Numbered from the stretch's first letter, positions 1 through 64,000 are shown. The stretch: 64,000 nucleotides of DNA from Amoebophrya sp. A120 (GCA_905178155.1 CAJINV010000013.1:1988281-2052280); one strand, 5' to 3'. Notes: generated by a model from the sequence alone, not told the origin. Translations and numbers: made by a program.

Positions 1-1
1 T

Positions 2-968
2 TGCACAACTGCTGATGGAGGAGCTGCTGCAGCAGGTGGACTAGAACCGGCCGCCGGGGCTAATAGCACGAGCAGCAGCTCCGCATTGAAGCTGTTCCTG
101 GAGATATGGAGAGAAAAAAGTTTGTCACAGTCAGTAAGTTGCAGGCTTTGCATTACAAATTTTTTTCGCATCACAGCTTCTCCTTGTATTGCAGAAACAC
201 TAGGGAAATTCCTTATGGAGTGTGGCTGTGATGCATTTTTACGCATGACAGACAATTTTGTCTTGCAAAAATGCCCATGAGTGATCGTGACGAACTTTTT
301 TCTTTTGATAGGAGATCTCCTCTTTCAAAGTGAACGACATTCTGCTGGACGATCACGCGTATCAAATGCAAAAATGTCTGGGCCTGGAAGAATGCAAGAC
401 TTGTCATGCAGATTTCTCATGACCCATGATGCCTGTAATGCTTGGCCTAGCATCGCAGACTTTTAGAGAGCTTCCTGCTGATGCACCTTCCGCATGAGAA
501 ATGGCCCGTCCGTGTAGCAAAAACTGCACCCCTCTTGCCGGTCATGCAATACAAATTTTTTTAGAGTCCAAAAACAGCACGACAAGTTGCAACGTTCCAG
601 ACCTAGACATTTTTGCAGTTGATAACGCGTGGCTGCGTCCCGTGTGGCGCCGGGTGTACCCAAAGATTGACGAGATGCTCCAGGGAATTGCGCAGACCGC
701 CGTGCAGAAATGGATCCAGGAAAACCAGAGTAAAGCAAGCATGATCAACGCTCTGATGCTATGCATTGCAACCGTCGTGTCTGCTGGGCTTTGGAGTAAA
801 TTTGTCATGCTGATGCTACTTACCAGTAATGAAGTACAAAGAAATACAAGAGTCTACCTTGATACAACGTGGGTAGCAAACGCTGTCAAATTTTGGTCAC
901 CCGAAGAGGACGGCGGGACCCCGATAAGTCATAGCAATGATAATTGCTATGACTGCCTGCGCAAATAA
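2..968 (+). CDS. 3' part of an unknown multi-exon gene entering from the left edge
   Basis: Frame 2 is open from base 2. Removing 105-315 and 360-629 gives ...ALKLFLE-ISSFKVNDILLDDHA-WLRPVWRRVYPKIDEMLQG. The stop is at 968, or 934 if the degenerate element at 760-864 is also removed. Confidence 0.7.
105..310. mobile_element. TAT..ATA introner-like TIR element, 206 bp
   Basis: DR ggaga at 100-104 and 311-315. TIR tatggagagaaaaaagtttgtcac vs tatcaaaagaaaaaagttcgtcac (reverse complement of the right end). Confidence 0.85.
360..624. mobile_element. Introner-like TIR element, family 1, 265 bp
   Basis: DR acgcg at 355-359 and 625-629. TIR tatcaaatgcaaaaatgtctgggcctggaa / ttccagacctagacatttttgcagttgata. 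In-frame stop inside; removal restores DDHA-WLRP. Confidence 0.95.
760..864. mobile_element. Possible degenerate introner
   Basis: Starts tatgcattgcaa, has ttgtcatgc about 43 nt in, ends ttgata. The DR is not conserved. Confidence 0.35.
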
Positions 969-2933
969 ACCCTCCGCTTTTCGATCTCGTGGGACATTAA
1001 CTTCATCTTCACTAACATGTAAGTGCACTATTCCAAAGAATGCAGGCATGTTTGCGATGCATAGATGAAATACCTGGGCAACTTCTGCACCTGCTGCGGG
1101 AAGGGTATGGTGGCGGAAAAACAAAGAGCCACACCATCACTGCTTTAGTTGCATCTACTAGACGAAAAAAAAAATGTGTGTCATTATCGTCGTCGTTGGT
1201 ATGAACAACTTGTAAGTTGAAATGAATGCAAGGATGAAGAAGGCTAGAACCACCCGGACGCGAAGTACTTCTAGTCCGTGTGAAGTTTTTTTCAGTCATC
1301 CAATCCATCGTCATGCTCATGCGAAAAGAGTCCCAGCCGAGGCAAAAGTAAGGCGGCCGATGCAAAAAGCTTCACAGTGATAGGCAGGTGAGGGTAGCTT
1401 GTTTTCCGTCCCATAAAATTGTAGACGAGACTGTGCGGGACAGGGCCACTGTACAAATGTACAACTCAGAGGAGTTTCTGTTTCTTTGAGGAGTTGCAAT
1501 GCATTCGATTTCGAAGAACCCTATGTACTAGAAGACTAGAACGCAGACGAGTTATTGAATCCATTCCGTAAAATTTTCCTGTTTGCCGAAAACGAAACTG
1601 AGTCATGAACATATTCCCATAACATTGCACGGCATTTTTGGTTATGAGTTTGCTTCTGGTGGTTGTATTGCAGCAACTATTTCTTACTTGATGTTTGCTA
1701 AGTTTAGTATGAGGCGAATAAGCAGTGGGGTGGCCACTCCTTCTTTTGAGCCGTTCTCGAAAATAAAGCATGTTAGGACACGTTGATTTCTAGAATATAG
1801 AAGTAGAAGCAGTGCTACTTGATGTTTCTTCTTGCCGACCCCGACGTCGTTCAAGAAAAGTCAGTTTCTGTTGTAGTTTCATCATACCTTCAATTACAGC
1901 CACAACTCCTGCGGCCACTATACGATGAACCGCGCCTTTCGGCATGCGAAACGCAAGAATTCTGATCCAAAAAAAATATCTGGACAAGATGACGGAAAAT
2001 TTGGTTTTATTTGCACGGTGACGAACACGAAAGTTCCCGAATAAAGCAATCGCGCCCGTCGTTGTTGAGCATCAACATAACTTTAGCTATCTTAGATATT
2101 GTATACGGCTGGGGTGCTATTTTTTCTTTCCGTCTCGGTGGTGAGAAGACGATGCCTTGCGTATCAGTCTGTTCGGTTGGAACTCGTGAACCAACAGACT
2201 TCGTAACTTGTCGGATTATTTGTATTGTTATCCTCCCTGATGTTGATCGGTGCTAGCTGCGGTGTCAAGGTTTGAGATTGTTGTGATTTCGTGCTCTAGT
2301 ATGGATTCCATTCCATTTCTTTGATTGAAGATAGACATAGATGTGCGGCATTTTCGTGATAATGCGTTAGTGGAATTTCGGAGAAGCGGCAGGCACCTTG
2401 CACTCCGCAAGAGCCTAGTCCTCAGTGTCGGTTCTGTTTTGCCATCAAAATTGTTGCGTCGGTTCGTTGTGACTTGAAGTTCAACCACCTCGGCTTCTTG
2501 CGCAACACCTCGTACCTGTTGTAGTCCAACATTCACAAAAAGCAGAAGTATTGGCTCAGCCTCATGTCTTGTCATCGGTTATTACAACTATCTATCAGGA
2601 AAGTAGACCACCTCGTGTTTGCATTCCCCCCTTTATTTTTGTACTTACTACGTTTTTTGATTTTGCAAATCCAAATACCACCTGAAGCTCGATTTTTATT
2701 TGAAGCAAAAGCCTTTTGTCATTGTGCGGGTGCGCCCGCCCTCCGAGTACGTAATTAAAAATGTATTGTTTGTCTCATTTTGTTTAAGTTTTTGTTTTAC
2801 ATCTGCTGCTGATAATGTGCTTGTGCATAACTGAAATCGTTTTTCCGAAGGAGCCTGAGGCTCCTTCCCCACTGGCTGCATCAATCTACACAACTGTCTA
2901 TTTCAGTTCACCAGAACTACCTCCGCACATTTT

Positions 2934-3986
2934 GTGCTTCGAGCACTAGCACAGGACATGATGTTGAACACGACAACGCTGGCCGTAAAAATTAGGCGCC
3001 GTAACATCAAGCCGAGCTTTCCGGGCATCGTGGCAAAGTTGGGCCTCGTCTTGCTGTTGACACAACAACAAGAGAACGTCCAGTACGTGAACGCAGTCGA
3101 CTTCGGTCAGTATACGGAGAAGGTGATAAGCGCGCTCTTCTACGGGTCGTCCTCCAGCAGCTCCACCAAAGTGCAGGAAGATAGTGAATTTTCTCATCAG
3201 GAACATGCTCATGTTGTTCCCGCTCCCGCAGCTGGTGTAGTTGAAGATGCTAGTGGTCCTGGTCCTCCCACTACTGGTACAAGAACCGCTACAAATAAAC
3301 AAGAATCCGCTCATCTTTCAGGCGGCTTCATCGATGGACCAACTGGGACCACTTCTGCGTCGACCACAAGTTCCAACGACGGCCGAGACACGTATGACTT
3401 CTTGGAAATAAAAAAAGAAAAAAAGCGCCGACGCCTGCGCGGATGTGCAACCTGTGGCGAACCTCCAGCTGAACAACAAAAAAGACCTCCGCCCGTCACA
3501 CAAAATAATGCCGGGGGCCCAGCAGGCGGAAGAACAAATGCCCTTACCAGCACTTTAAACACCGGAGGCACAGCGCCAACGCCAACGCCAACGCCAGCCA
3601 CAGATCGTGAACCAGCAACAGAGCTCGCTAGTCGTGGTCCTCCACTTGGACCAGCAAAAGTAGTACAACCAGCAGACGAGCTATTTTTAGCGTCCACCGC
3701 AGCAACAGCAGCCAGTCTATCCGAGGACAATATCCGATATTCAGTCACCAAAACCACAAGTCGTCTCGCTAGTGATCCTCAACTTGAACAACCAGCACAA
3801 GTACAACACCCAGCAGAAGTGCAACCAGCCGTGGACCCATTGGCGTCCTCCAACAGCGCAGCACCAGCAGCCACCGGCGCAGCACCATTCCAAGGATTAA
3901 TCGAACCAATACCAAGGGCGCCCGGTGATAGGCCAACGACACAGGGACCCCCTACGGTATTCAAGCCCCCACATCTTCAACAATAG
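2934..3986 (+). CDS. Unknown protein with an N-terminal hydrophobic segment and a Pro/Ala/Thr-rich body (putative secreted or surface protein)
   Basis: 350-aa ORF; hydrophobic GIVAKLGLVLLL near the N-terminus; low-complexity remainder. Confidence 0.65.
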   Translation: MLRALAQDMMLNTTTLAVKIRRRNIKPSFPGIVAKLGLVLLLTQQQENVQYVNAVDFGQYTEKVISALFYGSSSSSSTKVQEDSEFSHQEHAHVVPAPAAGVVEDASGPGPPTTGTRTATNKQESAHLSGGFIDGPTGTTSASTTSSNDGRDTYDFLEIKKEKKRRRLRGCATCGEPPAEQQKRPPPVTQNNAGGPAGGRTNALTSTLNTGGTAPTPTPTPATDREPATELASRGPPLGPAKVVQPADELFLASTAATAASLSEDNIRYSVTKTTSRLASDPQLEQPAQVQHPAEVQPAVDPLASSNSAAPAATGAAPFQGLIEPIPRAPGDRPTTQGPPTVFKPPHLQQ

Positions 3987-4878
3987 AGTGACCACCTCGG
4001 GCAGTGACTTTGAGAGGGATCTCGCCTCGTGGGCGTGGCGTCTTCTCAGGTACAATTATAAGTATCCAAAGCAGCTAGACTCTAGCTGCTTTGGCTCCTC
4101 TAGTAGAGGAGCCAAATGCAAATACAACTTCCCAATATTTCTAGTGCGTGAGAGAATGGAAAGGCAACCACTCAACAGTATCGCCGCGTACCCATCAGAA
4201 CATCAGATGACATCAACCGGAGAAAAAATCGACGCGCTTTTCATTTGAAAGCCACACTACCGGATGACTAACACACATCTAAACAGAATCAGAAACGTCT
4301 ACACGATGAAAATAAAACCACCCGCGCACTTTTTCCCTTGTTATTGAGTAGTGCCCGTTTGCTCTGTCGTGTTTGTTAGTGTCCTCCCCGCCCTTGCAGG
4401 GAAGGGGGGCTACCAGCAGGTAGTCAATTGTTCGGCTGCGAACTACATCATAGCACAGACTTCGGACACAGAAAGTCTGTCAGTCTTGCTAACGAACAGC
4501 CCGCCCTTGCGGGGAAGGGAAGCTATCGGATGCTAGTTAATTAGAACAAAACGCCTCGCCCTTGTAGGGAGGGGCGCCTAGCACGAGCTCGCAGCTGGTG
4601 TCGAGTAGGCCAATTTCCCAACGACCCTTCTGTGCTATGATTGCAATACAAGAAAAAAAAATGGCTGTCGAATCTGGAGCGAGTGCTGAATTGTCGCCCT
4701 GCATCGTGGCACGCCCTCGGGTCATTAGAACTTCCACGGCTGCAGTGTAGAGCTCCTCGCTGTTCGCTGGATAAGCGGCTGCTCCAGTTGGGCCCCCTGG
4801 CACCCTAATCCTACTGCGGCCGCGCCCCCGCCTGCTGCGCGCAGTCAGGGTCGCAGAGAATCGGCTTAATGCCCACTC

Positions 4879-5012
4879 GTTGCTATGCGTACTATGCGTG
4901 CTATGCTTGCTATGTTTGCTGTGTCGGGGGTGCCACAGCACACATAGCACACAATTTTGGCCCGCGCACGGTGCTGTGCGTGCTATGCGTGCTGTGCGTG
5001 CTATGCGTGCTA
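4879..5012. repeat. 9-bp minisatellite (gtgctatgc/gtgctgtgc) in two blocks
   Basis: Tandem units visible at about 4879-4925 and 4971-5012. Confidence 0.85.
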
Positions 5013-6217
5013 TCGTTGCTGTGGGCCGCTCGGTAATGCGACCACAGCAACGAGTGGCTCGGCCCTGCACCCCCCAGCAACGGCTCCAGGGAATGCCGCC
5101 GGAGCGCTGGGCCAAGTGCGAATGGTGTGGCGCGGGCCGCCGCAACGCGGCCGCCAACGGAAATTCCTAGCGCGCCTGCCTCAGGTGGTGGGCGGCTTTG
5201 CTTCTGGTTACCATCCGAATCGCCCGGCACAATCTGCGCCGGCTCTTTTTTCTTTTTGTGAATGCGATCATAGTGATTTAGGGTCGTTGGGAATTGACCT
5301 ACATAACTGGTGCAAAAGTCTCTTCGCATAGCCGACCACGTAGCGGAAGACATTGAGCGAGACGCAGCCTGCTTCCCGCAGGGAGCTAGACACACCGGCC
5401 CCGGCTTCCTGGGTGCGGGTCTCAACGCAGTTAGGTTGGCCAGCAGCTAGCTAGCTACCGCGCGCGCCCCTCAGCGCTCGCAAGCACCAGGCGCAACGGC
5501 GCAACCCTGAGGCGGAGGTGGCGCGTCAGAGCACGCGGCCTCTGCAGCAATAGGGACGCACGCCAAGCGCAGGCGCTGACGGCACGAAGGGCCGCGACTG
5601 CCGAGAACCAACAAGAGGAAGCCGGGAGCTGCCCCAGTTCTTCGCCCGCGTGGCAGGACTGCTGTGTGTGGTGGCACCGGCTTCGCCGGGGACCCGTTAT
5701 CTTTAGTAGCTTGTCTTCCCTCTGTCTTTCGAATCGCGCGGGCCTTGTGAGGAATGCGACCGAGCCCAGACGGGAGAGCATTGCGGCGCCCCTCCTCTTC
5801 TGTCTAAGAAGCTGGGCAGACGAGGAGGGCGCAAAGCATCCGCGGAAGCGCAGGATGCCCCCCGACCGCATCACCTACAGGCTAGTAGCTTGTGACCGAT
5901 GTGCGCCGGCACTTCGCGGCAGAATCGAGCAACACGGCGCCAGCAGCGAGAATCGCCTTGATGTGGCCGTCAGGAACAAGGAATAGAGATTGCCGGAGCG
6001 TTTAAGTACGCCCGCCCCCCTAGGGGTCGCATAGGCTCCTCCCGGCTCCGATGTTCACCTCTTGTGCTGTTCGCCGGGCCTAGCCAGCCCCATGGCGAAC
6101 GCAGAGGGTAGCTTCACACCCTTGCTCGTCCGTACAAATCGTTTGGGTGGATCGCTTTCCCGGTGTCACGATCAAAAATCGAGCGGCACGTCCCCCAGAC
6201 ACAGGGCAAAGTGCGTC

Positions 6218-6250
6218 TGTATGTATGTATGTATGTCTGTATGTATGTGT
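6218..6250. repeat. (TGTA)n microsatellite
   Basis: tgtatgtatgtatgtctgtatgtatgtgt. Confidence 0.85.
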
Positions 6251-6409
6251 TTGTTAGTGTGTGCCCCTGAAACCATGGATCGGAGGTTAGTGCAATAGAT
6301 TGACTTGGTTTGATGCCTCGGTCGTGGTCGTGCGTGAAAATTTTCCGACATCGGTCACGGTCGTGAGCAATGAACATTTCGATGGTCTTGGGCTCAATTG
6401 CGGTCATGC

Positions 6410-8780
6410 GTTTTATGTTATCAACACCAACCTAGAAAAATAGAAAAGCCTTGGGAGCTGACAAAATTCATTCCGACGAAAAAATCCGACACATCAAAAT
6501 TAATGATTTCGCTATCGTTTTGATTTTCTATATTTTCAATTTTTGGTGTTGAGCGAATGACATATTGATGAGAAGAATGATGATAGACAATCTATCTTAG
6601 ATTTTCTCGGATCCATATCCATCCTAAGAGATAATTTAAATTATCATATGTAGTTGCAGCAGACAGTAAGCTTTCAAACAAAACTTCTACAACTTTTTAG
6701 CAAAACACTTCTCGAACCTTTTCACTTTTACAGACTTGTAACTCTCGACAACAAGGACTTCACTTTCAGGAAAATCTTTTCACTTTCTCAACTTTCGTAG
6801 GTACACCTAGACACTTTTCTTTATCTATGTTTTTCAGCAGCGAGCTCCCACTCCCAGCAGCAGTTCTTTTTTCTAAGGCAGAGGCCAAAGCTGCTCTGCC
6901 AAAAGGTCTTTTTTCTTGAAATAGCGCTAATCATGTGAGAGGAAAAGACAAATTCCAAACGGTTCCACATGACCTTCACCAACAAACAACAAAATTATCA
7001 TATCTATACATGACAAGAAAACAAGAAAATCGATGATGATATGATTTATGAAGATCACGGGTTTTTTCTTGAAATAGCGTTAGAGGAAAAAAGGTGTGTA
7101 AACGCGTTCCCACCTTCATGCATGAACACAAACAACAAACAAGATTTCGGATTTCATATGATAAAATCCAATTCGAAAGAATCTGGAAAATTGATTTTCT
7201 TCTTCGTGTTTCTTTTCTGGATATTCTGAAAAATAAAGAAAATATCCCAAATATGGTTCATATTCTATTATTGGAATCCAGGAATCATCGGAATGTAGGA
7301 TCTGGATTTTTCGTCGATGGCTTCTTGATTTTTTTTTTTGTGAAGATTTATGGTGTAGTCTTGAAAAAAATTTCAGAAATTTTGTATTTTGGAAAATCTT
7401 TCGAGACTTTTTAGAATATTGGAATTTTATGGATTTTGTAATTTTCAAAATGAATCAATATAAATAATATGAAATCCATTGAATTCCAAGATATCCATTG
7501 ACTTTAAAATTTTAGAAAATTTTTGAAAATTTTCCATTTTGATAATTCAGAATCTTAATTTTCATGTTGCTAATTCGGAATCTTATTTATCAATCACATT
7601 TCAAGATTTTTCATATTTTTTTTTTCTTTTATTTTTTTGAAAGGAAGAGGATATCCCAACTTCCATAATCAACATAAATCATATGATATCCATTGATTTC
7701 CAAAATATCCAATGATTCCTGGAATTTTATTTTTTCTTTCTTTCTTTCTTGTCATGTCTGGGTATGACTCAATTTGTCGTTTTAATCCCATCCGAGATTG
7801 TCTCTCTTTCATCTTTCTCATCGTCTTGTAATTCTCTCAAAAGATAAAGTAAATTCTAAACAAAGATAAAGAGATAATAATTTGATATTCGAAGAGTAAA
7901 GAGATAGGAAATTGATATTCGACAAGGAAAGGTAGGATTTCAAATTCTAGTTCGAGAATCAAAAATTTTTAAAGACATTGAAAATTTTTAAAGACATTGA
8001 AAATTTTTAAAGACATTAAAATTAAAAATAAAAGGTGTTCAATCTTGTTTACAATTGGTTAAAAGAGAAAAAGAATAATAAATCCACTTTGAGATTTCTA
8101 TTTTCACAAAAATCCAATTTTATTTTTTCTTTAGAATCAAAAAAAAATCATTGATTCAATTCCGAATCTCAGATCGATTTCGATGCATTTTTTTCAATGA
8201 CATCAAGAAACATTATATGAACCAAGAAAGACAATCTCGGACCGGGCCTATGAGACAATTTGAATCATGCCCAGACATAAAAAAAAACCAAGATCTATAT
8301 CTTTCTGGATCGAATCATAGATTTTCTTTTTGAAATTTCCTTCCAGAATCCTGACATGCATGGAGAAATTTTTAAAAATATTATGACTACGACAATCAAT
8401 AATCCAGATCGATTGACAGAATCACCGAGAACAAATCGAGAACCACCACCACGATGATGAAAAGAAAAATCATCTCGGACCGGACCATCCAACGACAAAC
8501 TTGAATCAACATACCCAAAGAAAGAAAAGAAGAAATCCATCGAGAGAATCTGATGAAAAAGATTTCATTGAATGCAGAAAAATTCATCATAGATCAATAT
8601 CGTGGCTGAGCGGTTTTGTTTTCATTTTATACTGTTCTCGTCGTGTAGTCTTTCGTTTTCTTTCTTTCTCCTTCGATTTCGAGGAGGTAGGAGTTTAAAA
8701 ATACAGATCATGTCGAGGACAAAAAAGATCGTTTTTTTTTTTCGAAAAGTGTTCATCTTTCTTCTCGTTCTTTTCATGTC
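6410..8780. repeat. AT-rich non-coding island with internal inverted and tandem repeats
   Basis: Sharp drop in GC. Inverted arms at about 7754-7808 and 8224-8278. 20-bp tandem aaagacattgaaaattttta repeated about 3 times at 7961-8020. Confidence 0.7.
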
Positions 8781-9150
8781 GTGGGTGTCGTGGTCGTCTT
8801 GCTACTACTAAAGGGTCGCCAAAATTTGATCTTGCCCGCCCCGCTGGTGTTGAGTAGACTCCCCGCCCCATCGATTCCGCTGTTGTCCGCGCTCAGGCCC
8901 TTCGGGCCAGTATCCGTTATTTGCGATGTTGTTTCCAGCCGCTCGTCCGGCGGGACCGGATGTTGTTGTAAGTTTCTATCCCGTATCACGTGCAAAAGCA
9001 GAGTCGTGCGGGCAAGCGGATGCAGGAAAACAAGAAGTGCGCAAAGTACTGAGATGCCTAGGCCTTGTTGATATTAGCCTTCCTTTCTTTACAAGTGGGA
9101 GCCCAGCATTTACCTATCACGAATCACTGTTTTCACTCAATGTGGCCTCT

Positions 9151-12038
9151 ATATAACTTCGCCTTCACTGCGCAATTCACCCATAGGATGAAGGCGCGCG
9201 CAACTGAACAGAAGCGCAAGTGTTGTTGAGACAGAGCGCGCCTCAGACCGAATCGCACGACGCCCTGCGACGGTCACACTGGCAGCAAACAGAAAACCCG
9301 GCCGGCACAGCAAGCTACAGGGAGCAAGCCACGCAAGCCAGGCTCTCGAACCCCACAGAGCCACGTCCCGGACGTAGAGGTGGGCCAAGCCGTGGGACAC
9401 GACATGGGCCGCCGGACGCGTGGCTTGCGGGGGGTGCCGCAGGGTACCTTGCAACCAAGTCAAAGACGGGCGGGTGGGTGGGAGAAAAAACGCCAAGCCG
9501 AGGCAAGCCAAGGCGAGGTGAAGATTCAGGATAGAGGACAAAGACCCAGCCGAAGCTGGTCGGCGACGGGCAGCCAGCCCGCCGCCGAAGTGTGCAACCC
9601 TCTTGCTTGCTCTCTCAGGCGAAGGCGAACTGATATAAACGCTACGCGTGACATATAACTTCGCCTTCACTGCGCAATTCACCCATAGGATGAAGGCGCG
9701 CGCAACTGAACAGAAGCGCAAGTGTTGTTGAGACAGAGCGCGCCTCAGACCGAATCGCACGACGCCCTGCGACGGTCACACTGGCAGCAAACAGAAAACC
9801 CGGCCGGCACAGCAAGCTACAGGGAGCAAGCCACGCAAGCCAGGCTCTCGAACCCCACAGAGCCACGTCCCGGACGTAGAGGAGGGCCAAGCCGTGGGAC
9901 ACGACATGGGCCGCCGGACGCGTTCCCCAGATGTGACTAAATGCCGGGGCGGCCCGGAGCTGTCGGGGACAGAGAGCCGGGCGCGCGGGGCTGCGGAGCT
10001 AGGTAGCGAAATCGTGGAACAGTGCCGGCGCGTAATCCCTGCAGCGAAGTGAGGGGACCGGGCGAAGCTGTGGGGGTTTGCTCCCAGGTGTGTCTAGTGA
10101 ATGTCTGCCCGGGAAAGTTCCACGGGCTTGTTACCAGGCGAAGACAGCGCAAAGCGCGGCGGCGTGATGCTTCAGCCCGAAGCATCCAGGATTTTGTTTC
10201 ATCAGATCGGCAAAGCGCTCCCAGGCACGCTGGATGAATCGAACAACTACAGAGAAGTCCGAAACAGGAGAAGAAGCAATCAAGACTGCGCGAAGACGGA
10301 CAGCTGATTACCCCTCGCCCCCACACCAACCGCTGAACCCCTTCGACTGTGCTCACTGCCTTAACAATGAACACCGGCGGACCGACGCCGAGGAGCGAAG
10401 GACGGAGTTGCAATGCCGGTAGGCAACGCAACTCAGCTCTCCTTCCGAGTCAGCACTCCTGATACCCCTGCGCGAGAGGTCTGGGCACGTCGTGATGACA
10501 CAACCAAACGTCAACGCAAAAGCTGCAACGAGGAAGTCGCGAACCGCGAACGGGCGCAACAACGACGTCGCGAACGCACGACCCCACCCCAACACCCGCA
10601 GGCGGCTTCATCGAAGTCACACACGCGGACGGAGGAGCACCTATATCAACCGGCGCCCCCGGTATGCGACCCACTGTCTACAGACCGCCGCCACCTGCGG
10701 GACTGTGGGGTTGCGCGTCCAGGGTGCTGGGCGATGTGGTGTGGGTGCCGGCCATCTGTGTTGATGTGCTGTGTTGTTCGCGAACCCATCGGGCACGCGG
10801 GTGTCTTTGTATTTGTCAGCCCATCGGGCCGCCCCTGCGAACGGCAGGGGCGAAAAGGTGGGCGCGGGGGTGCCCTGTGGTGCGGCCGTTTGTTGCTTGC
10901 CGTTTTTTTTTTTTTATACTAGAACAACTATAAACCATAATAAAAGAGTCGAAGATCAGCCCTGTTTGTAGCTTGCCGTTTGTAGTTGGTGAGGCGCTGT
11001 GTAGTTCGCTCCGGCTTATGATCACTGTAGTGCGATCTTATACCGGCTAACGCCAATGTTAGACTGGGCCCGGCCCATGGCAATTGCCAAGGGCCTTGCG
11101 GGCAATGCCCTAGGAAGCCAGTAGCGTCGTGCGTTTCTGATTTCTGTCAGCGTGAAACGCAGTGCCCCCGCTCTCGCGGTTTCACCGCTGACAGGCGAGT
11201 GGCCCACCACTGCTGCTCCTCTGCTGCGTCGCAGCTCACATCGGAGAGCAGAATCATGAGACACCCGCGGCACGCAGAGCGGCAGGCCGCAGCAAGGGCT
11301 GCGCTGTTTACCGTTGCGTGTTGCCGAAAGCGCCCTCAGCCAAAGGCCGAGATGACGCCGGACATGTGCCCTGGACGGCGTGAAGAACCACGCTGCCACA
11401 TCGTGGCCAGCCCGATCCTTCCTACGCTCCCCCACCAGTGGCGCCCGCGAGAACCGCGAACGTGTCATCGACATGTGCGTAAGTACCACTGCAGGAGAAT
11501 AGCCTGGAAGATAGTTGAAGAACGCAACATCTCTGCACTGCGAGATGTGCGCAACAGCCCTTCCCACCGGGACATCATCCCCTGTCAGGATAATGCCTCG
11601 GCGCTCGGCAGGGCCGAGCTACGTGCACACGGCAAAGCGCACGCCGTTTGTTCTGACCTGCCCATGGCTCGGACAGCTCAATGGCAACGGAACCACCGGA
11701 GCTCTTTCCCTGCCGCACACTGCATTGATCCACGCTAAGGATTGGCAGTGCCGGAAACGACAAGGCGGAACTGCCAAGCAGAACCAGAGCGAAGGCCTGA
11801 GGCGTACAAGTACGCCTCGCTTTCTCATCGAGACACTCCTCCGTCAAATATCCACCCTCCGAGAACCGAAGGGCCGAAAAAACGCCAAGCCGAGGCAAGC
11901 CAAGGCGAGGTGAAGATTCAGGATAGAGGACAAAGACCCAGCCGAAGCTGGTCGGCGACGGGCAGCCAGCCCGCCGCCGAAGTGTGCAACCCTCTTGCTT
12001 GCTCAGGCGAACTGATATAAACGCTACGCGTGACATAT
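9151..12038 (+). mobile_element. Split-direct-repeat (A-B-A...B) element of the tyrosine-recombinase retrotransposon type, coding region decayed
   Basis: A1 9151-9421 = A2 9653-9923; B1 9484-9656 ~ B2 11876-12038. The internal B1/A2 junction equals the two element ends joined at ATAT. Confidence 0.85.
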
Positions 12039-15000
12039 TGATTCCTGGTCCAGAAAAAGAATTCGCGCTGCAGTTGTCGCAGCTGCTGCTGTGTAACTAC
12101 TGCCAGTCACGATACGATCGACACGACTCTCCCTTTTGCAGTGCGTATTTCTTCTGGTCACCCGGCCATATTCTTCGTCGATCAGTTTCAGCTCCGAAAC
12201 GAGGCTATCCGTGATGCTGATGGTCGAGGCGTGTTGCTGCTGCTGCTGGTCATCAACATGTCCATTCACATGATGTAGCGAGGACCCCAAAGGCGGTGGG
12301 GCGGGCAACGAGGTAAGACCTGCTCTGCTCGACGAAGCACGGGTTGGATTCCTGTTGTTCCCCAGGTCGAAGGTAGAAGACGTACTAGATGCGTCCACAA
12401 CTGGTCCGTTGTCTTGGTCCTCTTTCTGCCGCGGGAGGAATCTTCCGGCACCACCAGTAAATGACCCGACCTCTGGTCGTCCCGCCTGCTCCGCAGAGCG
12501 ATCAAGAAGGTGGATAGCAACATCACTAGTGTCAACAGTTGCGGCGCCGTTTTGATAATTTTGATTTCTTTCCTCGCCGCCTGGACGACCGGCAGATGAG
12601 AAAGACGTTTTGGAAGAACCAGCTCTGCTGCCCTCGCCCACTTTACTAGTACCAGCATCATTGTAGAAGTTATATTGCGGGAGCGCGGGTGGCAGGCCAG
12701 AAGGAAGAACCGGCGGACCTTTCTTTCCAGACCTCGAAAGATTAGATGAAGGCGTGCTGGAGGACGTCGCCTTGCTGTTACCAGTGAGCGGCTGCTGAGT
12801 CAACATGTTGTGCTGATTATTTCTGCCGGTCGTCCAGGCGTGGTCCTCGCGGTCGTTGTGCTCGTCATAGTACTCTTCCCCGCGGTGTCGTCCTCTGCCC
12901 GCCAGGAACGCTCCGGCGTCGGCGGCAGCAGGAAGACCATTATCCGGCGGCACAGAGGACTTGGAGCCGCTGGAATTGTAGGATGGTCTCCTCGGAGGTG
13001 CTGCATGTAGTTCTTGTGCAGCGCCAACGCCAGCGACCACGTCTTGTGAAGTTTCATGTGGAAGACGAGCACCAGATTCTGATTCCTGGTGCAGGCCCTG
13101 TTTAATATCAGACGAGCTGATCTGTTCCAGCACTTTTTTCAAGGCGTCGTTCTGATAATACAGCTCTTGGAGCTTGTACCGGTACTGCTCCTTCTGCTGG
13201 GCTTGCCTTATGCAGGGCAAAAAAAAAACGTTCTTGCCAGCACAGAAGATGCAGATAACGAAACACGTGCGCAGTCGTCAGCAGGAAAGATGATGCATTA
13301 CAATACCCGTCTTTTTCATCTGCTCGTTCTCAAATTTCGCTCCGTTCCTATCGTCCTATCAATCTTTACCAACCACCCGACACGCCCGATGGCGTGTTGA
13401 GAGGAGAGGGGGCGAGGGCGTCGCGGTCCCTCACCGTAGAGACAGCCTAGAGGGATGCCTCAAGGTCCCCCCCATACGCCGCAGCGCCGGCGGCCCGAAG
13501 GACCCAGGGAGGCGCGCTGACCTGATGAATTCGGGCACCCCCAAGAGGGACCGGAGGCCCGACGGACCTTCGAGTCCTCGACCACCGCCAATCGCCGCGC
13601 AAAGGCCCAAAAAGACCACGCTCCAGCTGCCGGAGAACAAGGAGGCCCGCGCCCTAGCCGAAACAGCAGGCAGAAAGCGTCCGCAAAGCCATACTTCGCC
13701 AAGTGCTCAGAACGCAAGAAAAACCGACCCGCCTCGAAAGGAATCCTTTACCGGAGCCCCTCCTGCGAAATCTCGCCAACAAGCTAGGCGAGGAAAAGAA
13801 GATGGAGCGCCCCTGTCACAGCAACTCCGAAAACCTCCCCCGACAGTAAAACCCGTCGCGACAATATCGGCACAGGGCTGCGGACCCCAGTCCCGCTTCC
13901 TGAAACTTTGCCTGCTACGAGGGTAAGAACCCAGTTCCCGGCGCAGGCAATTCCGGGGCACAGAGCCGGCCCGTTCCTACGAATCCTATATGCCTTCGCA
14001 GTACCGCCGAAAAGCAAAAGCAAATAAGCCCCGCCGAGTATGTTCCTTAAAGCGAAGCACCTATAACGACGCGCGAAAGAGAAGCCGCGTCTGTGTCCCG
14101 TGCCGCTGGCCCGCCAGGCTGTAGGAGTCCCAACTTGGGGCTTCCCCCGCATCGCTCGAACCAATAGAAGACTGCTCGCGCCCATAGACCGAACAGGGGC
14201 GGGCCGAGGTAGGTAACGTCCTCAGCCTGATTGCCACCAACCGCCGTAGCAAATAAAATACTTCTTCCGGCCTCGCGCCAAAAAGGGGCCCGAGGGCAGA
14301 ACTCGAGCTAGACGGCTCCCGGGCCACCGAGTAACTCGCTCTCTCCTGTAGAAGGTCCATGTCTCCAAACCATTCAGCCAACCGGCCACACGTACTACAA
14401 TGGCATGGCGGTAACCATGAATGACCCACCGAAAACCGGCCTCGGTGGGTGGGTGCCCACAGAAAACCAGCGCGTTGGAGGAAAGAAGAGCCCCCTCTTG
14501 GACGCCTAATCCCCTTCCCCGCTAAGAGTGTACAAGCCAGCGGTGGGACCCTGCCTGTTGATTACGGGGCGAACCCGTCCAACCCCAAAGGTGGGAGAGA
14601 AAATCTAAAACCGTACATGCCGACATATAGACAGGTCCAAATGAGGCGCCCCAAAGAAACGGCCACGGCCTCCTGTAGCCAGTAGGCAAGCATCCCCGGG
14701 CGAAGCACAAACAATTGAATACCGGAGCGGGAATGTTAGCAAAACAAACCAACACCTTCCTTAACCTGGCCTTAGCCTCTAGCACCATAATCGCGCGCTG
14801 GGCCTGGCGGGTCAATTACCACCAGAAAAGCCCCTTGTGAAGCCTATGCACCGCCGAAACCTAGTGCGAAATCCGGAGCCTCGCCCTGCCAAGCTGTCTG
14901 GGTGCATCGAACACGACGCTCTCTGCTTCGGGACGGAAGATCTCCCTTGCCTATTCCCAAGTGAAACAAATCCCGGGGCCTGAGACTGAGTGAAGCGAAA

Positions 15001-18000
15001 ATACAACAACCTGAGTGAAGCGAAAATACAACAATGCATTACAATACCCGTCTTTTTCATCTGCTCGTTCTCAAAATTATTCTTTTGATAAATCATAGTA
15101 CATCGAAATGCAGAAGAGCTGGGGGCTGGTTACCATGTTGCCAAAGAAAGGAAGCAGACGCAGACGCAGATGTGCTTACGAGATCAAACGCAATTGTTTC
15201 TGTTTGAAAAGTATGTTCTGTCTCGTGCTAGCCAGAACTTTGTTTCCCAAGTGATATGCTTCTGCAGGTGCGCGCAGAGGCCCTGCCATTGGACGTCGCG
15301 GTCTTGCTCATGCTGCTTGAAGTCGGAAAGGATACCTGCAAGGAGGGTCAAATGATGATGTGTTGCAAGTCGATAAAGATTATAAGTGGATAACCGAAAA
15401 AAGAAATGGAAAACCTCAAAACAGAAATTGCTAGCGATTTTTGCTTTATGCCGCAGCAGCGGAGAACGAGCAATCGCATTGTAGTACTATTGATCCGGCC
15501 AGCACGGCCGGCAAAATAAATGCCACGAACGCAACATGATCATTTCTGTTCTATACCTGACAAGTCTACGTCGCGCTTTTCTTTCAATTCGTCGAGCTTT
15601 TTCTGAACGTCCGCTTTTTCTCTCCGCCCCGCTTCCGCGCACTCCTTCCAGTTGAGGCAGCCCGCATGCCACTTGGCCGCGTCCTTTTCCGCTTTTGCCA
15701 GCTTCTCTTGCAGTTCGCGCACAACTTCTACTGGTTGTACTTCGGCCCCGGCCGTTTTGCTCGCACTCGTCCCACTGCCGCCGGCAGCGTCTTTGTTCTG
15801 CAACGTGCGGAAGAAGTCGCTCGGGCACTGCTGCTGCTCTCCATCATGATCCTCAACATCGACGTTGTCGGGTGGCGGCGCTTATCAGATGCAAACATGT
15901 CTGGGTCTTTTTACGGAAAACATGTATTCCTCGAAAGAGGCCACAATCTGTGATGCGTGAAGCGGATGATCTCACCGCCACATCCCATTCCCAGCATGTT
16001 GTCGTTATGCTCATGCAAAAGTAAGCGCGACTCTCAGTCTTCTTCTTCACGCTAGCTAGGCATTTTGTATTTCTAGGACCACCCGTCAGAAAGTTTTTCA
16101 TGCTTAAAGACGTAAATGAAGTTCGATTCGCCTGTAGAGACGAGCATCACAAGTTTCCAGGCCCAGAGAGCAGACATCTTTACAATGCATAGTGTCCCGG
16201 GCTCGACGTTCGCTTTCGCCCAAAGTTCGTCGCGTTCGTTTAAGATATCGCACGAAAAAATAAGTGCAACTCTGGCGGCAATGTCAATCACGATTTTGCA
16301 GCAGGCTCTGGTGTTTGATAAGTTGTTCGGAGGTACGCATGACCCATAAAATTTGCCATGCCTCGTCCTGCTTCATGCATTTTTAGCAGAAACTGCAAGT
16401 GTAGTTGATTTTTGAATACACAAGTAGGCTGACCGTGAACAAGATGCGGATTTTTCCTTGCGATACTCGACGCTTATTATGTATTCGTCCTGCTCGTCCA
16501 GCTGCTTTTTTCTGTCCACAGAAAAACTTTCGAATCAACCCAAACAAAACACAGTCTTTTTTAGGGACAGTCAGAACACCAGACGAGTCGACATTCAGAA
16601 TCGAATGCATCTTCAATTTTCCGCATGACAAAGCCGATTGGTCGTGACTCGTCTGGAGCTTGTGCTTGACTTGCTTTGCTTCGATTCGACAAAATAGTGC
16701 ACATTATCTCCACATGCATACTTCAACTCGTCACATTTCTGCGATAGCTCCGCGTTGCGATCTTCGTATCTGGTGATGCACTCTTTCTGCTTCTGCAGCT
16801 TCTGCTTCAGGCTTGCCTGCGTGGCGGCCGCCGCAGCGGTGGACTTCACCTAAAATATTTTTCGTGATGATTTCATGGAGAAGCAAGATGAAGAAGCAAC
16901 AGCAAGGAGCTCGAGCAATAAAGGAATCTTGAGAACAAGAGAGGGATAATGTTGAGAATTACTACACAGAGGATGAGGAAGCGCGACTGCGGACAAATCA
17001 GAAGAAACAACAACTACAGTGTCGGTTCATTGTGTCACCAGAAACAATAAGTATGAGAGAAAAACAGGCGCCGTTTAGGAATGTCAGCTTGAAAAGAATC
17101 GTACCAAATTATCGCATTCCGCAACGAGTTGGGCTTTTTCGTTTTCCAAGGTTTTGAACTCCTGGAATCGAGGGAAAAAAGCAACCGCGACCCGGAAAAT
17201 AAATGCGGAAGCAAATAGTGCAACGTACTAGTGCATGATGATGCATCAAAATCAAATGGAACCTTAACCTTATGTCAAGAAAATCCAAATTCATCCGTAG
17301 GAATCGAATACTGATGCATCATGCATCATGCACATTCACATGCAGCGCCAATGCGTGACGATAATCTTCCTCAAGACATCCGAGTTTGTTGTTCTGGTGC
17401 GCTGTTTTTGTCAAATTTTCGTACTTCCTGGCCTTTCGCCCATTCGTCGTGGTACAGCTGGCAGGCCGCTCTCTGTTTTGTGTTGATTTTTTTCCAAAAG
17501 TATGATCTTCATTCAAATCGTGCTAAGGACATTGTTGCACTTGTTCGCAAGAAGTATTTTTTCCCTTTGCGTTTGTCTCCTCGTGGTAAGTAGCTTTATT
17601 ATTCATCGCCATGACACCTGATCTTCCACCTCCGCCGCTTTGTTGTCCCGGTCACTGGATACAGCAGCAAGTTCGTATCCTGTGCAAAAACGCAGTTTTT
17701 ACCCGCGCCAGAGCTGTCATGGAGATCTAGCACCATGATGCGCAGCAAGTGTCGGATCATGTTGCGACTTATATATTCCTTCTTGAATAAAGAGCCATTT
17801 ACATTTTGTGGTTGACGCATTCATGCCACAATTTGAATTTCCAAAAATCATAACCTCGTCTATCCTTTCCACCTACGGATGTCAAACATGCGTGACTCGC
17901 ACCAGAACGCTCGATTTGTTCCCATGATCGTGAAGATGACTCTGGGGCGGGGACGCTGAGGTTTTTACGCAGCGGGATAATTCGGCCTCCAAATTCCGGC

Positions 18001-18480
18001 ACTGCAGTTCCAGCTCCTTGTAGGTGGGTTTGGACGCCTGGAGGCACGGCATGGCGGTCGTCCCGATGGTGGGCTCCTCCAGCAAGAGATCGGTCTTGAA
18101 AAGAAACAGGACCAGAGGCAGAGAGAACTGTAGTGCACAAAGAAAACCAGCTGCAGCGCCACCCACCGGAGAGGCAGGAGAACGAAGTCGTCCAGAAGAC
18201 CGCTCGTCAGAAGATCTCGGGTCGTTCGTAGTGAAAAGTAGATGGCGCGGCAGATGGTAGTACTTACTACAGCGACGGTGGTCAAGAACGGGGTCGTGAT
18301 CTAGAAGTTCGCCCGCTGGTAAAGATGATAGATTGATCCTGCGCGAGGACCAGAAGTGTGGACGTCCAAGTCTCGTGACACCAGCAGCTAGACCGGAATA
18401 CAAAGAACGGGACGGAGCAGGAGCACCTCCTCGTCCTCCAGCGCGTTTGAAGATAATGATTTTTTCCCTACAACTACTCG
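12024..18480 (-). CDS. Multi-exon unknown protein with coiled-coil segments and a low-complexity C-terminus (5' limit uncertain)
   Basis: Exon-like ORFs at 16613-16849 (SLKQKLQKQKECITRYEDRN), 15540-15803 (VRELQEKLAKAEK) and 12024-13220, with AG acceptors near 16850, 15336 and 13208. Confidence 0.55.
13335..15033 (+). mobile_element. 1.7-kb GC-rich insertion with a 42-bp target-site duplication and a terminal 25-bp tandem repeat
   Basis: atgcattacaatacccgtctttttcatctgctcgttctcaaa at 13293-13334 and 15034-15075; ctgagtgaagcgaaaatacaaca(ac) twice at 14986-15033. Confidence 0.8.
15340..15555 (-). other. GT-AG intron (15336-15556) apparently derived from an introner
   Basis: DR cctgc/cctga; residual TIR aaatgat(g/c)atg..ttgc. 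One end is still TAT, the other is now a pyrimidine tract on the coding strand. Confidence 0.65.
15883..16191. mobile_element. Introner-like element related to family 1, 309 bp, DR decayed
   Basis: Starts tatcagatgcaaacatgtctggg, ends cagacatctttacaatgcata. Removing it plus 5 nt joins VEPGT-PPPDNVDVEDH in frame. Confidence 0.8.
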
Positions 18481-18830
18481 CCTGTATAGATCGGAGCCAC
18501 GTATTCTCGAGCGGAGCTCCTGGGGGGTAAGAGGTTGTAGAGCTAGAGGTGCATCTTCGTCGGCGTACTGTCCAAACCGAGAACTACACCAGAAGAAAGA
18601 AGACAATCGGAATCCAATCTCGTCCTTCAAATGTAACCACAGTGGGTCGTGGCGGAGCAGTCACTGTAGCGCATATTGCTTGTCAAATTTTGTTATAGGT
18701 GGGTCCTCGATTGAAAATCTGCAGTGTAAGTAAGTACGCGTGGTGACCCGACATTGTGCTCGAAAAGCTCTCTATTTCTTTGATCACAAGCGCTTTGTTT
18801 GCATTCATACTCATCGATCTCTATAAGTAG

Positions 18831-18976
18831 ACCTCCTACCAGCCCTGAGGAGGTGACCATCTTCATGCGGGGGCAACACTCATGGTCCCCGTAGTACTAT
18901 CTGAGGTGCATTGCTTCATCTCGAGGATTTGAGTTCTTTTTACACGCGGAGGTGCGTGGTGCTGAACCACGTGCCC
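18831..18976 (+). ncRNA. Candidate four-hairpin structured RNA
   Basis: Stems at 18831-54, 18866-93, 18903-22 and 18951-75 with G-U pairs favouring the + strand; U-rich linker before the last stem. Confidence 0.3.
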
Positions 18977-21900
18977 GAAAAAGCTTACCCTTTTTCTATT
19001 TTTGCAAAAATACTATGACGAATTTGCTATTTATCTTGAAGAGGCGCTGCAAAAACTAGTCGTTCGCTCCTACTAAGTTGTACTGGAGCCGATTTGCAGC
19101 TGCGCAAAAACTTCTATAAGTTTAACTTTTTATTTCAATATCGCACCAAGACCAACTCATCGGAGGACGTTGACAGCACCGCTCGTCTTGCTCAATGAAA
19201 GAAGGCAAATTTGAGAAAAACGAAACTAACAGGACAGACAGTCAATAACCTGAATTTCACATTCACGTGCACGAATTTTTGAAATACCGCAGTTACTCGC
19301 TCAACCAAGAATACTCCGTGCAGAATCAACCAACAAGCCAGGGTTTGTATGGAAGCTTCTCGCTTTCAGTCGGATTCCATGCGGATCGACTTGACATTTT
19401 AATTTTTTTTCTTGCACATCAAAAATAAACATAAAGTAGAAAGTACGGTCTGAAAACACATTTTTATTTTCCTCACAAGCATTGCAATATCAACGTTGAT
19501 GACTATCTCTATCGTTTTATCAAGGTGGCGTTTTTCGGTGTCGCATCAGTACCGGTGTGCTGGATTCGCTTCGACTTCGTGGTGGCACAACTGTCTACTA
19601 GTGTGAGTTCCACCAACCTACAACCCTAGAACAGAAAAATGAAAAAAAAATCTCCTAGAAGTTGAAGAAGTTCTGATTGAAACGAAATCATATACGGCGT
19701 TCCGAGTGCCATTTTTAACAAATTTTCGTATACTACAGCAAAGTAGAAATAGGTCCTAGTCCTTGCCGGAGGAGCCGCCCACAAACGAAACGATGCGTGG
19801 GTGCAATGGTAGATGAATTTCAGGTGAAACAGTAGAAAAAATTGAGAGACCCCAATGAAGCAGAAATGCCCAGCAAAATGAGCACCGTAGAACTACTACA
19901 AATATATCTAAACCGAAATGCATCGTGCTGTCGTGATTATCTTCCCGCTCTGTGTGGACGCCTCTACAAGGCTTATTTAGCGAAAGATAATGATTTGCGT
20001 TTGTTTATCGAAAGCAATACTTGTTCAGTACCGCTTGTGCTTGATGTTTATTCGGAAAGCAGGCACGTTCTTAACTAGCAGCACGTGGAAAAACTAAAAA
20101 AAGAAATTCGTTACGCAAAACCTGACAGGTACAAAGACACTTTGTAACTTTCTCGCACGGTGGATTTCGGCGCTTGTGGTGGAGCGGCGATTTCCGAAGC
20201 ACTAACGCGTTCGCGTGGGAGCTGTGACAGGCCCCCCATAGAGTAGACCTTTATTTTTCAGCAGTAATTGAAGCTTGGTTTTGTATTCTCAACAACATCA
20301 CACTAGAGTACAAGTACTTACGTAGATACTTCCGTCAACTGCCAACTCAGATAGGTGCGCTCCGCAAGGGGATGCAACTCTCTTTTGCAATTTTTTGAAA
20401 AACTTCATAAAACTTGATTGATTTGTGGCAGAAAAAAGACTGCAATACTTTTCGATTTGTTGTTTTAGCAGTGGGTGCAGGAGCTGCAAATAAAGTCTGC
20501 AGCACTTGAACAAGAAATTGCAAAGCAGGAAAACCTCTACAAAAAAACCTTTACACGAGATCTGCGCAGGTCCATTGCGAATTTAATATATAAAAGTGCT
20601 ATAGTAGTTCTTATCATCTCCCCCTGTGTTGATAGATAGTGTAAAGACATCAAAAATGTCATCACACTTAGGTGCCGTGCGTACCCACGATGGAAACGAC
20701 GTCGATAAACAAGGTCCGGGCCTTGGGTTCGACGTCCCGTCGGCGCGGTTTTGGAACCACTTCTACGCGCTTCTCTCGTAGTGCCGACGTAACTGTAGCC
20801 GACTGGTTAAAACAGGCGCGTCTGGGTCGTGGAGCTGCCATTGTTGACTTCGTCTCCGCTTTCTGCAGCCGCTCCCGCTCCGCGCAACATTTGGTGTTGC
20901 AATTTCGCGTCATGGTCTCTGGCGCTGCGTTCCATATCGGCCTGGAGCTCTATCATGAAGAAACACCCTCCCTCCTCATACTTTTGTGGTGCGTGGTTTG
21001 CCTACTACACAAATCTCCTTCGTTTTCTTGCAGCAAGGAACTTCGACTTGACTATTTCTCTAGCGGACTTGTTTAAGATTTGTAGAAGAAGTCTACTTAC
21101 ATTGATTTCTATTCCTTGTTGCGGATCTTCAATGACTGAAAAAGGTGAGTTTTTGTTTTTCTCTCTGATAAGCTCCGCTTCTTCCTATCCACAGAAAAAA
21201 ACCCATCCCCATCCATTTTTTGCATGACAGACACAGGATTCTATCTCTATGTATGTTTTCCATGACAAATTGAATGGGGATGGGTTTTTTTTTGTGGATA
21301 CTTCCCCAGAGGACAGCATCAAATCGTCGCAGTCGTCGAAATCGCCGTGCTATACATTGTACATATGTCATCTGGATCTTCACCTGGAAGGGTCGTGTAA
21401 GGCTACTGTCTGAATGACAACCGGACTGAAGTACTACCTACGTAGCCGCGCATGAAAAAAAACATACGGAAATGTAAATGACAAATGAAATCGCGCTTAT
21501 ATTTCTGCATACCTTTATTTATAGAAGCAGTGCATCGCTTTCGCTGTTCTGCAACACGCATGAAAGACTTCAGGACAACGCGACCCAAATCCAAGTTATC
21601 CAGGAGAACAAGCATTGCACCCTGGTTTCACCAGAGGACCTATTTACAATGCATATGTGTCCGAATTGCTTTTGGAAGCTGACGGGGTGTAGCAAGTAGC
21701 AGACGGTCTGGTGATCGTCTTTTCTTCGGATCAAACGGGAGATGCGGTTTTGCACGCTGTAAAACTGGTTAGTCCGGGGGTTGAACTGGTCGGTAAAGTT
21801 GACCAGGTGGTTTCTGTGGTCCGAAAACGGATTATCCAGCACAAAGATCATGATGCCTCAGGAGCCCGAAACAGGCACACCTATGAATGTACTGACTAGA

Positions 21901-22065
21901 AGCTCGAAGTCAAAAACTCACAGCGAATCACAGTCCACCAAACCTCAAATTGCAGTGGAATAATAATTCAAGATGTTGATGCCATAGCCACTGCCACCTT
22001 ATTGTTGAACTGTGTGCATGACAAATTGGGGGGTGCTGCTGGGGGCAGGGGAACAAGAAGTTGTA

Positions 22066-23667
22066 TCATGTTGCATACGGATCATCCGCCTTGTCGTTCA
22101 TTTCCAGCTCGGGAGAAGTGGATGTAGGAGAGTCCTCGTCCTCCTCCTCGGACTCGTCGCGCTTCTTGTCACCTTCAAGACCATCCTCAACATGGTAAAA
22201 ATTCTTGATCTTGATCGTCTCGCGCTCGCCCGTCATCATGGTGCCCTTGCTGTGTGTTCTTCCGCTGCCGCTCAGCATCTTTTCGTGCGGTTGTCTCCTG
22301 CCACCTCTGTCTCGTGGTGCTCCTTGCGTCGTCTCTCGTCCCTGATCGCGTTCTTTCATTTTTCGCAGCAGCTCCACTGGTCGTGTGCCACGACCTCTGT
22401 GCTCCATTTCGGTCTCTCTGCCTTCCTCGATCTTCTTTGGAGCGAAAATCGAGCAGCTCGGACGCCTTGTTCTACGTGGTGGCGCAAGGCGGGAAGTTGA
22501 CCTACAATTGGAGTTGGATAATCTTTAGTTGTTCTGTAGCAGGAGCACGACTACAGATTCAGCTGTGGTGAGCGAAGGAAAAAAGTAAAAAGCTATACGA
22601 AGTGAAAAAAAAAATTTTAGTAAGAGCCAATGAAAATACGTACTTAGAAAACGATTCATTTTTACCATGTATCCTGCGGAGCCTTCATGAACATGTCCAG
22701 TCCCAGGTTTTTGGTCCGTGCGATGCCCCTTGGCGCTAGCACGTCAGTGATTTTGTGGTCGATGACTTTTCCCTGGCGCGCGTGGTCCTCCAACCCGAGG
22801 CAGAGCAGCCAAAACTCGGTCGCTGCCAGAATGTCCAGGCTTTCTGCGTCCAGGACGCAAACGGTCTTTCCCTTGTGCTGATCCTCATCCTGCGCCATAA
22901 ACAGCTTCACTATGCAACAACACTACTCAGGTGTTACGATTTCAAGTCTACTTAGTACATTGAAATAAACGCCACTGAGTACTACCCGTTCATTATGCGG
23001 GTCCGGGTGGACCAACCGAATAAAGACAGAATGGAGAACAACGCAAGTTAGGTACAGGATGCAAGCTTCATCTGGCTCGCAAATCCACATATTTGAAACT
23101 CGAGTCAATGTACGAAAACGAATCGTAAATTAGCATAGAAGTAAAAACGGTTGAAACTGTACGCACCTGAGCAAGATGGATATTCACCCACTCCAGCTTC
23201 TTGCAGCCCTCATACTTGGTGGACAGGTGCGGGGGCGGGTAGTCGACGGCAACAGGAAAGCCGCTGGAGGGGGCGACTCGACGTTCCGGCTGAACAGATA
23301 CTTCTAGAGGACCCTCTGCAACTACGGCATCGTGGGCAGCTCCTTCAGGGGCAAAGTGGACACTTTTTTTATTCGCACCGGCCGCTGGCCCGCCTCGTCC
23401 GCCAGCGTGATGCAGCGGCCTAGTCGCCGCTGCCCGCCCAGCTGGTGCAACCATAGTACAACTCATCTCCCTCGCTCCTGCAAAGAACGGCGCTGCCGCG
23501 GCTCCGGGTCCTCCGCCCGGCGGAATTATGCTCTGTGCACGACCAGCATATGAGGAGGAACCAGATCCAGATGACGTGGAACCGCCGTAGGATACCGTCG
23601 GCGACTTTGTGTGTAGAACTGCCGTTCTTTTGATTCGCTTCAACAGACCTACCGCGCGCTGTTCCAT
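22066..23667 (-). CDS. Multi-exon unknown protein with canonical GT-AG introns
   Basis: ORFs 23068-23667, 22662-22910 and 22066-22407. Donor cag/gtgcgt near 23167; the intron at about 22502-22666 joins DTW-STSRLAPP in frame. Confidence 0.55.
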
Positions 23668-24457
23668 TTCGTGTGTGCGTACAAGATCGACGTCTTCGTT
23701 CGGGTTATAGAAGTGCTTGTGGGCAGCGGTCTTGATGGTGGAGGAGTCAAGAACGTCGGAAGAAAATTCGTGATCATTCGCACCGCTTTATGGACTTCTC
23801 ACAAGTTACATTGATAGCTGGCGTTACATGAAGATTTGTGATGCAAAAGTAATGTTCTCAGCAGCCACGGCCACCCGATCAATCACTACTTCGCATGCCA
23901 AAATATCTCAGTTCTAAACAGGGTGGAAATCTGTTCCAAATTTGTGACGCAAGGCGCGGCGTAAACTTGTCTCTTAACTTTTACTTGTGCTGTTCTTGCC
24001 TCACAAACCCATGTACTAACGGCTATCAATGTAACGTTTGAGAACTCCATACGCTTTTCATCGCGCCACCGCTCCTGCCGTTGGTAGTAGTTCCGCCACC
24101 ATGATCATTCGCTGCTGTCGTGGTGTCACCCCGTGGGCTGCCTTGTTCGTATTGTGAGGAAAAGTCTCCCCACCCCATATTTAATTATGCAAACTCCAAG
24201 GAAGAGCCCGGTGGCTTATGTCGGCTGCGCTCCCGAAGGCAAACGTAGTGCCAGCCCCGAGGGAGGTAAATGGGGGTGGGAGGTGGGCAGACAATCCGAT
24301 CTTTTCAGGAGAAGAATGCAAACACGAAAACATAGCGGAACATCGACGCTGCACTCTTTCCGATTGGTCGGTAGGCTCTTGTTGTTTTTTGGAGTTCACT
24401 GCACAAGATCTGCACAAAGAATCCATTAAGATTTCGTCATATCAGCGGCAAAGTTAT

Positions 24458-25543
24458 CTAGTGCTGTAGGTCAACAAAGTTGACACCCGAATACTTACCT
24501 ACAACGGGATGAAGGCCCGAGAGGCGGGAGTAGAGCAAAAACATAAAAGGACTCGACCAGCGACACTGTAAGCATATGACATCTGGCGGGACATTATTGT
24601 AGCGCATGTGCAACGTCGCACCAATGCGCAGCGAGTGGCAATTTGTCTCAGAATCAGGATAATGGTGCCGAAATAGGTGCGGAAAATCAATTTCGATTTC
24701 GGTGTTAATTTTTTCGAGAAATTGGCGATAGGAATGCAAGCGCGTCTCTCTAGCGTCTTTGCAGGTGCAACGCACTGAGACGCCTTGAATATTTGTCGAC
24801 TTGGCAAGCCCCTGCTGGCACGCAGGACGAAAATCCGCCGTGATATGTGTGTCAGTATAGGTGACTAGAGTGGATTTATTTATTTGCGCCAACTCTCCTC
24901 GCCGAAGCGCGAAGACGAAGGCAAGCAAAAAAATAGCTCTCGCAGTGACATCCTGCACTGCGACGACTTGGCTAAGTTGAGTAGGTATTTTTTGCGTGTG
25001 TGTCATAAGTGTCGTTTTTTGTCTTAAACGCGATAGGCCCGCGCGTAATTCTTGCTCTTCGACTTCGTGCAGTTCGATCTGGTTGGACTTTTTGGCAAAA
25101 GTCAGAACTGTGCTGATGTCATCGTCTAAAGTTTTGCACCGACACTGAATCGCAACACTAACGAAAATCATGCGTTTTTTGTAGTCAAGTGGGAAAGGCT
25201 TCACATTTGCAGCAGAAGTTATTTCTTCGCATTTCTTAATTCGGGAGGTCGATGTAGATACAGTGGACGGCTTGACTTGTTGCAATTCATTTGCATAAGT
25301 CAAGGCGGCTCTTAGCAGATTTGGGCTACTGGCGACCATAATCGCCATGCTTTGTTGCTTAGAAGAGCGGGTCTTTGTCTGCACACTAGAACTGGGCAAG
25401 TTTGTAAAAAATTCATCATCCACAGCTTCAGAATTCCGATGCGGAGATCGCTCACGTGCAGGGGCATTAGCAGTACTACTGCTGCCGGCGCCTGACGCAG
25501 GTGCAAGAGAATTCTCTTGAAGATATAAGTCTCTTCGCCGCAT
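24458..25543 (-). CDS. Tyrosine recombinase (DIRS/Ngaro/PAT-like)
   Basis: 361 aa with FALRRGEL (R), HSLRIGAT (HxxR), CRWSS (W) and LLYSR (Y). Confidence 0.92.
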   Translation of the reverse strand: MRRRDLYLQENSLAPASGAGSSSTANAPARERSPHRNSEAVDDEFFTNLPSSSVQTKTRSSKQQSMAIMVASSPNLLRAALTYANELQQVKPSTVSTSTSRIKKCEEITSAANVKPFPLDYKKRMIFVSVAIQCRCKTLDDDISTVLTFAKKSNQIELHEVEEQELRAGLSRLRQKTTLMTHTQKIPTQLSQVVAVQDVTARAIFLLAFVFALRRGELAQINKSTLVTYTDTHITADFRPACQQGLAKSTNIQGVSVRCTCKDARETRLHSYRQFLEKINTEIEIDFPHLFRHHYPDSETNCHSLRIGATLHMRYNNVPPDVICLQCRWSSPFMFLLYSRLSGLHPVVGKYSGVNFVDLQH

Positions 25544-25552
25544 GGTAGTCGT

Positions 25553-26386
25553 TTACTTGTTGGGGAGCGGAATAGTGCCAATAGTGCCGGGCGGGGCCCA
25601 CTTTTTGTGCTGTTTAATATTTGCTACAGCACTCGCGAAAGTGACACCGCTCAAATTGATCGAGAACTGTTTTGCCTGGTCACGAAAGTCCTTTTCCGTA
25701 GGAATAGTATGCTTGCGCAAGCAGGACGGGTTGTTGCAAGCACCCCGCCAAAGGTCAAAGCAATACTGGTCCTGGATGGCGACTTTCTTCTGCGGGGGGC
25801 CACCTCCAGCCGAGTGGTCACCAACCCGTTTGTTAGACGAGGAAGACGATGACGCAGCTGCGCCGATTTGCTGCTTGAGATCTTCCGCGAGCTGCGCAGT
25901 GGGCTGAAACAACGCCACACGGTCGAAGTGCGTGAAAAAATCGACCTCAAACCAGTTCCGACGGCGGTCCTTGTACTTCAAGGCGGGGGCTTTCGGCTCC
26001 CGCTTTTTGCACTCTGCAGCCAGAGGCCAGACCTTGGAGAGTATATAAGCAGCCGCCCGGGGAGATAAGCGATCGACCTTGGAGTAGGCCTTGTTGTACT
26101 GCGTAGCTACGATAACGTCCTCACCGAGTAACGCCTGCAAAAAGGTCCCCCGTTTTTCTTTCGTTAAGAAAATAGTCGACAGCTGTTCGATCTCGTGACT
26201 TTTGAGCAGGTTGCTCACTGCCTTGCGCTCGTCCTTATCTGGGGCAGTGAACGAGTCGACAATTTTGTCGTTGTATTCTTCCAGCTTTTGTTCAAGCTCT
26301 TGCTTAGTACTAGCTCGCTTGTCGGCGAGCTTATCCAGAAGCCCCCCGAACTCTTCTAGCTGTGCGTCGTCCAGAGGGGGCGACAT
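25553..26386 (-). CDS. Gag-like protein with a CCCH zinc finger
   Basis: 277 aa; N-terminal coiled coil; YCFDLWRGACNNPSCLRKH; ends 10 nt upstream of the YR start. Confidence 0.7.
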   Translation of the reverse strand: MSPPLDDAQLEEFGGLLDKLADKRASTKQELEQKLEEYNDKIVDSFTAPDKDERKAVSNLLKSHEIEQLSTIFLTKEKRGTFLQALLGEDVIVATQYNKAYSKVDRLSPRAAAYILSKVWPLAAECKKREPKAPALKYKDRRRNWFEVDFFTHFDRVALFQPTAQLAEDLKQQIGAAASSSSSSNKRVGDHSAGGGPPQKKVAIQDQYCFDLWRGACNNPSCLRKHTIPTEKDFRDQAKQFSINLSGVTFASAVANIKQHKKWAPPGTIGTIPLPNK

Positions 26387-28109
26387 TGTGGGGCTTTACG
26401 GGGTTTTTTTCAGCACTAAGGACCTGCGCAGGCTGTATTTCGTATGGGCAGAATGTATATGGGGATACGCAGGATCAGTATGTTATGAGATAGCAATTAA
26501 AATAAGACCGAGGAATTGCAGCATGCGCATGCGATATCACTCAGTTGTCAAACAAGTTGACCGACGTAGCAGACAGCGGGTGGGCGGGTGGGCAAAACAG
26601 AAACACATCTGCTCGCTCGCGTGCCTGCTGCCCGTATACATCTATTTTCTTTGTCATAATCAAATGGCTCACGCACCAAGCCCGAGCCAAACTCACAGGC
26701 TCGCATGACTCTTCCTTGCTGCGTACGCATTTTAAATTTTAATTATGCAAACTCCAAGGAAGAGCCCGGTGGCTTATGTCGGCTGCGCTCCCGAAGGCAA
26801 ACATAGTGCCAGCCCCGAGCCAACGTGGCAGAGCCGCGACCCGATGAGAGCCCCGCGCTACGGGCGGATGAACATCGGGATGGGGGAGGGCAAGCCGACA
26901 CAGCGCCAACGTGGCGATGCCACCGGAAAGTGGACCTACAGCAGAAGCGCCCTAAGCGACGGAGGGCAAAATTTTAGGCGCATGACGCGCATGCTTGCAT
27001 GACGCTAAAATCGCATGACGCGGTGTGTGCATGACGCAGAAGTTATTGGAGGCCAATGCTGGCCATGAAGTGACCATGCGGTCAGGAGCCATGCGGCTCG
27101 GTAGCTGCGGGGGTGGGGTCGCTAAGCCCATGCACGCAAACAAAACAGAAACGCATCTGCTCGCTCGCGTGCCCGCTGCCCGTATACATCTACTTTCTTT
27201 GTCATAATCAAATGGCTCACGCACCAAGCCCGAGCCAAACTCACAGGCTCGCATGACTCTTCCTTGCTGCGTACGCATTTCAAAAGGGAAATTTGTGTTG
27301 TTGATCTGCGAATATAAGAAAAAGAAATCCATCTGTAAATGCAAAAACAAAGAGAATAAAGCGAGGGCGCAGCTACGTGGCATGATCGATGTAGTATGCG
27401 GTTTCTATGGTTGGTCAAGCAACAGAGAAAACTTCTGTCATGCCAAGCAGCTAGTCATCCCCTCCAGAAACTGGCTTAGCTGAGATTCTACTTCCTCGCT
27501 TTGAAAAATCATGCTACTCACACAAATCTCTGATGTTTGAATGTGGTGATGGGGGCACTTTTCATCTTGGTAGTTCGTCTGGTCGCTCGTGTACATCGAG
27601 TCCACCCATCGTACAAAGCGACGAAAAACCGCGTGGTAAGCGGGAGTGATGGGCCAACCTCTTCACATATCAAAGTGAAAAGCGCCACCTCTTCGCTCCT
27701 CACCTACATCGAAGTTGCAAAGCTCTAGCATGGCCTCTGCGGAGCTAGCGCGCGAAACAGATTTTCGCTATCATTTTTCCTCGTTGAAAATTATCTGTTG
27801 TGATGCTGCTTCACACGAGTTGCAAATGTAAATGTTCCCATTAGGAACTTTTACAGTAACAAATAAAGCTTTATTCGTCAAGTTGGGAACTTTATTTCAC
27901 TTTGATATGACAGCTCCGTGTGCTGATGTTGCGACGTTACTGGCGGTGGATGCCGTCGAGATATCCGAGGAGGAGCCCGCCGAGGTGGCACGGTCGTAGT
28001 ACGTGTGCGGCTCGCGAACAAGACAGAATCGCAACAAAAAACTGTTTCTTGTCGTGATATTCGGGTCCTCTTGCCCGAGAGAAATGTGTGTAAGAAAGCA
28101 AAGGGCACT

Positions 28110-28234
28110 ATGTTCAACAGGTTGTACGGGCGAGCACGCGTGGTAGATTTGTTTTTCCCATCCTGCTGCTTGTTCGCTGTATGTTGGTTGTACGTGCGAG
28201 CACGCGTGGTAGATTTGTTTTTTCCCATCCTGCT
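28110..28234. repeat. 66-bp-period tandem duplication
   Basis: gcgagcacgcgtggtagatttgtttttcccatcctgct at about 28130 and 28196. Confidence 0.8.
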
Positions 28235-28874
28235 CGTCCGCTGTCATGCAAAGCAGAAAACCTGTCACGCAAAAGATGCAAAATCGTCAACAGTAGAGTG
28301 AACCAGTTTTTTCGTACGATAGATCATAGATGCCGCGTTTCATACCCGGTTGTTCCCGCTTAGCTGTCGCTAGTTGATGCAACTCAGTTCCACCTCCGGG
28401 GCGCTGTTCGGTGGCCGCACGACGGAAGCTGAGTGGAAAGACCAGGGCATCTTCGCGCCGGAAAGATGAGGCCTGTTCCTGGACCTTGTGTTGGAACTGA
28501 TTATGGCCTGCTCAAACGTCGGAACACTTTCAAACTAGAACCATTGGAATTCGAATAAAGTATCTGAAGCATCAAACATGCGAATAAAAAATAATAGTCG
28601 TCTCCTTATTTGTTGCATCACAGGAGACCACCTCCTGTGGCCGAATGTGTCCTGCACACGCCAGCGCCGGGTACTTAGTAGACTTTGGCTTGTTTACCTT
28701 TCGACATGCAAAACAAAGTTTAGGCCCTACGTACATGGGTCGTCCAGTTGAATTTGTTCTAGGTGAGCACGCAGGGCATACTGGTGGCGCAGCTCCTGGT
28801 CCTCGGTCGAGACAATAGACGAGCCAGAGCCCCCTGCGAATAGTGCTTATATTAAGGTCGCGCCCGGAGGGCGA

Positions 28875-30222
28875 TATTGGTAACCAAATGCGTGCGCGAA
28901 AATCTATCCAGCGCGAAGACCCGCCAACCTTTTTCTAACATCGTCCGCGGCCCTAAAGGGCCGCGGACAACTACTGTCGCCCGCGGCGGCCCGCAGGCTC
29001 CTGCGATAAGCATTGAAGGCGAAATCCGGTCTGCTATTTCGCAGCGGGGCATTCTTTCTAGCCCCCTGCATGACAAACTGGCCACCTGGCCAGGAAGATA
29101 TGTGGCCGGGGGGGCCAAGCCCCCCCCGGACCCCCCCATCCACTTTCGCAGCGGGGCATCCTTTCTGGCCCCCTGCATGACAAACTGGCCACCTGGCCAG
29201 GAAGATATGCGGGTCATCGGGGGCTCCCGGATTCGCGTTCAAAGCTTATCGCAGGAGCCTGCGGGCCGCCGCGGGCTCCACCACTTCCCCGCGGCCCTAA
29301 AGGGCCGCGGACAACTACTGTCGCCCGCGGCGGCCCGCAGGCTCCTGCGATAAGCATTGAAGGCGAAATCCGGTCTGCTATTTCGCAGCGGGGCATACTT
29401 TCTAGCCCCCTGCATGACAAACTGGCCACCTGGCCAGGAAGACCCCCCATCCACTTTCGCAGCGGGGCATCCTTTCTGGCCCCCTGCATGACAAACTGGC
29501 CACCTGGCCAGGAAGATATGTGGGTCATATGACAGCCCTTTTGGGCCACCCAAATCGGGCATTTCCAAGCGGGCGGAGGCTTCAGTTTGCTACCCTCAGA
29601 GAGGTCGAAAAGCGTGGGGGGTGAACACACCTCCGCAGGCTTGATGGCTGCTTTTTTTCTTTCAATCACGGCGGTATGGGCCGTGTGACAATTTCAAAAA
29701 CCACTTTTGAGCGGCAATTTCTAAGCGGCCCCTGCTTTTTCACAAAAAAGCGCCATTTTCAATTTCCAAGCGGCTTCCGGGGACTGCAGAAAATCGGTAA
29801 ATTTTGTCGGCCGCTTGTAGGCTGCGAAAAATTGCATTTTTTCAGCTCTTTTTTTCAATTTTCAAGCGGCTGGAGCTGCCCGGAGGTGACGCATTTTCCG
29901 CTATAAAACGCATCACACCACCGGCCCTTGCCGAAAATGCCACAATCTTTTTTCAGATTCAGACCGGGCGGAGCTGCAAAACTGCTATTTTTTACCCTTT
30001 TCCCACTTGGTTTGGTAATTGCTGTTTTGGTTGCTTTCGGGAAAATTCCCACAAATTCTGCCCGATCCGCTTTCTGAAGGCAAAACACACTTGACAATGC
30101 CCGACTTTGCCAGTGGTTGCATACCCCCGAGTTCCTCCCATATGGTAACGGCAAAGCCTTCGCGCTGCGTTTGCGATGGATGAGCATCTCGCAAAGAGCG
30201 CTTGCGCACGCTTTGGTTACCA
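28875..30222. mobile_element. Non-coding TIR/foldback-like element with modular internal repeats
   Basis: IR tggtaaccaaa(t)gcgtgcgc at 28878 and 30201-30222; ~110-bp module at 28945 and 29289 with an inverted part at 29242; ccccctgcatgacaaactggccacctggccaggaaga four times. Confidence 0.6.
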
Positions 30223-31203
30223 GACCACGCAGTCGCGCAGCTTTTTAGTCGTTTACATGTAGCATATTTTGCCAATACGAATGGAAATCAGTGGAGTGAT
30301 CTATCGGTCTATCAGAAAGAACTATGCTTCTTCCAATCTAATGACTGAGTAAGCAACAAGCGGACCATTCCAGCTCGAAAAAAGTCTTATCTTGGTAAAG
30401 AAGTTTTCGAGTTTAACGCAAAACAAAATCGCGTGCCAAAGGTAGTGACGAAGGTGGAATTAGAAAAAAAACTGACTGACTGAGCTTCTGCTTAGTCTAA
30501 GAATATTCGCGTTCGTTTTTTCATGGAGCTCGTTTAGATGTGCAGCGTTTTGCTATCTATTTGCGTGAGGATCGCTCCTCGATTTCCTCCTCTTTTTCCC
30601 CTTCGCCCTTAGGCCATGGGGTCAGCGGCGGCCCAGATTTTGCTCTGTCGGTCTTGCTGGAACACTGTGCCACAGACCGTCGCCTCCTCCATGCCGGAGT
30701 TCTCGCAGAAGTAGAAACTGCTTACTCGAAAATTTAGTGCGCTGCCGTCGTCGCTTCGCGCCGTGTAGTTGTAGGCGGACCTGGGCCGCCTCTCCCACAC
30801 CTTACCGGAAATTTGCTGCAATAAATTCCGCTCTTGCTCTTCTTTCTCCGCACGCTGCTGCTCCAGTCGTTCGCGTCGTTGTTCCTCCATTGCGGTCCTT
30901 TTTGCTGTCTTGGGTCGCCCTGCCGGCGCCCCTCGTCGCTTCTTCTGCAGGGTCTGGGCCGCTCTGTTTTTCTCCAGTGTTTGTCGAACTGCTATGCCCG
31001 AGGGCTTGGCGTCTTTCAGAACTTGGAACGGGATCCCGTAAAAGTCGAGATCTTCCTGTGCCTGCTTGCCCCAAGGGGTTTTTTGCTGTAGTTCGTACTC
31101 AACCCGGCGCGCCGAGCCTTCTTCCCTCCGTGTCCCCCCTGCAGGCATGCGCGATCCAAGCGACGCGCTTGGCCCGAGTTTCGTCTTCTATGGGCTGCAC
31201 TCC

Positions 31204-33273
31204 TCATTCGCAACAAAGTTCTACTCGGGACTTCTCAACGTTTCTGTAGTACCCCCCAAGGACTGAGCGGAGGGAATTATCTTGGAATGATCGGAGCGCT
31301 GTGTGTGCCGCTTTCGAAATGCGCCACACCTCCGAGTTGTACAAAGCTATACTGAGAGTGAGCGCACGATACAACTCAGCCTTCAAGTGGAGAGGCACAG
31401 AGCCATCCCTCCATATCGGGCCGAGTTGTTTCACCACCCCACTGGCCATCCCGCATCTGCGGGCGGTTTCTGCGTCTGTGTCGCCCCTGCTACTGATTTC
31501 GGTGCCGAGGTATTTGAAAGCCCCGACCGACTCGACCGGTTTGCCCATGTGCCGCACCTGCTTGCAGTCGCTTGCCGCCGCAGGCCTTGCCTGCCGTTTG
31601 TTCTTTTGTTCTGCGATTCTGCTCAGGCGGAGCGTTCTGAGTTCTGCGATTGTTTTGCTCGGGCGACAGAAGCCACTCGTTGAGTGGAAGTGCAGTGCTG
31701 TTGCGTCTGGCAGCACGTCCCCACACTTTTCGCAAACAAACTCGCTCTCTTCGTCTAGAACGTGCTGAACCCGGCCCAGTTTTGTAAGTCGTATGCTTTC
31801 GCCAGTGTGTGTCGTTGCCCACCCGCTGGGCTTCTCGGCTATGACTGTGAGTCCCTGCGCGGGGTCATCCCACACCACTGCGCGCGTGGGCGCCAGGTCG
31901 CCGAGGCCTTGCAGCGAGAGGCGCTGGACCTCCCGCCGCCATTCCTCGCTCCAGTCTACGCCGCTCCATTCTATCATCCATCCTTCTTCTTTTTCGCATA
32001 TGCACCGCTCCATTTTTGCGCCCGGGTTTTTCTTGATTTGTGCGTCTTGGTTCACCATCATTATTTTTGTCTTCTTCGCGTTGAGGTCTAGGCCGATGAA
32101 CCGGCACGCGCTCGCCAACTCCATGAGCGCGAAGTCCATCGCCTCCACGCTCGTGTCTTTGAGCGCCAGATCATCGACGTAGCCGAGCCACGCCAGCGCC
32201 CAGGCGTGCGCCTGCTCGGTGGTCCACTTTAGTTCTTCCGCCATTGTTGCCGCGAATTGCTTCATTGCCCAGTCCACACAGAGCGCAAACAGGAGGGGGC
32301 TCAACCCGCTCCCCTGCCGTATCCCGCTCTTTTGCTTAAAGGGCTTCGCGTGCTTGTCGTCGCCGAGGCGAATGATTACTTCTGCTTTTTCTTCGTACAT
32401 TTCCCGCACTACTCTGCAGAGGTTCTCAGGCATCCCTTGTTTTTTCAGAATTTGAAACATTACCGACCAGGACAATGAGTCAAACGCTTTCTGAAAGTCT
32501 ACGAACGCGTAGAGCGCCTTTTTTCCCTGCCTGTTGTTCCGTTCCAGGTCCCGGAGCAGTTCAAAAACTGCATGCCTGCACGACAGCCCCGCCCTGCATC
32601 CTTTTTGCCGCTTGTCCATCGCTTTATTGCTATTGGCGTCTTCTTCTATTCGTCTCAGTATTACTAGCCCCGCCAATTTTTCGCCTAACGACATCAGCGC
32701 GATCGGCCTCCAGTTTTTTGGATCGACCATGGCGCCGCCTTTGTGGAGCATGGCGACCACCGCCTTGCCCCACTCTGGAGGAATTCCGTCCCCCTTGAAG
32801 ATCCGGCGCACTAGTGCGATCATGATCGCCCGAACGGTCGGACAATCTCGCGCAAATTCCGCCGGTATCGGCCCCGCAAAGGCCTTGCCCCGCTTCAGCT
32901 CTCTGAGCGCGGCGTCTACTTCTTCGTGCGAAGGGATCGCGGCGACCCCCTCACACCAAACGCTTTCCGGCCCTTCTTTCTGCAGCTCTTCTTCGCATCT
33001 TTTCCAAGTTTTGGTCTGCTGCATCGGCTCCGGCGCTTCTGGCCGGTCTGTTCCGAATATGCCCCCCCAGAAATCCGTCCACGACTTGTCTTCTGTTCCC
33101 GGGAGGTCCTGCGGCCGCTTCTTCCCGCGCCCCGCCAACTGCCTAGCCGTCTCGTAGACCACTTTGGCGCTGCTTGTGTCGTCGGCCTTTTTTAGTGTTT
33201 CGATTTTCTGCGCTACCCACGTGTTTTTGTCTTGCCGCATCAGCCTATTAATTTCCCGGGTGATGTGGGTCAC
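31204..33273 (-). pseudogene. LINE reverse transcriptase domain with a zinc-finger-containing insertion
   Basis: WRPIALMS, FVDFQKAFDSL, GIRQGSGLSPLLF, YVDD, LNAKKTKIM, FKYLG. Confidence 0.95.
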
Positions 33274-33332
33274 CCTTTAGCCCTTGAGTTTCTTCGCCCT
33301 CCGTTCCTCTATTTTGCGCCATGTCTCTTCAC

Positions 33333-34565
33333 TTATCCATGGTTTTCTGGGGCCCTCAGGGGGAAGGTTTTTGCGAAGCTCTTCCAGAGTCGCCGTCGCG
33401 CTCGATTTTCTCCCACCAGTCGGTCCGCCGCGCTGGTGCCGCCCTCTTCTATGTCCGCAAGCACGGCCGGATTGTAAATTTTTCCCAGCTTTTCGCTTGC
33501 TAGCTCGGCCTGGTGTTTACTTCTTACAACTTTCGGCGGTATTTTTGCCGCTTTCGGTTTCTTTACTGCGCCGAGCTTCATCTCCATCACGACCATGCTG
33601 TGGTCGCTTGTTGTTAACGTGTTGCGAACTGCTTTGTATCCCTGAAAGAGACCGCGGTCGCGGTGTGTCACCAGAAAGCGGTCGCATTCCCGCCGCTTTC
33701 TGCCTTCGCTGGTCCAGTTCCCCTCAAAAGTGTAGCGGTGCCGCCACTGTTTCTTGTGCAGGCTGGAAATGTCTACTAGCTGCTGCGCTGCTGCGAGCCC
33801 GTGCAGCCTAGTTCTGTTGTCGGACTCGAGTGCGAGTCCGCTAGTTAGCCCGCATGGGCCGACGACAAACGGGAGCCCGGAGCTAATTAGCTCCGTCTCC
33901 GCGCTTCCTAGTTCGCAACTGTGGTCCCCCCCGACCACTACTATGTCGCGCTTGCTGTGCTGCTGCATCTCTGTTCGCGGCATGTTATAGCACTCGCCTC
34001 TCTTTTCTGGGCTGCTGACGTTGGTGGGGGCGTAGACGCTGTAGAAATGCACGGCCTTGCCGTGCGTTGCTTTGATGCTTACCCGCATCAGTCTGCTGTG
34101 CTGCGTCCCTGTTGTGCCTTCTATCTTGATCCCCGGGCGCACCAGGATTACTGTCCCCCCTACTGCGGGGCCCGCTGTGCTGCTTGTTGCGCCCCCACCA
34201 TACGCCTTGTACCCTCCAGGCCACGTCTCGCCGACCATCCCCGTGCGAATACGTGTCTCCTGGAGCAGGACTATATCCAGGTCGTTTCTTCCTACGTCTT
34301 CCATCAGCATTGCTACTTCGTGGGGCCAGCGGTCCCGGAACTCGTCCCGCTGTCCTAGTGTTCTGACGTTGAAGGTGCCTACTTTGAGTCTTCGCCCTGT
34401 CACCTTGCTCCTCCAGTCTCGGGAGGGAGCGCCCCTACCGGCGCTTGGTGTCCCGCGTGTGCCGGCGCACCTTGCGCTGCTGCCTCCACCAGGGACCACC
34501 CCTGGCGGGGGAGCTGCTGGCGTGACTGCGTCGTGTGACGAGGACGCCTCATGGCCCACCCCCAT
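33333..34565 (-). pseudogene. LINE apurinic-like endonuclease domain
   Basis: VGTFNVRTL, LLQETR, SVYAPT, VGGDH, CDRFLV, TSDHSMV. Confidence 0.92.
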
Positions 34566-35558
34566 GTTGGCGGGCTTGAGCCAAAGCTGCTACTCCGCTT
34601 CTGCAAAAATGTCTTCGCGCTACTGCTCCGCAGCTGTTAGTTCTTGACGTAGCGGCTTCCGACCCCGCCCGCTGGCTTTTTCTTCTTCGCTTTCCAGGCT
34701 GTGAGCACGAGTCTGGAAGTGCGGGCGCTTTTTTCTCGAGGTGTGCTCCTCGCATACTACTTGCTGGTCTGCATCGCCAACAGGTTGTTTTTATTCTCAA
34801 TTATTTCTTCTTTCGGTCTGGCGCTCACTCTCATCTGGCTGCTAGTGCTGCTCTTCTGTAGTGCTTATTTCTACCGGAACAAGGGAACTCCGGGCGTTTT
34901 CGCGAGATGCTCTCCTCTTCACACTTCCAAATTTCTTATCGATAGCAAAACAATTCTGCCTTCAAATACAGACACTGCTTGGCGGGCAAGTCTCCAGCAA
35001 CGCACTAGCTTCAGACCGAAATCTTAAGTAGGCTCTTCACGTAAGCTGCTCTGCCGATCCCACTAGGAGCCGGGGAAACTTATCCCGTAGCTACTCTTCT
35101 TTACTGTGGGTCGGGCAATGTAAGTCCTGGCACAGGACTGGTTTCCGGGCGGGGCCGGATGTAGAGATAATAACTACAGCAGAGATTCTTGTGTCCTTGG
35201 GGGGGTGCAAATTAACTATTTCTGTGCGCAGTTCTGGTTTCGTCGCCTCCGGCGCTCTGGCGGTGCTGGATCCTGGGTCCTGGCGCTCCCCAGCGTCGGC
35301 AAAATCGTACACGTACTACCTTGCTTCTTGTTTTCGGCGTATGCAGAAGATGATATTATTAGTCGCTGTTTGTAGTTGTAGTTTGTAGTTGGTTTGCAGG
35401 TCATGCTAGATGTTGTTCAGTTCGTACTCGATTGCTCTTGCTGGTAGTTCTAATGCATGGCATTACTGCTGGTCCCCGTGGCCTACTCGCGCCTCCACCT
35501 CCTTGCTCCGCTACTCGTCCTCAACTTTTATTTTTCATCTCGAGAAGAAGAGGAAGAG

Positions 35559-37008
35559 CTAGGCCCTCCTCGCCGACAACGACGAGGCGCCCGCCCTGCT
35601 CTTGTTCTGCCGCAGCTTGTCGAACAAGCCCGCCACCACGCGCCGCCTGCGTTCAGCCTTTTCTTGCGCGCCCCCAGCGGCGCCCTTGTCGTTGGTGGTG
35701 GTCTTGTCTTTGTTTCTGCCCTGGCTTTTTGTGTTCGTGATTTTCTTCTTGAATTTCTTCACCACTCCGCTTCCATTCTTCTTGCTTTTTCCGCGCACGT
35801 CTACGACCAGCTGCTGCTGCTGCTGCTGTTGCGGCGGCACCTGCGGCTGGTTTGCGCCTCCGCCTGCGTTGGTTGAGGAGGAAGATGTGGAAGGAGCACC
35901 CGCACCTGCGCCGTCGAGGGTGTTGCTATTTCCGGTCCCGGTCGCCATAGGCGGCTGAGACTCCTCAATGGGCGTTTTGTCCGACATCTCGTCCCCCTCC
36001 TCGTCGCTTTTTCCACCGCCATCGCCTTGCTCGTCGTCCTTAGCGTTGTGGTCGTCGTCCAGTTTGTTGTTGCTGCGTTCCAACTTCTTCTGGAACTTTT
36101 CGAACTCTTTCACATTCCGCGCGATGTACTCCTTCGCCTGCAAATCGGTGAGGAGCACGCGCGTGACGTTCCTCATTTCCGACTGGGCGATGCTGTTGAG
36201 CTGCATAAGTTCTTCATTACTCTTAGAGTTTATCTCGACCCAGCCATTCTTTTGCACCCGCACGTGCCGGATGAAGCTGTGCTGCATCCGCGAGAAAGCC
36301 GTCTGCATCTCGCTGGCAAGAGAGACGCTTTCGCCCGCCTGCGTGTCGGTGTAAGTGGCGCAGGCCGGGGCACTTGACCAAGGCCATTTTCCCGTCGTCT
36401 CGCTCCTCCAGTCTCTGCACCGTTTCCCCGTCTTCCACGGAGGCGTTGCCTGCTGCTTTCGCGATTTTCTTGAGCAGCTCCGGCCTCCACGTCTTCACCC
36501 GCTCCGCCGGTGTCAGGCCGGTGATCGGGTTCTTGAAGTACTTCGGGCTGACCGAAGTAGCCGCGGGGTCGGCATCTACCGGGATTGCTTTCACGGTGTG
36601 GGTTCGTGGGGATCGCGGGGCCCTGCTGGAAGTCTTCATATTGATGTTAATACTCCCGAGGACGGAGTCTTGGCTCCTTTCTGCCGCAGCAGCAGCAGCG
36701 TCATCGTCGCTGCTCCGCTCGTCGTCAGGGCAGTCGCCGATGACTTTGTAGCCTTTCTCCTCCTCCAGTTTGCGCGCCTTCCAATCGGCGAACGGCTCCG
36801 CTTCAACGCCCTTGATGCAGATGATGTTGCTTGCTTTTTGTTGTGCCAAGTCGAACTGCATCTGGGTGAAGGTTTTTGTTGCCGTGGGGGCGGCTTTCGG
36901 GGCTTCGTTATTCTTCCCGGACTTGCCTTTGCCGCCTCCCTTCTTGTTTTTCTTGCCCTTGTTCCCCTTGCCTTCTCCGGCGCTGCGTCCGCGGTTTGGT
37001 TGGCCCAT
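35559..37008 (-). pseudogene. Basic, Lys/Gly-rich ORF split by one frameshift near 36365; possible LINE ORF1 or host gene
   Basis: Overlapping ORFs 36223-37008 and 35559-36308, same strand as and about 1 kb upstream of the endonuclease ORF. Confidence 0.45.
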
Positions 37009-37409
37009 GGTTTTTGATTTTTTGAGGTGTTTTGACTTGATGCTAAGTGCAGGGAGCAGGTTTTTTCTTGTGCAAAAACAATAGCAGAGCCTTACTTTAT
37101 TTTCTTTTGCATGAAGGTCTTATCGTTTGACATCTACTACATTATGAGTTTTTTGATTTTGTTCATCAAGTGCTCGACGTAAAGGCAGGGAATCTATAGC
37201 AACGGAAAAAACTTAAGTAGAAGAGAATCGAAGTGTGTAAATCTAAGTCGTTTGGCCAGTCGCGAGAAACATCAGTGAGGAACTTTTTCGTTGAGCTTTC
37301 GGCGTTGGGGACCATCCAATTTACGATTTAGCACGTCATCGCTTTTTCCTTTTTGGGGATCATTTCGCAGACTAGGCTCTTCTATCAAAAAACAAAAAAT
37401 TCGAGTGCT

Positions 37410-39400
37410 CTATCCATCTAGTTGTCGCTGTCGTGATATTGAGCTTTGCTCAGCATGGCAAAAAAAAAAAGTATAAAAGATACCAGAACTACTACTAGTA
37501 GTACTGGAACTGGTCCCAGTGGCACCACCAGTAGTGAGTCCCCCGACCTCCTGCATTGCCAAGGAGCCCCCCGACGTATTAGCGTTCATTCCGATTACTG
37601 CTCCGCTCCGCCGAAAAGGTCGTACTGAGAATCGTTGCTCGTCAACGACTGCATCTTCCTGGCTGTTCGTCGAACACTTGTCGCAGTGCAGATGATCGTC
37701 CAGTAGGGCGTGGTTCGCCGCGCCGATAATATCATCTGCAGCATGTAGTTCCTCTTCTTGCCGCCCGTGCATGACATGCTGACTCAAGACATCGAAGCGG
37801 TACGGCGAAACCGACCGCGGGAACGGATCGGGGGCTCCGTCTCGGCTATGGGATTCTCAAGCGTTTTTACACTCTCAACTGTTACATGAATTTGTCATGT
37901 AAGAATCTTCGCGAAAATGAGAGGCGGGACTTTCTTTCCTTTGGCCGTGCGCGTCTTGCATTACAGACGTGGCACAGATCTCCATGCTGTTTGGCCCTTC
38001 GAGAATTCGTCATGAGAAGTAGTTTCTTCATCGTGTCGATTCTGCCTGATGGTAATTTTGGTTTTGCATGGCAAATTCATGTAACAGTTGAGGATTAAAC
38101 ACTTGAGAGCTCCATATCGGTACGACCATTCATGGGATCTTCGGTGTGGACGCGTATCCCGAGCGCCACCGTATCCAAGAAAAAAACCGTGCCAGTGTAC
38201 TTATGAGGTGTCTTAGGGTCGTGACAGCGTGACACATTTGTTCCTCATGACAGAGAAATCCTGCCACGCACAGCTAGTAGGTGAAGACACGACGTATGAA
38301 AAAAGGACATGTAGTTTATGGCTGGACAGCACGTTGACAAGTGCAATACGCTATGCTGTGGCGCATACTTTGCATATACAGACTTACATCTACATGTAAA
38401 CAGTTCAGTATTTCTTGCATACAGCGGCGGTCCTGGCGGATCGGTGCGGTCCGTGAAGATCATGCTGTTGCTGTATGCATTGCAAATATCAATCGATCTG
38501 GGTCTCGAAGATCGGGGTGATATTGTGTAATAATTGCTCAGCGGCCTAGGCCTTGCCTCTGGACGAGCCACGCTCAACAACTTTTTGAGATGCGATTTCC
38601 TCCGCAAGATCCCGCGTCTCATCAGCAAAAGAGAAGCCGCTATTGCATGACAAAGATAAAAGAGGGACTGTAATCGCAGAAGGCATGAGAGGTTTTTCTC
38701 TACTCCTGTGTCTGAGCCAAGCATTTCAAATAACATCGCATTTTTTATTTTCCAGACCCAGATCGATGTTTGCATTTGATATGCTGGTGGCTGCTATGAA
38801 AATAATGGTTGCAGCTATGATCATCACGCACTGCGATGGCAGTGCTTCTGGCAGCGACCCGTGCCTTTGCAAGCGCAGTTGCGGCACTCGGAAAGCAAAA
38901 CGCCAGCGCAACGAGAAAGAGTACTACTACGTTTGATGCGGCTGCGTTTGTCGAAGAAGTAGAGGATGTTGTTGTTGACCTTGACGGAAAGATTTTGAAG
39001 CAGAATAATTGAAATTGTTGTATCGCAAGAAATAAAAACTGCCTCAGTCTCAAACTTTGTCTTTGCAGACGGAGTAATACGAATCTGGTCAGCATGACAC
39101 CGAAAACCTGTGATGAGATGCGTCAGACGCACGGGAAAACAACACATATGAAAGACGACTTTGTTCCTGCATTTCGTGCCTGACCAAGAACTGTCTCAAG
39201 GAACTTGCGCATAAACAAGTTGAGACTGTGAGACAGTTTTTTCTCAGGATAATATGTTGTAGTGTTCGTGCACGATCCGAACTTCTGCTCCTGCACACCG
39301 ACGACGACGGTGAGTAGCCACAGCAGCTCCAACAGCGCTCCCGTGTTTTGATGTTCTTGCGTCTTTCCATAATCCATACTGGTGTCATCATCTTCTCCTG
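37410..39400 (-). CDS. Probable multi-exon unknown gene (only the 3' exons resolved)
   Basis: ORF 37410-37787 extends in frame across the 37847-38116 element (HEWSYR-DGAPDPFP). Confidence 0.4.
37847..38116. mobile_element. Introner-like TIR element, distinct family, 270 bp
   Basis: DR tcggc/tcggt; ~55-bp TIR tatgg..ctcaag..ctcaactgttacatgaatttgycatg. Confidence 0.9.
38295..38421. mobile_element. Possible degenerate introner
   Basis: tatgaaaaaa...tttcttgcata ends; flanks cgacg/cagcg. Frame restoration not shown. Confidence 0.3.
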
Positions 39401-41255
39401 CTTCATCTGTGCTTGCTACAACTACCCGAAGAAGAGGCGTTTCCTGTTATTGTTGCGCTCTCTCGTAGAGGACACTACTTGTGGTCGTTGTACGTAGTAG
39501 TTGCCACCAGGACGACGGACCCGTGTTTTTGGACGAGAAATTTTATACTTTGCCGTGGTCGGAGTTGCAATTTTTTGATGGTGCAGAAGTTGTGAACCCT
39601 GCGGGCCACTCTCGAAAGAAGGTTCTTGTTCGCCTAGATACACCTTCTGCTTCTTGCGGAGGTGGTGTACAGACCACTTCTGGTTCTGCGTTGAATAAAA
39701 TTATCCGTTTGTTACTACAGCAGGCGCCTCGCGGTGCTGTCTTGTCCATCACAAATATTTCCGGGTCTGGACCACGAAAGTTAAGTCGTGCTGCAAAAAT
39801 AATTTAAATGTGTGGTGTGAGAGAAAGCACAAACTGCTGATGTAATACGGAGCCACGCGTAACAATTTTGTTGCGTAGCCGCGACGTCTACTTGCGTATA
39901 GCTGCGCACGACAGCGTGTTGATTTTGCATGGCACCAAAAAATAGTTACGACCGGCGGCGCACGCGTATCATATCGTACTTCCTGAATGTGAATCATCAT
40001 GACAGGTCTTCGTGAATATTCGACTCAGCATCGGGTGGCAGTGGCTGCGCCAGCAAACACGCATGAAAAGTCATCTTATTTCATCCTTCCAGAGGTGGGC
40101 CCAGTCATATTTGCGATGGATAAACAGGCTCTGCTCAAAAAAAAAAAAATTGCAACTACGTGCAGTTCTGCCCCAACTGACTTCTCCCCAGGGCATTAGA
40201 CTGACCTGAGCGGAAGAAAAGCTGCTGCGAGTCCTCCTTCGAGAAGTAATGCACAAAAGGCGGTGGGCACATGAAAATGAAACTGCAATGAGTATCGTGT
40301 AGAAATAATTTTTCGTCAACGGAAAAATCACATCGGTAACTACCTACTCACACCAGCAGCCTGAAATTCAAATTTTTATCTTAATTTCACCATTTTCAAA
40401 TAGGTTGCGAATTTCAGATTTTCTTTAGAAAAAATTGATGAAAAACCAGAAGCAAAAAACATGACGATCAAGGAACTGCCGCGAGAATTTGAATGGCTAC
40501 GCGATCTCTTCTTAGACACCGTCAACGCATTGGCATACGCACACGACGTTGACGTGTCATCTATCTTATACGAGTGAAGCGATAATTTTTCGCACTTGGT
40601 GGTTAATATATGTACTAGAAGCACGTGTACCTCGCCAGCTTCGTCAGTATGACCAGTTGCGAAAAAGAAAAAAGAACCACAACGACTGGAATTTGTGACG
40701 ATCTTCCTCTTGGTCGTTTCAATCTCGACGACGTAAAACCGAAACCGATAGAAGCGTTAGTCTATCCTGTGTAAAAGTAGTATCCATCGGTAGCGCTGCG
40801 TATTCAAATTCGTTCTCGTCGCAGTCATGCATAATTACAGATGATCTTCCTTATTATTTCTTCACGTTGCCCGATTCAGCATGACACGCTGCAATTCTTC
40901 CGGTGGTTGAGAAAATTCGTATATGCAATCCACACTAGTAGAACGACAGTGTTGGTTTTGCAATGCAGCAAGTCTATGTCACCATGCTAAGTAGTTACAA
41001 CAAGATCTTGGCGGGAACATCAATTGTATCGCTGCTGCTGTGGTCTATCGCGACTCACGTTCAAAAAAAGAGGGTATCGTCCTTCCTCGACGATGACGAC
41101 CTTCCAACATAAAAAAGGATGTAGTTTCCAAGAGTATGGGCTTCGATTCGCAAAGAAATTCTTTCCGGTTCGGTCCGAAGAATAGTTTTTTCCCATCGGA
41201 CAAATAGCTCAATGCGCAGTCAATTCTTGGAAATGGTGTAAGTTGAGTAGGTACT

Positions 41256-42662
41256 TTTGGATGCGAAAACAAAAAGTCCGTACACGGTCGTCCTTTGATC
41301 GGATCAGATGGCCGGCTGGACGGACGCCAACCACACCCAAACGAGCACGAGACGCCCGGCCCAACAGAGCAGGCACGAGCGAGTCCTGTAGCAGAGGCGC
41401 CCCCACTGCTTCCAGACCGTGGCCGCGCCGAAAAATCAGGACTCCGCGGCCCACTGCGATTGTTTTTTGGGCCGCCGCCCCCGCTCCCCGCACTGCAAAG
41501 GGCCGGCCCGTCTGCGAACACTTCGTGGCGGCCGCTGGCAGCAGTCGCCGGCCCTGCAAATGCGCCCTGCAAATAGACAGGGCGCCACCCGCTACGGGCT
41601 AGTGGGTGCCCAGCGCCATGCATCCGGCAGGCCTGGTGCCGGCGCAATGCCCTACTTGTCGATCTTCTTCGGCTCGCGGGGCACTCTGGTGGCGGCCGGG
41701 CGCTGGTTCGTTGGCAGGCTGCCGGGCTGGCGCGCGAACAAGCAGGCCGCCGCGAAATGGTGGCGCAAGCCATCCCAGCTAGGCCTCCAGGCCATCGGCC
41801 CCGCAGGCCACCGCGGCAGAGGCCGCCGGCTTTCGAGGCCCCCTGCTGGGCAAAGGAAGCGGCGCCAAGGATTGCACTAATCTACCCGGACAAACGGCGC
41901 GAGGCGATACGGGCGCGGCCACGGCAAAAACGGCGCGCCACGCTGAAATGTCCAGAATCCGCTGGGCGCGATTTTTTCCCCGATGCTGGCACAAGCCGTG
42001 TTCAGCAACGTCCAGAATCCGCAGGGCGCGATTTTAGGCACGACGGCACGATGGGGCCAAAACAGAAGCCCAGGGCCTTTGACAAACCAGACAAAAAACG
42101 AGCCCGGAGAACTTTCGCAAGACTTTCGCTGGGTGGCGAAAAGGAGGCCAAAACGCGAGGCAAATTGGCTCCGGTTTTTTACCCTACGCCGCATGCTATG
42201 CTGCATTTTTGCGGTTGGCCTCCATCGCACAAACCCCTGCCCCAGCGAAAGTTCTCCGGAAGTCATCCGCGACTGCCGGCCACCAGCAGACGAACGCCGC
42301 AAAAAGCCCAGCAGGAAGGCAAAAAGCCGCCCGGCCCGCTGCCTGTTTCCGCCGTTTTTCCCCAATGTCCCCCGGCAGAAGTCTGCTGGCAGGCGTCTTC
42401 TCTTGCTGCCCGCCCGGTGCTTCAGGAGTCGCGTCTGCAACTGGGTACCCATACCAACACCGCCACCGCGGCAAACGCAAATAAAATACCAAGAGCGAGC
42501 CAGCGGCCCTACAGAGATGAGGAGGCGACTGGGTAAAATACCCCCACCATAGCATGAAGTCTTTTGACGGCTAGAATAGCTGGGGCGATTTGAGAGTAAT
42601 TTGGATGCGAAAACAAAAAGTCCGTACACGGACGACCTGTCATCCTTTGATCGGATCAGATG
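41256..42662 (+). mobile_element. GC-rich decayed insertion bounded by 55-63-bp direct repeats
   Basis: ttggatgcgaaaacaaaaagtccgtacacgg...tcctttgatcggatcagatg at 41256-41310 and 42600-42662; a partial third copy at 43847-43882. Confidence 0.6.
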
Positions 42663-43974
42663 ATTGGATTGGATTGGAATTCTGCTCGCTCATGGACGCT
42701 CATGGAGTGGGGCGTACTCGGGGCTGTAAGAGCTCCGGCGAGTGCTTTCATGAGCTAGACTTGACCACGCGTACTGCTATAGTAGAGGCGGCTAACGATG
42801 AACCTGCACCCCTCCCTCGTGTCATACAAACCCCGGGCTTAGGATCAACATGCTTACAGGGGGGACGGGGAAATAGCCCAACCCTGGCAGGTCCACCGAG
42901 AGTCTTGTACTGGCCAATGTAATAACTTCACGCGCCAGACGGGAGCACACGTCGAACCCTAAACCCTGTCTAAGTTATCAGTCACTTACAACTAGTTTTT
43001 TTTTTTCTTCTAACCATGCAAATTTATTATTTTTCATGCATCTCACCTCGGCCTGATGGACATCTTTTTTCTATTTCTTTTTGAACCCTTTTGGTAAAAA
43101 TAAAATAGATCCGTCTAGTAGCACCGCGGGCATGTGCAGACACATCGGCCAGTGTGTGGTTGGGGCGACATGCCATGCACAGCAACTGGGAGCAGGATCT
43201 CCACTAACTTTTTTCCAAAACGATAACAGGAGTGGCTCTTCTGAACACTACTTTTTTTTTTATTTTTGTCATTAGAGTATACGAAACTACCGCCTCTGTT
43301 TCTTCGTTGGCCGAGGTGCATACAAAAAAGAGACCGACTAAAGCCACCGAGCCGCACAGTGGTCTTGTGCGCTACCACTAAATTTAGGTCGAGACGGGCG
43401 CTAGCGCTACGCCCAAACACAGTCATGTAGAAGTATGCCTGATATTAATGATTGTGCGGAACGATGACAGGACAGTTTCGCGGGGACCGACAACGAATGT
43501 ATCTGCAAATTAGACAAATACTTCAAAATATGTGTAGTTCAAGGTGAAGACGAAGATGAAGAACAAGAAGATGAAGTCTATGCATGACACAAACAATAGG
43601 TAAGTGAAAAAGTTTATCCATACTCCACTTTAACCACACACTTCATACACACCCCCGACGACACAGCTGGCGTAATCTTTGGCGCCACTACTTGCCCAGA
43701 GAGCGCACGATCACGGCCTGTGGAAGCTTTTCGAACAGAGACTCCTTGCCACGAGTAAGCTTTCCACACTTCGCTGACAAGTCAAGCCTTCCACACTTCG
43801 CTGACAAGTCAAGCGAACAGTAAGCCTTCAACACTTCGCTCCTTTCCACGGACGACCTGTCATCCTTTGATCGAACCAGATGAACTACAACTACACATGT
43901 AAGATTTACAGTTCATCTTCGTCCCTGCATAGAAGTAGTCCGATTTTCAATCCAAAATAGTACAACGGCAACTA

Positions 43975-44074
43975 NNNNNNNNNNNNNNNNNNNNNNNNNN
44001 NNNNNNNNNNNNNNNNNNNNNNNNNNNNNNNNNNNNNNNNNNNNNNNNNNNNNNNNNNNNNNNNNNNNNNNNNN
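43975..44074. other. Assembly gap (100 N)
   Basis: Run of n. Confidence 1.
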
Positions 44075-45277
44075 TCTGGAATTTACTTTATCAAGAAGGA
44101 TCTGGAATTTGTTTCGTGCCACATCAACATGACCGCATCTAGGATCCGCGATTCAAAGATTTGCCGTCCACGTGAAGACCGAAAGCAATTTTGTGCGGGC
44201 CTGGGCTTGGTCTAGAAATTTGACACTTCATCACGGAGGATCACGATCTTGACCGAGGGGGAACTACAAGGCCACATATCCAACCTTCTCACAAGTAGAT
44301 CCCAAATAAATATTTTTGTGATCTTTTTGCCCGCATAGAAACCTACTGCTTGGATCTTTCGTACAGCAGGAAATTTCTGAATCTGCTCTTTCTTCTTCAC
44401 CTCTTTACTTGCTGCGCTGGAAGTGAGAATGAGAGCTGAACGACCTGACCTGAGTGGAGTCTGAAGATCACCGGATGAAAATGAGAACCGAAAAACCATG
44501 ACGAATGTCAAAACACGCCACGACGAATTTCAAAACCGCGCCGAATGGCCAACCTGCAGCATTCAGGGACCCTCGCGAGGCCCTCGCCCACACGGTTTGT
44601 GCTTGCATTTCAATTTAGAAGTGTCCGAACAGTTTTCTCAGCGACGAAATGAACAACGACGATGAAATGAGCAACTACGCGCTTCTTTTTCTTCTTCTTG
44701 TAAATTTTGGTACTACAGTTGCCCACTTCTTAGCTTCCTCAAGATGAAGCGGCATTCCCGGAGGCTGGGGCTGTTTTCCAAGCCTGGAGACTTGAGGTTT
44801 CGGCTGGAAAAGGCGGGGTGCTCTAACAAACTGCTGGCTTTGGACAGGACAAGCGTCGGATCGAAATGAAAAATCCCTGCTCCCCATATTAATCATTCAA
44901 AAGGCGATTTTTGTTGCTGGTGGATTTGTGTACCTACTTACACCAATCGAATCAGGTTGTTTGTAGAAGTCTGCGTCTGGCGAAAAGCGATAGTAGGCGA
45001 TCTAGGCATGCTCATCGTCATCAGCTACAGCTGCATGATGCTTTACAGCATTGACATTGTAGCAGTTGAGTATGACAGACGTCTCGTCTGCATCTGACCT
45101 AGTAGGGGTACTTGGTTCACTCGCAATACAGATCACGATCTGTGATAAGCTCCTCCCCTCTTCCTTCCTCTCACTCTATGCAACACAAAGGCGCTCGTGG
45201 TTTCACAAATCCGCATCACAAAAGTATATGAGTATGGAGAGGGAGGATTTGTCCCCACAATACATCGCCGTTTCGTA

Positions 45278-48200
45278 CTATCGCGAGAAAAAACTGCTGC
45301 CTTCACAGTAAACTTGTGACACCGAGGAAGGTGCAACATCGGGAGTGTAGTTTGTCTTGCTACACATGCAAGACAGGAATGGATTTTTTGCCTTAGCCGT
45401 GTCTTTCTCCACGACTAGGAACCTCGCATAGCGAATTTTCTCTGTCAAGTGATGTCGAGGAACGAAATCAAGTTGAGTATGCAAAACTTGCAAAATTTTT
45501 AAACAGAGAAACAGATTTTTCGTGCGATACGTACGCCTTGTTCGGGGCCACGGTATCTTGCCCGAAATTCTTGAAACTGCTCTTCCGAGTTAAATACCGG
45601 TCCAGCGTATGCATTGCAAAAGGAAAAGCGTCGCACGAGTAGTCGAAACTGCATGACAAAGTACTTACTTCAGAGGGAAAATGTAATAAAAACTTTTTGT
45701 CTACATGCATAATCAAGACTAAGTTTGCATCCCTAATCCTGAAACCCAAACCAAACCCTGGGAGATCCCGCCGCGACGGACGCCCATCTTGTCAAGCGCG
45801 ATCCCTACATGCATAGTTTTTTGGAAAAGGAAGGCAAAAAGAGAAGGATGAAGCAAAAAAAATCGAGCGAGGCGAGCGAATCTCTCGGCGGCCTATGAAG
45901 GACAATCCAGTGGCCAACCCGAAGTCCAACACAGTAGGGCTTAGTCAAGACTAAGTAAAGAGGAACGCGGAAGCATATCTGAATCTCTCATGAAGTCCTG
46001 CTCAATCGATCTTTTTAAACCTTTTGCATCGAGGATAGAGAGTTTGCTTCGGCAATAGACACAGCACCATCGCGTGCTTCTCAGCGCTGTCCCGGCACAA
46101 CAGCGTCAGCGCGAGGGCAATGCGCTGGTCGAGCGAGTCCGACAGTTGTTGCTCGATGAAAGCTGTGAGATGCAGATGTTGCTCGTCGCCGGACAGCAGT
46201 TTCTGTTTCACCATCGGGTGCTTCACAAATTCCTCCAAGTCGTCATCCAGTAGATTCTGCAAGTAGTATTCTAGGCACCTCTTCTGAAACGGGGTGGACA
46301 CGCCCCATTCTTCCGCGATTTGCAGACCCAAGTTGAGGCTCACCTGCGCTTGTTGGATGGAAATGGTGGTGCTGCTGGTAATCAGTCTATCCATCAGAAA
46401 GCTCAGCCGACGCTCCTCTTGCTCCTCTTTCATCATGTTGACGTGTTGTAAGTTGTAATCTTGCGATCGATTTTCTGCGGGAAATAGGAGCAAATCGCGC
46501 ACCGACAGAGCAGGAGAAGACACGGCTCGTCCGGCTTCTTCTCTATTCCGCGTTCTCGACGCCGTTTGTCGGAGACCGAGAATCAGTTCTGCGTTGGTCG
46601 GAGATGGAGATGGAGTTACTTCTAGCGCCTCAACATCCGAATGATGAACAAGATCCGCGTCGACAGTCATCTGATGCTCCACCAGCAGCAGCACCACTTT
46701 TAACCCGCGCTTCAACAGCTCCAGGCTGTGTTGCGCCGCGAAGATCTTGGCGTGCAGTTTGAGCAGGTACAGAGAGTATCCTGAGTAAAAACATCCCCAC
46801 CCCATAGTCAAGTTGGTAATCTAGCAACACAAATCTCCAAGTTTTGGGCACTGTGCATGACAAGTTTCCCTCTGCAGTGTAGTGCTGATTGGCAAGAGAA
46901 GCCGCATGAGAAAGCCAATTTCGCATCCTGTTTACAGCATTACAGATTCCAAAACACGACTGGAAATGCTTCTCATGGAGCTGCGCATTACAAACGTTCC
47001 TGTCATTGCACATTTGCATGGCAACTCTGGTGTGGGGACGTTTTTACTCAGGATAGAAAGCTGATTTGGTTCACCTGCGACACGTTCTTCTGCAGGTTGA
47101 GCATATCAGATGTAAAAATGTCTGAGTCTGGGTCTGGAAGAATACAAACTTGTGATGTGCATTTCAGAACACAAAAAGATCTCTCATGCATGGGTTGCAA
47201 AAGCTGCCCACTTTATGCCACCAAAGTGGGGGATTTGTCATGCGGATTCGGCATTGCGGAAGCTTCTCCAAACCTGTAATGCTAGCGCTTCCATACCAGA
47301 CCTCCTGTGTCATGCAAAAATAGCGTGACTGTTCCAGACCCAGACATTTTTACACTTGATAGAGCACAAATGGACACAACAGACCGTTGCTGAGTACGGC
47401 TTGCGACTGTTGGTCGTGTATCAGATTGCACAAGAACTCCCCGCGGTCCCCGCTTAACACTCGTAATGCAAAAAGGTAGACTACTCCAGCTGTTGGGTTG
47501 CCTTTTGGCACTGGTTCCAGCAGCCCAGAAGAGACTCAAACAGGAGTACTACAAAAATACAAATTCATAAATCCAGAGGGTAACGGATGCAGTTTTTCTG
47601 ACGCTCCTCCCGTTGCAGCTGCTCCTACTGTCACTGTCTGTGTCTTCCATCAAGAAATTATGCGGGAAAAGAAATAAAGAAGGACTTGTGCATTCTCATA
47701 TTGTGATCGGCACCACTACCAGCACCTGCAGAACTCGCAACATGATTCGTTTGTTGCTGCACCAGTGGTGTGAAAACAGAGGAGTCAAATGCCGCTAGGG
47801 ACGAAGAAGAGGCGATTGATCTACTGCCACGAGCATATCTTTTCCACCTACTCCGCTTTCGATCTTGATCGTGATTTTCGTTGTCGTGGTCACGACCAGT
47901 AAAGTTCACGTTGTTATTGACCTTCATCTATCCTGTGCAAAATTTAAAGTATCGTATTCGTATAAATGCAAGTCTTGCATTACAAGTCTTTTTCTTAAGG
48001 CAAACCCGCAGCACAAATTCTATTTCTGACGCTGAGGAAATTTGTAATGCATTTATACGAGTGCGATACTTTTGCAGTTCATATCATCAGTTCCTCTGCC
48101 TGCGCTGATCCGCCGGGCGACGAGGAGGTGGACATCAAAATGTAGCGGTGCAAGCTTTGCCGCATCGTCGCCTCCTGTAAGTACCGCAGTGGCGGGTAGA

Positions 48201-51200
48201 AGAGCTGTTGCGCCATAAGAGTGTGGAAATAAACGTCCGGACTTGCGGCCTTCCCGCTCTGGTCAACACCCTCCACTTTAATATTCATCTCCCCTGTCGT
48301 GCAGCTCGATGTCTGTGCACTGTTGATGCCGAGAAATTCGCAGTACCCCGCCTCCAGATTCATATGGGGCGGGGGAAATGCGTCCCTGTGGTCACCAGCT
48401 TGTTCATCTCTATCAGGATGCGCAGCTTGTACACCAGCAAGGTCCGATGACCCACCTCCCTGGGGGTCTTGTTCGAAAAACAGCGCTGCGTCGATGTTCT
48501 TTCCGCCGTACGGCAGCGGCTTTTTCCCCGAAGAGGACAGGTAGTTCTTGCCGTGTCTGTTGGTTTTATTTTCTCGCCCAGGAGTGGACGACATACTCCC
48601 GCCGTGCTGCTGGTAGCGGTTCTTTATCTTTGCGGTGGACATCGGGGTAGTTTGTTCCATATCCTCGTTTCTGTTCGAGGTCGAAGTGGCTGAGCTATTT
48701 GCGTTCAGTCTTTGCTGCTGCTGAATCGGTGTTGTCGGGGAACCACGAGGACCACCCTGAAGATTCTGCTGTGTCGGCACTGTCACATTCTGTTGAAATA
48801 ATCTGCCGCTAGTCGACTTTGAGGTACAAGTCGAGGGCTCGACCGAGAAGAGGTTCGAAGCGAAACTCGAGGATGCGGTCGTGGCCGAAGTAGAGGAGGA
48901 CGCAGCAGCGCCGGCGTTGCTAGTCGTTGGTGAGGGTAAAACTACGTCAACGACGCTCAGGCTTTCGCTCAGCAATGCGATTGCCGTCTGCAAGTTGGAC
49001 TTTTTCATTTGAAACTCCTGCCTAGTTGTCCTATTGGTGTAGTTGTTGCCCTTGATGGTCATTCCCCGCCGATTTTTTTCCGTCGCGGTTGTAGTTTTAC
49101 TGGAAGAAGTAGAATTTGTCTTATCAAGTACTACCATCTGCACCCAAGATGCGACGTCCTGCATCCAAACCTCCTATGAATTGCAAATATGTCTAGGTCT
49201 GGAAGACTGCAAGTTTGTCATGCTTGTCAGGCATGATTCGAGAATCTGTGTTGCGTACGCACGAAAAGGCCCTCCTACCTGTCATGCAAAAACGCAGTTT
49301 GCCATGACGAAAATACATGGCAGCCAAAAAATTTGTCATGCATATCTGCGTATTGCAGTGCGTCTTTCATTCACTTTTAGCATTACAAGTTTCCGGACCC
49401 AGACATATTTGCATTTGATACCTGCTCAAACAGCGCGAAGGAGAGCCCCGCCCGGGCGATTTTCTCCGACTTCGGTATATCAAATGCAAAAATGTCTGGG
49501 TCTGGAAACTTGTGATGCTGAGTGGCGTAGCATGAGGAGGCCACAAGTGCTGGCTCAGCATGACAAATTTCTGAGCTTGTAGGTGTTGCCTATTCTGCAT
49601 GACAAACTGCGTCTCCGCATGACAGAAAAGTGCGGCTCTTGGGCAACGTGCATGACAGATTTAAGAGTCATGCCAGAAAAGCATGACAAACATGCATTCT
49701 TCCAGACCCAGACATTTTTACATTTGATACGGTAGGAGATTCAACCAAATAATCGCGTCGCGAATCAGGGACGAGGTGTTTTGGTTTGTCGGCAACATCG
49801 TGGCAGTTGTCATGCTGCCTTGCGAATCATCCAGAGGACTTCGCGCAGCCTCTTTATTTGCAAGTTCGCTCTTCATTCCTTTCCTCTTTGCGCTCTGCTC
49901 CATCGCATCCAACTGGTACAGCTTCCACAGCACAATTTCAGTGACCAAAACCCCCGGTGTGCGAAATTTCACCAAGTCGGGGTTTGTGTGGAGGTCTACC
50001 ACTTTTTCGTCCCAGGTGGAAAAACGGCCTTGGTCTGAGGCTGAGCCACCCCCACCGCCGCCATTAATGCCACTTCCCATAATTGTCGGAACAGCACCAG
50101 CTGTACCACCTGGGGGTGCATCCAATGCAAAAGTATCGCACTTGTTCTCGTCGTACTCATCGAAGTCACGCATCACAGATATGTGGCGTCCTAAGGGATG
50201 ATAATTGAATCTTCAACTTCAGCAATGCAACAGTATCAGTATCATATATATGACTGTTGTGAATCGAGGGAATAGGGAGAGCGGAATAGGGAGAGCGGAA
50301 TAGGGAGAATAGGTCAATAGGGAGAGCCGTGGTAAACCTAATTCCCCTTGAATCGCGATGGTATGCTCCGTTTTGGTAAGCCGTAGAACCAAAAAAAATT
50401 TCGCGCGCGCATTCATGCACGCGCGCGCGTTGCATCGATTCGAAGGCGAACGAGCACCGCGCGCCCGTTGAATCATCGAAGGAAATTTGAAGTGGCCACT
50501 TCAACTTTCCCTCATCGAAGGAAAATCGAGTTGCCCATTTCAACTTTCCCCATCGAGGAAAATTTGAAATGGCCACTTCAACTTTCCCTCATCGAAGGAA
50601 ATTTGAAATGGCCACTTTACCTTTCCGCCTTCGCCAGCTGACGAGCAAGACCTGAGCCTTACGGGCCCGCAAGAGGATAAATCCCCTCAGGGAAGGTTCC
50701 GCGCCTCCCCGACCCCGGGAGGAGCCGCCGAGGAGGGGGGTACTCGGAAGCATTTCCACCCCAGATTTCGAAAGATGTTGTCGTGGCCGTGCCATGCTGT
50801 TTGCGATCAGTTTGGTTTTGTTTTTGCTGCCCCCTTTTAGGGGGACTCTCCCTATCTCCCTACTCTCCCTATCTCTTCCTATTCCCTATTCTATAAAGCG
50901 TTCTAGTATCATACAAATTGCATGATTTTCATTTTTCTCTTGGGAACGAAATTCGGAAAGCGATTTTTTATACTAGTACGCTACTTGTGCAATGCATAAG
51001 TCGCCTGCTCCTGCGTGACCACCTGAACGGTGCTGGTTTCGGTCTGCTGGTCCGACATGCCGACCCAGTCACTTTGAAGATTTGCGGACGAGGATTCTTC
51101 TTTGACGAAGGTGATGGAGCTGGAATAGTTTGTCTGCACAATCTTTTCCTCTGGGGCGAGGAAGCTCGCGGCGCCCGGCGTGCGGTCCACAGAATTTTTG

Positions 51201-54200
51201 TCAACCTCAGATCCAGCACTATTTGCGAAGAATGCATTTGGTGCTAATTTCAAGAGCAGCAACGGATCCTGAAACCCCAGATCGTGATCGCTGGTGCCGA
51301 AGCTGTAGTGCCGATTATGTGTAATGGATGTTCCGGGTTTGTTCTTCTGTAGTAGGGTTTTCCACTCCTCCTTCACCAGCCTCTGCTGCTCCTTCGCCAA
51401 AACTACCGCTGCCGTGCTGGTCGTCGTGCAGCTTTCTCGACGTCCTGCTTGTGCTGTTGACAAGAAAAAACCATCGTAGGCCAGGGCCAGCAGAGTCGGG
51501 AGACAGTGCTGGAAGCGGGAAAAAGTCGTGGTGACATTCATCTTTTTCATGCATGCGGAAGTAGATTCGGATTCCTCTTCTTCATCACCATCAGCTACGT
51601 TCTGGAAATGGTCTGCGCTGACGGCAAACTTGAGAACCAATTCCAGTCGCTGGAACACGGCTGACAACACGGCCTGCTGCTTCAAAGCAGCGAGAAATTT
51701 CCAATTCGATGCTGGTCCACCTCGTGCTGTCATAGCTGCACCTCCTCCCGAAAAGTTGTCGATGAGCGGGGGTTCCTCTGCCAGAAACTCTACCGGAATA
51801 CACCGCAAAAGGAAGACAAGCAGATACAGATGTGGCAACACTTCGGAGGGCGCTACGCGGATTACTCTGAGCAGGAGTAGCGTAAAGCTGTTCGCAGCTC
51901 CTGCTTCGCCCACTACGGAGGGGGCTCCGGCTCCACCGGGAAGAAGAACATCGTCGTTGAACAAAAGCAAAAAAGCCTGAAGGAGCAAGGGCAAGTCGCG
52001 TTTTTTTACCACAGGAGGAGACGAGCCACAGTTGTTCAATATCGCGTCCCCCGACGAGGTCGCCGCGGACCGCCCTGGTGCAAGATTTGTTGAGGTGGAT
52101 TTGCTCAAGTGCGCATATTTTCCGTTGTATTTCTCGATCTTCAGCGCCACATGCTCGCCGTCGGCGAGAAACTTGTGCACCCAGGGGCGAAAAAACCGGT
52201 TTTCCCACAGCAACGGGCTCGAGCGAGTAGTTATGGAAGTGTCAGAATCGAAATTAACAAAGTTGAAATAATTTGTAATGCATAAAATGCGATACAAAAA
52301 GTGACTCTATTGCAGAGGACCCAAGGGAGGCAGATTATAGTCCTGGTAAGGGTCAAAAGTTGGACTGCCATCTAGCATGACAGAAGGCAGCTCTTTTGCC
52401 CTAAACCGCATGACAGACTCGCTTCCAGGACCGGGGAAATTTGCCATGCACCGACTACAAACTGTAGGTCTAACTGGTATCCGTTTTATGCATGACAAAC
52501 TATTTCAACTTTAACGATTTCAAACCTGACACATCCATAGTAGTCTGCAGTTTGGTAAATCCGAGGGGAACTATATTGCCGGAGGTGCCCATAGTCATGT
52601 CGTCTGCAGAACTGCTTGTCATGAGCAACTCCTCCTCCTCCTCGGCCTCCGCTATAATTTCGTCGACGGACTTCAGAATAGGAATTGCATTACAAGCGCC
52701 AGCAGTTCCTTCCGAAGATGTTGATACTAAACCACCGCTCCTCTGGTAGTCTTGCGCTCGCAACCCAAATTCTCGCCACAAAATTTCGCTATTGTCTGCG
52801 AGAAAATCTTTTTTTACCACGCTCGTTTTGGTTGCGCCGGGAAGAGGTGGACCCGACCCCGAGCTGTACAGAAGATGATGATGATCCGCATGATTTGCTT
52901 CCGTCACGTCCTCATCATCAAAGTCATCAAACAAGGACGTCGCTAGTCTAGTCCTCGTCGCGGCGTTGGTTGTCGTGGTGGTCTTCTTGGATGCGCCCGT
53001 GGCGGTCGAGTTGTTAGTGTTTTTACCGATAAGAGTGCTTGTGCCGATCATATCTTCAATTTGCGCCTGCCGAGTTCTTGTACTTGGTTGGAAAAACAAC
53101 TCTTCGCCAAAAGTCGTGTCATCAACATTTCTCGCACGACCTGCACGAGGAGATTCGTCGCTGAACAGGGGGAGATTGAGATCCACATCCATTGCCACCG
53201 TAGCGTGGTCGTGTGCGCTGCTCAGCATGTTCTGCTGCGGAGGAAACAGTCCGTGCTGCTCCAGCTCTTCCAGAGAGCGGACCGGCAGGGTTGGCGGCGG
53301 CGGAGAGGCGTCCTCCAACTCACTGCCGGATGATGTTGGCGGCTCTTGATTTACTAGGGAGGATGAAGCGGAGCTGGAACTACAATCTTTACTCGAAGAA
53401 GCCGGCTGTTCTTGAACATTATTGTTCACTCCCCGTGGAGGTCCCGCCAGTGATGCTGCATCTTCGGCTGGGACTGAAGCTTCTGCCCCGCCGAACATCA
53501 TGGAGGTCGCAAAGTCGAATAAACCCCCGGCGACCCCGCCCGCGGTAAACATCTGCTCATTGTAGGTGTTCGCGTGGTCGTTCTTGTTGCTACTCGTATG
53601 AAGATCTCTTTCCAACTGGTCAACCACGTGTTTTTGCAGCGTCAGGTGCTTCTTCTTGAACTTCAGACTGGTCAGTAAATGACGCAAGTCTGCATTGCAG
53701 AACCACTTCAAAAACGCGAACTGGAGCAACTCTTGTTGATCTCGTGCAGCTCCTATCGTGTCAAGACTCGTCGAGGTGTCGCACTGACGATCTTGACGTT
53801 CAGAACGGACATCATCCAAGTGAAAATGTTCTTCGGTGTCTCGAATAAATTGTCCACCACCACCTCTTCGTGGAACTGCCCTCGTCGTGGCTTTTTTTGC
53901 GGCCCCCGTCTTGTTTCCGCTGCTACTATGATCCAACGAGGAAGTTGTACTAGCTGTCGAGGTACCACTGGTTCTTGCCCCCTGCTGCAAAATGCGCTGC
54001 AGCCGGTGCACGTAATTCAAGTTTTCGGTGCCCGTCCCTGCTAGAAGGGGCTGAAACAGGAAGTCACATCCCCGGAAATCCTGTGTGAGGTTGCTTGGCA
54101 AGTGCAATAGTGCAGGAGAAACTGAAACTGCCTCGTCCATCTCGCGGTTTCTTCTTCCGACACACTTCTCAGGCTCTTCCCCTTCATCGCCATCCGCGTC

Positions 54201-57200
54201 TGCTGCCCTCGATTTGGTAGTTCCAGGACCAGCTTCTACAACAAGGTCTCTGTCCATCAAATCGGTGAAGTGGCGATAGGAAATGAGCGAGCATAAACGC
54301 TCCTGCTCTTCAGGTGGGTTCTGTCTTGGGCCGCCTGATGATGAGCTTGTAGTTGTGGTGAACTTCAAATCCACCATCCGGTAGTGGTCGAGCAGCCGCG
54401 GGGAGATGAGGGGTCTTTTACTTTTTCTTCTGCTAGTACGTAGTCCTTTCTGGTGTAGTCGGCTCCTACGAGGACTTCTAGGAATTTGATGTAGTAGTTT
54501 TCCACCTGCTCGCTGAGCGTCTTCGTTCTCCGTCGAGGAACTTGTGTCGTCCTCTTCGTCCACACTGGTAGTTGATTCGTCGCCATCTTCAGGCGAGCCC
54601 AATGATCCAGAATCGCAAAACAGCTTCAAGTGGTTCCCGCAGGCTTGCAGAAACCCCTTCGAGAAAACGCCCTGCAGCATCCGCATCTCATCTTCCTGGG
54701 AGCACGACAATGCTCCCGTAGCTGCGGCTGCGCCACCTGTTCTTGTTCCTCCAAAAGTTCTTCCTGCTTCGTCCGCCGCGGTCGCTGCTGCACCGGGCGT
54801 GCCGCTGTAGTTGTTCCTGTACGAAGATAAGGACGATGACCCATAGTACAACGACCCGGCGTAGGTGGAAGACTCGTCCGTGCGGGGAGTCGCAGCAGCA
54901 GTTCCCAAACCCGCGGTGGCGGCACCTCCCCCGACCTGCAGACCCGGAATGTCGAAAAACTGGGCCCAGCCTCGCGGCGTCAGGTTGGAAAGCCGCTCGC
55001 ACAGCCGGTCGCTGTGAAAAATCAGATTTTTCGCATTTTTTCTCGCGCGGCCCTGGAGTTGCTCGCCCACGTCCTTTTCCTTGATGTCGGAGTTGTCATC
55101 TTCTTCAAGCAGCTTCCGTTGTAGGAATCGGAAGTATTCGAAGATTGCGTCCTTCCTTTCTTGTTGTCCGCCGGACATCAATTTAGGACTTGACGTTTTT
55201 GTTTCTTCTCCCTGCCGTTGCTCTTGGCCGGCGTCAAGAAAATCGCTTCTAGTCGTGCCCGATGAAAGATCTGTTCGTGGTGTTAATATGCTTATGCGCT
55301 CCTTGTTTTTACTATCTGCTGTTGTACAACTGGCATCCTTACTTTCTCCAGAGCCAGCACCTGTTTGTTCTTTAGTTGGGGTTGATGGCGCTGTGCAGGA
55401 GCTTCTTGTCACAATGGCTTTCTGCTGCAGCAGCAATGGCTCCCCAATCATGGCCAGGAGATTTTCCTCCTCCGGATCGACTTCGACAGAAGTACAACTA
55501 CGAGAAGGGCCTGCAATTATTGTTCTTGTGTCCTTGATGTTTTCTTCATCCTGTCCAGGACCACAGTTGTACCTGCTCAGATGCTGCCCCGCGATCTCGA
55601 CGTAATCGGTCAGCCGCTTGATTTCCCGCTGCAGCATGCGCAGAAACTTGGCGTCGAAGGTCTTATTTTCTTCCGCTAGCGATCTGCTGGAAATCGCTGT
55701 ACTCTGAAACAACGTCGTGGTCGTGTGAAGGACTTTCTCGAGAATTACTGTCGATCGTAAATCAACCGTACCAGACTTTCACTTTAAATATATACAAATT
55801 GCATTTCTCCACCTCCATCCTGCACGACTATTTATTCTTTACGCATTGGTAGTGTAATATGAATAGCTAGCATGTTAACAAGTGGCGTCGCAGAAATTAG
55901 AGACTTCCCGGTAGGTACTAGTTGCCCAAACTCACCCTGCGAGTTGCACGTGCGTCGAGTACGGTATAATCAACTTCTTTGTATTGCATAATCATCAGGA
56001 CCACGTTGGAGGGCTGTAGAAAATTAGGTTCCTGCTGCTGCTCTTGGTCACCTTTGGAAGTGTCTCCAGCTGCTGTACTACCGATTTTCCTCAGTATTTC
56101 CCTCTGCTTCTCCTCATTCACCTGAAGGTGGCATTTGAGCAAATTGGCGATAAACCGCTTTTTCTGCTTCACCGACTTGACCAATTGTAGTGCCTGCAGA
56201 AACAGATCCCGCGTATGCATTGTGCAAAAACACCCTCGCAACGTATCAGTTACAGTTTTGTTTCATGGCGTAGAAAAATTGCATGACAATTTTTTTCAGA
56301 GGCAAAAAGAAAAATTGCGTATGCGGAATGTTGATGAGGTAGCATGATTTATTTTAAACATCCTTTATGCAGTACTGCATTCGTACGTACGTGTGCGATA
56401 ATTTTGCACAGGTGGATACGGTATCAAATGTAAAAATGTCTGGGTCTGGAAGGTTGGAACTTGTCATGCTAACTCTGAAGCATGCAAAAATCTGTGTTGC
56501 ATGATTACCAAAAGCTGTCCACTTGTGACCTAATCGAGAGGCAGTTTCTCATGCAGGATAGGCATGATAGAACTCTCACGGAATCTGTCATGCTCTGTCC
56601 TACATACTAGACCTCATGAGTCATGCAAAATCTGCATGACAAGTCTGGCATTCTTCCAGACCCAGACATTTTTACAGTTGATATACGGCTCCTCCCACCG
56701 CAAATTCTCGTCGGCGTACGAAATTTCGTTCCGCAGGGCACGGTATCAACTGTAAAAATGTCTGGGTCTGGAAGATTTCCAGGTTTGTCATGCATATTTC
56801 GTATGGGATATGATGCCTGTAATGCATGCCCTAGCATGACAGATTTTTTGCGGGTATCTTGATGCCTATCCCGCATGACAAATGCCCTCTCCGCGGAGCA
56901 AAAACTGGGCGCCTATTGCTGCTCATGCAATACAGATTTTTTTAGATTCATCCAAAAATAGCATCACAAGTTGCATTCTTCCAGACCCAGACATTTTTGC
57001 AATCCATACACGGAGCAGGGTCTCGATCTTCTGCGTATTCGTGTCTTCTTCCAGCGCCGGTTGGAACTCAGCTGTTCTTCCGCAGCTGTGGTCTTCTAGT
57101 GGGATTTCGTGGCTGTTGTAGTTGTGTGCGTCATTCACCCCCGAGACCGACGTCGGAGTCGTGGCAGAAGTCCTCGGTGCAGGGTCCATTGCATGCTCGT

Positions 57201-60200
57201 CAGCTGCCTTCTCCACGGTGAAATAGGAAACGGCATGTTGGTGTTCTTGCTCCGACGCCGCTCTTCTAGTAGTGATCTCTTGTCGACGAGTGCGTTGCCA
57301 CAGCAGCAGAAAGCTTGCCTTCCTTGGCTCCGGAAGCACTCTGGGCGGAACAGGCTGCACCCGATTCAACATCCGAGGAGCGCTGAAAAGATCAGGTGCA
57401 GGACCAGGGCTATCCTTATTAAACGTATACAGAGTGCGTGTGGCCTCGTGATAGTAGGATTTAGCGGAAGACAGAGCCTACAAGCAAAGATGCAAATTTT
57501 TTTCATATCTCTTTCAACTAGTACAGAATCTTTACCTTCCCTAGGTACCATCATCTTCGCTAAATCATAGCCATCCAGGTTGCTGGCTATAATTTTAATT
57601 TAGCAAAAAGCATACATGCACTCATAGGTTCACGGAGAATAATATGCAGCGACCATACTTTCGAAACGGTCCTCCCCAGCTTCCACAGGTCGAATTTCGC
57701 TCCTGGTGTTGAGGTCGAAGATCTTGGACCACCAGAACAAGGCTCTTGCGCCCAACAGCAGGTCAGCAAGTGCTCGCGGGAAAGAAAGTGCAGCTGGTGG
57801 CAGTAGTAGTTTTCCACTCCTTGCTTTTGGTCGCTCCGGCCGCGTAGCCAATTCCAATTCCTCGCGAGCATCGTTTTCGTCTTCGCCTTACCTGAAGCAG
57901 ATGCGAGTTCTTGCTGCTCCGGTGCTCCAGTGGTCGGCCTCAGGCTCCTATGCAGGTGACAAATATCTAGGTCTGGCTGGTCTGGAAAGTAGTCGGGGAC
58001 GTGATGCTGATGCGACTATACTTTGATAAAATCTAAACTGCTGTCGCTCCAGTAATTGCGCGGTACGTGTGCGTGAGAAGTTTTTGAGCTGTTCTGGAAT
58101 GCGCAAGAACGCGCATGTCATAACAAAGACGCGGCGCGATTTCGCAACAGGCACGATACAGTCCCGGATCGGAAGCACCGAAAAAACTGAAACTACTATG
58201 CGAGTTTGATAGCGACATTTCATGGCGCGCAATTTGGTACTCGTTCCAGCAAGGCTTTCCCCTCCAGATCATCGAAGATGACATTTGCAGTTGATAGCTC
58301 CACATGTGCACTAGCTTCATTCGTTTGTTCTTTCCCCCGTTGCTGTAGTTATTGAGCTGGTAGAGGGATAGCTGCAAATCTAGATGCAAAATCGCCACGG
58401 TTGACCCGTTATCAACTGTAAAAATGTCTGGGTCTGGAAGATTCTGACACTTGTCATGCACGTTTTGCATGAGCCATGATGTCTGTGATGCATACCCTAG
58501 CAGTGCAGATTTTTTGAGGGCTTCTTGATGCCTATTCCGCATGACAAATGCCTTCTCAGCGTAGCAAAAGTTGCATTCTGTTTGCTACTCACGCAATACA
58601 GATTTTTTTGGAATCCAAATACAGCATCACAAGTTGCATTCTTCCAGACCCAGACATTTTTGCAATACATACCCGTCCGGGGATTGCGCGGCACTCAGCA
58701 CTTGCTCCTGGTCTTTTTCTATCAACTGTAAAAATGTCTGGGTCTGGAAGAATGCGCGATTTGTCATGCAGCTTTTCCATGACCCATGAGGTCTGGAATG
58801 CAGGTCCTAGCATGACAGATTCTGTGCGATCTCTCTCATGCCTATCCTGCATGAGAAACTCCCTCCCGACCTGGTCAAAACTGGACGACTTTTGGTAATC
58901 ATGCAACACAGATATTTGCATGCTTCAGAATTAGCATGACAGCTTGCATTCTTCCAGACCCAGACATTTTTACATTTGATATTTTCCCTGCCGCCTCTTG
59001 AATGCAGCGTCCAAACAGGGGGATCTTTCTTCGCGCTCGACGAGAACTTGCTGTTCGCAACGTTATTCCTCGGAGTTTCTCGTCTATGACTTGTTGTTGT
59101 TTGCGGCCCTGGCCAAGAGCTTTGGTGCGCTTCATCTTCGTCATCCTCTCCCTCGGTAATTCCGTGCCCCGGGGCGCTGGTAAAGCTAGTGCTGCCCGGG
59201 CTAATATCCTCTTCCTCGGGCAGCTGCGGGGGGAACAACGTCGTTAGCAGGGCGCTGCTGCGGACGATGGACTGCAAGATAGAAGTGCCAGACTTTCCGT
59301 AAATGAAATTACCAGCATCCCCGCCCACGCCCGTACCGCCGCTAGTCCGGCGCGTGGAGGAGGATGACGAGGTATTTCTTTCCGCTGGTGGAACAAAGCC
59401 AACTGCCTCTTGTACTACTATGCTGCTCAAAACAAACGTCGTTGTACCTACCCGCCCCATGATCTCAATCTGTCATGCTAAAAATGTTCTTGCACGTCGT
59501 TTCACTACGTGTCTGACTGTTTGTCCTTGCATGATAGATGATGAATAGACAGTAAAAAGTAGCCGTAATCCGCACAACGACTACAATCAAACAGCGGCTT
59601 CGGCTAGTCGCGGCCACGCAGTCGCTCTCTACTCACGCAGACACTTTTGCAGGTCGAGGTCCAAAAAACTGCCTGCCATGCCTATCTATCAGGAAAAGCG
59701 AAAGCCAGGGAGTCGTCGTGTACCTCATATGCATTGCACAGATACTAGCATCCTGATATACTATTATGTGGTGGTCGACGTTTTCGACGTTTTCGTCCTA
59801 CCGGATATGATCTTCTGCAGCTGGAAGTGCGCGCTGATCTACTTCCTCGACATCTGTACAACCCTCGTACAGACACAAAAACGGACTCTGGCCGATTCTG
59901 AGCAGGGTGTGCCTGTTCAAGTAAAACAGGCTGTGGATACTACTTCCGAAGGTGGTGCCCGCCTCGGTTGAACTACACGCGGAGGTGACGATTTCTCGCA
60001 CTGCCTTGGTGCCGAGGACTACTCCGCTCCTGACGCTGATCGCGACCACCAGAGCATCAGGCGCAATCTTCGTGGCACGACGACCGGGAGTGTCACCCAC
60101 AGCTGTGAGTGTGACCCACAGCTGAGTGCAGGAACGCGAGGACGGCCACGACGTGGAGCTGGAGCTGCTGTGGGGCGAGGATTTCGTACTTGATGGTACA

Positions 60201-61300
60201 TCACTACTCATTCCCCGCAGTTCTGAATTAGTACCCGTTCTTGCATTCATCCGATTTAATATCTTCAACCCGTCATCGTCCGGAAAGGGACTGGCCAAGT
60301 CGATGGGCTCTGCAAGCTTCAGGAAGCTGTCAGATGAAAATGTGCCCCCCTGGCGAGGCCGTATCAGCATCCCGCTTCTCGATGTAGTGGCACCTCCGCT
60401 TGATGAATCAGAAGCCGCTTGGGACGGTGGAGTGGTAGTGAAGCTGTGCAGGAGGTACGGACCACCAGACGACGGCGTGTTTAAACTTCTCTTTGTTGTA
60501 GTCCTACTGTTTTTTAGAAGAAGCTTTTCGGCATTTGAAGCTGCTCCCCAAGACAAGAGACTGGACTTTTTGATGTAGTAGTTCTTGCAGCCTTGAAAAA
60601 GTTCCGGAGCATCAATTTTCGCCAAGGAAAACCAAATTTTTTCGCCACCCGTGACGGAAACCACGCAGATTTTGTTGGTGTTCCTGTTGCCGAGAACGTA
60701 ATAGGGAACCAGATTCAATTTCCCTGCAGGAACAGCATCCTGCTGCTCTCTGCTGTCCCGGGGGAGTGCGGTACACAAAAAGTCATCATCAGAGAAGTAC
60801 TCCTCTTCCTCGTGCACGTCCTGCCTTTTGCTCTGGTGGTCAACAGAGTTGTCATCCGCTGATGAAGATGTTAAAAACTTGGTTCCTCGCACAGATAATT
60901 CTGTATCCTTTGACGAAGCTTGTTCAACGTCTCCTGCTCCTGCACCTGCACCTGCTCTAGTACAATAGATGGCTGTATCAGCGAAGTCTGCCGGCAGCTG
61001 GCGAGTGGCAAGCAATTTGAAGGGGCGCAGTACTCGCGGCTGATGTCCTTTCGTGGACGACGTCGTAGAGGAAGTCACACTCTCGCTAATACTGTTCTTG
61101 GCAACCCCAGACTTACTCAGATGGACGAGTTCATCTTTCGTACCATTCCGCAGGCTCCACACTTCCACCGTTTTTCCATCCCGAATTCCGAACAAAAAGC
61201 CCGATTGCAAACACGCATGCGTCAGATTTTCCAAACAAGACTCTCCGCCCCCTCCACTGCCGTCCTGCCGCGGCTGCGACCTCAAACGTTGCTCCAACAT
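45278..61300 (-). CDS. Very large multi-exon gene, tentatively Rab3 GTPase-activating protein non-catalytic subunit (RAB3GAP2)-like
   Basis: ORFs 59798-61300, 58807-59460, 52500-55712, 50981-52297, 48079-49164 and 46002-46811 link in frame across 12 TIR elements; a few other junctions are unresolved. LLRIGQSPFLCLYEG, QSPDGSTVAIL..LVHMW and QRIALAL..VLCLLP resemble RAB3GAP2 motifs from memory. Confidence 0.55.
45478..46037. mobile_element. TAT..ATA intron element, 560 bp, weak TIR
   Basis: Flanks ttgag/gagag; removal plus 5 nt joins LLPKQTL-LDFVPRHHLTEK in frame. Confidence 0.65.
46777..47055. mobile_element. Introner-like TIR element, family 2, 279 bp
   Basis: DR gagag/gaaag; TIR tatcctgagtaaaaacrtccccac; joins NQISF-LYLLKLHAK. 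Confidence 0.92.
47104..47361. mobile_element. Introner-like TIR element, family 1, 258 bp
   Basis: DR gagca; joins LLCPFV-LNLQKNVSQ. Confidence 0.92.
47929..48083. mobile_element. Short TAT..ATA element, 155 bp
   Basis: DR tcatc; partial TIR tgcaaaa..gtatcg; joins QAEELM-KVNNNVNF. Confidence 0.85.
49175..49420. mobile_element. Introner-like TIR element, family 1, 246 bp (GT-AG compatible)
   Basis: DR cctcc/cctgc; joins ALFEQ-VWMQDVASW. Confidence 0.92.
49478..49729. mobile_element. Introner-like TIR element, family 1, 252 bp
   Basis: DR cggta; joins WLNLLP-KSEKIARAG. Confidence 0.95.
50247..50904. mobile_element. MITE-like insertion inside an intron, with a 9-bp DR and an internal 39-bp tandem array
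   Basis: DR agtatcata at 50238-50246 and 50905-50913; inverted aatagggag / ctccctat arrays; four 39-bp units at 50474-50626. Confidence 0.65.
52232..52539. mobile_element. Introner-like TIR element, family 3, 308 bp
   Basis: DR gtagt; TIR tatggawgtgtcag..aaagttgaaata.tttgtmatgcataaaa; joins TKLQTT-RSSPLLWENR. Confidence 0.92.
56422..56683. mobile_element. Introner-like TIR element, family 1, 262 bp (inverted relative to the 58720 copy)
   Basis: DR tacgg; joins LRWEEP-YPPVQNY. Confidence 0.93.
56744..57008. mobile_element. Introner-like TIR element, family 1, 265 bp
   Basis: DR cacgg; joins KIETLLR-ALRNEISYAD. Confidence 0.95.
58017..58211. mobile_element. TAT..ATA element with almost no TIR, 195 bp
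   Basis: DR gcgac; joins IARHEMS-HQHHVPDYF. Confidence 0.8.
58410..58671. mobile_element. Introner-like TIR element, family 1, 262 bp
   Basis: DR cccgt; joins AAQSPDG-STVAILHLD. Confidence 0.95.
58720..58981. mobile_element. Introner-like TIR element, family 1, 262 bp
   Basis: DR ttttc; joins SRGGRE-KDQEQVLSA. Confidence 0.95.
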
Positions 61301-63087
61301 GGCTTGATTATATTCACTTTCGGTCTGCAGTACTACCGAAGGGCGATCTTTCTCATGATTGATTGCGCAATATCAACTTCTAACATACTTACAAGAAAAA
61401 AGAAAAGGCGACGGAAGAGTCGGTCTGCAAGACCGAGATACTTACGTTGGCCTCCAGCTTACGTCTGCCTTGCACTCCTCGTCTCAACACGCCCTGCAGA
61501 TGACCTTTGAAACTGAGCCTACGTCTTGCATGCAGCTGAAACGCGACGCAGTATTGTAAGGAAATACGAAGAATAGAAATAGAAAAGCGAAGACCCCACA
61601 CAATAGAGGAGTCTCGTTCACTGGTGAGGTGGAATCCTTCGCTCCCCAGAGGACTCAAAGTACTAAAACGTCGAAGAAGTTTTTGTGTTCCAACAGGATG
61701 AACACTCGGACAGCTGTGCTGTTTTCGATCAGTGTGGTCAGCGCGTATCTGCCCCTCTCTCGAGCTGCTGTGCGTCGATTTTCATTTTTCGGCTCCGCCA
61801 ACAAACTACTGTTGCAGACTTCTACGAAGCGTGAGCGGTCTTTTCCTTGTTCCCGCCACTATACTTGATAAAGCAAGCTGTGTGCTCGCCTTTTAACGAT
61901 CAACATGATCTTGGCGTGACCACAGCACAGAACGGTCTTGTCCTTTCTTGTTGTCATTGTCAACCTCAAGAAGGCTGACACTACAAATAGCCTCGCTGGA
62001 ACCTCCTGCAAGACATGTAAAATTTGTCATGTAAAGGAACTTCCTTCAACATGATTTATCAAAATTCAAAAAGGTACTTGCTTCCAAAATTATACTTAGC
62101 CGATCGATTCTTTTCACACCCGAAGTTCGATTTAGTAAATTATCGATCCTCTACTTTGCACTGGATATATATATTTGGATGAAAGTAGCTTACAAAGAAG
62201 ATGAAGTTGCCTTGCCCTTGCCTTTATTGATTATCACAAAAACGGACAGGAAAGTAGCTCCAGTGGCTACTCCGCCTGGTCGCTTGACGGGCAACCGCAA
62301 CCCTCAGGGGAGTTGTAGTCATAATCAATATGGTACAACCCCTGCATGTGCCGCAACAGCGCCGGCAGCTTCTTCAAACACTAAAGGCAGGAGCCCGTAT
62401 CGGTCTCGCAGAAAGAGAACGCGACTGCAGAGCCATTTTCGTTTTTTCCATATTGAGATCCGCCGCACCCCATGATCACGCAACGGCGGACTCATGAGGC
62501 TGCGCGTCCCTCGTTCCCCTAATGTACTTCTTCGATCTTCTATTTGGAAGGCATAAAAAAACTAAAACGCGCGATGAGCAGATAGAGAAATTATCTTTTT
62601 TAATTCAATACACGATCCTCGCGATTCAACGCACTTTTGATGGTGCGTCGGTAGATCGTCTTTTTTCTTTTGCTGGTAGATCTGGTGTATTAACTATCCT
62701 CTTTATAAACTTTTCACTTTTACTTTTTTACTGTGTCTTCCTGTTCCTCTTCCTGCAATAATGCGAATCTTCCGAATCAATCTGCTACATACATTCATCT
62801 CCACGCCTTCACAGAGGCACAGCGCAAAATGTCGATGAAAAGTCAAATCCATGCGGCCGCCTATGTCTTCTATTCCAAGAATTTGAGTTTTTCAGTGGCA
62901 CAATTATCGGAAACTCCTGACATTTATCGTATTATCCGGAAGACGAGAGAAAACTCTTCCTTGCTTGTAAGGAGGCGAGCGGAAAACTCTTCTGAGCGGC
63001 TCCTCACTAGCAGGTACTTATTTGTTTGGGCGCCGGCAATGCCGGCCGCCACATTATCGCCTTTGTACCGCTACATGACATCGCGCA

Positions 63088-63951
63088 TTATGGTCTTTGA
63101 CCTAAGCCGCATTTCGCCGTGTAACTCTGTTTCATAGCACATAGCATATCTAGCCCAACAAGTTGGTCGTCGTACTTTCCAAGAGCGAAGAAGTCTCGTA
63201 CAAAGAGCTCGGGGGAGGAGTGGAGACGGTGGGGGCATTTTGTCCGCCGGGTCACGTCGAGGAGATTCAATTTGTTCCCGCCACTATCATTATGAAAACA
63301 CGGCCCAACATCTCATGCTCGTGCCCAAGAACAGATTTGCGGCAGTCGCGAAGTTCGAGGTCTCGAGATAGGATATTAGCCGTGTCAACTTCATCATCAT
63401 AAAACACGGAACGCCAGTCTTCCGCCCCCGCTGAGCCGCACGTCTGGACGACGCCGCTGCCACCACGATCGAAACGAGCTAAATGCTGCAAAAATTCCCG
63501 CTGTAAGGGTTTCAGCTTTTCGTCGAAGTGTTCCCCGTCACCATGCTCCAGTAAGTATCGGACCAGCACTGTCCTGCGGCGCATGTTTGCACTCCTGAGA
63601 CATCTTCACCTTCATTTCGGTATCAATTTGCAGGTACAGGACGCGAGAATTGCGCTCGTTGTATATATCGACCACCACTTGCTTCCCTGATACTTCTCTG
63701 GCCTCGTAGCGCAAGGTCTGGTTAGAATTGAGCAACTCGAGCAAAGGGTTTCTTGTTGGCGGCGGCGCATACGGAGACATCGTCCCCGCCATCGGTCGCA
63801 GTTCTGCACCAGAAGATGAAGAAGACGCTGTAAGTTTCGTCTTGACCGCTCCGACATGTCCCGAGAATGAAGCAAGAAGGGCGACGCAAAGTAGTCCGAC
63901 CCGGTGAGAAAAGTTACGCCCGGTTTTCGTCATTGTGGAGCAATGCGACAT
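63088..63951 (-). pseudogene. Signal-peptide-bearing unknown protein broken by at least two frameshifts
   Basis: Overlapping ORFs 63538-63951 (VGLLCVALLASFSG), 63267-63584 and 63088-63270 with no intron-sized gaps. Confidence 0.5.
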
Positions 63952-64000
63952 GATGGTGCTAATTTAAGAATATAGCACAGTCTTTATTTGCAGGCTCTCT

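Follow-up and report, generated by a model that had tools for sequence, protein, structure and literature searches.

A putative mobile element pairing a tyrosine recombinase with a CCCH zinc-finger protein between split direct repeats in Amoebophrya sp. A120

We found in the genome of the dinoflagellate parasite Amoebophrya sp. A120 an element that carries intact genes for a tyrosine recombinase and a CCCH zinc-finger protein, is framed by split direct repeats and encodes no reverse transcriptase (RT). Our best explanation, with about even chances of being right, is a low-copy mobile DNA element of Crypton-like type, whose circular form would integrate at AAA.

Tyrosine-recombinase elements comprise DNA elements (Crypton, TEC) and retroelements (DIRS, PAT, Ngaro, VIPER). 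An open question in the field is how one class gave rise to the other (PMC4157794, PMC6681497). The element described here mixes the gene content of a DNA element with the split repeats of retroelements and, with ORF1 as a putative gag, their gag-then-recombinase order, and it may link the two classes. It offers a concrete system for two questions: whether split repeats require reverse transcription, and whether RT was gained or lost. The family of recombinase and CCCH gene pairs in Syndiniales is undescribed, and no mention of it was found in the literature searched on Amoebophrya transposons or introners.

Results

Anatomy of the element

All positions refer to the window, which is the whole 64,000-nucleotide stretch that was analysed (Table 1). 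A copy search of the A120 genome detected one full-length copy of the element, at C13:2012460-2015564. In coding orientation its layout is X1-int-Y1·X2-ORFs-Y2, which constitutes a set of split direct repeats. A first-pass annotation of the window had described this as a repeat arrangement of the PAT/Ngaro type with the junction cluster upstream of the ORFs, and the mirrored layout was confirmed.

Table 1. Features of the element and of its host locus, in window coordinates.
Feature	Position	Strand	Remarks
Whole element	24180-27280 by family-conserved termini; to 27284 by repeat search	-	3,101-3,105 bp
X1 (= B2), 5' terminal repeat	27141-27284	-	Starts with AAATGCGTACGCAGCAAGG; 97% identical to 26593-26736
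int, non-coding, between X1 and Y1	26820-27140	-	320 nt; conserved flanks and variable middle in an alignment of four X-int-Y units
Y1 (= A2), internal copy of the 3' terminal repeat	26738-26819	-	99% identical to 24180-24261
Inverted-repeat/structured block (3' part of int plus Y1)	26738-26925	-	Conserved
Spacer Y1/X2, internal junction	26733-26737	-	5 nt, ATTTA in coding orientation
X2 (= B1), internal copy of the 5' terminal repeat	26593-26736	-	Directly 5' of the ORF1 leader
ORF1	25553-26386	-	277 aa, intact
Tyrosine recombinase ORF	24458-25543	-	361 aa, intact
Y2 (= A1), 3' terminal repeat	24180-24261	-	Ends in ...GCATAATTAAA
Host intron containing the element	24145-27572	-	3,428 nt, non-GT/AG; 6-nt direct repeat GTTCGT at both borders
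Host exon 3' of the intron	24052-24144	-	Covered by the same X3 contig, which then departs from the window sequence

The near-identity of the A and B repeats, the internal B1-taaat-A2 copy of the junction and the TTT at both termini, all reported at first pass, were directly observed. A1 and A2 differ at 1 of 82 positions and B1 and B2 at 4 of 144, and the repeat pairs taken together show 2.2% divergence. On the + strand the internal junction reads B1...GCATTT, TAAAT and TTTAATTATG...A2; the terminal TTT corresponds to AAA in coding orientation. The end placed at 27280 agrees with the terminus kept across the family (AAATGCRTACGC...), from which the repeat match continues for 4 nt. Subterminal inverted 10-mers (CAAGGAAGAG and CTCTTCCTTG) lie ~14-17 nt in from each end. 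The start motif of X1 has six exact matches in the genome, spread over four loci, and int contains GCGTCATGC four times with a period of ~16 nt (at 27035, 27019, 27003 and 26986). The non-coding parts of the element measure only 196, 206 and 320 nt, so RT or RNase H cannot fit, as had been proposed.

Recombinase and CCCH protein

The two uninterrupted ORFs announced earlier, a CCCH protein of 277 aa and a recombinase of 361 aa with R-HxxR-W-Y, were borne out by ORF reading and alignment; the spacer between them (ACGACTACC) counts 9 nt instead of 10. The catalytic set of the recombinase is complete, with R214 (ALRRGE), K248, H303-x-x-R306 (HSLRIG), W329 (CRW) and Y338 (LLYSR), and these columns vary little or not at all across an alignment of 15 genome paralogues. 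A frame of 361 codons would stay open by chance with a probability of ~3e-8. An AlphaFold2 model of the protein had a pLDDT of 60, and its best Foldseek matches were all Cre, XerH or lambda Int. Alignment of the model with Cre by VIA-align (Z 12.0, rmsd 5.1, 233 residues) spanned residues 93-348 and included both domains. The 361-aa protein is a tyrosine recombinase, with a two-domain Cre-like fold as modelled.

The recombinase had no direct match in Pfam. Its family profile reached the PF00589 integrases (E 9e-5), and PF00589 was matched by 3 of 66 relatives. A word-based protein search with the recombinase gave no match, the profile version of that search found three bacterial integrases only, and PDB sequence searches matched no recombinase. 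The GCR1_C and DUF3504 domains were absent by Pfam from the element and from the 66 nearest external proteins.

RNA is the usual ligand of CCCH fingers. The finger of ORF1, C-x7-C-x4-C-x3-H, occupies aa 209-226 (window 25709-25762) and has a weak Torus/CCCH match in Pfam; a long N-terminal helix is predicted elsewhere in the protein, and the tail is basic. A six-frame genome search with ORF1 gave no other match at E<=0.01, and ORF1 could be aligned with the CCCH ORFs that adjoin group-2 recombinases. Its fold model (pLDDT 38) was too poor for a check of the capsid fold, and an atlas search returned unnamed clusters only. "Gag" is a putative label for ORF1, taken from its position and its CCCH finger.

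A conserved structure in int and Y1

The structured block comprises 49 pairs, and 95.9% of them are paired across four copies of 61-74% identity, versus 40-49% in slid controls. Compensatory changes were found at 6 pairs, and there were 21 G·U cells versus 3 A·C. The calculated stability is -61.9 kcal/mol for the sense strand versus -51.1 kcal/mol for the antisense strand, with a z-score of about -3 on both. An Rfam search gave no match. This sense-biased structure and the CCCH finger of ORF1 hint at an RNA stage.

Host intron and neighbouring elements

In run X3, one contig of depth 27 passes directly from 24144 to 27573; that X3 is RNA is our guess. As read from this contig, the element is nested in an introner-type intron on the same strand as the host gene. 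Introner-type non-canonical introns, with non-GT/AG borders, short direct repeats and nearby inverted repeats, have been described for Amoebophrya (PMC7789003). Imperfect inverted repeats lie beside the border repeats of the present intron, and an inverted-repeat arm ends at position 24051. A genome search with the intron flank found no paralogous empty site; the flank is unique.

Two further elements of the window were considered. The RT at 31204-33273 was rejected as part of the element, since it belongs to a separate LINE with its own APE endonuclease ORF; this LINE lies 7.6 kb from the element and is unrelated to it. At 9151-12004 there is a multi-copy family which also has the order A1-B1A2-cargo-B2. 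A comparison of the ends rejected the idea that it shares them with the element, and the two are unrelated.

An RT-less family of gene pairs

The A120 genome contains ~25 close paralogues of the recombinase, the nearest of which is 51% identical, and relatives occur in other Amoebophrya. Some group-3 paralogues, taken to bear an intron, show a gap of 100-170 nt near profile position 404. Within 20 kb of the close paralogues, the sole RT is that of the unrelated LINE, and the close paralogues other than the element's own recombinase are all >60 kb from any RVT_1 match. A genome search found no RT in any copy with the X/Y ends of the element. Among the 66 nearest external cluster representatives, RVT_1 was found in none and CCCH in 2. 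A 1,444-aa ORF beside the group-2 recombinase L035 was considered as an RT and rejected, as it matches only a retroviral-type DDE integrase. A scan of metagenome contigs gave no relatives. RT is lacking even in branches with no more than 20-35% identity and in other species of Amoebophrya.

Under another reading, a full-length element of the DIRS/Ngaro type that carried RT lost its internal part in a single event and left the present copy; we regard this as extremely improbable. A general likeness of repeat layout is all that speaks for it. Against it, the element has no RT remnants, its intact ORFs nearly abut, and the entire clade is without RT. Full-length relatives bearing RT, which according to the first-pass annotation would mark the copy as a deletion product, were looked for in the genome and not found.

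A CCCH ORF adjoins the recombinase not only in the element but also at L054 and at four group-2 loci, and this pairing with a homologous CCCH gene recurs in several deep branches. The two are fused in the gene model P0014 of Amoebophrya AT5.2. Their order is permuted: CCCH precedes the recombinase in the element, and the recombinase precedes CCCH at the other loci, as would follow from a circular form opened at different points. RT-less pairs of recombinase and CCCH genes form a family found across Amoebophrya and in related marine sequences; as a member of this family, the element is Crypton-like in gene content and likely in mechanism.

A tree of the recombinases was made by a quick method; it is unrooted, has some weak nodes, and its rows are without named Crypton or DIRS references. 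The RT-less groups formed a set of 42 rows (SH-aLRT 86). Outside this set fell P0102, which is fused to an RT, and the clade with the genome's RT-linked recombinases. The clade of the element is sister to the RT-linked clade, and the group of 68 rows over both was supported at 99. Because it is unrooted, the tree accommodates both loss of RT and original absence of RT.

Copies and non-coding derivatives

The tally of loci with the same structure is one coding copy, one truncated copy and ~4-10 derivatives that are non-coding only, where the first-pass annotation had anticipated many copies. The RT-only partner with shared ends that it had suggested was not found in the genome, and its description of the element as young is doubtful in view of the 2.2% repeat divergence and the single copy. 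With one full-length copy, present-day activity is only putative.

Five diverged non-coding or truncated loci have the 5' end AAATGCRTACGCAGCAAGG and the 3' end ...ATAAYTAAA; their flanks are unrelated and show no target duplication. The 3' end is kept in L030, L031, L038 and L007, of which L038 and L007 consist of X-int-Y alone. L031 is ORF-less and reads X1-int-Y1X2-9 nt-Y2; its repeats are 100% identical, and its junction is seamless, without the 5-nt spacer. Repeat identity is 97-100% within a copy and only 61-85% between copies. No split repeats of at least 30 nt were detected in group-2 relatives.

The layout could in principle be an accident, in which a short unit and a coding unit inserted independently, 4-5 nt apart, at an A/T-rich site. 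The five extra nucleotides (ATTTA) at the junction would fit a leftover target ...AAA-ATTT-AAA..., and L038 and L007 show that solo short units exist. However, L031 has the same unit order at another locus, with a seamless junction and identical repeats, and the unrelated family at 9151-12004 arrived at the A1-B1A2-cargo-B2 order too. We therefore consider an accidental layout very unlikely.

Another view takes the locus for an immobile relic, or for a domesticated pair whose genes now serve the host, with repeats that are remnants of an old insertion. It is consistent with the single copy, with the divergence of the repeats, with the intronic position in host-gene orientation, and with the rest of the family, which includes many diverged intact paralogues annotated as genes and relatives in Amoebophrya transcriptomes. 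However, both ORFs, the catalytic residues and the terminal motifs are all intact, the identical repeats of the ORF-less L031 point to recent activity of the lineage, and the site within an introner-type intron represents a nested insertion. On this evidence a relic or domesticated pair seems rather improbable.

Discussion

The element resembles Cryptons in that a tyrosine recombinase is its sole enzyme, RT is absent, the copy number is low and a second accessory gene is possible. Its ends are without terminal inverted repeats or a classical target duplication, and in both cases a circle is presumed to integrate where a short sequence is shared. Cryptons have been described as having neither long terminal nor split direct repeats (PMC13465315); the element has split direct repeats of 82 nt and 144 nt. 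AAA is common to both of its ends, and Crypton ends have only short direct repeats. It also differs in having neither GCR1_C nor DUF3504 and in its CCCH partner protein; the likeness is one of features.

In the Crypton-like mechanism that we favour, a circular DNA form would be closed at the junction of the Y end, AAA and the X start. The recombinase would join this circle to AAA in an A/T-rich target, with AAA as the presumed crossover site, and such site-specific recombination would produce no target duplication. DNA, rather than cDNA, would be the source of the circle. The integrated copy can be viewed as a head-to-tail pair, a non-coding X1-int-Y1 followed by a coding X2-ORF1-recombinase-Y2, in which the internal Y1·X2 would amount to a complete circle junction already in place. 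If this full site recombined with one or other of the ends, one unit could leave as a circle while its partner stayed behind.

There are weak points in this explanation. Two junction sites in a DNA circle would be expected to resolve it into two circles, so the persistence of the pair as a unit needs explaining. To our knowledge, split direct repeats are otherwise found only in recombinase retrotransposons, where they are explained by reverse transcription. The much higher repeat identity within copies than between copies also fits renewal of the repeats whenever the element is copied, in the manner of the PAT/Ngaro model (PMC6681497).

A different reading is a semi-autonomous recombinase retroelement whose X1-to-Y2 transcript is copied into cDNA by an RT acting in trans and integrated by its own recombinase. 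The Y1·X2 junction would then be the bridging template, as in PAT/Ngaro/VIPER, and ORF1 a Gag-like RNA-binding protein. In its favour, the A1-B1A2-B2 logic is retained in mirror order, the repeats are near-identical inside copies and diverged among them, the conserved structure favours the sense strand, and ORF1 has a CCCH finger. Moreover, the X-int-Y units are like SIRE, the A2-B2 derivative of VIPER, whose gene order is gag-YR-RT (PMC6681497), and the genome has many RTs, one of which adjoins a distantly related recombinase at C5:8550902. However, no RT-bearing element with the same ends was found, the RT-linked recombinases fall in another clade, and the group-2 relatives have no split repeats of at least 30 nt. 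The depth of the RT-less state, down to 20-35% identity and into other species, is long for a dependent lineage that keeps two intact genes. We regard supply of RT in trans as possible and, on balance, unlikely.

A related idea is that of a living intermediate between Cryptons and DIRS-type retrotransposons, composed of a recombinase and a nucleic-acid-binding protein, whose split repeats and sense-strand structured leader act through an RNA copy with RT borrowed from another element. This proposal is doubtful; if true, it would mean that the replication logic of split repeats exists independently of element-encoded RT.

In VIPER and its derivative SIRE, recombinase retrotransposons of kinetoplastids, a gag-like ORF precedes the recombinase, as the putatively gag-like ORF1 does in the element. 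Split direct repeats are present in both, and the short non-coding A-spacer-B form SIRE is comparable with X-int-Y (PMC6681497). VIPER differs by a third ORF with RT/RNase H and by a B1-A2-B2 cluster at the 3' end, whereas the element has no RT and its cluster is at the 5' end. Ngaro and PAT have the split direct repeats A1...B1A2...B2, a recombinase and no target duplication, as the element does, but they carry genes for RT/RNase H, in PAT together with a methyltransferase, and have their internal repeats between the pol domains or downstream of them (PMC4157794), whereas the element is mirrored and RT-less. Of the features of the order DIRS, the element has the split repeats but not RT/RNase H, and its recombinase is not among the RT-linked ones. 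The retroelement at C5:8550902 lies in the same genome and has a recombinase of the sister clade. It differs from the element in having no CCCH ORF and no ends in common with it, and in its own arrangement, a recombinase of ~530 aa upstream of large ORFs that match RVT_1 only weakly (24 bits).

Structure of the element

The ORFs, repeats and termini described in the first-pass annotation were found by ORF reading and repeat search at the coordinates it reported. Both ORFs are uninterrupted as claimed, but the spacer between them is 9 nt rather than 10. In coding orientation, B2 and B1 are named X1 and X2 (144 nt), and A2 and A1 are named Y1 and Y2 (82 nt). The order is then flank / X1 - int (320 nt) - Y1 - ATTTA - X2 - 206-nt leader - ORF1 - recombinase - 196 nt - Y2 / flank, where int is the stretch between X1 and Y1. 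AAA stands at each end (TTT on the plus strand), and the internal Y1-X2 is a copy of the element's end-to-end junction. The extra ATTTA at this junction would suit two accidental side-by-side insertions, which is a less likely origin.

Table. Features of the window and related loci
Feature	Position	Strand	Description
ORF1	26386 to 25553	-	uninterrupted, 277 aa
Recombinase ORF	25543 to 24458	-	uninterrupted, 361 aa
A1 / A2	24180-24261 / 26738-26819		repeat pair, 1 mismatch in 82
B1 / B2	26593-26736 / 27141-27284		repeat pair, 4 mismatches in 144
P1 / Q1 / P2 / Q2	9151-9421 / 9484-9612 / 9653-9923 / 11876-12004		about 1.95 kb without long ORF between P2 and Q2
Inverted repeat arms	23789-23830 / 24010-24051		42 nt, 81% complementary
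Direct repeat (28945-29528)	28945-29098 / 29289-29442		154 nt, 99%; four copies of 86-nt sub-repeat
LINE-type, APE endonuclease ORF	33333-34565	-	Exo_endo_phos
LINE-type, RT ORF	31204-33273	-	RVT_1 E 2e-26
L031	C3:8085569-8086292		X1-int-Y1X2-9 nt-Y2; repeats 100% identical; seamless CATAATC-AAAA-TGCG junction
L038, L007			X-int-Y only
L006			remnant of about 170 nt
L030			3' part of recombinase and Y retained
L054 pair	L054:1614-3172 (G000:C13:335000-344999)		distant recombinase + CCCH
L035 ORF	L035:3597-7928 (G000:C3:8432000-8441999)		1,444 aa
L030 surroundings	L030:5200-10000 (G000:C3:9940200-9945000)		two large-repeat copies about 3.1 kb apart
Group-3 paralogues with gap	C15:1351829-1353277; C6:2658122-2659571; C2:8040994-8042434; C2:12695831-12697217; C4:11507093-11508588		gap at profile position about 404 (about 388 in C4)

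The recombinase and its CCCH partner

The recombinase sequence had no match in Pfam or PDB sequence searches. Alignment of 15 paralogues from the A120 genome showed the conserved columns ALR-x-x-E, K, HS-x-RIG, RW and Y, represented in the element by R214, K248, H303, R306, W329 and Y338. The AlphaFold2 model built from this alignment (pLDDT 60) had exclusively tyrosine recombinases as top Foldseek matches and aligned with Cre over both domains (Z 12.0, 233 residues). Bacterial PF00589 integrases were also reached by the family profile. The conserved residues and the modelled fold show that the ORF is a real, complete tyrosine recombinase.

ORF1 contains a C-x7-C-x4-C-x3-H finger (aa 209-226). 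Its fold model was poor (pLDDT 38), and no matching family was found in Pfam and protein atlas searches. A CCCH ORF of 270-310 aa also lies downstream of the recombinase at four loci of group 2, a set of paralogues within the genome, and at locus L054. ORF1 is 17-27% identical to these ORFs and has in common with them a C-terminal GPP-x-K...C-x-x-L-x-x-G-x-C...C...H...P block. In one AT5.2 gene model (P0014), recombinase and CCCH are fused. From the CCCH ORFs beside relatives and this fusion it follows that the pair is old. The element has CCCH first and the other loci have the recombinase first; both orders would result if a circular form had been opened at different points.

The L054 pair is identical to A120 protein CAD7966023.1. 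Its recombinase is directly preceded by one copy of a 224-nt direct repeat (100% identical), and a second copy lies 1.3 kb farther upstream. As with X2 of the element, a CCCACCC-rich stretch comes after the repeat. No second repeat pair was found at L054.

Absence of reverse transcriptase from the family

The full element is single-copy in the A120 genome, and an immobile relic is a less likely reading. The recombinase profile has 46 matches in this genome. The nearest paralogue (C3:9942270) is 5'-truncated and 51% identical; group 2 is 31-36% identical (ORFs of 355-440 aa), and group 3 about 20% (ORFs near 490 aa; 12 or more copies intact). When 38 recombinase loci were compared with the genome's 106 RVT_1 matches, no RT lay within 60 kb of any close paralogue, the element itself excepted. 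The RT 7.6 kb from the element belongs to a separate LINE-type retrotransposon with its own APE endonuclease ORF. The sole true recombinase-RT neighbourhood (C5:8550902) falls in a distant set of recombinases of about 500-530 aa.

An external profile search returned 413 proteins, the best from Amoebophrya AT5.2, Ameob2, A25 and A120 and marine metagenomes. RVT_1 was found in none of the 66 nearest external representatives, of which three matched PF00589 and two had CCCH fingers; RT-fused proteins (P0078, P0102) appeared no earlier than E 6e-10. In a quick, unrooted maximum-likelihood tree with several weak nodes, the element's recombinase grouped with the C3 copy (support 100), then with group 2 and Amoebophrya/metagenome proteins (89). 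Adding group 3 gave a 42-row RT-less set (86), with the genome's RT-linked recombinases in the sister clade. RT-bearing close relatives, which would have marked this copy as a one-off deletion, were sought among genome loci and external representatives and none was found. By these comparisons the copy is not a one-off deletion, and a simple deletion derivative is among the less likely readings.

Five dispersed group-3 paralogues have a 100-170-nt gap, which may be a shared intron; if so, it would point to DNA-level copying. At L035, an ORF in the same orientation lies 167 nt 3' of a group-2 recombinase. This ORF ends in a DDE integrase of retroviral type (matches to PFV integrase, E 5e-9, and to Integrase_H2C2) and has no detectable RT. 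It may represent a recombinase + DDE pairing, or else belong to the DNA-like elements with an integrase that have been reported from A120 (PMC12130899).

The element resembles Cryptons in gene content but has long repeats, which Cryptons lack (PMC13465315). It resembles VIPER, Ngaro and PAT in its repeats and putative gag-then-recombinase order (PMC4157794, PMC6681497), but lacks their defining RT/RNase H and has its junction cluster on the 5' side. No mention of recombinase elements of this kind was found in the searched literature on Amoebophrya transposons and introners.

Non-coding relatives and conserved ends

The element's ends recur at a few A120 loci (61-86% identity). These relatives start with AAATGCRTACGCAGCAAGG and end in ...ATAAYTAAA; no target duplication was found at their ends, and the flanks are unrelated. 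The family's short units resemble SIRE (PMC6681497). The first-pass annotation had listed an RT-only partner sharing the ends among the signs that would support its reading; none of the start-motif matches (6 exact and 7 near in 115 Mb) is near an RT. About 14-17 nt in from each terminus is a 10-mer, and the two are inverted (CAAGGAAGAG and its complement).

In four X-int-Y units, the int flanks are conserved and the middle is variable, with lineage-specific short motif arrays (4 x GCGTCATGC in the element, 6 x CACGCTTGTGAC in L007, 2 x CTTTGCCCTTA in L031). The int 3' block pairs with Y1 through 49 pairs in the four sequences (95.9% paired, 6 with compensatory changes; slid controls 40-49%). 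In the consensus and in each sequence taken alone, folding was better for the sense strand than for the antisense; with only four sequences, fold z was about -3 on either strand. The large repeat flanking the element's nearest relative, the truncated copy at L030, on both sides contains 22-bp satellite arrays.

An unrelated split-repeat element with the same unit order lies at window 9151-12004. Its repeats are 100% identical, and its ends are ATAACTTCGCC...GCGTGACAT, with AT(AT) common to the junction. The P/Q family is multi-copy (>20 loci, 70-98% identity), and the P-Q unit forms tandem arrays at four loci (period about 495 bp).

Proposed mechanism

We infer that the recombinase integrates a circular form, closed at Y-AAA-X, into an AAA. 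DNA is favoured as the source of this circle, at about an even chance, because RT is missing across deep branches and across species. Under the DNA reading, an integrated copy would be a short unit joined to the coding unit, and one of the two would be freed when the complete internal site recombines with either end. The main rival, which is less probable and against which the same absence speaks, is an RNA intermediate copied by an RT acting in trans (compare the PAT/Ngaro model; PMC6681497). Against a DNA source and in line with this rival, repeats of one copy resemble each other far more closely than those of different copies, and the unit order recurs in L031 and in the unrelated multi-copy P/Q family. 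The sense-strand-biased structure also fits RNA, which is the usual ligand of CCCH fingers.

Host intron and neighbouring sequence

One contig from the X3 library (presumed RNA) joins 24144 to 27573, skipping 3,428 nt, and continues through exon 24052-24144. Instead of GT/AG, both borders show GTTCGT as a 6-nt direct repeat, and imperfect inverted repeats lie next to it. Non-canonical, introner-type introns with these features are known from Amoebophrya sp. A120 (PMC7789003). By the joint and the border features, the element lies within an intron whose gene is on the minus strand. It has the gene's orientation and is surrounded by ~323 nt of older intron. A search of the A120 genome with the intron flank gave no paralogous empty site, because this flank is unique. 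A 166-nt X3 contig of low depth within the recombinase ORF may be pre-mRNA.

Near the element, the second arm of an inverted repeat (window 23789-24051) abuts the start of the X3 exon, so a neighbouring introner-type intron is probable. The window also contains a direct repeat with sub-repeats and, at 31204-34565, the LINE-type retrotransposon, whose endonuclease ORF precedes its RT ORF.
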